Assembly: GCA_044892525.1 (NCBI GenBank)
Contig: CM097885.1
Coordinates: 8,682,001 to 8,746,000, forward strand
Length of the DNA stretch: 64,000 nt
From: Schmidtea polychroa
Taxonomy: Eukaryota
Reading direction: 5' to 3'
Shown piece by piece: positions 1 to 64,000 of the stretch. The stretch's first letter is position 1; each line of letters starts with the position of its first letter. The notes beneath the pieces are model-generated. The model did no database searches, was not told where the DNA came from, and was given only the letters and a program-made list of their open reading frames with translations. Both the position numbers and the translations under genes were made by a program.

Positions 1-8
1 CATAGGGG

Positions 9-56
9 GACAAAATATTTTGTCGGATAGACTCGGAGTATATAGACTCGGTGTAT
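9..56. repeat. 16-bp perfect palindrome plus two 15-bp direct repeats (present in every unit)
   Basis: GACAAAATATTTTGTC at 9-24; ATAGACTCGGAGTAT 27-41 and ATAGACTCGGTGTAT 42-56; immediately followed by (AAT)n. Confidence 0.95.
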
Positions 57-60
57 ATAG

Positions 61-63
<3 letters not shown>

Positions 64-153
<90 letters not shown>
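64..153. repeat. (AAT)n microsatellite spacer, one per unit, variable length
   Basis: Pure AAT run between TAGATT and AAAACTTTAAAC in each unit. Confidence 0.99.
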
Positions 154-157
<4 letters not shown>

Positions 158-240
158 CTTTAAACAGCTTGCAAGGTTACTAGTCATGCTTATTATACAT
201 TTGATGGTTACAATTTCTACATTTTGAAAACTATATTTTG

Positions 241-287
241 ATTGGCTATCACAATTTTATAAATGTAAGAACAAAAGTAATTTAGTT
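241..287 (+). promoter_or_regulatory. Putative Pol II core promoter of the RING gene (repeated in each unit)
   Basis: ATTGG (reverse CCAAT) 241-245, TATAAA 258-263, Inr-like TTAGTT 282-287 about 26 nt downstream of TATA, ATG at 307. Confidence 0.6.
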
Positions 288-306
288 ATTAAGAAATTTA
301 TTACTA

Positions 307-945
307 ATGATTTCTATAAATAAAACTGATGAATGTGTAACACATTTGGTAACTTTATTATTTTGTCAATATTTTTTTTATATATACCATTTATAGCAAG
401 GAAGTCCTACTAGAAATAAGGAAAAATTATGTCCAACCTATTCCGAAATTTCATTGAAATTTTTTAACAACACAGTTGAAGATTTTATAAATAATCATGA
501 TACTTACAGTGATAAGCAACTCATAAATATTTTAAAGATTTTCAAACATTCCTCTATTGAATATTTGTTTGATTTATTTAATTATGAGAAATCCATTTTA
601 AAGTTATCTTGTTATTTAATGTACTTAGAAAAAATAGCAGTAAACAATGATTCACTGAATGAATACTTTTGGAGTTGTATGTATTTAAGGTTGAAACCTG
701 GATATAGTAGATTGATTTATGATTGGATAGCAAAAACCGATTTGATTGAAAATAAGCTAACGAAAAAACTGAACGAGGTTAAGAAAAGGTATTTAACTTG
801 TTCAATTTGTAAAGAAAATCGAGTTTCGGTTTTGTATTTACCATGTGGTCATGTAATTGTTTGTTCTAAGTGTCACGAGAAGAATGTTCGCAAGTGTCAA
901 GCCTGTTCAACATTGATTAATGAATATCATACTATATATATTTAG
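307..945 (+). CDS. IAP/MDM2-type C3HC4 RING-finger protein (putative E3 ligase), copy 1; spliced 307-348 + 397-945, ~196 aa
   Basis: Exon 1 MISINKTDECVTHL, intron GTAACT...TTTATAG (349-396), exon 2 QGSPTRNKEKLCPTYSEISLKFF... C-terminus CSIC-x11-CGH-x3-CSKC-x7-CQAC with hydrophobic tail TIYI. Confidence 0.85.
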
Positions 946-981
946 TTTACCTTTGTTAATTTTACATTATTTTATTGTTTA

Positions 982-1010
982 AATAAATGTATGTTTTGTT
1001 GATTTGTTGA
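982..1010 (+). terminator. Polyadenylation signal plus GT-rich downstream element (each unit)
   Basis: AATAAA at 982-987, 37 nt after the stop, followed by TGTATGTTTTGTTGATTTGTTG. Confidence 0.65.
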
Positions 1011-1099
1011 GCGTGACCAGTACCCTTGTGAGCATTACCCATAGGGGGACAAAATATTTTGTCGGATAGACTCGGAGTATATAGACTCGGTGTATATAG

Positions 1100-1190
<91 letters not shown>

Positions 1191-1339
1191 CTTTAAACAG
1201 CTTGCAAGGTTACTAGTCATGCTTATTATACATTTGATGGTTACAATTTCTACATTTTGAAAACTATATTTTGATTGGCTATCACAATTTTATAAATGTA
1301 AGAACAAAAGTAATTTAGTTATTAAGAAATTTATTACTA

Positions 1340-1978
1340 ATGATTTCTATAAATAAAACTGATGAATGTGTAACACATTTGGTAACTTTATTATTTTGTC
1401 AATATTTTTTTTATATATACCATTTATAGCAAGGAAGTCCTACTAGAAATAAGGAAAAATTATGTCCAACCTATTCCGAAATTTCATTGAAATTTTTTAA
1501 CAACATAGTTGAAGATTTTATAAATAATCATGATACTTACAGTGATAAGCAACTCATAAATATTTTAAAGATTTTCAAACATTCCTCTATTGAATATTTG
1601 TTTGATTTATTTAATTATGAGAAATCCATTTTAAAGTTATCTTGTTATTTAATGTACTTAGAAAAAATAGCAGTAAACAATGATTCACTGAATGAATACT
1701 TTTGGAGTTGTATGTATTTAAGGTTGAAACCTGGATATAGTAGATTGATTTATGATTGGATAGCAAAAACCGATTTGATTGAAAATAAGCTAACGAAAAA
1801 ACTGAACGAGGTTAAGAAAAGGTATTTAACTTGTTCAATTTGTAAAGAAAATCGAGTTTCGGTTTTGTATTTACCATGTGGTCATGTAATTGTTTGTTCT
1901 AAGTGTCACGAGAAGAATGTTCGCAAGTGTCAAGCCTGTTCAACATTGATTAATGAATATCATACTATATATATTTAG
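1340..1978 (+). CDS. RING-finger protein copy 2 (T>I variant)
   Basis: Same structure as copy 1; ACA>ATA at 1506. Confidence 0.85.
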
Positions 1979-2132
1979 TTTACCTTTGTTAATTTTACAT
2001 TATTTTATTGTTTAAATAAATGTATGTTTTGTTGATTTGTTGAGCGTGACCAGTACCCTTGTGAGCATTACCCATAGGGGGACAAAATATTTTGTCGGAT
2101 AGACTCGGAGTATATAGACTCGGTGTATATAG

Positions 2133-2202
<70 letters not shown>

Positions 2203-2351
2203 CTTTAAACAGCTTGCAAGGTTACTAGTCATGCTTATTATACATTTGATGGTTACAATTTCTACATTTTGAAAACTATATTTTGATTGGCTATCACAAT
2301 TTTATAAATGTAAGAACAAAAGTAATTTAGTTATTAAGAAATTTATTACTA

Positions 2352-2990
2352 ATGATTTCTATAAATAAAACTGATGAATGTGTAACACATTTGGTAACTT
2401 TATTATTTTGTCAATATTTTTTTTATATATACCATTTATAGCAAGGAAGTCCTACTAGAAATAAGGAAAAATTATGTCCAACCTATTCCGAAATTTCATT
2501 GAAATTTTTTAACAACATAGTTGAAGATTTTATAAATAATCATGATACTTACAGTGATAAGCAACTCATAAATATTTTAAAGATTTTCAAACATTCCTCT
2601 ATTGAATATTTGTTTGATTTATTTAATTATGAGAAATCCATTTTAAAGTTATCTTGTTATTTAATGTACTTAGAAAAAATAGCAGTAAACAATGATTCAC
2701 TGAATGAATACTTTTGGAGTTGTATGTATTTAAGGTTGAAACCTGGATATAGTAGATTGATTTATGATTGGATAGCAAAAACCGATTTGATTGAAAATAA
2801 GCTAACGAAAAAACTGAACGAGGTTAAGAAAAGGTATTTAACTTGTTCAATTTGTAAAGAAAATCGAGTTTCGGTTTTGTATTTACCATGTGGTCATGTA
2901 ATTGTTTGTTCTAAGTGTCACGAGAAGAATGTTCGCAAGTGTCAAGCCTGTTCAACATTGATTAATGAATATCATACTATATATATTTAG
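2352..2990 (+). CDS. RING-finger protein copy 3 (T>I variant)
   Basis: Same structure as copy 1. Confidence 0.85.
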
Positions 2991-3144
2991 TTTACCTTTG
3001 TTAATTTTACATTATTTTATTGTTTAAATAAATGTATGTTTTGTTGATTTGTTGAGCGTGACCAGTACCCTTGTGAGCATTACCCATAGGGGGACAAAAT
3101 ATTTTGTCGGATAGACTCGGAGTATATAGACTCGGTGTATATAG

Positions 3145-3217
<73 letters not shown>

Positions 3218-3366
3218 CTTTAAACAGCTTGCAAGGTTACTAGTCATGCTTATTATACATTTGATGGTTACAATTTCTACATTTTGAAAACTATATTTTG
3301 ATTGGCTATCACAATTTTATAAATGTAAGAACAAAAGTAATTTAGTTATTAAGAAATTTATTACTA

Positions 3367-4005
3367 ATGATTTCTATAAATAAAACTGATGAATGTGTAA
3401 CACATTTGGTAACTTTATTATTTTGTCAATATTTTTTTTATATATACCATTTATAGCAAGGAAGTCCTACTAGAAATAAGGAAAAATTATGTCCAACCTA
3501 TTCCGAAATTTCATTGAAATTTTTTAACAACACAGTTGAAGATTTTATAAATAATCATGATACTTACAGTGATAAGCAACTCATAAATATTTTAAAGATT
3601 TTCAAACATTCCTCTATTGAATATTTGTTTGATTTATTTAATTATGAGAAATCCATTTTAAAGTTATCTTGTTATTTAATGTACTTAGAAAAAATAGCAG
3701 TAAACAATGATTCACTGAATGAATACTTTTGGAGTTGTATGTATTTAAGGTTGAAACCTGGATATAGTAGATTGATTTATGATTGGATAGCAAAAACCGA
3801 TTTGATTGAAAATAAGCTAACGAAAAAACTGAACGAGGTTAAGAAAAGGTATTTAACTTGTTCAATTTGTAAAGAAAATCGAGTTTCGGTTTTGTATTTA
3901 CCATGTGGTCATGTAATTGTTTGTTCTAAGTGTCACGAGAAGAATGTTCGCAAGTGTCAAGCCTGTTCAACATTGATTAATGAATATCATACTATATATA
4001 TTTAG
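3367..4005 (+). CDS. RING-finger protein copy 4
   Basis: Same as copy 1. Confidence 0.85.
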
Positions 4006-4159
4006 TTTACCTTTGTTAATTTTACATTATTTTATTGTTTAAATAAATGTATGTTTTGTTGATTTGTTGAGCGTGACCAGTACCCTTGTGAGCATTACCC
4101 ATAGGGGGACAAAATATTTTGTCGGATAGACTCGGAGTATATAGACTCGGTGTATATAG

Positions 4160-4250
<91 letters not shown>

Positions 4251-4399
4251 CTTTAAACAGCTTGCAAGGTTACTAGTCATGCTTATTATACATTTGATGG
4301 TTACAATTTCTACATTTTGAAAACTATATTTTGATTGGCTATCACAATTTTATAAATGTAAGAACAAAAGTAATTTAGTTATTAAGAAATTTATTACTA

Positions 4400-5038
4400 A
4401 TGATTTCTATAAATAAAACTGATGAATGTGTAACACATTTGGTAACTTTATTATTTTGTCAATATTTTTTTTATATATACCATTTATAGCAAGGAAGTCC
4501 TACTAGAAATAAGGAAAAATTATGTCCAACCTATTCCGAAATTTCATTGAAATTTTTTAACAACACAGTTGAAGATTTTATAAATAATCATGATACTTAC
4601 AGTGATAAGCAACTCATAAATATTTTAAAGATTTTCAAACATTCCTCTATTGAATATTTGTTTGATTTATTTAATTATGAGAAATCCATTTTAAAGTTAT
4701 CTTGTTATTTAATGTACTTAGAAAAAATAGCAGTAAACAATGATTCACTGAATGAATACTTTTGGAGTTGTATGTATTTAAGGTTGAAACCTGGATATAG
4801 TAGATTGATTTATGATTGGATAGCAAAAACCGATTTGATTGAAAATAAGCTAACGAAAAAACTGAACGAGGTTAAGAAAAGGTATTTAACTTGTTCAATT
4901 TGTAAAGAAAATCGAGTTTCGGTTTTGTATTTACCATGTGGTCATGTAATTGTTTGTTCTAAGTGTCACGAGAAGAATGTTCGCAAGTGTCAAGCCTGTT
5001 CAACATTGATTAATGAATATCATACTATATATATTTAG
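4400..5038 (+). CDS. RING-finger protein copy 5
   Basis: Same as copy 1. Confidence 0.85.
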
Positions 5039-5192
5039 TTTACCTTTGTTAATTTTACATTATTTTATTGTTTAAATAAATGTATGTTTTGTTGATTTGT
5101 TGAGCGTGACCAGTACCCTTGTGAGCATTACCCATAGGGGGACAAAATATTTTGTCGGATAGACTCGGAGTATATAGACTCGGTGTATATAG

Positions 5193-5292
<100 letters not shown>

Positions 5293-5441
5293 CTTTAAAC
5301 AGCTTGCAAGGTTACTAGTCATGCTTATTATACATTTGATGGTTACAATTTCTACATTTTGAAAACTATATTTTGATTGGCTATCACAATTTTATAAATG
5401 TAAGAACAAAAGTAATTTAGTTATTAAGAAATTTATTACTA

Positions 5442-6080
5442 ATGATTTCTATAAATAAAACTGATGAATGTGTAACACATTTGGTAACTTTATTATTTTG
5501 TCAATATTTTTTTTATATATACCATTTATAGCAAGGAAGTCCTACTAGAAATAAGGAAAAATTATGTCCAACCTATTCCGAAATTTCATTGAAATTTTTT
5601 AACAACACAGTTGAAGATTTTATAAATAATCATGATACTTACAGTGATAAGCAACTCATAAATATTTTAAAGATTTTCAAACATTCCTCTATTGAATATT
5701 TGTTTGATTTATTTAATTATGAGAAATCCATTTTAAAGTTATCTTGTTATTTAATGTACTTAGAAAAAATAGCAGTAAACAATGATTCACTGAATGAATA
5801 CTTTTGGAGTTGTATGTATTTAAGGTTGAAACCTGGATATAGTAGATTGATTTATGATTGGATAGCAAAAACCGATTTGATTGAAAATAAGCTAACGAAA
5901 AAACTGAACGAGGTTAAGAAAAGGTATTTAACTTGTTCAATTTGTAAAGAAAATCGAGTTTCGGTTTTGTATTTACCATGTGGTCATGTAATTGTTTGTT
6001 CTAAGTGTCACGAGAAGAATGTTCGCAAGTGTCAAGCCTGTTCAACATTGATTAATGAATATCATACTATATATATTTAG
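5442..6080 (+). CDS. RING-finger protein copy 6
   Basis: Same as copy 1. Confidence 0.85.
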
Positions 6081-6234
6081 TTTACCTTTGTTAATTTTAC
6101 ATTATTTTATTGTTTAAATAAATGTATGTTTTGTTGATTTGTTGAGCGTGACCAGTACCCTTGTGAGCATTACCCATAGGGGGACAAAATATTTTGTCGG
6201 ATAGACTCGGAGTATATAGACTCGGTGTATATAG

Positions 6235-6325
<91 letters not shown>

Positions 6326-6474
6326 CTTTAAACAGCTTGCAAGGTTACTAGTCATGCTTATTATACATTTGATGGTTACAATTTCTACATTTTGAAAACT
6401 ATATTTTGATTGGCTATCACAATTTTATAAATGTAAGAACAAAAGTAATTTAGTTATTAAGAAATTTATTACTA

Positions 6475-7113
6475 ATGATTTCTATAAATAAAACTGATGA
6501 ATGTGTAACACATTTGGTAACTTTATTATTTTGTCAATATTTTTTTTATATATACCATTTATAGCAAGGAAGTCCTACTAGAAATAAGGAAAAATTATGT
6601 CCAACCTATTCCGAAATTTCATTGAAATTTTTTAACAACATAGTTGAAGATTTTATAAATAATCATGATACTTACAGTGATAAGCAACTCATAAATATTT
6701 TAAAGATTTTCAAACATTCCTCTATTGAATATTTGTTTGATTTATTTAATTATGAGAAATCCATTTTAAAGTTATCTTGTTATTTAATGTACTTAGAAAA
6801 AATAGCAGTAAACAATGATTCACTGAATGAATACTTTTGGAGTTGTATGTATTTAAGGTTGAAACCTGGATATAGTAGATTGATTTATGATTGGATAGCA
6901 AAAACCGATTTGATTGAAAATAAGCTAACGAAAAAACTGAACGAGGTTAAGAAAAGGTATTTAACTTGTTCAATTTGTAAAGAAAATCGAGTTTCGGTTT
7001 TGTATTTACCATGTGGTCATGTAATTGTTTGTTCTAAGTGTCACGAGAAGAATGTTCGCAAGTGTCAAGCCTGTTCAACATTGATTAATGAATATCATAC
7101 TATATATATTTAG
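6475..7113 (+). CDS. RING-finger protein copy 7 (T>I variant)
   Basis: Same structure as copy 1. Confidence 0.85.
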
Positions 7114-7267
7114 TTTACCTTTGTTAATTTTACATTATTTTATTGTTTAAATAAATGTATGTTTTGTTGATTTGTTGAGCGTGACCAGTACCCTTGTGAG
7201 CATTACCCATAGGGGGACAAAATATTTTGTCGGATAGACTCGGAGTATATAGACTCGGTGTATATAG

Positions 7268-7337
<70 letters not shown>

Positions 7338-7486
7338 CTTTAAACAGCTTGCAAGGTTACTAGTCATGCTTATTATACATTTGATGGTTACAATTTCTAC
7401 ATTTTGAAAACTATATTTTGATTGGCTATCACAATTTTATAAATGTAAGAACAAAAGTAATTTAGTTATTAAGAAATTTATTACTA

Positions 7487-8125
7487 ATGATTTCTATAAA
7501 TAAAACTGATGAATGTGTAACACATTTGGTAACTTTATTATTTTGTCAATATTTTTTTTATATATACCATTTATAGCAAGGAAGTCCTACTAGAAATAAG
7601 GAAAAATTATGTCCAACCTATTCCGAAATTTCATTGAAATTTTTTAACAACATAGTTGAAGATTTTATAAATAATCATGATACTTACAGTGATAAGCAAC
7701 TCATAAATATTTTAAAGATTTTCAAACATTCCTCTATTGAATATTTGTTTGATTTATTTAATTATGAGAAATCCATTTTAAAGTTATCTTGTTATTTAAT
7801 GTACTTAGAAAAAATAGCAGTAAACAATGATTCACTGAATGAATACTTTTGGAGTTGTATGTATTTAAGGTTGAAACCTGGATATAGTAGATTGATTTAT
7901 GATTGGATAGCAAAAACCGATTTGATTGAAAATAAGCTAACGAAAAAACTGAACGAGGTTAAGAAAAGGTATTTAACTTGTTCAATTTGTAAAGAAAATC
8001 GAGTTTCGGTTTTGTATTTACCATGTGGTCATGTAATTGTTTGTTCTAAGTGTCACGAGAAGAATGTTCGCAAGTGTCAAGCCTGTTCAACATTGATTAA
8101 TGAATATCATACTATATATATTTAG
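7487..8125 (+). CDS. RING-finger protein copy 8 (T>I variant)
   Basis: Same structure as copy 1. Confidence 0.85.
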
Positions 8126-8279
8126 TTTACCTTTGTTAATTTTACATTATTTTATTGTTTAAATAAATGTATGTTTTGTTGATTTGTTGAGCGTGACCAG
8201 TACCCTTGTGAGCATTACCCATAGGGGGACAAAATATTTTGTCGGATAGACTCGGAGTATATAGACTCGGTGTATATAG

Positions 8280-8349
<70 letters not shown>

Positions 8350-8498
8350 CTTTAAACAGCTTGCAAGGTTACTAGTCATGCTTATTATACATTTGATGGT
8401 TACAATTTCTACATTTTGAAAACTATATTTTGATTGGCTATCACAATTTTATAAATGTAAGAACAAAAGTAATTTAGTTATTAAGAAATTTATTACTA

Positions 8499-9137
8499 AT
8501 GATTTCTATAAATAAAACTGATGAATGTGTAACACATTTGGTAACTTTATTATTTTGTCAATATTTTTTTTATATATACCATTTATAGCAAGGAAGTCCT
8601 ACTAGAAATAAGGAAAAATTATGTCCAACCTATTCCGAAATTTCATTGAAATTTTTTAACAACATAGTTGAAGATTTTATAAATAATCATGATACTTACA
8701 GTGATAAGCAACTCATAAATATTTTAAAGATTTTCAAACATTCCTCTATTGAATATTTGTTTGATTTATTTAATTATGAGAAATCCATTTTAAAGTTATC
8801 TTGTTATTTAATGTACTTAGAAAAAATAGCAGTAAACAATGATTCACTGAATGAATACTTTTGGAGTTGTATGTATTTAAGGTTGAAACCTGGATATAGT
8901 AGATTGATTTATGATTGGATAGCAAAAACCGATTTGATTGAAAATAAGCTAACGAAAAAACTGAACGAGGTTAAGAAAAGGTATTTAACTTGTTCAATTT
9001 GTAAAGAAAATCGAGTTTCGGTTTTGTATTTACCATGTGGTCATGTAATTGTTTGTTCTAAGTGTCACGAGAAGAATGTTCGCAAGTGTCAAGCCTGTTC
9101 AACATTGATTAATGAATATCATACTATATATATTTAG
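8499..9137 (+). CDS. RING-finger protein copy 9 (T>I variant)
   Basis: Same structure as copy 1. Confidence 0.85.
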
Positions 9138-9291
9138 TTTACCTTTGTTAATTTTACATTATTTTATTGTTTAAATAAATGTATGTTTTGTTGATTTGTT
9201 GAGCGTGACCAGTACCCTTGTGAGCATTACCCATAGGGGGACAAAATATTTTGTCGGATAGACTCGGAGTATATAGACTCGGTGTATATAG

Positions 9292-9364
<73 letters not shown>

Positions 9365-9513
9365 CTTTAAACAGCTTGCAAGGTTACTAGTCATGCTTAT
9401 TATACATTTGATGGTTACAATTTCTACATTTTGAAAACTATATTTTGATTGGCTATCACAATTTTATAAATGTAAGAACAAAAGTAATTTAGTTATTAAG
9501 AAATTTATTACTA

Positions 9514-10152
9514 ATGATTTCTATAAATAAAACTGATGAATGTGTAACACATTTGGTAACTTTATTATTTTGTCAATATTTTTTTTATATATACCATTTA
9601 TAGCAAGGAAGTCCTACTAGAAATAAGGAAAAATTATGTCCAACCTATTCCGAAATTTCATTGAAATTTTTTAACAACACAGTTGAAGATTTTATAAATA
9701 ATCATGATACTTACAGTGATAAGCAACTCATAAATATTTTAAAGATTTTCAAACATTCCTCTATTGAATATTTGTTTGATTTATTTAATTATGAGAAATC
9801 CATTTTAAAGTTATCTTGTTATTTAATGTACTTAGAAAAAATAGCAGTAAACAATGATTCACTGAATGAATACTTTTGGAGTTGTATGTATTTAAGGTTG
9901 AAACCTGGATATAGTAGATTGATTTATGATTGGATAGCAAAAACCGATTTGATTGAAAATAAGCTAACGAAAAAACTGAACGAGGTTAAGAAAAGGTATT
10001 TAACTTGTTCAATTTGTAAAGAAAATCGAGTTTCGGTTTTGTATTTACCATGTGGTCATGTAATTGTTTGTTCTAAGTGTCACGAGAAGAATGTTCGCAA
10101 GTGTCAAGCCTGTTCAACATTGATTAATGAATATCATACTATATATATTTAG
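9514..10152 (+). CDS. RING-finger protein copy 10
   Basis: Same as copy 1. Confidence 0.85.
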
Positions 10153-10306
10153 TTTACCTTTGTTAATTTTACATTATTTTATTGTTTAAATAAATGTATG
10201 TTTTGTTGATTTGTTGAGCGTGACCAGTACCCTTGTGAGCATTACCCATAGGGGGACAAAATATTTTGTCGGATAGACTCGGAGTATATAGACTCGGTGT
10301 ATATAG

Positions 10307-10379
<73 letters not shown>

Positions 10380-10528
10380 CTTTAAACAGCTTGCAAGGTT
10401 ACTAGTCATGCTTATTATACATTTGATGGTTACAATTTCTACATTTTGAAAACTATATTTTGATTGGCTATCACAATTTTATAAATGTAAGAACAAAAGT
10501 AATTTAGTTATTAAGAAATTTATTACTA

Positions 10529-11167
10529 ATGATTTCTATAAATAAAACTGATGAATGTGTAACACATTTGGTAACTTTATTATTTTGTCAATATTTTTTT
10601 TATATATACCATTTATAGCAAGGAAGTCCTACTAGAAATAAGGAAAAATTATGTCCAACCTATTCCGAAATTTCATTGAAATTTTTTAACAACACAGTTG
10701 AAGATTTTATAAATAATCATGATACTTACAGTGATAAGCAACTCATAAATATTTTAAAGATTTTCAAACATTCCTCTATTGAATATTTGTTTGATTTATT
10801 TAATTATGAGAAATCCATTTTAAAGTTATCTTGTTATTTAATGTACTTAGAAAAAATAGCAGTAAACAATGATTCACTGAATGAATACTTTTGGAGTTGT
10901 ATGTATTTAAGGTTGAAACCTGGATATAGTAGATTGATTTATGATTGGATAGCAAAAACCGATTTGATTGAAAATAAGCTAACGAAAAAACTGAACGAGG
11001 TTAAGAAAAGGTATTTAACTTGTTCAATTTGTAAAGAAAATCGAGTTTCGGTTTTGTATTTACCATGTGGTCATGTAATTGTTTGTTCTAAGTGTCACGA
11101 GAAGAATGTTCGCAAGTGTCAAGCCTGTTCAACATTGATTAATGAATATCATACTATATATATTTAG
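10529..11167 (+). CDS. RING-finger protein copy 11
   Basis: Same as copy 1. Confidence 0.85.
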
Positions 11168-11321
11168 TTTACCTTTGTTAATTTTACATTATTTTATTGT
11201 TTAAATAAATGTATGTTTTGTTGATTTGTTGAGCGTGACCAGTACCCTTGTGAGCATTACCCATAGGGGGACAAAATATTTTGTCGGATAGACTCGGAGT
11301 ATATAGACTCGGTGTATATAG

Positions 11322-11394
<73 letters not shown>

Positions 11395-11543
11395 CTTTAA
11401 ACAGCTTGCAAGGTTACTAGTCATGCTTATTATACATTTGATGGTTACAATTTCTACATTTTGAAAACTATATTTTGATTGGCTATCACAATTTTATAAA
11501 TGTAAGAACAAAAGTAATTTAGTTATTAAGAAATTTATTACTA

Positions 11544-12182
11544 ATGATTTCTATAAATAAAACTGATGAATGTGTAACACATTTGGTAACTTTATTATTT
11601 TGTCAATATTTTTTTTATATATACCATTTATAGCAAGGAAGTCCTACTAGAAATAAGGAAAAATTATGTCCAACCTATTCCGAAATTTCATTGAAATTTT
11701 TTAACAACACAGTTGAAGATTTTATAAATAATCATGATACTTACAGTGATAAGCAACTCATAAATATTTTAAAGATTTTCAAACATTCCTCTATTGAATA
11801 TTTGTTTGATTTATTTAATTATGAGAAATCCATTTTAAAGTTATCTTGTTATTTAATGTACTTAGAAAAAATAGCAGTAAACAATGATTCACTGAATGAA
11901 TACTTTTGGAGTTGTATGTATTTAAGGTTGAAACCTGGATATAGTAGATTGATTTATGATTGGATAGCAAAAACCGATTTGATTGAAAATAAGCTAACGA
12001 AAAAACTGAACGAGGTTAAGAAAAGGTATTTAACTTGTTCAATTTGTAAAGAAAATCGAGTTTCGGTTTTGTATTTACCATGTGGTCATGTAATTGTTTG
12101 TTCTAAGTGTCACGAGAAGAATGTTCGCAAGTGTCAAGCCTGTTCAACATTGATTAATGAATATCATACTATATATATTTAG
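11544..12182 (+). CDS. RING-finger protein copy 12
   Basis: Same as copy 1. Confidence 0.85.
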
Positions 12183-12336
12183 TTTACCTTTGTTAATTTT
12201 ACATTATTTTATTGTTTAAATAAATGTATGTTTTGTTGATTTGTTGAGCGTGACCAGTACCCTTGTGAGCATTACCCATAGGGGGACAAAATATTTTGTC
12301 GGATAGACTCGGAGTATATAGACTCGGTGTATATAG

Positions 12337-12418
<82 letters not shown>

Positions 12419-12567
12419 TTTTAAACAGCTTGCAAGGTTACTAGTCATGCTTATTATACATTTGATGGTTACAATTTCTACATTTTGAAAACTATATTTT
12501 GATTGGCTATCACAATTTTATAAATGTAAGAACAAAAGTAATTTAGTTATTAAGAAATTTATTACTA

Positions 12568-13206
12568 ATGATTTCTATAAATAAAACTGATGAATGTGTA
12601 ACACATTTGGTAACTTTATTATTTTGTCAATATTTTTTTTATATATACCATTTATAGCAAGGAAGTCCTACTAGAAATAAGGAAAAATTATGTCCAACCT
12701 ATTCCGAAATTTCATTGAAATTTTTTAACAACACAGTTGAAGATTTTATAAATAATCATGATACTTACAGTGATAAGCAACTCATAAATATTTTAAAGAT
12801 TTTCAAACATTCCTCTATTGAATATTTGTTTGATTTATTTAATTATGAGAAATCCATTTTAAAGTTATCTTGTTATTTAATGTACTTAGAAAAAATAGCA
12901 GTAAACAATGATTCACTGAATGAATACTTTTGGAGTTGTATGTATTTAAGGTTGAAACCTGGATATAGTAGATTGATTTATGATTGGATAGCAAAAACCG
13001 ATTTGATTGAAAATAAGCTAACGAAAAAACTGAACGAGGTTAAGAAAAGGTATTTAACTTGTTCAATTTGTAAAGAAAATCGAGTTTCGGTTTTGTATTT
13101 ACCATGTGGTCATGTAATTGTTTGTTCTAAGTGTCACGAGAAGAATGTTCGCAAGTGTCAAGCCTGTTCAACATTGATTAATGAATATCATACTATATAT
13201 ATTTAG
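12568..13206 (+). CDS. RING-finger protein copy 13
   Basis: Same as copy 1. Confidence 0.85.
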
Positions 13207-13360
13207 TTTACCTTTGTTAATTTTACATTATTTTATTGTTTAAATAAATGTATGTTTTGTTGATTTGTTGAGCGTGACCAGTACCCTTGTGAGCATTACC
13301 CATAGGGGGACAAAATATTTTGTCGGATAGACTCGGAGTATATAGACTCGGTGTATATAG

Positions 13361-13448
<88 letters not shown>

Positions 13449-13597
13449 CTTTAAACAGCTTGCAAGGTTACTAGTCATGCTTATTATACATTTGATGGTT
13501 ACAATTTCTACATTTTGAAAACTATATTTTGATTGGCTATCACAATTTTATAAATGTAAGAACAAAAGTAATTTAGTTATTAAGAAATTTATTACTA

Positions 13598-14236
13598 ATG
13601 ATTTCTATAAATAAAACTGATGAATGTGTAACACATTTGGTAACTTTATTATTTTGTCAATATTTTTTTTATATATACCATTTATAGCAAGGAAGTCCTA
13701 CTAGAAATAAGGAAAAATTATGTCCAACCTATTCCGAAATTTCATTGAAATTTTTTAACAACACAGTTGAAGATTTTATAAATAATCATGATACTTACAG
13801 TGATAAGCAACTCATAAATATTTTAAAGATTTTCAAACATTCCTCTATTGAATATTTGTTTGATTTATTTAATTATGAGAAATCCATTTTAAAGTTATCT
13901 TGTTATTTAATGTACTTAGAAAAAATAGCAGTAAACAATGATTCACTGAATGAATACTTTTGGAGTTGTATGTATTTAAGGTTGAAACCTGGATATAGTA
14001 GATTGATTTATGATTGGATAGCAAAAACCGATTTGATTGAAAATAAGCTAACGAAAAAACTGAACGAGGTTAAGAAAAGGTATTTAACTTGTTCAATTTG
14101 TAAAGAAAATCGAGTTTCGGTTTTGTATTTACCATGTGGTCATGTAATTGTTTGTTCTAAGTGTCACGAGAAGAATGTTCGCAAGTGTCAAGCCTGTTCA
14201 ACATTGATTAATGAATATCATACTATATATATTTAG
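13598..14236 (+). CDS. RING-finger protein copy 14
   Basis: Same as copy 1. Confidence 0.85.
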
Positions 14237-14390
14237 TTTACCTTTGTTAATTTTACATTATTTTATTGTTTAAATAAATGTATGTTTTGTTGATTTGTTG
14301 AGCGTGACCAGTACCCTTGTGAGCATTACCCATAGGGGGACAAAATATTTTGTCGGATAGACTCGGAGTATATAGACTCGGTGTATATAG

Positions 14391-14475
<85 letters not shown>

Positions 14476-14624
14476 CTTTAAACAGCTTGCAAGGTTACTA
14501 GTCATGCTTATTATACATTTGATGGTTACAATTTCTACATTTTGAAAACTATATTTTGATTGGCTATCACAATTTTATAAATGTAAGAACAAAAGTAATT
14601 TAGTTATTAAGAAATTTATTACTA

Positions 14625-15263
14625 ATGATTTCTATAAATAAAACTGATGAATGTGTAACACATTTGGTAACTTTATTATTTTGTCAATATTTTTTTTATA
14701 TATACCATTTATAGCAAGGAAGTCCTACTAGAAATAAGGAAAAATTATGTCCAACCTATTCCGAAATTTCATTGAAATTTTTTAACAACACAGTTGAAGA
14801 TTTTATAAATAATCATGATACTTACAGTGATAAGCAACTCATAAATATTTTAAAGATTTTCAAACATTCCTCTATTGAATATTTGTTTGATTTATTTAAT
14901 TATGAGAAATCCATTTTAAAGTTATCTTGTTATTTAATGTACTTAGAAAAAATAGCAGTAAACAATGATTCACTGAATGAATACTTTTGGAGTTGTATGT
15001 ATTTAAGGTTGAAACCTGGATATAGTAGATTGATTTATGATTGGATAGCAAAAACCGATTTGATTGAAAATAAGCTAACGAAAAAACTGAACGAGGTTAA
15101 GAAAAGGTATTTAACTTGTTCAATTTGTAAAGAAAATCGAGTTTCGGTTTTGTATTTACCATGTGGTCATGTAATTGTTTGTTCTAAGTGTCACGAGAAG
15201 AATGTTCGCAAGTGTCAAGCCTGTTCAACATTGATTAATGAATATCATACTATATATATTTAG
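14625..15263 (+). CDS. RING-finger protein copy 15
   Basis: Same as copy 1. Confidence 0.85.
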
Positions 15264-15417
15264 TTTACCTTTGTTAATTTTACATTATTTTATTGTTTAA
15301 ATAAATGTATGTTTTGTTGATTTGTTGAGCGTGACCAGTACCCTTGTGAGCATTACCCATAGGGGGACAAAATATTTTGTCGGATAGACTCGGAGTATAT
15401 AGACTCGGTGTATATAG

Positions 15418-15511
<94 letters not shown>

Positions 15512-15660
15512 CTTTAAACAGCTTGCAAGGTTACTAGTCATGCTTATTATACATTTGATGGTTACAATTTCTACATTTTGAAAACTATATTTTGATTGGC
15601 TATCACAATTTTATAAATGTAAGAACAAAAGTAATTTAGTTATTAAGAAATTTATTACTA

Positions 15661-16299
15661 ATGATTTCTATAAATAAAACTGATGAATGTGTAACACATT
15701 TGGTAACTTTATTATTTTGTCAATATTTTTTTTATATATACCATTTATAGCAAGGAAGTCCTACTAGAAATAAGGAAAAATTATGTCCAACCTATTCCGA
15801 AATTTCATTGAAATTTTTTAACAACACAGTTGAAGATTTTATAAATAATCATGATACTTACAGTGATAAGCAACTCATAAATATTTTAAAGATTTTCAAA
15901 CATTCCTCTATTGAATATTTGTTTGATTTATTTAATTATGAGAAATCCATTTTAAAGTTATCTTGTTATTTAATGTACTTAGAAAAAATAGCAGTAAACA
16001 ATGATTCACTGAATGAATACTTTTGGAGTTGTATGTATTTAAGGTTGAAACCTGGATATAGTAGATTGATTTATGATTGGATAGCAAAAACCGATTTGAT
16101 TGAAAATAAGCTAACGAAAAAACTGAACGAGGTTAAGAAAAGGTATTTAACTTGTTCAATTTGTAAAGAAAATCGAGTTTCGGTTTTGTATTTACCATGT
16201 GGTCATGTAATTGTTTGTTCTAAGTGTCACGAGAAGAATGTTCGCAAGTGTCAAGCCTGTTCAACATTGATTAATGAATATCATACTATATATATTTAG
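15661..16299 (+). CDS. RING-finger protein copy 16
   Basis: Same as copy 1. Confidence 0.85.
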
Positions 16300-16453
16300 T
16301 TTACCTTTGTTAATTTTACATTATTTTATTGTTTAAATAAATGTATGTTTTGTTGATTTGTTGAGCGTGACCAGTACCCTTGTGAGCATTACCCATAGGG
16401 GGACAAAATATTTTGTCGGATAGACTCGGAGTATATAGACTCGGTGTATATAG

Positions 16454-16547
<94 letters not shown>

Positions 16548-16696
16548 CTTTAAACAGCTTGCAAGGTTACTAGTCATGCTTATTATACATTTGATGGTTA
16601 CAATTTCTACATTTTGAAAACTATATTTTGATTGGCTATCACAATTTTATAAATGTAAGAACAAAAGTAATTTAGTTATTAAGAAATTTATTACTA

Positions 16697-17335
16697 ATGA
16701 TTTCTATAAATAAAACTGATGAATGTGTAACACATTTGGTAACTTTATTATTTTGTCAATATTTTTTTTATATATACCATTTATAGCAAGGAAGTCCTAC
16801 TAGAAATAAGGAAAAATTATGTCCAACCTATTCCGAAATTTCATTGAAATTTTTTAACAACACAGTTGAAGATTTTATAAATAATCATGATACTTACAGT
16901 GATAAGCAACTCATAAATATTTTAAAGATTTTCAAACATTCCTCTATTGAATATTTGTTTGATTTATTTAATTATGAGAAATCCATTTTAAAGTTATCTT
17001 GTTATTTAATGTACTTAGAAAAAATAGCAGTAAACAATGATTCACTGAATGAATACTTTTGGAGTTGTATGTATTTAAGGTTGAAACCTGGATATAGTAG
17101 ATTGATTTATGATTGGATAGCAAAAACCGATTTGATTGAAAATAAGCTAACGAAAAAACTGAACGAGGTTAAGAAAAGGTATTTAACTTGTTCAATTTGT
17201 AAAGAAAATCGAGTTTCGGTTTTGTATTTACCATGTGGTCATGTAATTGTTTGTTCTAAGTGTCACGAGAAGAATGTTCGCAAGTGTCAAGCCTGTTCAA
17301 CATTGATTAATGAATATCATACTATATATATTTAG
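16697..17335 (+). CDS. RING-finger protein copy 17
   Basis: Same as copy 1. Confidence 0.85.
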
Positions 17336-17489
17336 TTTACCTTTGTTAATTTTACATTATTTTATTGTTTAAATAAATGTATGTTTTGTTGATTTGTTGA
17401 GCGTGACCAGTACCCTTGTGAGCATTACCCATAGGGGGACAAAATATTTTGTCGGATAGACTCGGAGTATATAGACTCGGTGTATATAG

Positions 17490-17574
<85 letters not shown>

Positions 17575-17723
17575 CTTTAAACAGCTTGCAAGGTTACTAG
17601 TCATGCTTATTATACATTTGATGGTTACAATTTCTACATTTTGAAAACTATATTTTGATTGGCTATCACAATTTTATAAATGTAAGAACAAAAGTAATTT
17701 AGTTATTAAGAAATTTATTACTA

Positions 17724-18362
17724 ATGATTTCTATAAATAAAACTGATGAATGTGTAACACATTTGGTAACTTTATTATTTTGTCAATATTTTTTTTATAT
17801 ATACCATTTATAGCAAGGAAGTCCTACTAGAAATAAGGAAAAATTATGTCCAACCTATTCCGAAATTTCATTGAAATTTTTTAACAACACAGTTGAAGAT
17901 TTTATAAATAATCATGATACTTACAGTGATAAGCAACTCATAAATATTTTAAAGATTTTCAAACATTCCTCTATTGAATATTTGTTTGATTTATTTAATT
18001 ATGAGAAATCCATTTTAAAGTTATCTTGTTATTTAATGTACTTAGAAAAAATAGCAGTAAACAATGATTCACTGAATGAATACTTTTGGAGTTGTATGTA
18101 TTTAAGGTTGAAACCTGGATATAGTAGATTGATTTATGATTGGATAGCAAAAACCGATTTGATTGAAAATAAGCTAACGAAAAAACTGAACGAGGTTAAG
18201 AAAAGGTATTTAACTTGTTCAATTTGTAAAGAAAATCGAGTTTCGGTTTTGTATTTACCACGTGGTCATGTAATTGTTTGTTCTAAGTGTCACGAGAAGA
18301 ATGTTCGCAAGTGTCAAGCCTGTTCAACATTGATTAATGAATATCATACTATATATATTTAG
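17724..18362 (+). CDS. RING-finger protein copy 18, zinc-ligand Cys>Arg variant
   Basis: TGT>CGT at 18261 changes LPCGH to LPRGH. Confidence 0.8.
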
Positions 18363-18516
18363 TTTACCTTTGTTAATTTTACATTATTTTATTGTTTAAA
18401 TAAATGTATGTTTTGTTGATTTGTTGAGCGTGACCAGTACCCTTGTGAGCATTACCCATAGGGGGACAAAATATTTTGTCGGATAGACTCGGAGTATATA
18501 GACTCGGTGTATATAG

Positions 18517-18592
<76 letters not shown>

Positions 18593-18741
18593 CTTTAAAC
18601 AGCTTGCAAGGTTACTAGTCATGCTTATTATACATTTGATGGTTACAATTTCTACATTTTGAAAACTATATTTTGATTGGCTATCACAATTTTATAAATG
18701 TAAGAACAAAAGTAATTTAGTTATTAAGAAATTTATTACTA

Positions 18742-19380
18742 ATGATTTCTATAAATAAAACTGATGAATGTGTAACACATTTGGTAACTTTATTATTTTG
18801 TCAATATTTTTTTTATATATACCATTTATAGCAAGGAAGTCCTACTAGAAATAAGGAAAAATTATGTCCAACCTATTCCGAAATTTCATTGAAATTTTTT
18901 AACAACACAGTTGAAGATTTTATAAATAATCATGATACTTACAGTGATAAGCAACTCATAAATATTTTAAAGATTTTCAAACATTCCTCTATTGAATATT
19001 TGTTTGATTTATTTAATTATGAGAAATCCATTTTAAAGTTATCTTGTTATTTAATGTACTTAGAAAAAATAGCAGTAAACAATGATTCACTGAATGAATA
19101 CTTTTGGAGTTGTATGTATTTAAGGTTGAAACCTGGATATAGTAGATTGATTTATGATTGGATAGCAAAAACCGATTTGATTGAAAATAAGCTAACGAAA
19201 AAACTGAACGAGGTTAAGAAAAGGTATTTAACTTGTTCAATTTGTAAAGAAAATCGAGTTTCGGTTTTGTATTTACCATGTGGTCATGTAATTGTTTGTT
19301 CTAAGTGTCACGAGAAGAATGTTCGCAAGTGTCAAGCCTGTTCAACATTGATTAATGAATATCATACTATATATATTTAG
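18742..19380 (+). CDS. RING-finger protein copy 19
   Basis: Same as copy 1. Confidence 0.85.
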
Positions 19381-19534
19381 TTTACCTTTGTTAATTTTAC
19401 ATTATTTTATTGTTTAAATAAATGTATGTTTTGTTGATTTGTTGAGCGTGACCAGTACCCTTGTGAGCATTACCCATAGGGGGACAAAATATTTTGTCGG
19501 ATAGACTCGGAGTATATAGACTCGGTGTATATAG

Positions 19535-19631
<97 letters not shown>

Positions 19632-19780
19632 CTTTAAACAGCTTGCAAGGTTACTAGTCATGCTTATTATACATTTGATGGTTACAATTTCTACATTTTG
19701 AAAACTATATTTTGATTGGCTATCACAATTTTATAAATGTAAGAACAAAAGTAATTTAGTTATTAAGAAATTTATTACTA

Positions 19781-20419
19781 ATGATTTCTATAAATAAAAC
19801 TGATGAATGTGTAACACATTTGGTAACTTTATTATTTTGTCAATATTTTTTTTATATATACCATTTATAGCAAGGAAGTCCTACTAGAAATAAGGAAAAA
19901 TTATGTCCAACCTATTCCGAAATTTCATTGAAATTTTTTAACAACACAGTTGAAGATTTTATAAATAATCATGATACTTACAGTGATAAGCAACTCATAA
20001 ATATTTTAAAGATTTTCAAACATTCCTCTATTGAATATTTGTTTGATTTATTTAATTATGAGAAATCCATTTTAAAGTTATCTTGTTATTTAATGTACTT
20101 AGAAAAAATAGCAGTAAACAATGATTCACTGAATGAATACTTTTGGAGTTGTATGTATTTAAGGTTGAAACCTGGATATAGTAGATTGATTTATGATTGG
20201 ATAGCAAAAACCGATTTGATTGAAAATAAGCTAACGAAAAAACTGAACGAGGTTAAGAAAAGGTATTTAACTTGTTCAATTTGTAAAGAAAATCGAGTTT
20301 CGGTTTTGTATTTACCATGTGGTCATGTAATTGTTTGTTCTAAGTGTCACGAGAAGAATGTTCGCAAGTGTCAAGCCTGTTCAACATTGATTAATGAATA
20401 TCATACTATATATATTTAG
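19781..20419 (+). CDS. RING-finger protein copy 20
   Basis: Same as copy 1. Confidence 0.85.
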
Positions 20420-20573
20420 TTTACCTTTGTTAATTTTACATTATTTTATTGTTTAAATAAATGTATGTTTTGTTGATTTGTTGAGCGTGACCAGTACCCT
20501 TGTGAGCATTACCCATAGGGGGACAAAATATTTTGTCGGATAGACTCGGAGTATATAGACTCGGTGTATATAG

Positions 20574-20652
<79 letters not shown>

Positions 20653-20801
20653 CTTTAAACAGCTTGCAAGGTTACTAGTCATGCTTATTATACATTTGAT
20701 GGTTACAATTTCTACATTTTGAAAACTATATTTTGATTGGCTATCACAATTTTATAAATGTAAGAACAAAAGTAATTTAGTTATTAAGAAATTTATTACT
20801 A

Positions 20802-21440
20802 ATGATTTCTATAAATAAAACTGATGAATGTGTAACACATTTGGTAACTTTATTATTTTGTCAATATTTTTTTTATATATACCATTTATAGCAAGGAAGT
20901 CCTACTAGAAATAAGGAAAAATTATGTCCAACCTATTCCGAAATTTCATTGAAATTTTTTAACAACACAGTTGAAGATTTTATAAATAATCATGATACTT
21001 ACAGTGATAAGCAACTCATAAATATTTTAAAGATTTTCAAACATTCCTCTATTGAATATTTGTTTGATTTATTTAATTATGAGAAATCCATTTTAAAGTT
21101 ATCTTGTTATTTAATGTACTTAGAAAAAATAGCAGTAAACAATGATTCACTGAATGAATACTTTTGGAGTTGTATGTATTTAAGGTTGAAACCTGGATAT
21201 AGTAGATTGATTTATGATTGGATAGCAAAAACCGATTTGATTGAAAATAAGCTAACGAAAAAACTGAACGAGGTTAAGAAAAGGTATTTAACTTGTTCAA
21301 TTTGTAAAGAAAATCGAGTTTCGGTTTTGTATTTACCATGTGGTCATGTAATTGTTTGTTCTAAGTGTCACGAGAAGAATGTTCGCAAGTGTCAAGCCTG
21401 TTCAACATTGATTAATGAATATCATACTATATATATTTAG
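20802..21440 (+). CDS. RING-finger protein copy 21
   Basis: Same as copy 1. Confidence 0.85.
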
Positions 21441-21594
21441 TTTACCTTTGTTAATTTTACATTATTTTATTGTTTAAATAAATGTATGTTTTGTTGATTT
21501 GTTGAGCGTGACCAGTACCCTTGTGAGCATTACCCATAGGGGGACAAAATATTTTGTCGGATAGACTCGGAGTATATAGACTCGGTGTATATAG

Positions 21595-21679
<85 letters not shown>

Positions 21680-21828
21680 CTTTAAACAGCTTGCAAGGTT
21701 ACTAGTCATGCTTATTATACATTTGATGGTTACAATTTCTACATTTTGAAAACTATATTTTGATTGGCTATCACAATTTTATAAATGTAAGAACAAAAGT
21801 AATTTAGTTATTAAGAAATTTATTACTA

Positions 21829-22467
21829 ATGATTTCTATAAATAAAACTGATGAATGTGTAACACATTTGGTAACTTTATTATTTTGTCAATATTTTTTT
21901 TATATATACCATTTATAGCAAGGAAGTCCTACTAGAAATAAGGAAAAATTATGTCCAACCTATTCCGAAATTTCATTGAAATTTTTTAACAACACAGTTG
22001 AAGATTTTATAAATAATCATGATACTTACAGTGATAAGCAACTCATAAATATTTTAAAGATTTTCAAACATTCCTCTATTGAATATTTGTTTGATTTATT
22101 TAATTATGAGAAATCCATTTTAAAGTTATCTTGTTATTTAATGTACTTAGAAAAAATAGCAGTAAACAATGATTCACTGAATGAATACTTTTGGAGTTGT
22201 ATGTATTTAAGGTTGAAACCTGGATATAGTAGATTGATTTATGATTGGATAGCAAAAACCGATTTGATTGAAAATAAGCTAACGAAAAAACTGAACGAGG
22301 TTAAGAAAAGGTATTTAACTTGTTCAATTTGTAAAGAAAATCGAGTTTCGGTTTTGTATTTACCATGTGGTCATGTAATTGTTTGTTCTAAGTGTCACGA
22401 GAAGAATGTTCGCAAGTGTCAAGCCTGTTCAACATTGATTAATGAATATCATACTATATATATTTAG
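21829..22467 (+). CDS. RING-finger protein copy 22
   Basis: Same as copy 1. Confidence 0.85.
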
Positions 22468-22621
22468 TTTACCTTTGTTAATTTTACATTATTTTATTGT
22501 TTAAATAAATGTATGTTTTGTTGATTTGTTGAGCGTGACCAGTACCCTTGTGAGCATTACCCATAGGGGGACAAAATATTTTGTCGGATAGACTCGGAGT
22601 ATATAGACTCGGTGTATATAG

Positions 22622-22697
<76 letters not shown>

Positions 22698-22846
22698 CTT
22701 TAAACAGCTTGCAAGGTTACTAGTCATGCTTATTATACATTTGATGGTTACAATTTCTACATTTTGAAAACTATATTTTGATTGGCTATCACAATTTTAT
22801 AAATGTAAGAACAAAAGTAATTTAGTTATTAAGAAATTTATTACTA

Positions 22847-23485
22847 ATGATTTCTATAAATAAAACTGATGAATGTGTAACACATTTGGTAACTTTATTA
22901 TTTTGTCAATATTTTTTTTATATATACCATTTATAGCAAGGAAGTCCTACTAGAAATAAGGAAAAATTATGTCCAACCTATTCCGAAATTTCATTGAAAT
23001 TTTTTAACAACACAGTTGAAGATTTTATAAATAATCATGATACTTACAGTGATAAGCAACTCATAAATATTTTAAAGATTTTCAAACATTCCTCTATTGA
23101 ATATTTGTTTGATTTATTTAATTATGAGAAATCCATTTTAAAGTTATCTTGTTATTTAATGTACTTAGAAAAAATAGCAGTAAACAATGATTCACTGAAT
23201 GAATACTTTTGGAGTTGTATGTATTTAAGGTTGAAACCTGGATATAGTAGATTGATTTATGATTGGATAGCAAAAACCGATTTGATTGAAAATAAGCTAA
23301 CGAAAAAACTGAACGAGGTTAAGAAAAGGTATTTAACTTGTTCAATTTGTAAAGAAAATCGAGTTTCGGTTTTGTATTTACCATGTGGTCATGTAATTGT
23401 TTGTTCTAAGTGTCACGAGAAGAATGTTCGCAAGTGTCAAGCCTGTTCAACATTGATTAATGAATATCATACTATATATATTTAG
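22847..23485 (+). CDS. RING-finger protein copy 23
   Basis: Same as copy 1. Confidence 0.85.
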
Positions 23486-23639
23486 TTTACCTTTGTTAAT
23501 TTTACATTATTTTATTGTTTAAATAAATGTATGTTTTGTTGATTTGTTGAGCGTGACCAGTACCCTTGTGAGCATTACCCATAGGGGGACAAAATATTTT
23601 GTCGGATAGACTCGGAGTATATAGACTCGGTGTATATAG

Positions 23640-23739
<100 letters not shown>

Positions 23740-23888
23740 CTTTAAACAGCTTGCAAGGTTACTAGTCATGCTTATTATACATTTGATGGTTACAATTTCT
23801 ACATTTTGAAAACTATATTTTGATTGGCTATCACAATTTTATAAATGTAAGAACAAAAGTAATTTAGTTATTAAGAAATTTATTACTA

Positions 23889-24527
23889 ATGATTTCTATA
23901 AATAAAACTGATGAATGTGTAACACATTTGGTAACTTTATTATTTTGTCAATATTTTTTTTATATATACCATTTATAGCAAGGAAGTCCTACTAGAAATA
24001 AGGAAAAATTATGTCCAACCTATTCCGAAATTTCATTGAAATTTTTTAACAACACAGTTGAAGATTTTATAAATAATCATGATACTTACAGTGATAAGCA
24101 ACTCATAAATATTTTAAAGATTTTCAAACATTCCTCTATTGAATATTTGTTTGATTTATTTAATTATGAGAAATCCATTTTAAAGTTATCTTGTTATTTA
24201 ATGTACTTAGAAAAAATAGCAGTAAACAATGATTCACTGAATGAATACTTTTGGAGTTGTATGTATTTAAGGTTGAAACCTGGATATAGTAGATTGATTT
24301 ATGATTGGATAGCAAAAACCGATTTGATTGAAAATAAGCTAACGAAAAAACTGAACGAGGTTAAGAAAAGGTATTTAACTTGTTCAATTTGTAAAGAAAA
24401 TCGAGTTTCGGTTTTGTATTTACCATGTGGTCATGTAATTGTTTGTTCTAAGTGTCACGAGAAGAATGTTCGCAAGTGTCAAGCCTGTTCAACATTGATT
24501 AATGAATATCATACTATATATATTTAG
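23889..24527 (+). CDS. RING-finger protein copy 24
   Basis: Same as copy 1. Confidence 0.85.
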
Positions 24528-24681
24528 TTTACCTTTGTTAATTTTACATTATTTTATTGTTTAAATAAATGTATGTTTTGTTGATTTGTTGAGCGTGACC
24601 AGTACCCTTGTGAGCATTACCCATAGGGGGACAAAATATTTTGTCGGATAGACTCGGAGTATATAGACTCGGTGTATATAG

Positions 24682-24742
<61 letters not shown>

Positions 24743-24891
24743 CTTTAAACAGCTTGCAAGGTTACTAGTCATGCTTATTATACATTTGATGGTTACAATT
24801 TCTACATTTTGAAAACTATATTTTGATTGGCTATCACAATTTTATAAATGTAAGAACAAAAGTAATTTAGTTATTAAGAAATTTATTACTA

Positions 24892-25530
24892 ATGATTTCT
24901 ATAAATAAAACTGATGAATGTGTAACACATTTGGTAACTTTATTATTTTGTCAATATTTTTTTTATATATACCATTTATAGCAAGGAAGTCCTACTAGAA
25001 ATAAGGAAAAATTATGTCCAACCTATTCCGAAATTTCATTGAAATTTTTTAACAACACAGTTGAAGATTTTATAAATAATCATGATACTTACAGTGATAA
25101 GCAACTCATAAATATTTTAAAGATTTTCAAACATTCCTCTATTGAATATTTGTTTGATTTATTTAATTATGAGAAATCCATTTTAAAGTTATCTTGTTAT
25201 TTAATGTACTTAGAAAAAATAGCAGTAAACAATGATTCACTGAATGAATACTTTTGGAGTTGTATGTATTTAAGGTTGAAACCTGGATATAGTAGATTGA
25301 TTTATGATTGGATAGCAAAAACCGATTTGATTGAAAATAAGCTAACGAAAAAACTGAACGAGGTTAAGAAAAGGTATTTAACTTGTTCAATTTGTAAAGA
25401 AAATCGAGTTTCGGTTTTGTATTTACCATGTGGTCATGTAATTGTTTGTTCTAAGTGTCACGAGAAGAATGTTCGCAAGTGTCAAGCCTGTTCAACATTG
25501 ATTAATGAATATCATACTATATATATTTAG
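24892..25530 (+). CDS. RING-finger protein copy 25
   Basis: Same as copy 1. Confidence 0.85.
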
Positions 25531-25684
25531 TTTACCTTTGTTAATTTTACATTATTTTATTGTTTAAATAAATGTATGTTTTGTTGATTTGTTGAGCGTG
25601 ACCAGTACCCTTGTGAGCATTACCCATAGGGGGACAAAATATTTTGTCGGATAGACTCGGAGTATATAGACTCGGTGTATATAG

Positions 25685-25781
<97 letters not shown>

Positions 25782-25930
25782 CTTTAAACAGCTTGCAAGG
25801 TTACTAGTCATGCTTATTATACATTTGATGGTTACAATTTCTACATTTTGAAAACTATATTTTGATTGGCTATCACAATTTTATAAATGTAAGAACAAAA
25901 GTAATTTAGTTATTAAGAAATTTATTACTA

Positions 25931-26569
25931 ATGATTTCTATAAATAAAACTGATGAATGTGTAACACATTTGGTAACTTTATTATTTTGTCAATATTTTT
26001 TTTATATATACCATTTATAGCAAGGAAGTCCTACTAGAAATAAGGAAAAATTATGTCCAACCTATTCCGAAATTTCATTGAAATTTTTTAACAACACAGT
26101 TGAAGATTTTATAAATAATCATGATACTTACAGTGATAAGCAACTCATAAATATTTTAAAGATTTTCAAACATTCCTCTATTGAATATTTGTTTGATTTA
26201 TTTAATTATGAGAAATCCATTTTAAAGTTATCTTGTTATTTAATGTACTTAGAAAAAATAGCAGTAAACAATGATTCACTGAATGAATACTTTTGGAGTT
26301 GTATGTATTTAAGGTTGAAACCTGGATATAGTAGATTGATTTATGATTGGATAGCAAAAACCGATTTGATTGAAAATAAGCTAACGAAAAAACTGAACGA
26401 GGTTAAGAAAAGGTATTTAACTTGTTCAATTTGTAAAGAAAATCGAGTTTCGGTTTTGTATTTACCATGTGGTCATGTAATTGTTTGTTCTAAGTGTCAC
26501 GAGAAGAATGTTCGCAAGTGTCAAGCCTGTTCAACATTGATTAATGAATATCATACTATATATATTTAG
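25931..26569 (+). CDS. RING-finger protein copy 26
   Basis: Same as copy 1. Confidence 0.85.
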
Positions 26570-26723
26570 TTTACCTTTGTTAATTTTACATTATTTTATT
26601 GTTTAAATAAATGTATGTTTTGTTGATTTGTTGAGCGTGACCAGTACCCTTGTGAGCATTACCCATAGGGGGACAAAATATTTTGTCGGATAGACTCGGA
26701 GTATATAGACTCGGTGTATATAG

Positions 26724-26802
<79 letters not shown>

Positions 26803-26951
26803 CTTTAAACAGCTTGCAAGGTTACTAGTCATGCTTATTATACATTTGATGGTTACAATTTCTACATTTTGAAAACTATATTTTGATTGGCTATCACAAT
26901 TTTATAAATGTAAGAACAAAAGTAATTTAGTTATTAAGAAATTTATTACTA

Positions 26952-27590
26952 ATGATTTCTATAAATAAAACTGATGAATGTGTAACACATTTGGTAACTT
27001 TATTATTTTGTCAATATTTTTTTTATATATACCATTTATAGCAAGGAAGTCCTACTAGAAATAAGGAAAAATTATGTCCAACCTATTCCGAAATTTCATT
27101 GAAATTTTTTAACAACACAGTTGAAGATTTTATAAATAATCATGATACTTACAGTGATAAGCAACTCATAAATATTTTAAAGATTTTCAAACATTCCTCT
27201 ATTGAATATTTGTTTGATTTATTTAATTATGAGAAATCCATTTTAAAGTTATCTTGTTATTTAATGTACTTAGAAAAAATAGCAGTAAACAATGATTCAC
27301 TGAATGAATACTTTTGGAGTTGTATGTATTTAAGGTTGAAACCTGGATATAGTAGATTGATTTATGATTGGATAGCAAAAACCGATTTGATTGAAAATAA
27401 GCTAACGAAAAAACTGAACGAGGTTAAGAAAAGGTATTTAACTTGTTCAATTTGTAAAGAAAATCGAGTTTCGGTTTTGTATTTACCATGTGGTCATGTA
27501 ATTGTTTGTTCTAAGTGTCACGAGAAGAATGTTCGCAAGTGTCAAGCCTGTTCAACATTGATTAATGAATATCATACTATATATATTTAG
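26952..27590 (+). CDS. RING-finger protein copy 27
   Basis: Same as copy 1. Confidence 0.85.
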
Positions 27591-27744
27591 TTTACCTTTG
27601 TTAATTTTACATTATTTTATTGTTTAAATAAATGTATGTTTTGTTGATTTGTTGAGCGTGACCAGTACCCTTGTGAGCATTACCCATAGGGGGACAAAAT
27701 ATTTTGTCGGATAGACTCGGAGTATATAGACTCGGTGTATATAG

Positions 27745-27829
<85 letters not shown>

Positions 27830-27978
27830 CTTTAAACAGCTTGCAAGGTTACTAGTCATGCTTATTATACATTTGATGGTTACAATTTCTACATTTTGAA
27901 AACTATATTTTGATTGGCTATCACAATTTTATAAATGTAAGAACAAAAGTAATTTAGTTATTAAGAAATTTATTACTA

Positions 27979-28617
27979 ATGATTTCTATAAATAAAACTG
28001 ATGAATGTGTAACACATTTGGTAACTTTATTATTTTGTCAATATTTTTTTTATATATACCATTTATAGCAAGGAAGTCCTACTAGAAATAAGGAAAAATT
28101 ATGTCCAACCTATTCCGAAATTTCATTGAAATTTTTTAACAACACAGTTGAAGATTTTATAAATAATCATGATACTTACAGTGATAAGCAACTCATAAAT
28201 ATTTTAAAGATTTTCAAACATTCCTCTATTGAATATTTGTTTGATTTATTTAATTATGAGAAATCCATTTTAAAGTTATCTTGTTATTTAATGTACTTAG
28301 AAAAAATAGCAGTAAACAATGATTCACTGAATGAATACTTTTGGAGTTGTATGTATTTAAGGTTGAAACCTGGATATAGTAGATTGATTTATGATTGGAT
28401 AGCAAAAACCGATTTGATTGAAAATAAGCTAACGAAAAAACTGAACGAGGTTAAGAAAAGGTATTTAACTTGTTCAATTTGTAAAGAAAATCGAGTTTCG
28501 GTTTTGTATTTACCATGTGGTCATGTAATTGTTTGTTCTAAGTGTCACGAGAAGAATGTTCGCAAGTGTCAAGCCTGTTCAACATTGATTAATGAATATC
28601 ATACTATATATATTTAG
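27979..28617 (+). CDS. RING-finger protein copy 28
   Basis: Same as copy 1. Confidence 0.85.
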
Positions 28618-28771
28618 TTTACCTTTGTTAATTTTACATTATTTTATTGTTTAAATAAATGTATGTTTTGTTGATTTGTTGAGCGTGACCAGTACCCTTG
28701 TGAGCATTACCCATAGGGGGACAAAATATTTTGTCGGATAGACTCGGAGTATATAGACTCGGTGTATATAG

Positions 28772-28853
<82 letters not shown>

Positions 28854-29002
28854 CTTTAAACAGCTTGCAAGGTTACTAGTCATGCTTATTATACATTTGA
28901 TGGTTACAATTTCTACATTTTGAAAACTATATTTTGATTGGCTATCACAATTTTATAAATGTAAGAACAAAAGTAATTTAGTTATTAAGAAATTTATTAC
29001 TA

Positions 29003-29641
29003 ATGATTTCTATAAATAAAACTGATGAATGTGTAACACATTTGGTAACTTTATTATTTTGTCAATATTTTTTTTATATATACCATTTATAGCAAGGAAG
29101 TCCTACTAGAAATAAGGAAAAATTATGTCCAACCTATTCCGAAATTTCATTGAAATTTTTTAACAACACAGTTGAAGATTTTATAAATAATCATGATACT
29201 TACAGTGATAAGCAACTCATAAATATTTTAAAGATTTTCAAACATTCCTCTATTGAATATTTGTTTGATTTATTTAATTATGAGAAATCCATTTTAAAGT
29301 TATCTTGTTATTTAATGTACTTAGAAAAAATAGCAGTAAACAATGATTCACTGAATGAATACTTTTGGAGTTGTATGTATTTAAGGTTGAAACCTGGATA
29401 TAGTAGATTGATTTATGATTGGATAGCAAAAACTGATTTGATTGAAAATAAGCTAACGAAAAAACTGAACGAGGTTAAGAAAAGGTATTTAACTTGTTCA
29501 ATTTGTAAAGAAAATCGAGTTTCGGTTTTGTATTTACCATGTGGTCATGTAATTGTTTGTTCTAAGTGTCACGAGAAGAATGTTCGCAAGTGTCAAGCCT
29601 GTTCAACATTGATTAATGAATATCATACTATATATATTTAG
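29003..29641 (+). CDS. RING-finger protein copy 29
   Basis: Same protein; synonymous ACC>ACT at 29434. Confidence 0.85.
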
Positions 29642-29795
29642 TTTACCTTTGTTAATTTTACATTATTTTATTGTTTAAATAAATGTATGTTTTGTTGATT
29701 TGTTGAGCGTGACCAGTACCCTTGTGAGCATTACCCATAGGGGGACAAAATATTTTGTCGGATAGACTCGGAGTATATAGACTCGGTGTATATAG

Positions 29796-29856
<61 letters not shown>

Positions 29857-30005
29857 CTTTAAACAGCTTGCAAGGTTACTAGTCATGCTTATTATACATT
29901 TGATGGTTACAATTTCTACATTTTGAAAACTATATTTTGATTGGCTATCACAATTTTATAAATGTAAGAACAAAAGTAATTTAGTTATTAAGAAATTTAT
30001 TACTA

Positions 30006-30644
30006 ATGATTTCTATAAATAAAACTGATGAATGTGTAACACATTTGGTAACTTTATTATTTTGTCAATATTTTTTTTATATATACCATTTATAGCAAGG
30101 AAGTCCTACTAGAAATAAGGAAAAATTATGTCCAACCTATTCCGAAATTTCATTGAAATTTTTTAACAACACAGTTGAAGATTTTATAAATAATCATGAT
30201 ACTTACAGTGATAAGCAACTCATAAATATTTTAAAGATTTTCAAACATTCCTCTATTGAATATTTGTTTGATTTATTTAATTATGAGAAATCCATTTTAA
30301 AGTTATCTTGTTATTTAATGTACTTAGAAAAAATAGCAGTAAACAATGATTCACTGAATGAATACTTTTGGAGTTGTATGTATTTAAGGTTGAAACCTGG
30401 ATATAGTAGATTGATTTATGATTGGATAGCAAAAACCGATTTGATTGAAAATAAGCTAACGAAAAAACTGAACGAGGTTAAGAAAAGGTATTTAACTTGT
30501 TCAATTTGTAAAGAAAATCGAGTTTCGGTTTTGTATTTACCATGTGGTCATGTAATTGTTTGTTCTAAGTGTCACGAGAAGAATGTTCGCAAGTGTCAAG
30601 CCTGTTCAACATTGATTAATGAATATCATACTATATATATTTAG
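30006..30644 (+). CDS. RING-finger protein copy 30
   Basis: Same as copy 1. Confidence 0.85.
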
Positions 30645-30798
30645 TTTACCTTTGTTAATTTTACATTATTTTATTGTTTAAATAAATGTATGTTTTGTTG
30701 ATTTGTTGAGCGTGACCAGTACCCTTGTGAGCATTACCCATAGGGGGACAAAATATTTTGTCGGATAGACTCGGAGTATATAGACTCGGTGTATATAG

Positions 30799-30898
<100 letters not shown>

Positions 30899-31047
30899 CT
30901 TTAAACAGCTTGCAAGGTTACTAGTCATGCTTATTATACATTTGATGGTTACAATTTCTACATTTTGAAAACTATATTTTGATTGGCTATCACAATTTTA
31001 TAAATGTAAGAACAAAAGTAATTTAGTTATTAAGAAATTTATTACTA

Positions 31048-31686
31048 ATGATTTCTATAAATAAAACTGATGAATGTGTAACACATTTGGTAACTTTATT
31101 ATTTTGTCAATATTTTTTTTATATATACCATTTATAGCAAGGAAGTCCTACTAGAAATAAGGAAAAATTATGTCCAACCTATTCCGAAATTTCATTGAAA
31201 TTTTTTAACAACACAGTTGAAGATTTTATAAATAATCATGATACTTACAGTGATAAGCAACTCATAAATATTTTAAAGATTTTCAAACATTCCTCTATTG
31301 AATATTTGTTTGATTTATTTAATTATGAGAAATCCATTTTAAAGTTATCTTGTTATTTAATGTACTTAGAAAAAATAGCAGTAAACAATGATTCACTGAA
31401 TGAATACTTTTGGAGTTGTATGTATTTAAGGTTGAAACCTGGATATAGTAGATTGATTTATGATTGGATAGCAAAAACCGATTTGATTGAAAATAAGCTA
31501 ACGAAAAAACTGAACGAGGTTAAGAAAAGGTATTTAACTTGTTCAATTTGTAAAGAAAATCGAGTTTCGGTTTTGTATTTACCATGTGGTCATGTAATTG
31601 TTTGTTCTAAGTGTCACGAGAAGAATGTTCGCAAGTGTCAAGCCTGTTCAACATTGATTAATGAATATCATACTATATATATTTAG
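31048..31686 (+). CDS. RING-finger protein copy 31
   Basis: Same as copy 1. Confidence 0.85.
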
Positions 31687-31840
31687 TTTACCTTTGTTAA
31701 TTTTACATTATTTTATTGTTTAAATAAATGTATGTTTTGTTGATTTGTTGAGCGTGACCAGTACCCTTGTGAGCATTACCCATAGGGGGACAAAATATTT
31801 TGTCGGATAGACTCGGAGTATATAGACTCGGTGTATATAG

Positions 31841-31913
<73 letters not shown>

Positions 31914-32062
31914 CTTTAAACAGCTTGCAAGGTTACTAGTCATGCTTATTATACATTTGATGGTTACAATTTCTACATTTTGAAAACTATATTTTGATTG
32001 GCTATCACAATTTTATAAATGTAAGAACAAAAGTAATTTAGTTATTAAGAAATTTATTACTA

Positions 32063-32701
32063 ATGATTTCTATAAATAAAACTGATGAATGTGTAACACA
32101 TTTGGTAACTTTATTATTTTGTCAATATTTTTTTTATATATACCATTTATAGCAAGGAAGTCCTACTAGAAATAAGGAAAAATTATGTCCAACCTATTCC
32201 GAAATTTCATTGAAATTTTTTAACAACACAGTTGAAGATTTTATAAATAATCATGATACTTACAGTGATAAGCAACTCATAAATATTTTAAAGATTTTCA
32301 AACATTCCTCTATTGAATATTTGTTTGATTTATTTAATTATGAGAAATCCATTTTAAAGTTATCTTGTTATTTAATGTACTTAGAAAAAATAGCAGTAAA
32401 CAATGATTCACTGAATGAATACTTTTGGAGTTGTATGTATTTAAGGTTGAAACCTGGATATAGTAGATTGATTTATGATTGGATAGCAAAAACCGATTTG
32501 ATTGAAAATAAGCTAACGAAAAAACTGAACGAGGTTAAGAAAAGGTATTTAACTTGTTCAATTTGTAAAGAAAATCGAGTTTCGGTTTTGTATTTACCAT
32601 GTGGTCATGTAATTGTTTGTTCTAAGTGTCACGAGAAGAATGTTCGCAAGTGTCAAGCCTGTTCAACATTGATTAATGAATATCATACTATATATATTTA
32701 G
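32063..32701 (+). CDS. RING-finger protein copy 32
   Basis: Same as copy 1. Confidence 0.85.
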
Positions 32702-32855
32702 TTTACCTTTGTTAATTTTACATTATTTTATTGTTTAAATAAATGTATGTTTTGTTGATTTGTTGAGCGTGACCAGTACCCTTGTGAGCATTACCCATAG
32801 GGGGACAAAATATTTTGTCGGATAGACTCGGAGTATATAGACTCGGTGTATATAG

Positions 32856-32940
<85 letters not shown>

Positions 32941-33089
32941 CTTTAAACAGCTTGCAAGGTTACTAGTCATGCTTATTATACATTTGATGGTTACAATTTC
33001 TACATTTTGAAAACTATATTTTGATTGGCTATCACAATTTTATAAATGTAAGAACAAAAGTAATTTAGTTATTAAGAAATTTATTACTA

Positions 33090-33728
33090 ATGATTTCTAT
33101 AAATAAAACTGATGAATGTGTAACACATTTGGTAACTTTATTATTTTGTCAATATTTTTTTTATATATACCATTTATAGCAAGGAAGTCCTACTAGAAAT
33201 AAGGAAAAATTATGTCCAACCTATTCCGAAATTTCATTGAAATTTTTTAACAACACAGTTGAAGATTTTATAAATAATCATGATACTTACAGTGATAAGC
33301 AACTCATAAATATTTTAAAGATTTTCAAACATTCCTCTATTGAATATTTGTTTGATTTATTTAATTATGAGAAATCCATTTTAAAGTTATCTTGTTATTT
33401 AATGTACTTAGAAAAAATAGCAGTAAACAATGATTCACTGAATGAATACTTTTGGAGTTGTATGTATTTAAGGTTGAAACCTGGATATAGTAGATTGATT
33501 TATGATTGGATAGCAAAAACCGATTTGATTGAAAATAAGCTAACGAAAAAACTGAACGAGGTTAAGAAAAGGTATTTAACTTGTTCAATTTGTAAAGAAA
33601 ATCGAGTTTCGGTTTTGTATTTACCATGTGGTCATGTAATTGTTTGTTCTAAGTGTCACGAGAAGAATGTTCGCAAGTGTCAAGCCTGTTCAACATTGAT
33701 TAATGAATATCATACTATATATATTTAG
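33090..33728 (+). CDS. RING-finger protein copy 33
   Basis: Same as copy 1. Confidence 0.85.
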
Positions 33729-33882
33729 TTTACCTTTGTTAATTTTACATTATTTTATTGTTTAAATAAATGTATGTTTTGTTGATTTGTTGAGCGTGAC
33801 CAGTACCCTTGTGAGCATTACCCATAGGGGGACAAAATATTTTGTCGGATAGACTCGGAGTATATAGACTCGGTGTATATAG

Positions 33883-33955
<73 letters not shown>

Positions 33956-34104
33956 CTTTAAACAGCTTGCAAGGTTACTAGTCATGCTTATTATACATTT
34001 GATGGTTACAATTTCTACATTTTGAAAACTATATTTTGATTGGCTATCACAATTTTATAAATGTAAGAACAAAAGTAATTTAGTTATTAAGAAATTTATT
34101 ACTA

Positions 34105-34743
34105 ATGATTTCTATAAATAAAACTGATGAATGTGTAACACATTTGGTAACTTTATTATTTTGTCAATATTTTTTTTATATATACCATTTATAGCAAGGA
34201 AGTCCTACTAGAAATAAGGAAAAATTATGTCCAACCTATTCCGAAATTTCATTGAAATTTTTTAACAACACAGTTGAAGATTTTATAAATAATCATGATA
34301 CTTACAGTGATAAGCAACTCATAAATATTTTAAAGATTTTCAAACATTCCTCTATTGAATATTTGTTTGATTTATTTAATTATGAGAAATCCATTTTAAA
34401 GTTATCTTGTTATTTAATGTACTTAGAAAAAATAGCAGTAAACAATGATTCACTGAATGAATACTTTTGGAGTTGTATGTATTTAAGGTTGAAACCTGGA
34501 TATAGTAGATTGATTTATGATTGGATAGCAAAAACTGATTTGATTGAAAATAAGCTAACGAAAAAACTGAACGAGGTTAAGAAAAGGTATTTAACTTGTT
34601 CAATTTGTAAAGAAAATCGAGTTTCGGTTTTGTATTTACCATGTGGTCATGTAATTGTTTGTTCTAAGTGTCACGAGAAGAATGTTCGCAAGTGTCAAGC
34701 CTGTTCAACATTGATTAATGAATATCATACTATATATATTTAG
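34105..34743 (+). CDS. RING-finger protein copy 34
   Basis: Same protein; synonymous ACC>ACT at 34536. Confidence 0.85.
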
Positions 34744-34897
34744 TTTACCTTTGTTAATTTTACATTATTTTATTGTTTAAATAAATGTATGTTTTGTTGA
34801 TTTGTTGAGCGTGACCAGTACCCTTGTGAGCATTACCCATAGGGGGACAAAATATTTTGTCGGATAGACTCGGAGTATATAGACTCGGTGTATATAG

Positions 34898-34979
<82 letters not shown>

Positions 34980-35128
34980 CTTTAAACAGCTTGCAAGGTT
35001 ACTAGTCATGCTTATTATACATTTGATGGTTACAATTTCTACATTTTGAAAACTATATTTTGATTGGCTATCACAATTTTATAAATGTAAGAACAAAAGT
35101 AATTTAGTTATTAAGAAATTTATTACTA

Positions 35129-35767
35129 ATGATTTCTATAAATAAAACTGATGAATGTGTAACACATTTGGTAACTTTATTATTTTGTCAATATTTTTTT
35201 TATATATACCATTTATAGCAAGGAAGTCCTACTAGAAATAAGGAAAAATTATGTCCAACCTATTCCGAAATTTCATTGAAATTTTTTAACAACACAGTTG
35301 AAGATTTTATAAATAATCATGATACTTACAGTGATAAGCAACTCATAAATATTTTAAAGATTTTCAAACATTCCTCTATTGAATATTTGTTTGATTTATT
35401 TAATTATGAGAAATCCATTTTAAAGTTATCTTGTTATTTAATGTACTTAGAAAAAATAGCAGTAAACAATGATTCACTGAATGAATACTTTTGGAGTTGT
35501 ATGTATTTAAGGTTGAAACCTGGATATAGTAGATTGATTTATGATTGGATAGCAAAAACCGATTTGATTGAAAATAAGCTAACGAAAAAACTGAACGAGG
35601 TTAAGAAAAGGTATTTAACTTGTTCAATTTGTAAAGAAAATCGAGTTTCGGTTTTGTATTTACCATGTGGTCATGTAATTGTTTGTTCTAAGTGTCACGA
35701 GAAGAATGTTCGCAAGTGTCAAGCCTGTTCAACATTGATTAATGAATATCATACTATATATATTTAG
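35129..35767 (+). CDS. RING-finger protein copy 35
   Basis: Same as copy 1. Confidence 0.85.
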
Positions 35768-35921
35768 TTTACCTTTGTTAATTTTACATTATTTTATTGT
35801 TTAAATAAATGTATGTTTTGTTGATTTGTTGAGCGTGACCAGTACCCTTGTGAGCATTACCCATAGGGGGACAAAATATTTTGTCGGATAGACTCGGAGT
35901 ATATAGACTCGGTGTATATAG

Positions 35922-36003
<82 letters not shown>

Positions 36004-36152
36004 CTTTAAACAGCTTGCAAGGTTACTAGTCATGCTTATTATACATTTGATGGTTACAATTTCTACATTTTGAAAACTATATTTTGATTGGCTATCACAA
36101 TTTTATAAATGTAAGAACAAAAGTAATTTAGTTATTAAGAAATTTATTACTA

Positions 36153-36791
36153 ATGATTTCTATAAATAAAACTGATGAATGTGTAACACATTTGGTAACT
36201 TTATTATTTTGTCAATATTTTTTTTATATATACCATTTATAGCAAGGAAGTCCTACTAGAAATAAGGAAAAATTATGTCCAACCTATTCCGAAATTTCAT
36301 TGAAATTTTTTAACAACACAGTTGAAGATTTTATAAATAATCATGATACTTACAGTGATAAGCAACTCATAAATATTTTAAAGATTTTCAAACATTCCTC
36401 TATTGAATATTTGTTTGATTTATTTAATTATGAGAAATCCATTTTAAAGTTATCTTGTTATTTAATGTACTTAGAAAAAATAGCAGTAAACAATGATTCA
36501 CTGAATGAATACTTTTGGAGTTGTATGTATTTAAGGTTGAAACCTGGATATAGTAGATTGATTTATGATTGGATAGCAAAAACCGATTTGATTGAAAATA
36601 AGCTAACGAAAAAACTGAACGAGGTTAAGAAAAGGTATTTAACTTGTTCAATTTGTAAAGAAAATCGAGTTTCGGTTTTGTATTTACCATGTGGTCATGT
36701 AATTGTTTGTTCTAAGTGTCACGAGAAGAATGTTCGCAAGTGTCAAGCCTGTTCAACATTGATTAATGAATATCATACTATATATATTTAG
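36153..36791 (+). CDS. RING-finger protein copy 36
   Basis: Same as copy 1. Confidence 0.85.
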
Positions 36792-36945
36792 TTTACCTTT
36801 GTTAATTTTACATTATTTTATTGTTTAAATAAATGTATGTTTTGTTGATTTGTTGAGCGTGACCAGTACCCTTGTGAGCATTACCCATAGGGGGACAAAA
36901 TATTTTGTCGGATAGACTCGGAGTATATAGACTCGGTGTATATAG

Positions 36946-37039
<94 letters not shown>

Positions 37040-37188
37040 CTTTAAACAGCTTGCAAGGTTACTAGTCATGCTTATTATACATTTGATGGTTACAATTTCT
37101 ACATTTTGAAAACTATATTTTGATTGGCTATCACAATTTTATAAATGTAAGAACAAAAGTAATTTAGTTATTAAGAAATTTATTACTA

Positions 37189-37827
37189 ATGATTTCTATA
37201 AATAAAACTGATGAATGTGTAACACATTTGGTAACTTTATTATTTTGTCAATATTTTTTTTATATATACCATTTATAGCAAGGAAGTCCTACTAGAAATA
37301 AGGAAAAATTATGTCCAACCTATTCCGAAATTTCATTGAAATTTTTTAACAACACAGTTGAAGATTTTATAAATAATCATGATACTTACAGTGATAAGCA
37401 ACTCATAAATATTTTAAAGATTTTCAAACATTCCTCTATTGAATATTTGTTTGATTTATTTAATTATGAGAAATCCATTTTAAAGTTATCTTGTTATTTA
37501 ATGTACTTAGAAAAAATAGCAGTAAACAATGATTCACTGAATGAATACTTTTGGAGTTGTATGTATTTAAGGTTGAAACCTGGATATAGTAGATTGATTT
37601 ATGATTGGATAGCAAAAACCGATTTGATTGAAAATAAGCTAACGAAAAAACTGAACGAGGTTAAGAAAAGGTATTTAACTTGTTCAATTTGTAAAGAAAA
37701 TCGAGTTTCGGTTTTGTATTTACCATGTGGTCATGTAATTGTTTGTTCTAAGTGTCACGAGAAGAATGTTCGCAAGTGTCAAGCCTGTTCAACATTGATT
37801 AATGAATATCATACTATATATATTTAG
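37189..37827 (+). CDS. RING-finger protein copy 37
   Basis: Same as copy 1. Confidence 0.85.
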
Positions 37828-37981
37828 TTTACCTTTGTTAATTTTACATTATTTTATTGTTTAAATAAATGTATGTTTTGTTGATTTGTTGAGCGTGACC
37901 AGTACCCTTGTGAGCATTACCCATAGGGGGACAAAATATTTTGTCGGATAGACTCGGAGTATATAGACTCGGTGTATATAG

Positions 37982-38093
<112 letters not shown>

Positions 38094-38242
38094 TTTTAAA
38101 CAGCTTGCAAGGTTACTAGTCATGCTTATTATACATTTGATGGTTACAATTTCTACATTTTGAAAACTATATTTTGATTGGCTATCACAATTTTATAAAT
38201 GTAAGAACAAAAGTAATTTAGTTATTAAGAAATTTATTACTA

Positions 38243-38881
38243 ATGATTTCTATAAATAAAACTGATGAATGTGTAACACATTTGGTAACTTTATTATTTT
38301 GTCAATATTTTTTTTATATATACCATTTATAGCAAGGAAGTCCTACTAGAAATAAGGAAAAATTATGTCCAACCTATTCCGAAATTTCATTGAAATTTTT
38401 TAACAACACAGTTGAAGATTTTATAAATAATCATGATACTTACAGTGATAAGCAACTCATAAATATTTTAAAGATTTTCAAACATTCCTCTATTGAATAT
38501 TTGTTTGATTTATTTAATTATGAGAAATCCATTTTAAAGTTATCTTGTTATTTAATGTACTTAGAAAAAATAGCAGTAAACAATGATTCACTGAATGAAT
38601 ACTTTTGGAGTTGTATGTATTTAAGGTTGAAACCTGGATATAGTAGATTGATTTATGATTGGATAGCAAAAACCGATTTGATTGAAAATAAGCTAACGAA
38701 AAAACTGAACGAGGTTAAGAAAAGGTATTTAACTTGTTCAATTTGTAAAGAAAATCGAGTTTCGGTTTTGTATTTACCATGTGGTCATGTAATTGTTTGT
38801 TCTAAGTGTCACGAGAAGAATGTTCGCAAGTGTCAAGCCTGTTCAACATTGATTAATGAATATCATACTATATATATTTAG
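38243..38881 (+). CDS. RING-finger protein copy 38
   Basis: Same as copy 1. Confidence 0.85.
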
Positions 38882-39035
38882 TTTACCTTTGTTAATTTTA
38901 CATTATTTTATTGTTTAAATAAATGTATGTTTTGTTGATTTGTTGAGCGTGACCAGTACCCTTGTGAGCATTACCCATAGGGGGACAAAATATTTTGTCG
39001 GATAGACTCGGAGTATATAGACTCGGTGTATATAG

Positions 39036-39108
<73 letters not shown>

Positions 39109-39257
39109 CTTTAAACAGCTTGCAAGGTTACTAGTCATGCTTATTATACATTTGATGGTTACAATTTCTACATTTTGAAAACTATATTTTGATTGGCTAT
39201 CACAATTTTATAAATGTAAGAACAAAAGTAATTTAGTTATTAAGAAATTTATTACTA

Positions 39258-39896
39258 ATGATTTCTATAAATAAAACTGATGAATGTGTAACACATTTGG
39301 TAACTTTATTATTTTGTCAATATTTTTTTTATATATACCATTTATAGCAAGGAAGTCCTACTAGAAATAAGGAAAAATTATGTCCAACCTATTCCGAAAT
39401 TTCATTGAAATTTTTTAACAACACAGTTGAAGATTTTATAAATAATCATGATACTTACAGTGATAAGCAACTCATAAATATTTTAAAGATTTTCAAACAT
39501 TCCTCTATTGAATATTTGTTTGATTTATTTAATTATGAGAAATCCATTTTAAAGTTATCTTGTTATTTAATGTACTTAGAAAAAATAGCAGTAAACAATG
39601 ATTCACTGAATGAATACTTTTGGAGTTGTATGTATTTAAGGTTGAAACCTGGATATAGTAGATTGATTTATGATTGGATAGCAAAAACCGATTTGATTGA
39701 AAATAAGCTAACGAAAAAACTGAACGAGGTTAAGAAAAGGTATTTAACTTGTTCAATTTGTAAAGAAAATCGAGTTTCGGTTTTGTATTTACCATGTGGT
39801 CATGTAATTGTTTGTTCTAAGTGTCACGAGAAGAATGTTCGCAAGTGTCAAGCCTGTTCAACATTGATTAATGAATATCATACTATATATATTTAG
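39258..39896 (+). CDS. RING-finger protein copy 39
   Basis: Same as copy 1. Confidence 0.85.
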
Positions 39897-40050
39897 TTTA
39901 CCTTTGTTAATTTTACATTATTTTATTGTTTAAATAAATGTATGTTTTGTTGATTTGTTGAGCGTGACCAGTACCCTTGTGAGCATTACCCATAGGGGGA
40001 CAAAATATTTTGTCGGATAGACTCGGAGTATATAGACTCGGTGTATATAG

Positions 40051-40090
<40 letters not shown>

Positions 40091-40239
40091 CTTTAAACAG
40101 CTTGCAAGGTTACTAGTCATGCTTATTATACATTTGATGGTTACAATTTCTACATTTTGAAAACTATATTTTGATTGGCTATCACAATTTTATAAATGTA
40201 AGAACAAAAGTAATTTAGTTATTAAGAAATTTATTACTA

Positions 40240-40878
40240 ATGATTTCTATAAATAAAACTGATGAATGTGTAACACATTTGGTAACTTTATTATTTTGTC
40301 AATATTTTTTTTATATATACCATTTATAGCAAGGAAGTCCTACTAGAAATAAGGAAAAATTATGTCCAACCTATTCCGAAATTTCATTGAAATTTTTTAA
40401 CAACACAGTTGAAGATTTTATAAATAATCATGATACTTACAGTGATAAGCAACTCATAAATATTTTAAAGATTTTCAAACATTCCTCTATTGAATATTTG
40501 TTTGATTTATTTAATTATGAGAAATCCATTTTAAAGTTATCTTGTTATTTAATGTACTTAGAAAAAATAGCAGTAAACAATGATTCACTGAATGAATACT
40601 TTTGGAGTTGTATGTATTTAAGGTTGAAACCTGGATATAGTAGATTGATTTATGATTGGATAGCAAAAACCGATTTGATTGAAAATAAGCTAACGAAAAA
40701 ACTGAACGAGGTTAAGAAAAGGTATTTAACTTGTTCAATTTGTAAAGAAAATCGAGTTTCGGTTTTGTATTTACCATGTGGTCATGTAATTGTTTGTTCT
40801 AAGTGTCACGAGAAGAATGTTCGCAAGTGTCAAGCCTGTTCAACATTGATTAATGAATATCATACTATATATATTTAG
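40240..40878 (+). CDS. RING-finger protein copy 40
   Basis: Same as copy 1. Confidence 0.85.
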
Positions 40879-41032
40879 TTTACCTTTGTTAATTTTACAT
40901 TATTTTATTGTTTAAATAAATGTATGTTTTGTTGATTTGTTGAGCGTGACCAGTACCCTTGTGAGCATTACCCATAGGGGGACAAAATATTTTGTCGGAT
41001 AGACTCGGAGTATATAGACTCGGTGTATATAG

Positions 41033-41072
<40 letters not shown>

Positions 41073-41221
41073 CTTTAAACAGCTTGCAAGGTTACTAGTC
41101 ATGCTTATTATACATTTGATGGTTACAATTTCTACATTTTGAAAACTATATTTTGATTGGCTATCACAATTTTATAAATGTAAGAACAAAAGTAATTTAG
41201 TTATTAAGAAATTTATTACTA

Positions 41222-41860
41222 ATGATTTCTATAAATAAAACTGATGAATGTGTAACACATTTGGTAACTTTATTATTTTGTCAATATTTTTTTTATATAT
41301 ACCATTTATAGCAAGGAAGTCCTACTAGAAATAAGGAAAAATTATGTCCAACCTATTCCGAAATTTCATTGAAATTTTTTAACAACACAGTTGAAGATTT
41401 TATAAATAATCATGATACTTACAGTGATAAGCAACTCATAAATATTTTAAAGATTTTCAAACATTCCTCTATTGAATATTTGTTTGATTTATTTAATTAT
41501 GAGAAATCCATTTTAAAGTTATCTTGTTATTTAATGTACTTAGAAAAAATAGCAGTTAACAATGATTCACTGAATGAATACTTTTGGAGTTGTATGTATT
41601 TAAGGTTGAAACCTGGATATAGTAGATTGATTTATGATTGGATAGCAAAAACCGATTTGATTGAAAATAAGCTAACGAAAAAACTGAACGAGGTTAAGAA
41701 AAGGTATTTAACTTGTTCAATTTGTAAAGAAAATCGAGTTTCGGTTTTGTATTTACCATGTGGTCATGTAATTGTTTGTTCTAAGTGTCACGAGAAGAAT
41801 GTTCGCAAGTGTCAAGCCTGTTCAACATTGATTAATGAATATCATACTATATATATTTAG
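41222..41860 (+). CDS. RING-finger protein copy 41
   Basis: Same protein; synonymous GTA>GTT at 41557. Confidence 0.85.
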
Positions 41861-42014
41861 TTTACCTTTGTTAATTTTACATTATTTTATTGTTTAAATA
41901 AATGTATGTTTTGTTGATTTGTTGAGCGTGACCAGTACCCTTGTGAGCATTACCCATAGGGGGACAAAATATTTTGTCGGATAGACTCGGAGTATATAGA
42001 CTCGGTGTATATAG

Positions 42015-42111
<97 letters not shown>

Positions 42112-42260
42112 CTTTAAACAGCTTGCAAGGTTACTAGTCATGCTTATTATACATTTGATGGTTACAATTTCTACATTTTGAAAACTATATTTTGATTGGC
42201 TATCACAATTTTATAAATGTAAGAACAAAAGTAATTTAGTTATTAAGAAATTTATTACTA

Positions 42261-42899
42261 ATGATTTCTATAAATAAAACTGATGAATGTGTAACACATT
42301 TGGTAACTTTATTATTTTGTCAATATTTTTTTTATATATACCATTTATAGCAAGGAAGTCCTACTAGAAATAAGGAAAAATTATGTCCAACCTATTCCGA
42401 AATTTCATTGAAATTTTTTAACAACACAGTTGAAGATTTTATAAATAATCATGATACTTACAGTGATAAGCAACTCATAAATATTTTAAAGATTTTCAAA
42501 CATTCCTCTATTGAATATTTGTTTGATTTATTTAATTATGAGAAATCCATTTTAAAGTTATCTTGTTATTTAATGTACTTAGAAAAAATAGCAGTAAACA
42601 ATGATTCACTGAATGAATACTTTTGGAGTTGTATGTATTTAAGGTTGAAACCTGGATATAGTAGATTGATTTATGATTGGATAGCAAAAACCGATTTGAT
42701 TGAAAATAAGCTAACGAAAAAACTGAACGAGGTTAAGAAAAGGTATTTAACTTGTTCAATTTGTAAAGAAAATCGAGTTTCGGTTTTGTATTTACCATGT
42801 GGTCATGTAATTGTTTGTTCTAAGTGTCACGAGAAGAATGTTCGCAAGTGTCAAGCCTGTTCAACATTGATTAATGAATATCATACTATATATATTTAG
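42261..42899 (+). CDS. RING-finger protein copy 42
   Basis: Same as copy 1. Confidence 0.85.
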
Positions 42900-43053
42900 T
42901 TTACCTTTGTTAATTTTACATTATTTTATTGTTTAAATAAATGTATGTTTTGTTGATTTGTTGAGCGTGACCAGTACCCTTGTGAGCATTACCCATAGGG
43001 GGACAAAATATTTTGTCGGATAGACTCGGAGTATATAGACTCGGTGTATATAG

Positions 43054-43126
<73 letters not shown>

Positions 43127-43275
43127 CTTTAAACAGCTTGCAAGGTTACTAGTCATGCTTATTATACATTTGATGGTTACAATTTCTACATTTTGAAAAC
43201 TATATTTTGATTGGCTATCACAATTTTATAAATGTAAGAACAAAAGTAATTTAGTTATTAAGAAATTTATTACTA

Positions 43276-43914
43276 ATGATTTCTATAAATAAAACTGATG
43301 AATGTGTAACACATTTGGTAACTTTATTATTTTGTCAATATTTTTTTTATATATACCATTTATAGCAAGGAAGTCCTACTAGAAATAAGGAAAAATTATG
43401 TCCAACCTATTCCGAAATTTCATTGAAATTTTTTAACAACACAGTTGAAGATTTTATAAATAATCATGATACTTACAGTGATAAGCAACTCATAAATATT
43501 TTAAAGATTTTCAAACATTCCTCTATTGAATATTTGTTTGATTTATTTAATTATGAGAAATCCATTTTAAAGTTATCTTGTTATTTAATGTACTTAGAAA
43601 AAATAGCAGTAAACAATGATTCACTGAATGAATACTTTTGGAGTTGTATGTATTTAAGGTTGAAACCTGGATATAGTAGATTGATTTATGATTGGATAGC
43701 AAAAACCGATTTGATTGAAAATAAGCTAACGAAAAAACTGAACGAGGTTAAGAAAAGGTATTTAACTTGTTCAATTTGTAAAGAAAATCGAGTTTCGGTT
43801 TTGTATTTACCATGTGGTCATGTAATTGTTTGTTCTAAGTGTCACGAGAAGAATGTTCGCAAGTGTCAAGCCTGTTCAACATTGATTAATGAATATCATA
43901 CTATATATATTTAG
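43276..43914 (+). CDS. RING-finger protein copy 43
   Basis: Same as copy 1. Confidence 0.85.
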
Positions 43915-44068
43915 TTTACCTTTGTTAATTTTACATTATTTTATTGTTTAAATAAATGTATGTTTTGTTGATTTGTTGAGCGTGACCAGTACCCTTGTGA
44001 GCATTACCCATAGGGGGACAAAATATTTTGTCGGATAGACTCGGAGTATATAGACTCGGTGTATATAG

Positions 44069-44138
<70 letters not shown>

Positions 44139-44287
44139 CTTTAAACAGCTTGCAAGGTTACTAGTCATGCTTATTATACATTTGATGGTTACAATTTCTA
44201 CATTTTGAAAACTATATTTTGATTGGCTATCACAATTTTATAAATGTAAGAACAAAAGTAATTTAGTTATTAAGAAATTTATTACTA

Positions 44288-44926
44288 ATGATTTCTATAA
44301 ATAAAACTGATGAATGTGTAACACATTTGGTAACTTTATTATTTTGTCAATATTTTTTTTATATATACCATTTATAGCAAGGAAGTCCTACTAGAAATAA
44401 GGAAAAATTATGTCCAACCTATTCCGAAATTTCATTGAAATTTTTTAACAACACAGTTGAAGATTTTATAAATAATCATGATACTTACAGTGATAAGCAA
44501 CTCATAAATATTTTAAAGATTTTCAAACATTCCTCTATTGAATATTTGTTTGATTTATTTAATTATGAGAAATCCATTTTAAAGTTATCTTGTTATTTAA
44601 TGTACTTAGAAAAAATAGCAGTAAACAATGATTCACTGAATGAATACTTTTGGAGTTGTATGTATTTAAGGTTGAAACCTGGATATAGTAGATTGATTTA
44701 TGATTGGATAGCAAAAACCGATTTGATTGAAAATAAGCTAACGAAAAAACTGAACGAGGTTAAGAAAAGGTATTTAACTTGTTCAATTTGTAAAGAAAAT
44801 CGAGTTTCGGTTTTGTATTTACCATGTGGTCATGTAATTGTTTGTTCTAAGTGTCACGAGAAGAATGTTCGCAAGTGTCAAGCCTGTTCAACATTGATTA
44901 ATGAATATCATACTATATATATTTAG
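44288..44926 (+). CDS. RING-finger protein copy 44
   Basis: Same as copy 1. Confidence 0.85.
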
Positions 44927-45080
44927 TTTACCTTTGTTAATTTTACATTATTTTATTGTTTAAATAAATGTATGTTTTGTTGATTTGTTGAGCGTGACCA
45001 GTACCCTTGTGAGCATTACCCATAGGGGGACAAAATATTTTGTCGGATAGACTCGGAGTATATAGACTCGGTGTATATAG

Positions 45081-45156
<76 letters not shown>

Positions 45157-45305
45157 CTTTAAACAGCTTGCAAGGTTACTAGTCATGCTTATTATACATT
45201 TGATGGTTACAATTTCTACATTTTGAAAACTATATTTTGATTGGCTATCACAATTTTATAAATGTAAGAACAAAAGTAATTTAGTTATTAAGAAATTTAT
45301 TACTA

Positions 45306-45944
45306 ATGATTTCTATAAATAAAACTGATGAATGTGTAACACATTTGGTAACTTTATTATTTTGTCAATATTTTTTTTATATATACCATTTATAGCAAGG
45401 AAGTCCTACTAGAAATAAGGAAAAATTATGTCCAACCTATTCCGAAATTTCATTGAAATTTTTTAACAACACAGTTGAAGATTTTATAAATAATCATGAT
45501 ACTTACAGTGATAAGCAACTCATAAATATTTTAAAGATTTTCAAACATTCCTCTATTGAATATTTGTTTGATTTATTTAATTATGAGAAATCCATTTTAA
45601 AGTTATCTTGTTATTTAATGTACTTAGAAAAAATAGCAGTAAACAATGATTCACTGAATGAATACTTTTGGAGTTGTATGTATTTAAGGTTGAAACCTGG
45701 ATATAGTAGATTGATTTATGATTGGATAGCAAAAACCGATTTGATTGAAAATAAGCTAACGAAAAAACTGAACGAGGTTAAGAAAAGGTATTTAACTTGT
45801 TCAATTTGTAAAGAAAATCGAGTTTCGGTTTTGTATTTACCATGTGGTCATGTAATTGTTTGTTCTAAGTGTCACGAGAAGAATGTTCGCAAGTGTCAAG
45901 CCTGTTCAACATTGATTAATGAATATCATACTATATATATTTAG
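45306..45944 (+). CDS. RING-finger protein copy 45
   Basis: Same as copy 1. Confidence 0.85.
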
Positions 45945-46098
45945 TTTACCTTTGTTAATTTTACATTATTTTATTGTTTAAATAAATGTATGTTTTGTTG
46001 ATTTGTTGAGCGTGACCAGTACCCTTGTGAGCATTACCCATAGGGGGACAAAATATTTTGTCGGATAGACTCGGAGTATATAGACTCGGTGTATATAG

Positions 46099-46180
<82 letters not shown>

Positions 46181-46329
46181 CTTTAAACAGCTTGCAAGGT
46201 TACTAGTCATGCTTATTATACATTTGATGGTTACAATTTCTACATTTTGAAAACTATATTTTGATTGGCTATCACAATTTTATAAATGTAAGAACAAAAG
46301 TAATTTAGTTATTAAGAAATTTATTACTA

Positions 46330-46968
46330 ATGATTTCTATAAATAAAACTGATGAATGTGTAACACATTTGGTAACTTTATTATTTTGTCAATATTTTTT
46401 TTATATATACCATTTATAGCAAGGAAGTCCTACTAGAAATAAGGAAAAATTATGTCCAACCTATTCCGAAATTTCATTGAAATTTTTTAACAACACAGTT
46501 GAAGATTTTATAAATAATCATGATACTTACAGTGATAAGCAACTCATAAATATTTTAAAGATTTTCAAACATTCCTCTATTGAATATTTGTTTGATTTAT
46601 TTAATTATGAGAAATCCATTTTAAAGTTATCTTGTTATTTAATGTACTTAGAAAAAATAGCAGTAAACAATGATTCACTGAATGAATACTTTTGGAGTTG
46701 TATGTATTTAAGGTTGAAACCTGGATATAGTAGATTGATTTATGATTGGATAGCAAAAACCGATTTGATTGAAAATAAGCTAACGAAAAAACTGAACGAG
46801 GTTAAGAAAAGGTATTTAACTTGTTCAATTTGTAAAGAAAATCGAGTTTCGGTTTTGTATTTACCATGTGGTCATGTAATTGTTTGTTCTAAGTGTCACG
46901 AGAAGAATGTTCGCAAGTGTCAAGCCTGTTCAACATTGATTAATGAATATCATACTATATATATTTAG
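46330..46968 (+). CDS. RING-finger protein copy 46
   Basis: Same as copy 1. Confidence 0.85.
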
Positions 46969-47122
46969 TTTACCTTTGTTAATTTTACATTATTTTATTG
47001 TTTAAATAAATGTATGTTTTGTTGATTTGTTGAGCGTGACCAGTACCCTTGTGAGCATTACCCATAGGGGGACAAAATATTTTGTCGGATAGACTCGGAG
47101 TATATAGACTCGGTGTATATAG

Positions 47123-47207
<85 letters not shown>

Positions 47208-47356
47208 CTTTAAACAGCTTGCAAGGTTACTAGTCATGCTTATTATACATTTGATGGTTACAATTTCTACATTTTGAAAACTATATTTTGATTGGCTATC
47301 ACAATTTTATAAATGTAAGAACAAAAGTAATTTAGTTATTAAGAAATTTATTACTA

Positions 47357-47995
47357 ATGATTTCTATAAATAAAACTGATGAATGTGTAACACATTTGGT
47401 AACTTTATTATTTTGTCAATATTTTTTTTATATATACCATTTATAGCAAGGAAGTCCTACTAGAAATAAGGAAAAATTATGTCCAACCTATTCCGAAATT
47501 TCATTGAAATTTTTTAACAACACAGTTGAAGATTTTATAAATAATCATGATACTTACAGTGATAAGCAACTCATAAATATTTTAAAGATTTTCAAACATT
47601 CCTCTATTGAATATTTGTTTGATTTATTTAATTATGAGAAATCCATTTTAAAGTTATCTTGTTATTTAATGTACTTAGAAAAAATAGCAGTAAACAATGA
47701 TTCACTGAATGAATACTTTTGGAGTTGTATGTATTTAAGGTTGAAACCTGGATATAGTAGATTGATTTATGATTGGATAGCAAAAACCGATTTGATTGAA
47801 AATAAGCTAACGAAAAAACTGAACGAGGTTAAGAAAAGGTATTTAACTTGTTCAATTTGTAAAGAAAATCGAGTTTCGGTTTTGTATTTACCATGTGGTC
47901 ATGTAATTGTTTGTTCTAAGTGTCACGAGAAGAATGTTCGCAAGTGTCAAGCCTGTTCAACATTGATTAATGAATATCATACTATATATATTTAG
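47357..47995 (+). CDS. RING-finger protein copy 47
   Basis: Same as copy 1. Confidence 0.85.
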
Positions 47996-48149
47996 TTTAC
48001 CTTTGTTAATTTTACATTATTTTATTGTTTAAATAAATGTATGTTTTGTTGATTTGTTGAGCGTGACCAGTACCCTTGTGAGCATTACCCATAGGGGGAC
48101 AAAATATTTTGTCGGATAGACTCGGAGTATATAGACTCGGTGTATATAG

Positions 48150-48225
<76 letters not shown>

Positions 48226-48374
48226 CTTTAAACAGCTTGCAAGGTTACTAGTCATGCTTATTATACATTTGATGGTTACAATTTCTACATTTTGAAAACT
48301 ATATTTTGATTGGCTATCACAATTTTATAAATGTAAGAACAAAAGTAATTTAGTTATTAAGAAATTTATTACTA

Positions 48375-49013
48375 ATGATTTCTATAAATAAAACTGATGA
48401 ATGTGTAACACATTTGGTAACTTTATTATTTTGTCAATATTTTTTTTATATATACCATTTATAGCAAGGAAGTCCTACTAGAAATAAGGAAAAATTATGT
48501 CCAACCTATTCCGAAATTTCATTGAAATTTTTTAACAACACAGTTGAAGATTTTATAAATAATCATGATACTTACAGTGATAAGCAACTCATAAATATTT
48601 TAAAGATTTTCAAACATTCCTCTATTGAATATTTGTTTGATTTATTTAATTATGAGAAATCCATTTTAAAGTTATCTTGTTATTTAATGTACTTAGAAAA
48701 AATAGCAGTAAACAATGATTCACTGAATGAATACTTTTGGAGTTGTATGTATTTAAGGTTGAAACCTGGATATAGTAGATTGATTTATGATTGGATAGCA
48801 AAAACCGATTTGATTGAAAATAAGCTAACGAAAAAACTGAACGAGGTTAAGAAAAGGTATTTAACTTGTTCAATTTGTAAAGAAAATCGAGTTTCGGTTT
48901 TGTATTTACCATGTGGTCATGTAATTGTTTGTTCTAAGTGTCACGAGAAGAATGTTCGCAAGTGTCAAGCCTGTTCAACATTGATTAATGAATATCATAC
49001 TATATATATTTAG
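48375..49013 (+). CDS. RING-finger protein copy 48 (last unit)
   Basis: Same protein; the 3' flank has an extra TTTGTTGA and a G>T change in the 15-bp repeat. Confidence 0.85.
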
Positions 49014-49175
49014 TTTACCTTTGTTAATTTTACATTATTTTATTGTTTAAATAAATGTATGTTTTGTTGATTTGTTGATTTGTTGAGCGTGACCAGTACC
49101 CTTGTGAGCATTACCCATAGGGGGACAAAATATTTTGTCGGATAGACTCGGATTATATAGACTCGGTGTATATAG

Positions 49176-49245
<70 letters not shown>

Positions 49246-49278
49246 TCTTTAGAAATAATAATCTTAATAACAAGATAT

Positions 49279-49323
49279 ATGGCTCATTCGAAAGGCCTTG
49301 GATCGAGCTTTAAAATGAGCTAT
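49279..49323. repeat. Imperfect inverted repeat (hairpin)
   Basis: GCTCATTCGAAAG ... CTTTAAAATGAGC. Confidence 0.6.
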
Positions 49324-49430
49324 CGATTTTTAATTTTCGTTGACGGGAACTTTGAAAAAAAAATTTAAAATAAAATAATAATATTTTTTAAAAATAATAA
49401 TAAAAATAATAATATTTTTAAAAATAATAA

Positions 49431-49828
49431 TATGACCTTGATGACTCATCGCGATGACTCATATGACCTTGAGAATGACCTTGGATGAGTCATACGACCT
49501 TGAAAATGACCTTGGATGAGTCATGCGACCTTGAAAATGACCTTGATGAGTCATAGGATGACTCAGACGACCTTGAAAATGACCTTGAAAAATTTTGATG
49601 AGTCATAGTATGAGGCATATGACCTTGATAATTTTTGATGAGTCATAGTATGAGTCATATGACCTTGAGAATGACCTTGAATGAGTCATATGACCTTGAG
49701 AATGACATTGAATGACTCATATGACCTTGAGAATGACCTTGAATGAGTCATATGACCTTGAGAATGACCTTGAGTGAGTCATATGACCTTGAGAATGACC
49801 TTGAATGAGTCATATGACCTTACTCATG
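49431..49828. repeat. Degenerate ~31-bp minisatellite of TGACCTTG and TGA(G/C)TCA motifs; possible Polinton subterminal/TIR repeat
   Basis: Unit ATGACCTTGAGAATGACCTTGAATGAGTCAT repeated with variants. Confidence 0.85.
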
Positions 49829-50191
49829 CACTTGTATTGCATATGTCTTTGTATTACACACCTTAAGGATAGAAAAATATTTCTAAGCGAGATCTAAAGT
49901 GAATGTGTGTAAAGGGCAATAAATAAGGGTAAAATCAAAATTTTTTAAGAAAATACATGTAATTTGATTAAAATTTATGAAAACTATATATATATTTGTT
50001 TTATTTTGGTCAGATAATCTATGTGTGTCTGTATATGAAAACATTGATAAGGAGCAATAAATAATGGACGGTTTTACTCACACACAAGTTTTATATCATT
50101 CGAAAGTCTACTATATATAATACATAATTGAATCGAATCAAAATAAGGGTAAAATAAATGGTAAAATAAAATGGTCATTATCAGACATTTA

Positions 50192-50311
<120 letters not shown>

Positions 50312-50502
50312 CTATTTATTTTAAATAAAAATATGTAATTATGATCATAGTTAATTTAAGCACATATTTATTTCACTTTTCACAAAATAATTTTAAAATA
50401 CCACAACGTAATATATTTTCTATCTTAATTTTAATTGGCTGGAGAAAAAAGTATGCTTTTCATTATAAACATTTTCATTATTACAAAATAACTTTAGAAA
50501 TA

Positions 50503-50554
50503 ATGATCACAGACATCGATTACGAAAATGGTATTTTCATTATTTTTTAATTCA

Positions 50555-50591
<37 letters not shown>

Positions 50592-50794
50592 TTTCTAGAT
50601 AGCGATTGTGTCATAATTGAAGAACATTTTGTTACTTCGATACCTGCAAACGAATATGGACGAAAAAGTTAAATAATAATAATTCATTGCTTATTCTTAA
50701 TTGTCTTTTCCAGGAAATTTTAATGAGGATTCAGTTGATGATTCAGTTGCTTGTGCTGCTGGAACTATTGAATATTTCGCAAAGAAGATAAAAT
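50503..50794 (+). CDS. Putative spliced host-type gene fragment (exons 50503-50530, 50599-50667, 50714-50794), unknown product
   Basis: Three phase-1-compatible exons with GT-AG introns of 68 and 46 nt give MITDIDYENDSDCVIIEEHFVTSIPANEYGRKRNFNEDSVDDSVACAAGTIEYFAKKIK, followed by a GTAAGT donor at 50795. Confidence 0.45.
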
Positions 50795-52208
50795 GTAAGT
50801 AAATTACAAAATTTAACTTAGATTTCTAGTTATATATTTCTTTGTTTAAGAAAATTTAAATTAGTAAAAAATGATATTTAATCAGATGTTCATATTTAGA
50901 TGAATTCATTTAAATAAATTTCTTAAAATTAATGAAAATTAGTAATATATTAATTATTAATTAAAATTAGTACAAAGTTAATATATTTACTGAAATTATT
51001 TTTTAGACAATATTTTAATTATTGATAAGGAATATTATTTTTTACTATAAGTAATCTAATTATAGAAAAGATATTTATTATACCAGAATTAAACAGAATT
51101 CTGTCACTGATGTCAAATTAAAAAAATATAAACTTCTGCTTTTGATATCTCTGAGAATAATTTTCTAAAACAATTTTCATGAAAAATAGGTGAAGAAATT
51201 ATATACTTTACCTGTTAAAGAAAAGTATGACTACAAAAACAATTGATGTTTCAGATTTTCAATATATAATATTAACAATTTTAATTGTATTATAAAAATT
51301 TCAGATTTGAAGATAAAAATGTTCATTTATGCAACTCAAATTTTTGCCCAAGTCCTTTGAAGCATAAATAATATACGTATCACATAAATACAAATATATT
51401 GATATATAAACTGAAAAAAAAGTACAAAGTTAATATATTTACTGAAATTATTTTTTTAGACAATATTAATATAGTTATTGTTAGTTTATTTTAACTATAT
51501 TACGACGATCAACTTTAATTTTATTATAAAAAAAAAATGATGAAAGTATAAATAAAACTTCATTTTAAAATCGAATTTTTATTTGCAATATTATTTTTAC
51601 ATTAATCAACTAAGATGAGATTAATTTAAAATTTGATTGCATCACGAAACTTCTAGTATTTCATGTAAGTGAAATTAAAAGTATATGGATTGTTAAATAA
51701 TTGTCATATTTCTATAGTTCTTTGTTTAAGAAAATTTAAAATAGTAAAAAAAAATGATATTTAATCAGATGTTTATTGGTAAATATTTAGATATTTAGAT
51801 TTAGATTTAGATTTAAATAAATTTCTTAAAATTATTGAGAATTATTGAGACTTTCACTCCAAGGGCCATATATAATAAATTAGTACAAAGTTCAAATTTT
51901 AAATGAAATTTATTAGACAATATATATATTTTTTAACTATATAAAGACGTTCAACATGAATTTTATTATAAAAAATAATGAAAGTATAAATGAAACTTCA
52001 TTTCAAAAATATGAATTGTGATAAAAAAAAAATTGAACAATTTTGAAATAACTAAGGGCATTCAATAATATTGTAACTCATTAAATAAAGTTTACATAGT
52101 GAGCTAAATGCTGCCCTTGTCCATTTTTATGGTGTATAGCGGTGAAAAATAAATTTAGAATCGAATGGCCAATACCACTATACTGCAGTTCCAGATTTAC
52201 AGCGATTA

Positions 52209-54779
52209 ATGAATTGTAGAAAAACTCATAGTTGCCCAGTCCGTATTCAATGCAGATGGTGCGAGACATGTTTAAATGGTTTTAGAAGAGAAGATGCTTT
52301 TGACAGGCATGTAGCTTTATGCAAGAAAAACCAATTGGGCACAACATTATACACGTTGCCAGAAAACTCAGATTTAAAATTTAATGACTGGTCAAAAATG
52401 GTAACTCCGCCTTTTGTTATATATGCTGACTTCGAAGCTGTTTTACCTCTTGATGAAAGACAACACCAAAAACATTTACCTATAGCAGCGGGGCTGTTAC
52501 TGGTAAATAATTTTACTGGGTCAACGAAATACAGTCATTTTATTGGACCAGATTGTGTATACAGATTTCTGATGGATGTAGAAAATATTGTCAACAATAT
52601 AGTGAAGGTTTATTATAAGACAAGTGGGCATTGTCAAATGAAATTTTTGACAAATCAGGAAAAGCTGCAATTCCACACAGCTGTCAATTGTTACTTGTGC
52701 AAAAAGCCAATGCCAGAGAAAGTGAAAGACCATGATCATTTCACTGGCAAATATCTCGGAGCCTCATGCAATGTATGCAATCAACAAAGGAAAATCAGAG
52801 AAACATTACCCATCGTATTTCATAATCTGAAAGGGTATGATCTACATCACATTTTGAAATATGGGCTCAATCAATTTCCTCATTGGAGTCTCAGCTGCAT
52901 ACCAACAAGCACAGAGAAATTTTTAACATTGATAGCATGGCTGGGTAAATTTACAATAAGATTTATTGACTCATATCAGTTTGTCAATACTTCATTACAT
53001 AATGCAGTAAAAACATTGAACGAATTGCCTTTGACCCGTTCAGTATTCAATACTGGAACCATCATAAACAACAAAGGAATTTTTCCTTATGATTTTGCCA
53101 CAAGTGAGGAAATATTAGAAACAACATATGAATTGCCCGCTATTTGGGAAGGCGTTACAAATGAAGAGTATATAATAGCGCAACAAATATGGCAAGAAAC
53201 AAGTTGCGAAACTCTAATGGATTATTTACAAATTTATTTAAAACTTGATGTGTTTTTACTTGCCGATTTTTTCCAACAATTTCGAGCAAGATCAAAAGCA
53301 CATAATGGACTCGAGCCACTCAATTTTTTTGGAATCCCTGGAATGTCTTGGGCATCTGCGCTCATGACCTTAGAAGAACCAGTGGAATTACTGATGGACA
53401 TGGAGATGTATAATTTCTTCGAGGATGGGATCCGTGGTGGTCTCACATTTGTAAATAAACACTTCGCAGTAACAGATGATGAAACAGAGTTGCTTTATAT
53501 CGATATAAACAACCTGTATGGGTGGGCGTTAAGCCAATACTTGCCATGTAGCGATTTTGAGTGGATATATAATGAAGTGGAATTATTATCCATTTTAGTT
53601 GACTGTATTAGTTCGAAACTAGAAAATTTAACTTATGGATACACATTGGAAGTTGATTTAGTCATCCCGTCAAATATCCACGACCTATTAGACGATTTCC
53701 CAGTCGTAGCAGAGAAAATGTGTCCACCAGATTCAAATGTACCAAAATTATTATTAACCCATCATGCGAAAACTAATTATGTTATTCATTGGAGACTTTT
53801 GAAATTATATATGGCCCTTGGAGTGGAAGTCACCAATATACATCGGGCAATAAAATTTACACAAAAGCCGATATTGAAGGATTATATCAACACAAATACC
53901 CAACTTCGAGCTGAATCACAAAATAGTTTAGATAGAGATTTTTATAAACTTTTAAATAATAGTGTTTACGGCAAGACAGTGGAGAATCTGAAGAAAAGAA
54001 TAAATCTGAGATTGTGCAACAATGCCGAAAAATTGGTTAAATACACTTCAAAGCCAACATTTAGACGTTCAATTAAAATTGCTGATGATTTGATTGCCCT
54101 TTTGCTGAATAAAGATGTAGTTTGTTTAGATAGGCCTAGCTACATTGGTCAAACAGTGCTAGACTTATATAAACTTAGAATGTATGAACTACAATATATT
54201 GAACTGTCAAAATATCGAGCACAGTTCAATTGCCAAATAAATATCATAGCCGGGGATACAGACTCATTCTTCCTCGAATGTAAATATGTCAAATTGCGAT
54301 CACAATTACTTCCTGCAATGAATGCTGACGGATTGTTAGACACCAGCAACTACGATCCTACAGATCCATTATATTCACGAAATTTGGATTCTGTAATTGG
54401 GAAATTCAAGGACGAAAACAAAGGCAAATCATATGAAGAATGGGTATTCCTCAGACCCAAATGCTATAGTTTGCTAACTAGTGATAATGATACTATAAAT
54501 AAAGCCAAAGGTGTATCATTAAAGGGAACAGAAATCACACATCAATCGTATGTGGATTGTTATCTTGGAATGCATATACCGAAGGTGAATCAATCCCGGT
54601 TTGATACACGAAACCATCAATTATTTACATTTAGAACTAAGAAGGTAGCCCTTACAAATAACGATGATAAAAGGGTTTGGGTTGAAGAGAACAAGAGCTT
54701 CGCATATGGGCATTATAATATTTTAGATAATGAATTAAATAATATTTTGCCTCTTGATGAATCATCTGCAGACGAATGA
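52209..54779 (+). CDS. polB: Protein-primed family B DNA polymerase, probably 5'-truncated
   Basis: Zn-finger CETC...HVALC; ExoI YADFE; endonuclease VII-like insert CYLC...KDHDHFTGKYLGASCNVCN; ExoII FHNLKGYD; KGIFPY; ExoIII YLKLDVFLLAD; Pol A YIDINNLYG; Pol B KLLNNSVYGK; Pol C GDTDS. No terminal-protein region is seen upstream. Confidence 0.95.
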   Translation: MNCRKTHSCPVRIQCRWCETCLNGFRREDAFDRHVALCKKNQLGTTLYTLPENSDLKFNDWSKMVTPPFVIYADFEAVLPLDERQHQKHLPIAAGLLLVNNFTGSTKYSHFIGPDCVYRFLMDVENIVNNIVKVYYKTSGHCQMKFLTNQEKLQFHTAVNCYLCKKPMPEKVKDHDHFTGKYLGASCNVCNQQRKIRETLPIVFHNLKGYDLHHILKYGLNQFPHWSLSCIPTSTEKFLTLIAWLGKFTIRFIDSYQFVNTSLHNAVKTLNELPLTRSVFNTGTIINNKGIFPYDFATSEEILETTYELPAIWEGVTNEEYIIAQQIWQETSCETLMDYLQIYLKLDVFLLADFFQQFRARSKAHNGLEPLNFFGIPGMSWASALMTLEEPVELLMDMEMYNFFEDGIRGGLTFVNKHFAVTDDETELLYIDINNLYGWALSQYLPCSDFEWIYNEVELLSILVDCISSKLENLTYGYTLEVDLVIPSNIHDLLDDFPVVAEKMCPPDSNVPKLLLTHHAKTNYVIHWRLLKLYMALGVEVTNIHRAIKFTQKPILKDYINTNTQLRAESQNSLDRDFYKLLNNSVYGKTVENLKKRINLRLCNNAEKLVKYTSKPTFRRSIKIADDLIALLLNKDVVCLDRPSYIGQTVLDLYKLRMYELQYIELSKYRAQFNCQINIIAGDTDSFFLECKYVKLRSQLLPAMNADGLLDTSNYDPTDPLYSRNLDSVIGKFKDENKGKSYEEWVFLRPKCYSLLTSDNDTINKAKGVSLKGTEITHQSYVDCYLGMHIPKVNQSRFDTRNHQLFTFRTKKVALTNNDDKRVWVEENKSFAYGHYNILDNELNNILPLDESSADE

Positions 54780-55110
54780 TAATGATTAATGGTAATGATT
54801 TATCCGTTTTATTTTTAAAAATATTTTTATTTTTATTTTAGTTTCTGTACAGTTTCTCCAGTTTTGACACAGTTTCTGAACAGTTTTGAAAACAGATGAG
54901 AACGAACCACCAATATAATGATTCATTTGTAACTTTTGTAATGGCACTTGTTGTAACCAATATAATTGTCCTTTTAATGCATATTGGTTCTCATAATTAT
55001 GTTTATTTTTATTGCGTTGGTTCTCTTTTGAGTCCTAAATATTTTATTGTGAATGTGTATACGTCCTCTTTAGGACTGCAAATATTGATTGCATTTATTG
55101 TTGAGAAACG

Positions 55111-55330
<220 letters not shown>

Positions 55331-55445
55331 TTAATAAATTCAAGGCTCAAAATATATTTTTATATATATTTTACATTTATTATACATAATTCAGTAACGA
55401 CTTTGTTTAAATAAAGTAACACAACATTTTTTACAATACATTTAT

Positions 55446-55824
55446 TTAACAAAGATGTTTATACATTAGCCAAGCTAGACAATGTTGTCCACAAGTATTT
55501 GTTAATGGATGTTGAAACCGAATTTTATTGTAATCAACTTGACCAATAGTTGATAGCTTTTTGATCAATAGGGCTGGATAGTAAAATCCCATTGGATCGA
55601 AAACATATATTTTATTCGGCTTCACATAGACTGCAATCCAATGTTCTCCACCCAGAGTAGACGAATCTGTGTTGACAATTATGGCTTGATTCACATCTAA
55701 ATAGGGGATTTTGTCTAGTGGGTACACTCCAACAAACTCTTTACCTAATATTTGAGTACCAATTCGATTTATCTGAATAGAACTAACATAATAATTTTAT
55801 TAGTTTAAAGAAAACTTACTCCAT
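55446..55824 (-). CDS. Adenain-like (C5/Ulp1-fold) maturation cysteine protease; spliced 55824-55820 + 55782-55446, 113 aa
   Basis: A 37-nt intron GTAAGT...CTAAT...TTAG restores MDSIQINRIGTQILGKEFVGVYPLD. Catalytic motifs GEHWIA, FDPMG, RFQ, TCGQHC. Confidence 0.88.
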
Positions 55825-55853
55825 GACAAATGTATTTCGATTTATTCACACAT

Positions 55854-55997
55854 TTATACTAGCACAGTTCTATTTGCAGTAATTTGAACTTCATTTTCAA
55901 ATACTCCATATATAATAACATGTACCGGTTCAGTAATGGCTCTTGCAAACTTTATATCCAGTCGTAAATTCCCGTTTTGTGGTAATTGACTCTGATT
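55854..55997 (-). pseudogene. C-terminal remnant of the double-jelly-roll major capsid protein (PY/hexon)
   Basis: Translates as NQSQLPQNGNLRLDIKFARAITEPVHVIIYGVFENEVQITANRTVLV*, resembling the Polinton MCP C-terminus. In-frame stop immediately upstream; expected position just before the protease. Confidence 0.75.
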
Positions 55998-56094
55998 TTA
56001 GCCATCCTGATCCGTACTGTTTACCAACGAAGTATGGTAATTCACCGCCAGATTGGCTATCACTATACATACTAATAATATCAGAATTAGCCAT
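55998..56094 (-). pseudogene. N-terminal remnant of a Gly-rich putative core protein
   Basis: MANSDIISMYSDSQSGGELPYFVGKQYGSGWLK overlaps the penton stop. The QxGGxLPxFxG..QxGxG pattern is typical of the small Polinton gene downstream of penton. Cut by the deletion. Confidence 0.6.
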
Positions 56095-57154
56095 CTACTT
56101 TACGAAAATGTAATGTCAAATGAGTATTCGAATCTTTTGGAAAGTTTATAAGGTTTCCACTATCGTCACGAATATTTATTTCTATATTGTTTATACATGA
56201 GCTTGCAATTGGTAAATACATGGGATTATCGATATTTATATTGACAACTTCATCGTGTTCATATTTTCCAATCCATACCGATTTCAATAGAGGAACACTG
56301 GAATCACCAACAATTATGGGCTCAATAATATTAGTATATATGAACATTTGTTGATGATGTTCAAGTATTCTTGGTTTACGTATACCATCAGCTTTTCCTC
56401 GATATTTTTGCTTCTCTAATCCAAGTGTATTTGTCAAATTTTTATCAAATGTAACTTCGCAAATTTCATCATTCAAACTGAAAGTAAACAACAAATCTTT
56501 CACAATGTCCAAACTTTTAAATATGTGTGAACAATTGTACTTTAAATATTTAAGTAACACATCAAGTTTATCAATATATAATTCGTCAGCAAAGGTGAAT
56601 GATTTCTCAACTTCATTATTATACGACACTGATATTTTGATTTCTTCTTTCATTAAACTGTTTGCTTCAAATAGATCAAAACGTAATAAATATTCTGTTT
56701 CCATAACATCATTTTTCAACTTATTGCAACCCATTCGTTTGGCATCTTCAATAGTTTCGAATGTTATTGTAAATGGTTTAAAATCACAACTGATATTTAA
56801 TCCATCCTTGTAAAATATATAGCAATGCTGATCTAATATTTGATTCGGAATATGATATGTTTTATCATAATTACTGATGACAAAGATACCGCTACATGTT
56901 TTCAGAACATTCTTTTTGAAATCAATCTTACATTGACTATAAAATGGGAATGTGTTGTACACGAATGTAAAATCTTGAAGTGCAACTTCCCAGTCACCAT
57001 TTAAAGAAATCGGATTCTGGAGATTGACCATGAATTTGCTGAATTGATTGTCCGGATGAATTAATGGGCAGCTATTGCTTGGTAAAATAGTATAGAAATT
57101 CACTTTACTAGGTCCTTTTCTGATATCCATGATGGGTTTTGATATCCATGCCAT
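56087..57154 (-). CDS. Minor capsid protein (penton, PX)
   Basis: FYTILPSNS...PDN..SKF.V.L.NPI.L.GDWEVAL; MFIYTNIIEPIIVGDSSVPLLKSV; YLPI...INNIEINIRDDSG...LTLHFRK. The start may be the second Met (MDIRK). Confidence 0.85.
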   Translation of the reverse strand: MAWISKPIMDIRKGPSKVNFYTILPSNSCPLIHPDNQFSKFMVNLQNPISLNGDWEVALQDFTFVYNTFPFYSQCKIDFKKNVLKTCSGIFVISNYDKTYHIPNQILDQHCYIFYKDGLNISCDFKPFTITFETIEDAKRMGCNKLKNDVMETEYLLRFDLFEANSLMKEEIKISVSYNNEVEKSFTFADELYIDKLDVLLKYLKYNCSHIFKSLDIVKDLLFTFSLNDEICEVTFDKNLTNTLGLEKQKYRGKADGIRKPRILEHHQQMFIYTNIIEPIIVGDSSVPLLKSVWIGKYEHDEVVNINIDNPMYLPIASSCINNIEINIRDDSGNLINFPKDSNTHLTLHFRKVDG

Positions 57155-57738
57155 TTGACATAGTATTGTTTATCCTTGCCGACCTTTTTAGTTTTCAATA
57201 TTTTTTGAATTCTTAATACTTTTGGAGGAGGAATAACTTGTAATTCTTGCTCATAAAATTTTCCTTGTACAATATTATTATCATTGTCTTTAATGACATA
57301 CATTACTTGACTCTGGCTAGTATTTATTTTCAAAATTACAAAGACTTCATCACTCCAATTTGTATCGAAATTTTTTATAAATGGTGATGCACTAATTTTA
57401 CTAATTCTAACATGGTCACCTACTTTATATTTAGGTTTTGCAATTTTTACATGTTTTTTAGAATAGAATGTTTTTGAAGTGATATCAATCGGTCTTAATC
57501 CATTCAGTCCTCGATGTGATGAATGATTATAACTGGTTATTATTTTTGGTAAAATATTTACCCATTTTTTATTACCTTGATGCACAAATAATTTCTTTAA
57601 TCTATCTCTCAAAGTTCGGTTAAATCTTTCAACATAAGCTGCTTTGTATTGAGAATATACTGTGTAATGGTTTATTTTCAGTTTATTGAGGATTTGCTTG
57701 ACTTTACTGTTGTAGAATTCTTTACCTAAAAAAAAAAT

Positions 57739-57800
<62 letters not shown>

Positions 57801-58188
57801 CTAAATCTGTTTGCAAGTTATTAGGATGTCCTTTTTTAAATAAATTATTAATAGCTTTGGACATTTCATCTGCAGATTTTGCCTTGACTGGAATCGCTCG
57901 GGCAAACCGACTGAATACATCAATACATGTTAAAATATATTTATAACCATTGTTAATTTTTGAATATGGTATCATCTCCATCAAATCCATTTGCCATAAA
58001 TCGTTTATTCCAAATGTTTTATATGTTCTTGTTGGGAATCGTTTCTGCATTGGTTTGTTCAAACTGTACGCAAGCTGGTCTGATAACCACTTCTGGGTTT
58101 CCTTTTTCGAATTTGGAACTCTTTTCTTTAATTTTGCGACTCCACCGAAACCCGCTTCGTCTTCTGGGTTTGTCCAAATCTTCTCCAT
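57100..58188 (-). CDS. Retroviral-like DDE integrase with C-terminal chromodomain; 75-nt intron at 57800-57726
   Basis: WQMDL, YILTCIDVFSRFA, LQTDLG|KEFYN after splicing, VERFNRTLR, YNHSSHR; chromodomain IQKILK...YYVKWHGY..SWI. Confidence 0.95.
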
Positions 58189-58246
58189 TACAACAAGAAG
58201 ATTTAATATTAAATTTAATGTCAGGTAATGAAGGATTAGCTCCCAT
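58019..58246 (-). CDS. Small basic protein with N-myristoylation motif, overlapping the integrase 5' end in another frame
   Basis: MGANPS (MGxxxS), a CC pair and a basic patch. The ATG lies 3 nt after the upstream gene's stop. Confidence 0.4.
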   Translation of the reverse strand: MGANPSLPDIKFNIKSSCCNGEDLDKPRRRSGFRWSRKIKEKSSKFEKGNPEVVIRPACVQFEQTNAETIPNKNI

Positions 58247-58249
58247 TGT

Positions 58250-58738
58250 TTATGACTGTGTTACTCCACCTAATAATGATAATGCCAAAGGTATCAATGC
58301 ACCAATAAATCCGCCTTGTTGTTTATATATAATTTTTCTCATTTGTTTACGATTTTTATTATTTACTAATGATAACAAAGGTTTCCTATGTTTACTCAAT
58401 ATATGCTTTTTGGATTTACTGATTTTAATCTTGCCTTTGACTACTTTAAGTATAATATCCAGTAAATCATCGACAACAAAATTTGGAAATGATTGCAAAA
58501 TATTCATTCTTTTTATACTCGGTGCCTTTAACAATGTATTAAAAAACGGGAAACTCCGATGATTTTTAACAACTTTTAATTTCTTACTGGTTTTACGGTT
58601 AGGTTTAGGTTTAGGATTTTTCGAAATAAGATTTTTTGCAGGAAAATTTTCAGTAACAAGTTCTTTAGATGGAGTATAACTAGTGGTTGGTGGAATTTTT
58701 GGTTCTTTCTTCCTTGTTATCCTTGTTTTTGAAAACAT
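58250..58738 (-). CDS. Lys/Arg-rich putative virion core protein with GG/F protease site and hydrophobic C-terminal helix
   Basis: Very basic; ends RKIIYKQQGGFIGALIPLALSLLGGVTQS; lies between ATPase and integrase. Confidence 0.7.
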   Translation of the reverse strand: MFSKTRITRKKEPKIPPTTSYTPSKELVTENFPAKNLISKNPKPKPNRKTSKKLKVVKNHRSFPFFNTLLKAPSIKRMNILQSFPNFVVDDLLDIILKVVKGKIKISKSKKHILSKHRKPLLSLVNNKNRKQMRKIIYKQQGGFIGALIPLALSLLGGVTQS

Positions 58739-58750
58739 GTTTTATATGTT

Positions 58751-59389
58751 TCAACTTTGTTTTGAATTTTGTTTATAAACCATGGCACCTTTTGGGTTGA
58801 AAATATCAGTTTTTACCCGTAAATCATCAGGACATTGTTGTGTGAAATCAAGAAATATATATCCATGCGGTATTTTAGTAGCATCTTGAAATGCACTGAT
58901 AAGAAAATTACGGTTATTAGGGTATGCTTGTCGTCCAAGAAAATCAATGACAGTTGCATCTCTAGGATTCTTGAAAATAACTAAATATTGTACATTTAAA
59001 TTACGTGTACGATGTGCACCACCTTGATGAAATAGATTTTGTGTTATGAAAATAACTGTTACACCGACATGTCTGCTGATTTTTGTGAATAAATTATTAA
59101 AATCTTTTTCTTTATTGGCTTCTTGGTATAAATCATCGATAATGATGACATCACCTTTCTTCAACCGACTGGACCAGTTTTTATCAAATCCCTTTACTAT
59201 TTTCATGTTTTTCAACTGACAGAAACTTGATTGCGTCAATCCATGTTCTTCGTCGGCGCCCCTATGCCAATAAATATTGTTGAATTTTGTTTTGAATAAA
59301 TTTGATTTTAGTATTTTACAAACAAATAATGTTTTTCCGCTACCGCTTGGACCAACGATTTGGTATACTGCATCATTTCGTAATTTCAT
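58751..59389 (-). CDS. FtsK/A32-like genome packaging ATPase
   Basis: Walker A GPSGSGKT, Walker B VIIIDDL, SRH...IFITQNLF, RTRNLN.QY.VIFKNPRD, PHGYIFLD. Confidence 0.93.
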   Translation of the reverse strand: MKLRNDAVYQIVGPSGSGKTLFVCKILKSNLFKTKFNNIYWHRGADEEHGLTQSSFCQLKNMKIVKGFDKNWSSRLKKGDVIIIDDLYQEANKEKDFNNLFTKISRHVGVTVIFITQNLFHQGGAHRTRNLNVQYLVIFKNPRDATVIDFLGRQAYPNNRNFLISAFQDATKIPHGYIFLDFTQQCPDDLRVKTDIFNPKGAMVYKQNSKQS

Positions 59390-59490
59390 TTTTTAAATTT
59401 AAACTACATAATTATTGTTTATATTGATAATTTAAATGAACTCCGTTTTAAAATAAATATATATATGAGTTTTATAATTATTTCATTAAA

Positions 59491-59955
59491 ATGCTTTCAA
59501 ATATAAATTACAGAGCAAAAGCTGATGTATCAAAAATGGTATTTCCAATGGGGAAACCACAACAACTTATCAATAGAAGTAAAAAATATCCCATAATATA
59601 TTTCAAAACTGGTAAATGTAGAATTATGGGGTGTAAGGAAATAATCAAAGCTAGTGAATATAATGTTTATGATTTAAAAATACAATCGATAACCGTAACT
59701 TCCTATATGGGTTTTTCTTGTAATTTAAATGAATTGGCTAAATTAATACCATGTGTTTACGAACCAGAATTATTTCCAGCTTTGAGATATATAAAATATA
59801 ACCCTATGTGTGTAAATATATTCGCTAGTGGTAAGATAGTAATTCTTGGAATAAAAAATATTGATTACAAATGTATAGTTGATAATATCATATCTGAAAT
59901 TAAATCAATAATTGAAGGAAAAGAATTTTTAAATTTTTTATTATCACTTAATTAA
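59491..59955 (+). CDS. TATA-binding protein (TBP)-like protein
   Basis: Two TBP half-repeats: IIYFKTGKCRIMGCK and IQSITVT...NLNELA...YEPELFPALRY...VNIFASGKIVILGIK. Confidence 0.85.
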   Translation: MLSNINYRAKADVSKMVFPMGKPQQLINRSKKYPIIYFKTGKCRIMGCKEIIKASEYNVYDLKIQSITVTSYMGFSCNLNELAKLIPCVYEPELFPALRYIKYNPMCVNIFASGKIVILGIKNIDYKCIVDNIISEIKSIIEGKEFLNFLLSLN

Positions 59956-60091
59956 TAATTTTAAAAAATAAAATCATGTGATTGCAAATTCGATGCAACT
60001 GAAATGCATGATTCTGATTGGTCGAAATCTAATTGGCTGATGATGATTATTTATAACAAAATGTTTTGGGTTTAGTTATCATTTTTAAACC

Positions 60092-60464
60092 ATGTATAAT
60101 ATTCAAAGTTCAGCTATAGCTGCCATGAAAGAACATGAACATTATGGTAAATTTAAATTTTTTAATATTAATTGTATTTATCATATTATTATTATTTACA
60201 GATGAATATCATGCAATAATACTGGAAAGATTGTATTTTTATTACCCGCAATTGTATGATATTCTCAAAGATCGAGATGTTGCAATAATCCCAGATTTAA
60301 TTTACAATGAAACCAGAATCTGGATTTTCGATATTATCAATACATTTCTCTGGGATGTGAAGATTGGAAGAACAATGAAGGAAGTGGAAGCAGAATACCC
60401 TTGCATTTTGGGATGTAGCTGTTGCAATTTCGCTACCAGAGATATGTCGAATGGTCTTTGGTAA
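60092..60464 (+). CDS. Hypothetical accessory protein; spliced 60092-60146 + 60202-60464
   Basis: ATTGG x2, TTATAA and TTAGTT upstream; AAACCATG start; 55-nt GTAAAT...TTACAG phase-1 intron gives MYNIQSSAIAAMKEHEHYDEYHAIILERL...CILGCSCC. Confidence 0.6.
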
Positions 60465-60575
60465 AGACACTTCGTAATTATCATTTTTGTCAAATTTTAT
60501 CCAAATAAATTTTTATGTTTAACTATTTGTTGTTTTATTTTTTTTTTAGTAAATAGTAATAGAAATATAAATAAG

Positions 60576-60680
<105 letters not shown>

Positions 60681-60867
60681 AATGAAATTAGTTTGAAAGT
60701 AATAAAAGCAATAAAAATAATAATATGACACATATAACATATGACAATGCAACATCAATGCATTTTGAATGTAATTAAAACAAAGACATACTGCAATTTG
60801 ATTGGTTTATAAACAATAGTCATATGTATAAAAACCCTGTACCATTACAATTCAATCATAATTCACG

Positions 60868-61290
60868 ATGACCAAGAAAATATCAAGCACAGAAAAACCA
60901 AAGGTTGTTGTTGCAGAACTTGTACAACCTGTTCAAATGTTCCACGACTACAAAATGTATTTTTTAAAAGAAGAAATCAATATGAAATTGGTGTCACCGA
61001 TCAAGCTAATTTCTACTCAATTTCAATTCTTATCCGGCACACTTTCAATGATAGATGTTGAATCTATTGATGAGGTTTTCAAACGGTTGGATGCAAATCT
61101 ATCATGTAATCAACATGCATGGTTCAACAACCGATATGCAAGATTTTATGATTCCTTTGATGAAATCAGCTTTAAAGAAAACGAAAATTGGTATATAACA
61201 ATAGCAATCTTGGGATATAAAGTTGATAATAATGATGTGTATTCTCCAATTTGGAAAATTATGTCTGCTAGACTTTCACAGCTATTTTAA
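60868..61290 (+). CDS. Hypothetical 140-aa accessory protein (possibly an OB-fold ssDNA-binding protein)
   Basis: ATG ORF with ATTGG/TATAAA upstream and AATAAA downstream; beta-rich aromatic C-terminus WYITIAILGYK...SPIWKI. Confidence 0.65.
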   Translation: MTKKISSTEKPKVVVAELVQPVQMFHDYKMYFLKEEINMKLVSPIKLISTQFQFLSGTLSMIDVESIDEVFKRLDANLSCNQHAWFNNRYARFYDSFDEISFKENENWYITIAILGYKVDNNDVYSPIWKIMSARLSQLF

Positions 61291-61448
61291 TAAATGTTGC
61301 TATATTTATTGTTTTTAATAAATGTATTTTGTCCTATTTGTTTTTCATTTACTTAACCAGGAAATTGCAATATCAATGCAAAATACATGCAAACTTTAAA
61401 AAAGACATTCTATAAACAAACTTACATTATAGTTTTAAAGTGTTAATA

Positions 61449-61870
61449 ATGACGTTAGAAAAAGGTTAATATGGTTAGTTAATGATCGAATTATTTATTG
61501 TTTAGAACATTTAATCAACTTTTTGTTGGCAAAATTAGCAGAAATATCTGGTGTAAAAATGGAGGATATATTATCTGTTTCAAATGCATTAAATATAGAC
61601 TGGGTAGCCGAGAGTGAAGATTCAAGATTTGATGAAACTGATGAGGAAATAACAGAACAAATTAATGAAGGAAACACACAAGAAGATGACGAGGAAATCA
61701 TTCAAGAAATTGATGAACCTATTGATGAACCTAAGGAGGAATTTACGGATTATATAACTGAAAATATTAAGTATACCGAACCGCGTGTATATAACGATTG
61801 TATAGATCATATCGTTGAAAATGTTATGAAATGCGGAGATGATGAATGTGAATGTGTTAATAAATTTTAG
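61449..61870 (+). CDS. Hypothetical acidic accessory protein; spliced 61449-61464 + 61506-61870
   Basis: TATAAA at 61411; 41-nt GTTAAT...TTTAG phase-1 intron gives MTLEKEHLINFLLAKLAEISG...; D/E-rich centre and Cys-rich end. Confidence 0.55.
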
Positions 61871-61971
61871 TTTGAGTGTATATTTAAAGTATAATATTTA
61901 TAAATAACAACATTAACTTTTATTTAAATATTTAAACATTACATATATTAGGTAGAAGTGAGCCCACGATA

Positions 61972-62044
61972 ACTCATCGTTAAGGTCAACTTAAGGTCAT
62001 AGAAAATTTTGAGGTCAACTTAAGGTCAATGTCATTTTCAATAA
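61972..62044. repeat. AGGTCA repeat cluster (reverse-complement relative of 49431-49828); truncated TIR-like segment
   Basis: TAAGGTCAACTTAAGGTCATAGAAAATTTTGAGGTCAACTTAAGGTCAATGTCATTTTCAA. Confidence 0.6.
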
Positions 62045-63594
62045 AAATTTATTTAAAACTTGATGTGTTTTTACTTGCCGATTTCTTCCAACAATTTCGA
62101 GCAAGATCAAAAGCACATAATGGACTCGAGCCACTCAATTTTTTTGGAATCCCTGGAATGTCTTGGGCATCTGCGCTCATGACCTTAGAAGAACCAGTGG
62201 AATTACTGATGGACATGGAGATGTATAATTTCTTCGAGGATGGGATCCGTGGTGGTCTCACATTTGTAAATAAACACTTCGCAGTAACAGATGATGAAAC
62301 AGAGTTGCTTTATATCGATATAAACAACCTGTATGGGTGGGCGTTAAGCCAATACTTGCCATGTAGCGATTTTGAGTGGATATATAATGAAGTGGAATTA
62401 TTATCCATTTTAGTTGACTGTATTAGTTCGAAACTAGAAAATTTAACTTATGGATACACATTGGAAGTTGATTTAGTCATCCCGTCAAATATCCACGACC
62501 TATTAGACGATTTCCCAGTCGTAGCAGAGAAAATGTGTCCACCAGATTCAAATGTACCAAAATTATTATTAACCCATCATGCGAAAACTAATTATGTTAT
62601 TCATTGGAGACTTTTGAAATTATATATGGCCCTTGGAGTGGAAGTCACCAATATACATCGGGCAATAAAATTTACACAAAAGCCGATATTGAAGGATTAT
62701 ATCAACACAAATACCCAACTTCGAGCTGAATCACAAAATAGTTTAGATAGAGATTTTTATAAACTTTTAAATAATAGTGTTTACGGCAAGACAGTGGAGA
62801 ATCTGAAGAAAAGAATAAATCTGAGATTGTGCAACAATGCCGAAAAATTGGTTAAATACACTTCAAAGCCAACATTTAGACGTTCAATTAAAATTGCTGA
62901 TGATTTGATTGCCCTTTTGCTGAATAAAGATGTAGTTTGTTTAGATAGGCCTAGCTACATTGGTCAAACAGTGCTAGACTTATCTAAACTTAGAATGTAT
63001 GAACTACAATATATTGAACTGTCAAAATATCGAGCACAGTTCAATTGCCAAATAAATATCATAGCCGGGGATACAGACTCATTCTTCCTCGAATGTAAAT
63101 ATGTCAAATTGCGATCACAATTACTTCCTGCAATGATTGCTGACGGATTGTTAGACAGCAGCAACTACGATCCTACAGATCCATTATATTCACGAAATTT
63201 GGATTCTGTAATTGGGAAATTCAAGGACGAAAACAAAGGCAAATCATATGAAGAATGGGTATTCCTCAGACCCAAATGCTATAGTTTGCTAACTAGTGAT
63301 AATGATACTATAAATAAAGCCAAAGGTGTATCATTAAAGGGAACAGAAATCACACATCAATCGTATGTGGATTGTTATCTTGGAATGCATATACCGAAGG
63401 TGAATCAATCCCGGTTTGGTACACGAAACCATCAATTATTTACATTTAGAACTAAGAAGGTAGCCCTTACAAATAACGATGATAAAAGGGTTTGGGTTGA
63501 AGAGAACAAGAGCTTCGCATATGGGCATTATAATATTTTAGATAATGAATTAAATAATATTTTGCCTCTTGATGAATCATCTGCAGACGAATGA
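62045..63594 (+). pseudogene. polB: Second, 5'-truncated copy of pPolB (duplicate of 53230-54779)
   Basis: Offset 8815 bp; identical except 4 amino-acid changes and at least 1 silent change. The first codons of the track ORF derive from the repeat. Confidence 0.93.
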
Positions 63595-63770
63595 TAATGA
63601 TTAATGGTAATGATTTATCCGTTTTATTTTTAAAAATATTTTTATTTTTATTTTAGTTTCTGTACAGTTTCTCCAGTTTTGACACAGTTTCTGAACAGTT
63701 TTGAAAACAGATGAGAACGAACCACCAATATAATGATTCATTTGTAACTTTTGTAATGGCACTTGTTGTA

Positions 63771-64000
63771 TACATGAGCTTGCAATTGGTAAATACATGG
63801 GATTATCGATATTTATATTGACAACTTCATCGTGTTCATATTTTCCAATCCATACCGATTTCAATAGAGGAACACTGGAATCACCAACAATTATGGGCTC
63901 AATAATATTAGTATATATGAACATTTGTTGATGATGTTCAAGTATTCTTGGTTTACGTATACCATCAGCTTTTCCTCGATATTTTTGCTTCTCTAATCCA
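63771..64000 (-). pseudogene. Second copy of penton, C-terminus removed by a 1238-bp deletion
   Basis: 63771 onward matches 56194 onward and is joined directly to the equivalent of 54955. Confidence 0.9.

Follow-up and report, generated by a model that had tools for sequence, protein, structure and literature searches.

How a 1-kb gene unit came to be repeated over almost 50 kb, and what part the microsatellite between its copies played in that, is the question that this locus raises. The window, the whole stretch of 64,000 nucleotides analyzed here, is occupied from position 1 to 49244 by a head-to-tail array of at least 48 full units of ~1.02 kb each, which extends past the window's left end (coordinates refer to the + strand unless the − strand is named). 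The initial annotation had placed the right boundary of this array inside an (AAT)n tract and had proposed that one gene flanked by two such tracts was duplicated by recombination between them.

The array is highly regular. Positions 64 to 49244 contain 49 perfect (AAT)n tracts, and an identical stretch of 25 bases that ends in TAGATT precedes every one of them. The sequence that follows is AAAACTTTAAAC at 46 of the 49 tracts and AAAATTTTAAAC at two, while the last tract, a run of 22 units at 49179–49244 that forms the right edge of the array, is followed by ATCTTTAGAAAT. At all 48 inner junctions the sequence is TAGATT-(AAT)n-AAAA[C/T]TTTAAAC, at the terminal one TAGATT-(AAT)22-ATCTTTAG, so the difference between internal and last units stands as it had first been described. 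A constant junction between head-to-tail units (48/48), together with a simple-sequence tract both at the junctions and at the right edge, is the pattern of a two-step tandem amplicon bounded by a simple repeat. The tracts are 11–35 units long (33–105 bp), with a mean of 24.6. The 48 unit bodies measure 949 bp, except for the last, at 957 bp. They fall into seven distinct types, 36 of the 48 being identical, and the 47 inner bodies show a mean pairwise difference of 0.45 per 949 bp, which indicates that the array is young.

Such uniformity raises the concern that the array, or its length, was created by assembly around a microsatellite-bounded repeat. The 36 identical bodies would fit that explanation, as would the mapped contigs, none of which covers a whole unit; in the mapped runs (4 of the 24 listed), no unit-spanning read confirms the copy number. 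An artefact does not readily account for seven distinct bodies, for neighboring units that share single-nucleotide polymorphisms (SNPs) together with tract lengths, for two adjacent tracts of 11 units each amid an array mean of about 25, or for the occurrence of the inner-unit allele in public contigs. We regard it as highly improbable. The array is a real feature, and its mechanism class is an ordinary and known one.

The position of the right edge provides the first evidence on the founding event. Tracts make up 7.2% of a unit, and a random edge would land inside one about 7% of the time; an edge within the tract is ~14 times likelier than a random breakpoint would give, for what is a single event. 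The proposed microsatellite-mediated founding is borne out in part: the edge does lie inside a tract, as would happen by chance in only 7% of cases, but the same edge is expected from one tract combined with AT-rich microhomology. A founding junction within the microsatellite is plausible and is the reading that we favor, and a two-step origin with its junction in the tract, taking all versions together, is probable. In its fullest version, a rare event would have linked two (AAT)n tracts, one downstream and one upstream of a RING-finger gene, through out-of-register annealing or template switching, with a TAGATT-(AAT)n-AAAAC junction as its product. The partners were probably two non-identical copies of a high-copy RING family. 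With two 1-kb copies then in tandem, ordinary unequal exchange at any point of the 949-bp body, a step for which part of the evidence is given below, would have raised the number of junction-bearing units to at least 48; tract-body-tract blocks would have been copied as wholes and the outermost 109 bp alone left unhomogenised. Slippage may later have varied the tract lengths over their range of 11–35 units. This combination of a tract-to-tract founding junction, unequal exchange in the body and tract slippage is our best explanation, and we consider it evenly poised between right and wrong.

A founding event that used one tract only would leave the same junction. Here the downstream (AAT)n would have stalled or broken a replication fork, with a microhomology of a few A/T bases, ~950 bp upstream, serving to re-prime the strand (MMBIR or MMEJ); the left edge of the array would then be tractless and the second step unchanged. 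The right edge fits one-tract and two-tract origins alike, the other deletion in the window used a 2-bp microhomology, and the variants of the inner units fall no more than 120 bp from the junction. On both sides of the tract, hairpins are predicted at most 100 bp away, as in the trigger-site model of PMC6393310, which also reports mutations near MMBIR junctions. In the single-copy right flank (49245–49430), which begins with a decayed AAT-like stretch, such hairpins are predicted at 49272 (−6.7 kcal/mol) and 49377 (−6.6 kcal/mol); they rank in the top 3% of 3,146 windows, yet hairpins of this strength are spread all along the region. Tracts, moreover, are common in this Polinton DNA, with three in the 9.9 kb of the neighboring fragment, and a second tract at the locus is not unlikely. 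The 8-bp form of the inner units also occurs in a run from another study, so a repair error is not needed to explain it. We consider the one-tract origin possible but doubtful.

For the two-tract reading, an upstream tract receives weak hints from three sources. A distant relative (L008) carries (AAT)4 on both sides of its gene, six near-identical RING proteins lie on contigs of only 662–1077 bp, and on the minus strand a GT stands at the edge of the array tract, as it does in the intron-like insert of the neighboring integrase. CTTTA occurs 2–4 bases past both the inner and the last tracts, an arrangement found in 0.9% of 9-base windows and noticed post hoc, which we take as a hint. The unit start was also considered as a relic of an integrase exon lying beside an intron and was rejected, a profile of 120 integrases giving only E ≥0.68 (control 5e-32). 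Gapped DNA scoring of the unit start against the flank of the integrase intron gave p 0.0005 at 40 bp and p 0.009–0.04 at 60–250 bp; ungapped, the two agree at 13 of 20 positions and then at background level, with no codon-position bias.

The last unit carries further information on the founders. The last inner junction tract, (AAT)23 at 48153–48221, is followed by AAAACTTTAAAC and then by the last body (48222–49178, 957 bp), the first 840 bp of which equal the majority inner type. Two differences set the last unit apart from the 47 inner ones: 8 additional bp near 49063 (49063–49070), which form a third copy of a short repeat and within the array occur only there, and one base at 49153. Both private variants lie inside its last 109 bp, and both sit in short tandem repeats. 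Short tandem repeats mutate easily, and a second founder copy is therefore not required by these two variants. The form with the extra 8 bp is also present on a contig from another study, where an X9 contig covers 49037–49158 without a gap. The inner 8-bp form is the rare one among the organism's contigs (4 of the 24 listed runs mapped), with 17 contigs in X1 (depth 23,052 of 1,930,726), one in X16 and none in X5 or X9. The occurrence of both 8-bp forms outside the array suggests that two different copies of the family acted as its founders.

How the array grew is a separate matter from how it was founded, and on this the tract lengths and the linked variants argue against expansion driven by the microsatellites. 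Units 2, 3, 7, 8 and 9 are distinguished by a SNP at body position 320; in that order, their upstream tracts have lengths of 28, 21, 28, 21 and 21 units and their downstream tracts of 21, 22, 21, 21 and 22 units. These give four identical tract pairs per side (p 0.006–0.008 by shuffles; span p 0.0008), a comparison made post hoc. A crossover inside a tract tends to change its length; since the lengths linked to this SNP were kept, tract-driven expansion is disfavored. The last unit agrees with this, its private variants lying only in its last 109 bp: their clustering has a probability of 0.013 under swaps of whole bodies confined to the tracts and of 0.84 with exchanges at any place, the founders being assumed to be 3% apart. 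Across the array as a whole, tract-length periodicity was not significant (p 0.039 at one lag of 12, p 0.21 for repeated pairs and p 0.36 for triples), and the SNPs shared at positions 5 and 585, in two units each, have no tract lengths in common. We favor a tract that seeded the array and a growth that proceeded by the long 1-kb homology instead of by the tracts.

Growth through a circle has also to be weighed. A 1-kb circle excised between two tracts could have multiplied through rolling-circle replication before homology brought it back into the body of a resident copy, which would likewise leave the last unit with a 3′ end of the resident type. Extrachromosomal amplicons are reported for P. 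falciparum (PMC8246734). One rolling-circle round yields uniform units, whereas the tracts here span 11–35 units, and the SNP-marked blocks recur at a five-unit offset, which points to stepwise growth. A circle is unlikely.

The 3′ module of the last unit (49079–49178), which contains a 15-bp tandem repeat and includes the second private base at 49153, allows yet another reading. It is far more abundant than the RING gene in the organism's contigs, and the summed contig depth of 49079–49146 amounts to 1.9–10.5 times the RING average in three runs, contig depth being a poor measure of copy number. The last 100 bp and the (AAT)n could on this basis be the tail of a separate high-copy repeat, either the 3′ end of a retro-element or a shared terminal module; the tract would then be a passenger at the junction, and the array edge would be the end of that repeat. 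Loose contig ends around 49076–49112 would fit such a boundary, yet the consensus of several represents the same sequence in diverged form. To the right of the tract the flank consists of decayed AAT and shows no fresh target duplication, and Rfam gave no match at E 0.5 across 48150–52200. This origin is quite unlikely, and exchange in the body of a unit whose junction lies in the tract remains the reading that we prefer.

By analogy, the two-step A/T-tract amplicons of P. falciparum appear to be the closest precedent for this history. In PMC3662640, amplicon junctions lie in A/T tracks in 8 of 8 cases, and later growth by homologous recombination keeps the founder unit. The DHODH amplicons of PMC3662640 and PMC6393310 share with the array an AT-rich genome, head-to-tail units and a simple-sequence tract at the junction. 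The founder unit is kept exactly and copies are added by homology there, and probably likewise here. In contrast to the homopolymer tracks of ~30 bp in those sources, the tract at this locus is a trinucleotide (AAT)n of 33–105 bp. The present array also differs from what these sources describe in its 1-kb unit, its copy number of at least 48, its mobile-element cargo and its lack of known selection; on the side of the array, the comparison covers the right edge.

The amplified gene gives the array its biological context. In the last unit, an open frame at 48465–49013 encodes a helical region and a C-terminal IAP-type RING finger (PF13920, 38.2 bits; cut-off 27). The frame is open in 48 of 48 units and identical in 42; five of the remainder have one change in a conservative region, and one has a change at a RING cysteine. 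A candidate 48-nt GT..AG intron precedes the RING exon (48417–48464) and has its ends kept in 48/48 units; no contig joint matching it was found among the matches listed for the organism's contigs (4 of the 24 listed runs). The C-terminal C3HC4 RING agrees with membership among IAP proteins (PF13920 above cut-off). A BIR domain is absent from the 181-aa frame, in which Pfam finds RING families only, and upstream exons beyond the unit are possible. A second helical repeat or a BIR remnant in the 5′ 300 bp of the unit was rejected, the best matches to family motifs there reaching only E 0.14.

A family profile built from 15 RING relatives matched 28 metagenome loci. Polinton core genes stand beside the RING homologue in three of these in the form of an ATPase gene, with integrase and PZ-like genes too at two of the three. 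In L011 and L018, a RING-family member of 153 aa is single-copy, intronless and immediately upstream of the ATPase, from which the gene order continues with integrase and PZ-like and, in L018, also with pX-like and capsid genes. The L011 protein matches the family profile with a probability of 99.6 over 141 columns, and the L018 protein reaches 31% over 62 residues. The RING family is thus carried as cargo in relatives L011, L012 and L018. This linkage of homologues to Polinton core genes in L011 and L018 is what identifies the amplified RING family, on sequence grounds, as Polinton cargo.

Within the organism, the RING gene belongs to a large and diverse family: 19,414 X1 contigs map to it, most of them 90–99% alike, in a mapping that covered 4 of the 24 listed runs (X1, X5, X9 and X16) and omitted the stretches 48195–48233 and 49167–49205. 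Single-protein scans of viral and metagenome contigs found no relative. DNA pattern scans gave 7, 0 and 1 loci, none of them a family locus, and two of the eight align over only 18–19 bases, which we take as chance. An atlas search with the RING protein returned RING clusters at 0.81 or less. Further cargo lies next to the RING gene in related elements (L011:190–3328 and L016:2191–4002), among it candidates for a dual-specificity phosphatase and for a TRAF-like RING/MATH protein. Bcl2 and IAP homologues are noted in adintoviruses in PMC8502044; the unit described here differs from the Polintons with IAP homologues of that source in being without a BIR domain.

A Polinton fragment at 52155–62040 lies beside the array. 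It comprises pPolB (+, 5′-cut), then protease, a capsid end fused to a pX-like start, PZ-like, integrase and ATPase (−), and TBP-like plus small open reading frames (ORFs; +). The array is in this way adjoined by the set typical of Polinton/Maverick elements (adintoviruses): pPolB, chromodomain integrase, A32-like ATPase, C5 protease and double-jelly-roll capsid end. The initial annotation had described (AAT)n tracts between other genes of the same element. Tracts do exist at 55111 and 60579, but the former is on the other strand, and a third, at 57742, lies inside the integrase. All three lie in the Polinton fragment, which is cut at ~52155, 2.9 kb from the array, where pPolB is truncated at residue 374 of a 1242-aa relative; that they share an element with the array is at most a supposition. 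The tract at 55111–55333 is imperfect and, unlike the array tracts, runs on the − strand (ATT on +); a deletion in the copy at 63770 skips it. The tract at 60579–60674, (AAT)32, lies between two small ORFs, and no rearrangement is seen there. A 19-unit run at 57742 fills a 75-nt GT..AG phase-1 intron-like insert in the integrase (57726–57800, −), in a motif that is contiguous in 120 of the 120 listed relatives (of 1,784 found) and also in L011 and L018. This pattern makes the insert a candidate for a recently gained, microsatellite-filled intron. The insert is almost all (ATT)n, has TTTAGGT at both ends in the manner of a target duplication, and is of a length that keeps the frame open.

A second partial copy of the fragment occupies 62042–64000 (+), directly after an AGGTCA motif block, and is 99.6% identical. 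Its internal deletion joined 54955 to 56192 with a 2-bp microhomology and removes the 55111 tract entirely. At 55857–56088 (−), the start of a pX-like gene is fused to the last 47 capsid codons, the rest of both genes being deleted relative to L018. A TBP-like gene at 59491–59955 (+) stands head-to-head with the ATPase, as is also found in L018.

These rearrangements bear on the suggestion that microsatellites may act as modular recombination points, which finds no support here. Six breakpoint positions represent four events: the polymerase cut, the pX-like/capsid fusion at ~55997, the start of the second copy (53227, 62042) and the deletion (54955/56192). They lie 156–2911 bp from the nearest tract, and 0 of 6 are inside one. 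Tracts make up only 3.6% of the Polinton-fragment DNA, so this count indicates no preference rather than avoidance. The tracts are also not consistently intergenic, co-oriented and conserved in relatives, one of three being on the opposite strand and one of three inside the integrase. No AAT run of more than three units was found in the 6.9 and 7.2 kb of L011 and L018, which implies that the tracts were acquired in the host and are not part of the element's design. They would be microsatellites of the host type that expanded within resident Polintons, in introns and spacers, and not modules built into the element for recombination. A modular recombination system made of microsatellites is not supported.

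The size and structure of known elements bear on the setting of the array. Polintons measure 13–25 kb according to 10.1101/2023.08.22.554363, and the 49-kb array exceeds this; it therefore probably arose in the chromosome. In vertebrates, intact Mavericks have no introns and terminate in (AGT)2/(ACT)2 or (AG)3/(CT)3 (PMC8097293); the intron-like inserts seen here contrast with this. No end motif of the vertebrate type was found between 48222 and 52155. A search of titles and abstract openings in the literature returned no title on a Polinton gene array or on an AAT-bounded array.

Macrosatellites and gene-bearing tandem arrays are characterized by near-identical kilobase units, local SNP blocks, a divergent terminal unit and unequal exchange. 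The array shares with macrosatellites the near-identical units, the local SNP blocks and the divergent last unit, and differs in that its unit is the cargo of a virus-like element and is punctuated by a hypervariable microsatellite. In poxvirus gene accordions, a single host-interaction gene of a DNA virus is amplified in tandem; the present array, in contrast, is chromosomal and too long for the element. If its left edge also has a tract, the locus would show cleanly, and in nature, how a trinucleotide microsatellite can seed the amplification of a gene in an animal-type genome, and Polinton cargo would have become a young macrosatellite with a record of its growth in tract lengths and SNPs. 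Since the mechanism class is already known, the array is a convenient test bed more than a surprise. Its importance would be greater if the RING gene were expressed and selected. A broader scheme holds that microsatellites in resident Polintons make accessory genes excisable as 1-kb cassettes, with the RING cassette, a possible ubiquitin ligase, as an expressed and selected accordion and circles moving the cassette between element families; we consider this very unlikely.

The stretch between the array and the Polinton fragment has several features of its own. A block of 31-bp repeats with TGACCT and TGA[CG]TCA motifs (49433–49821) may be the sub-terminal region of a Polinton. An inverted AGGTCA block lies at 61983–62028; the two blocks are inverted in motif and do not align to each other. 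We take these motifs to resemble nuclear-receptor half sites and AP-1 sites. A run of (AT)63 at 50195–50319 has TTATCT at its end and might represent the right-hand limit of the array-bearing element. At 50503–50794 (+), outside the Polinton genes, there are three short candidate exons with GT..AG introns, one of which contains an (AT)n run; they were rejected as a pPolB leader, 11 full-length relatives having no match upstream of 52149. Degenerate repeats, spaced at ~450 bp and 72–88% alike, fill the AT-rich stretch from 50827 to 52008.
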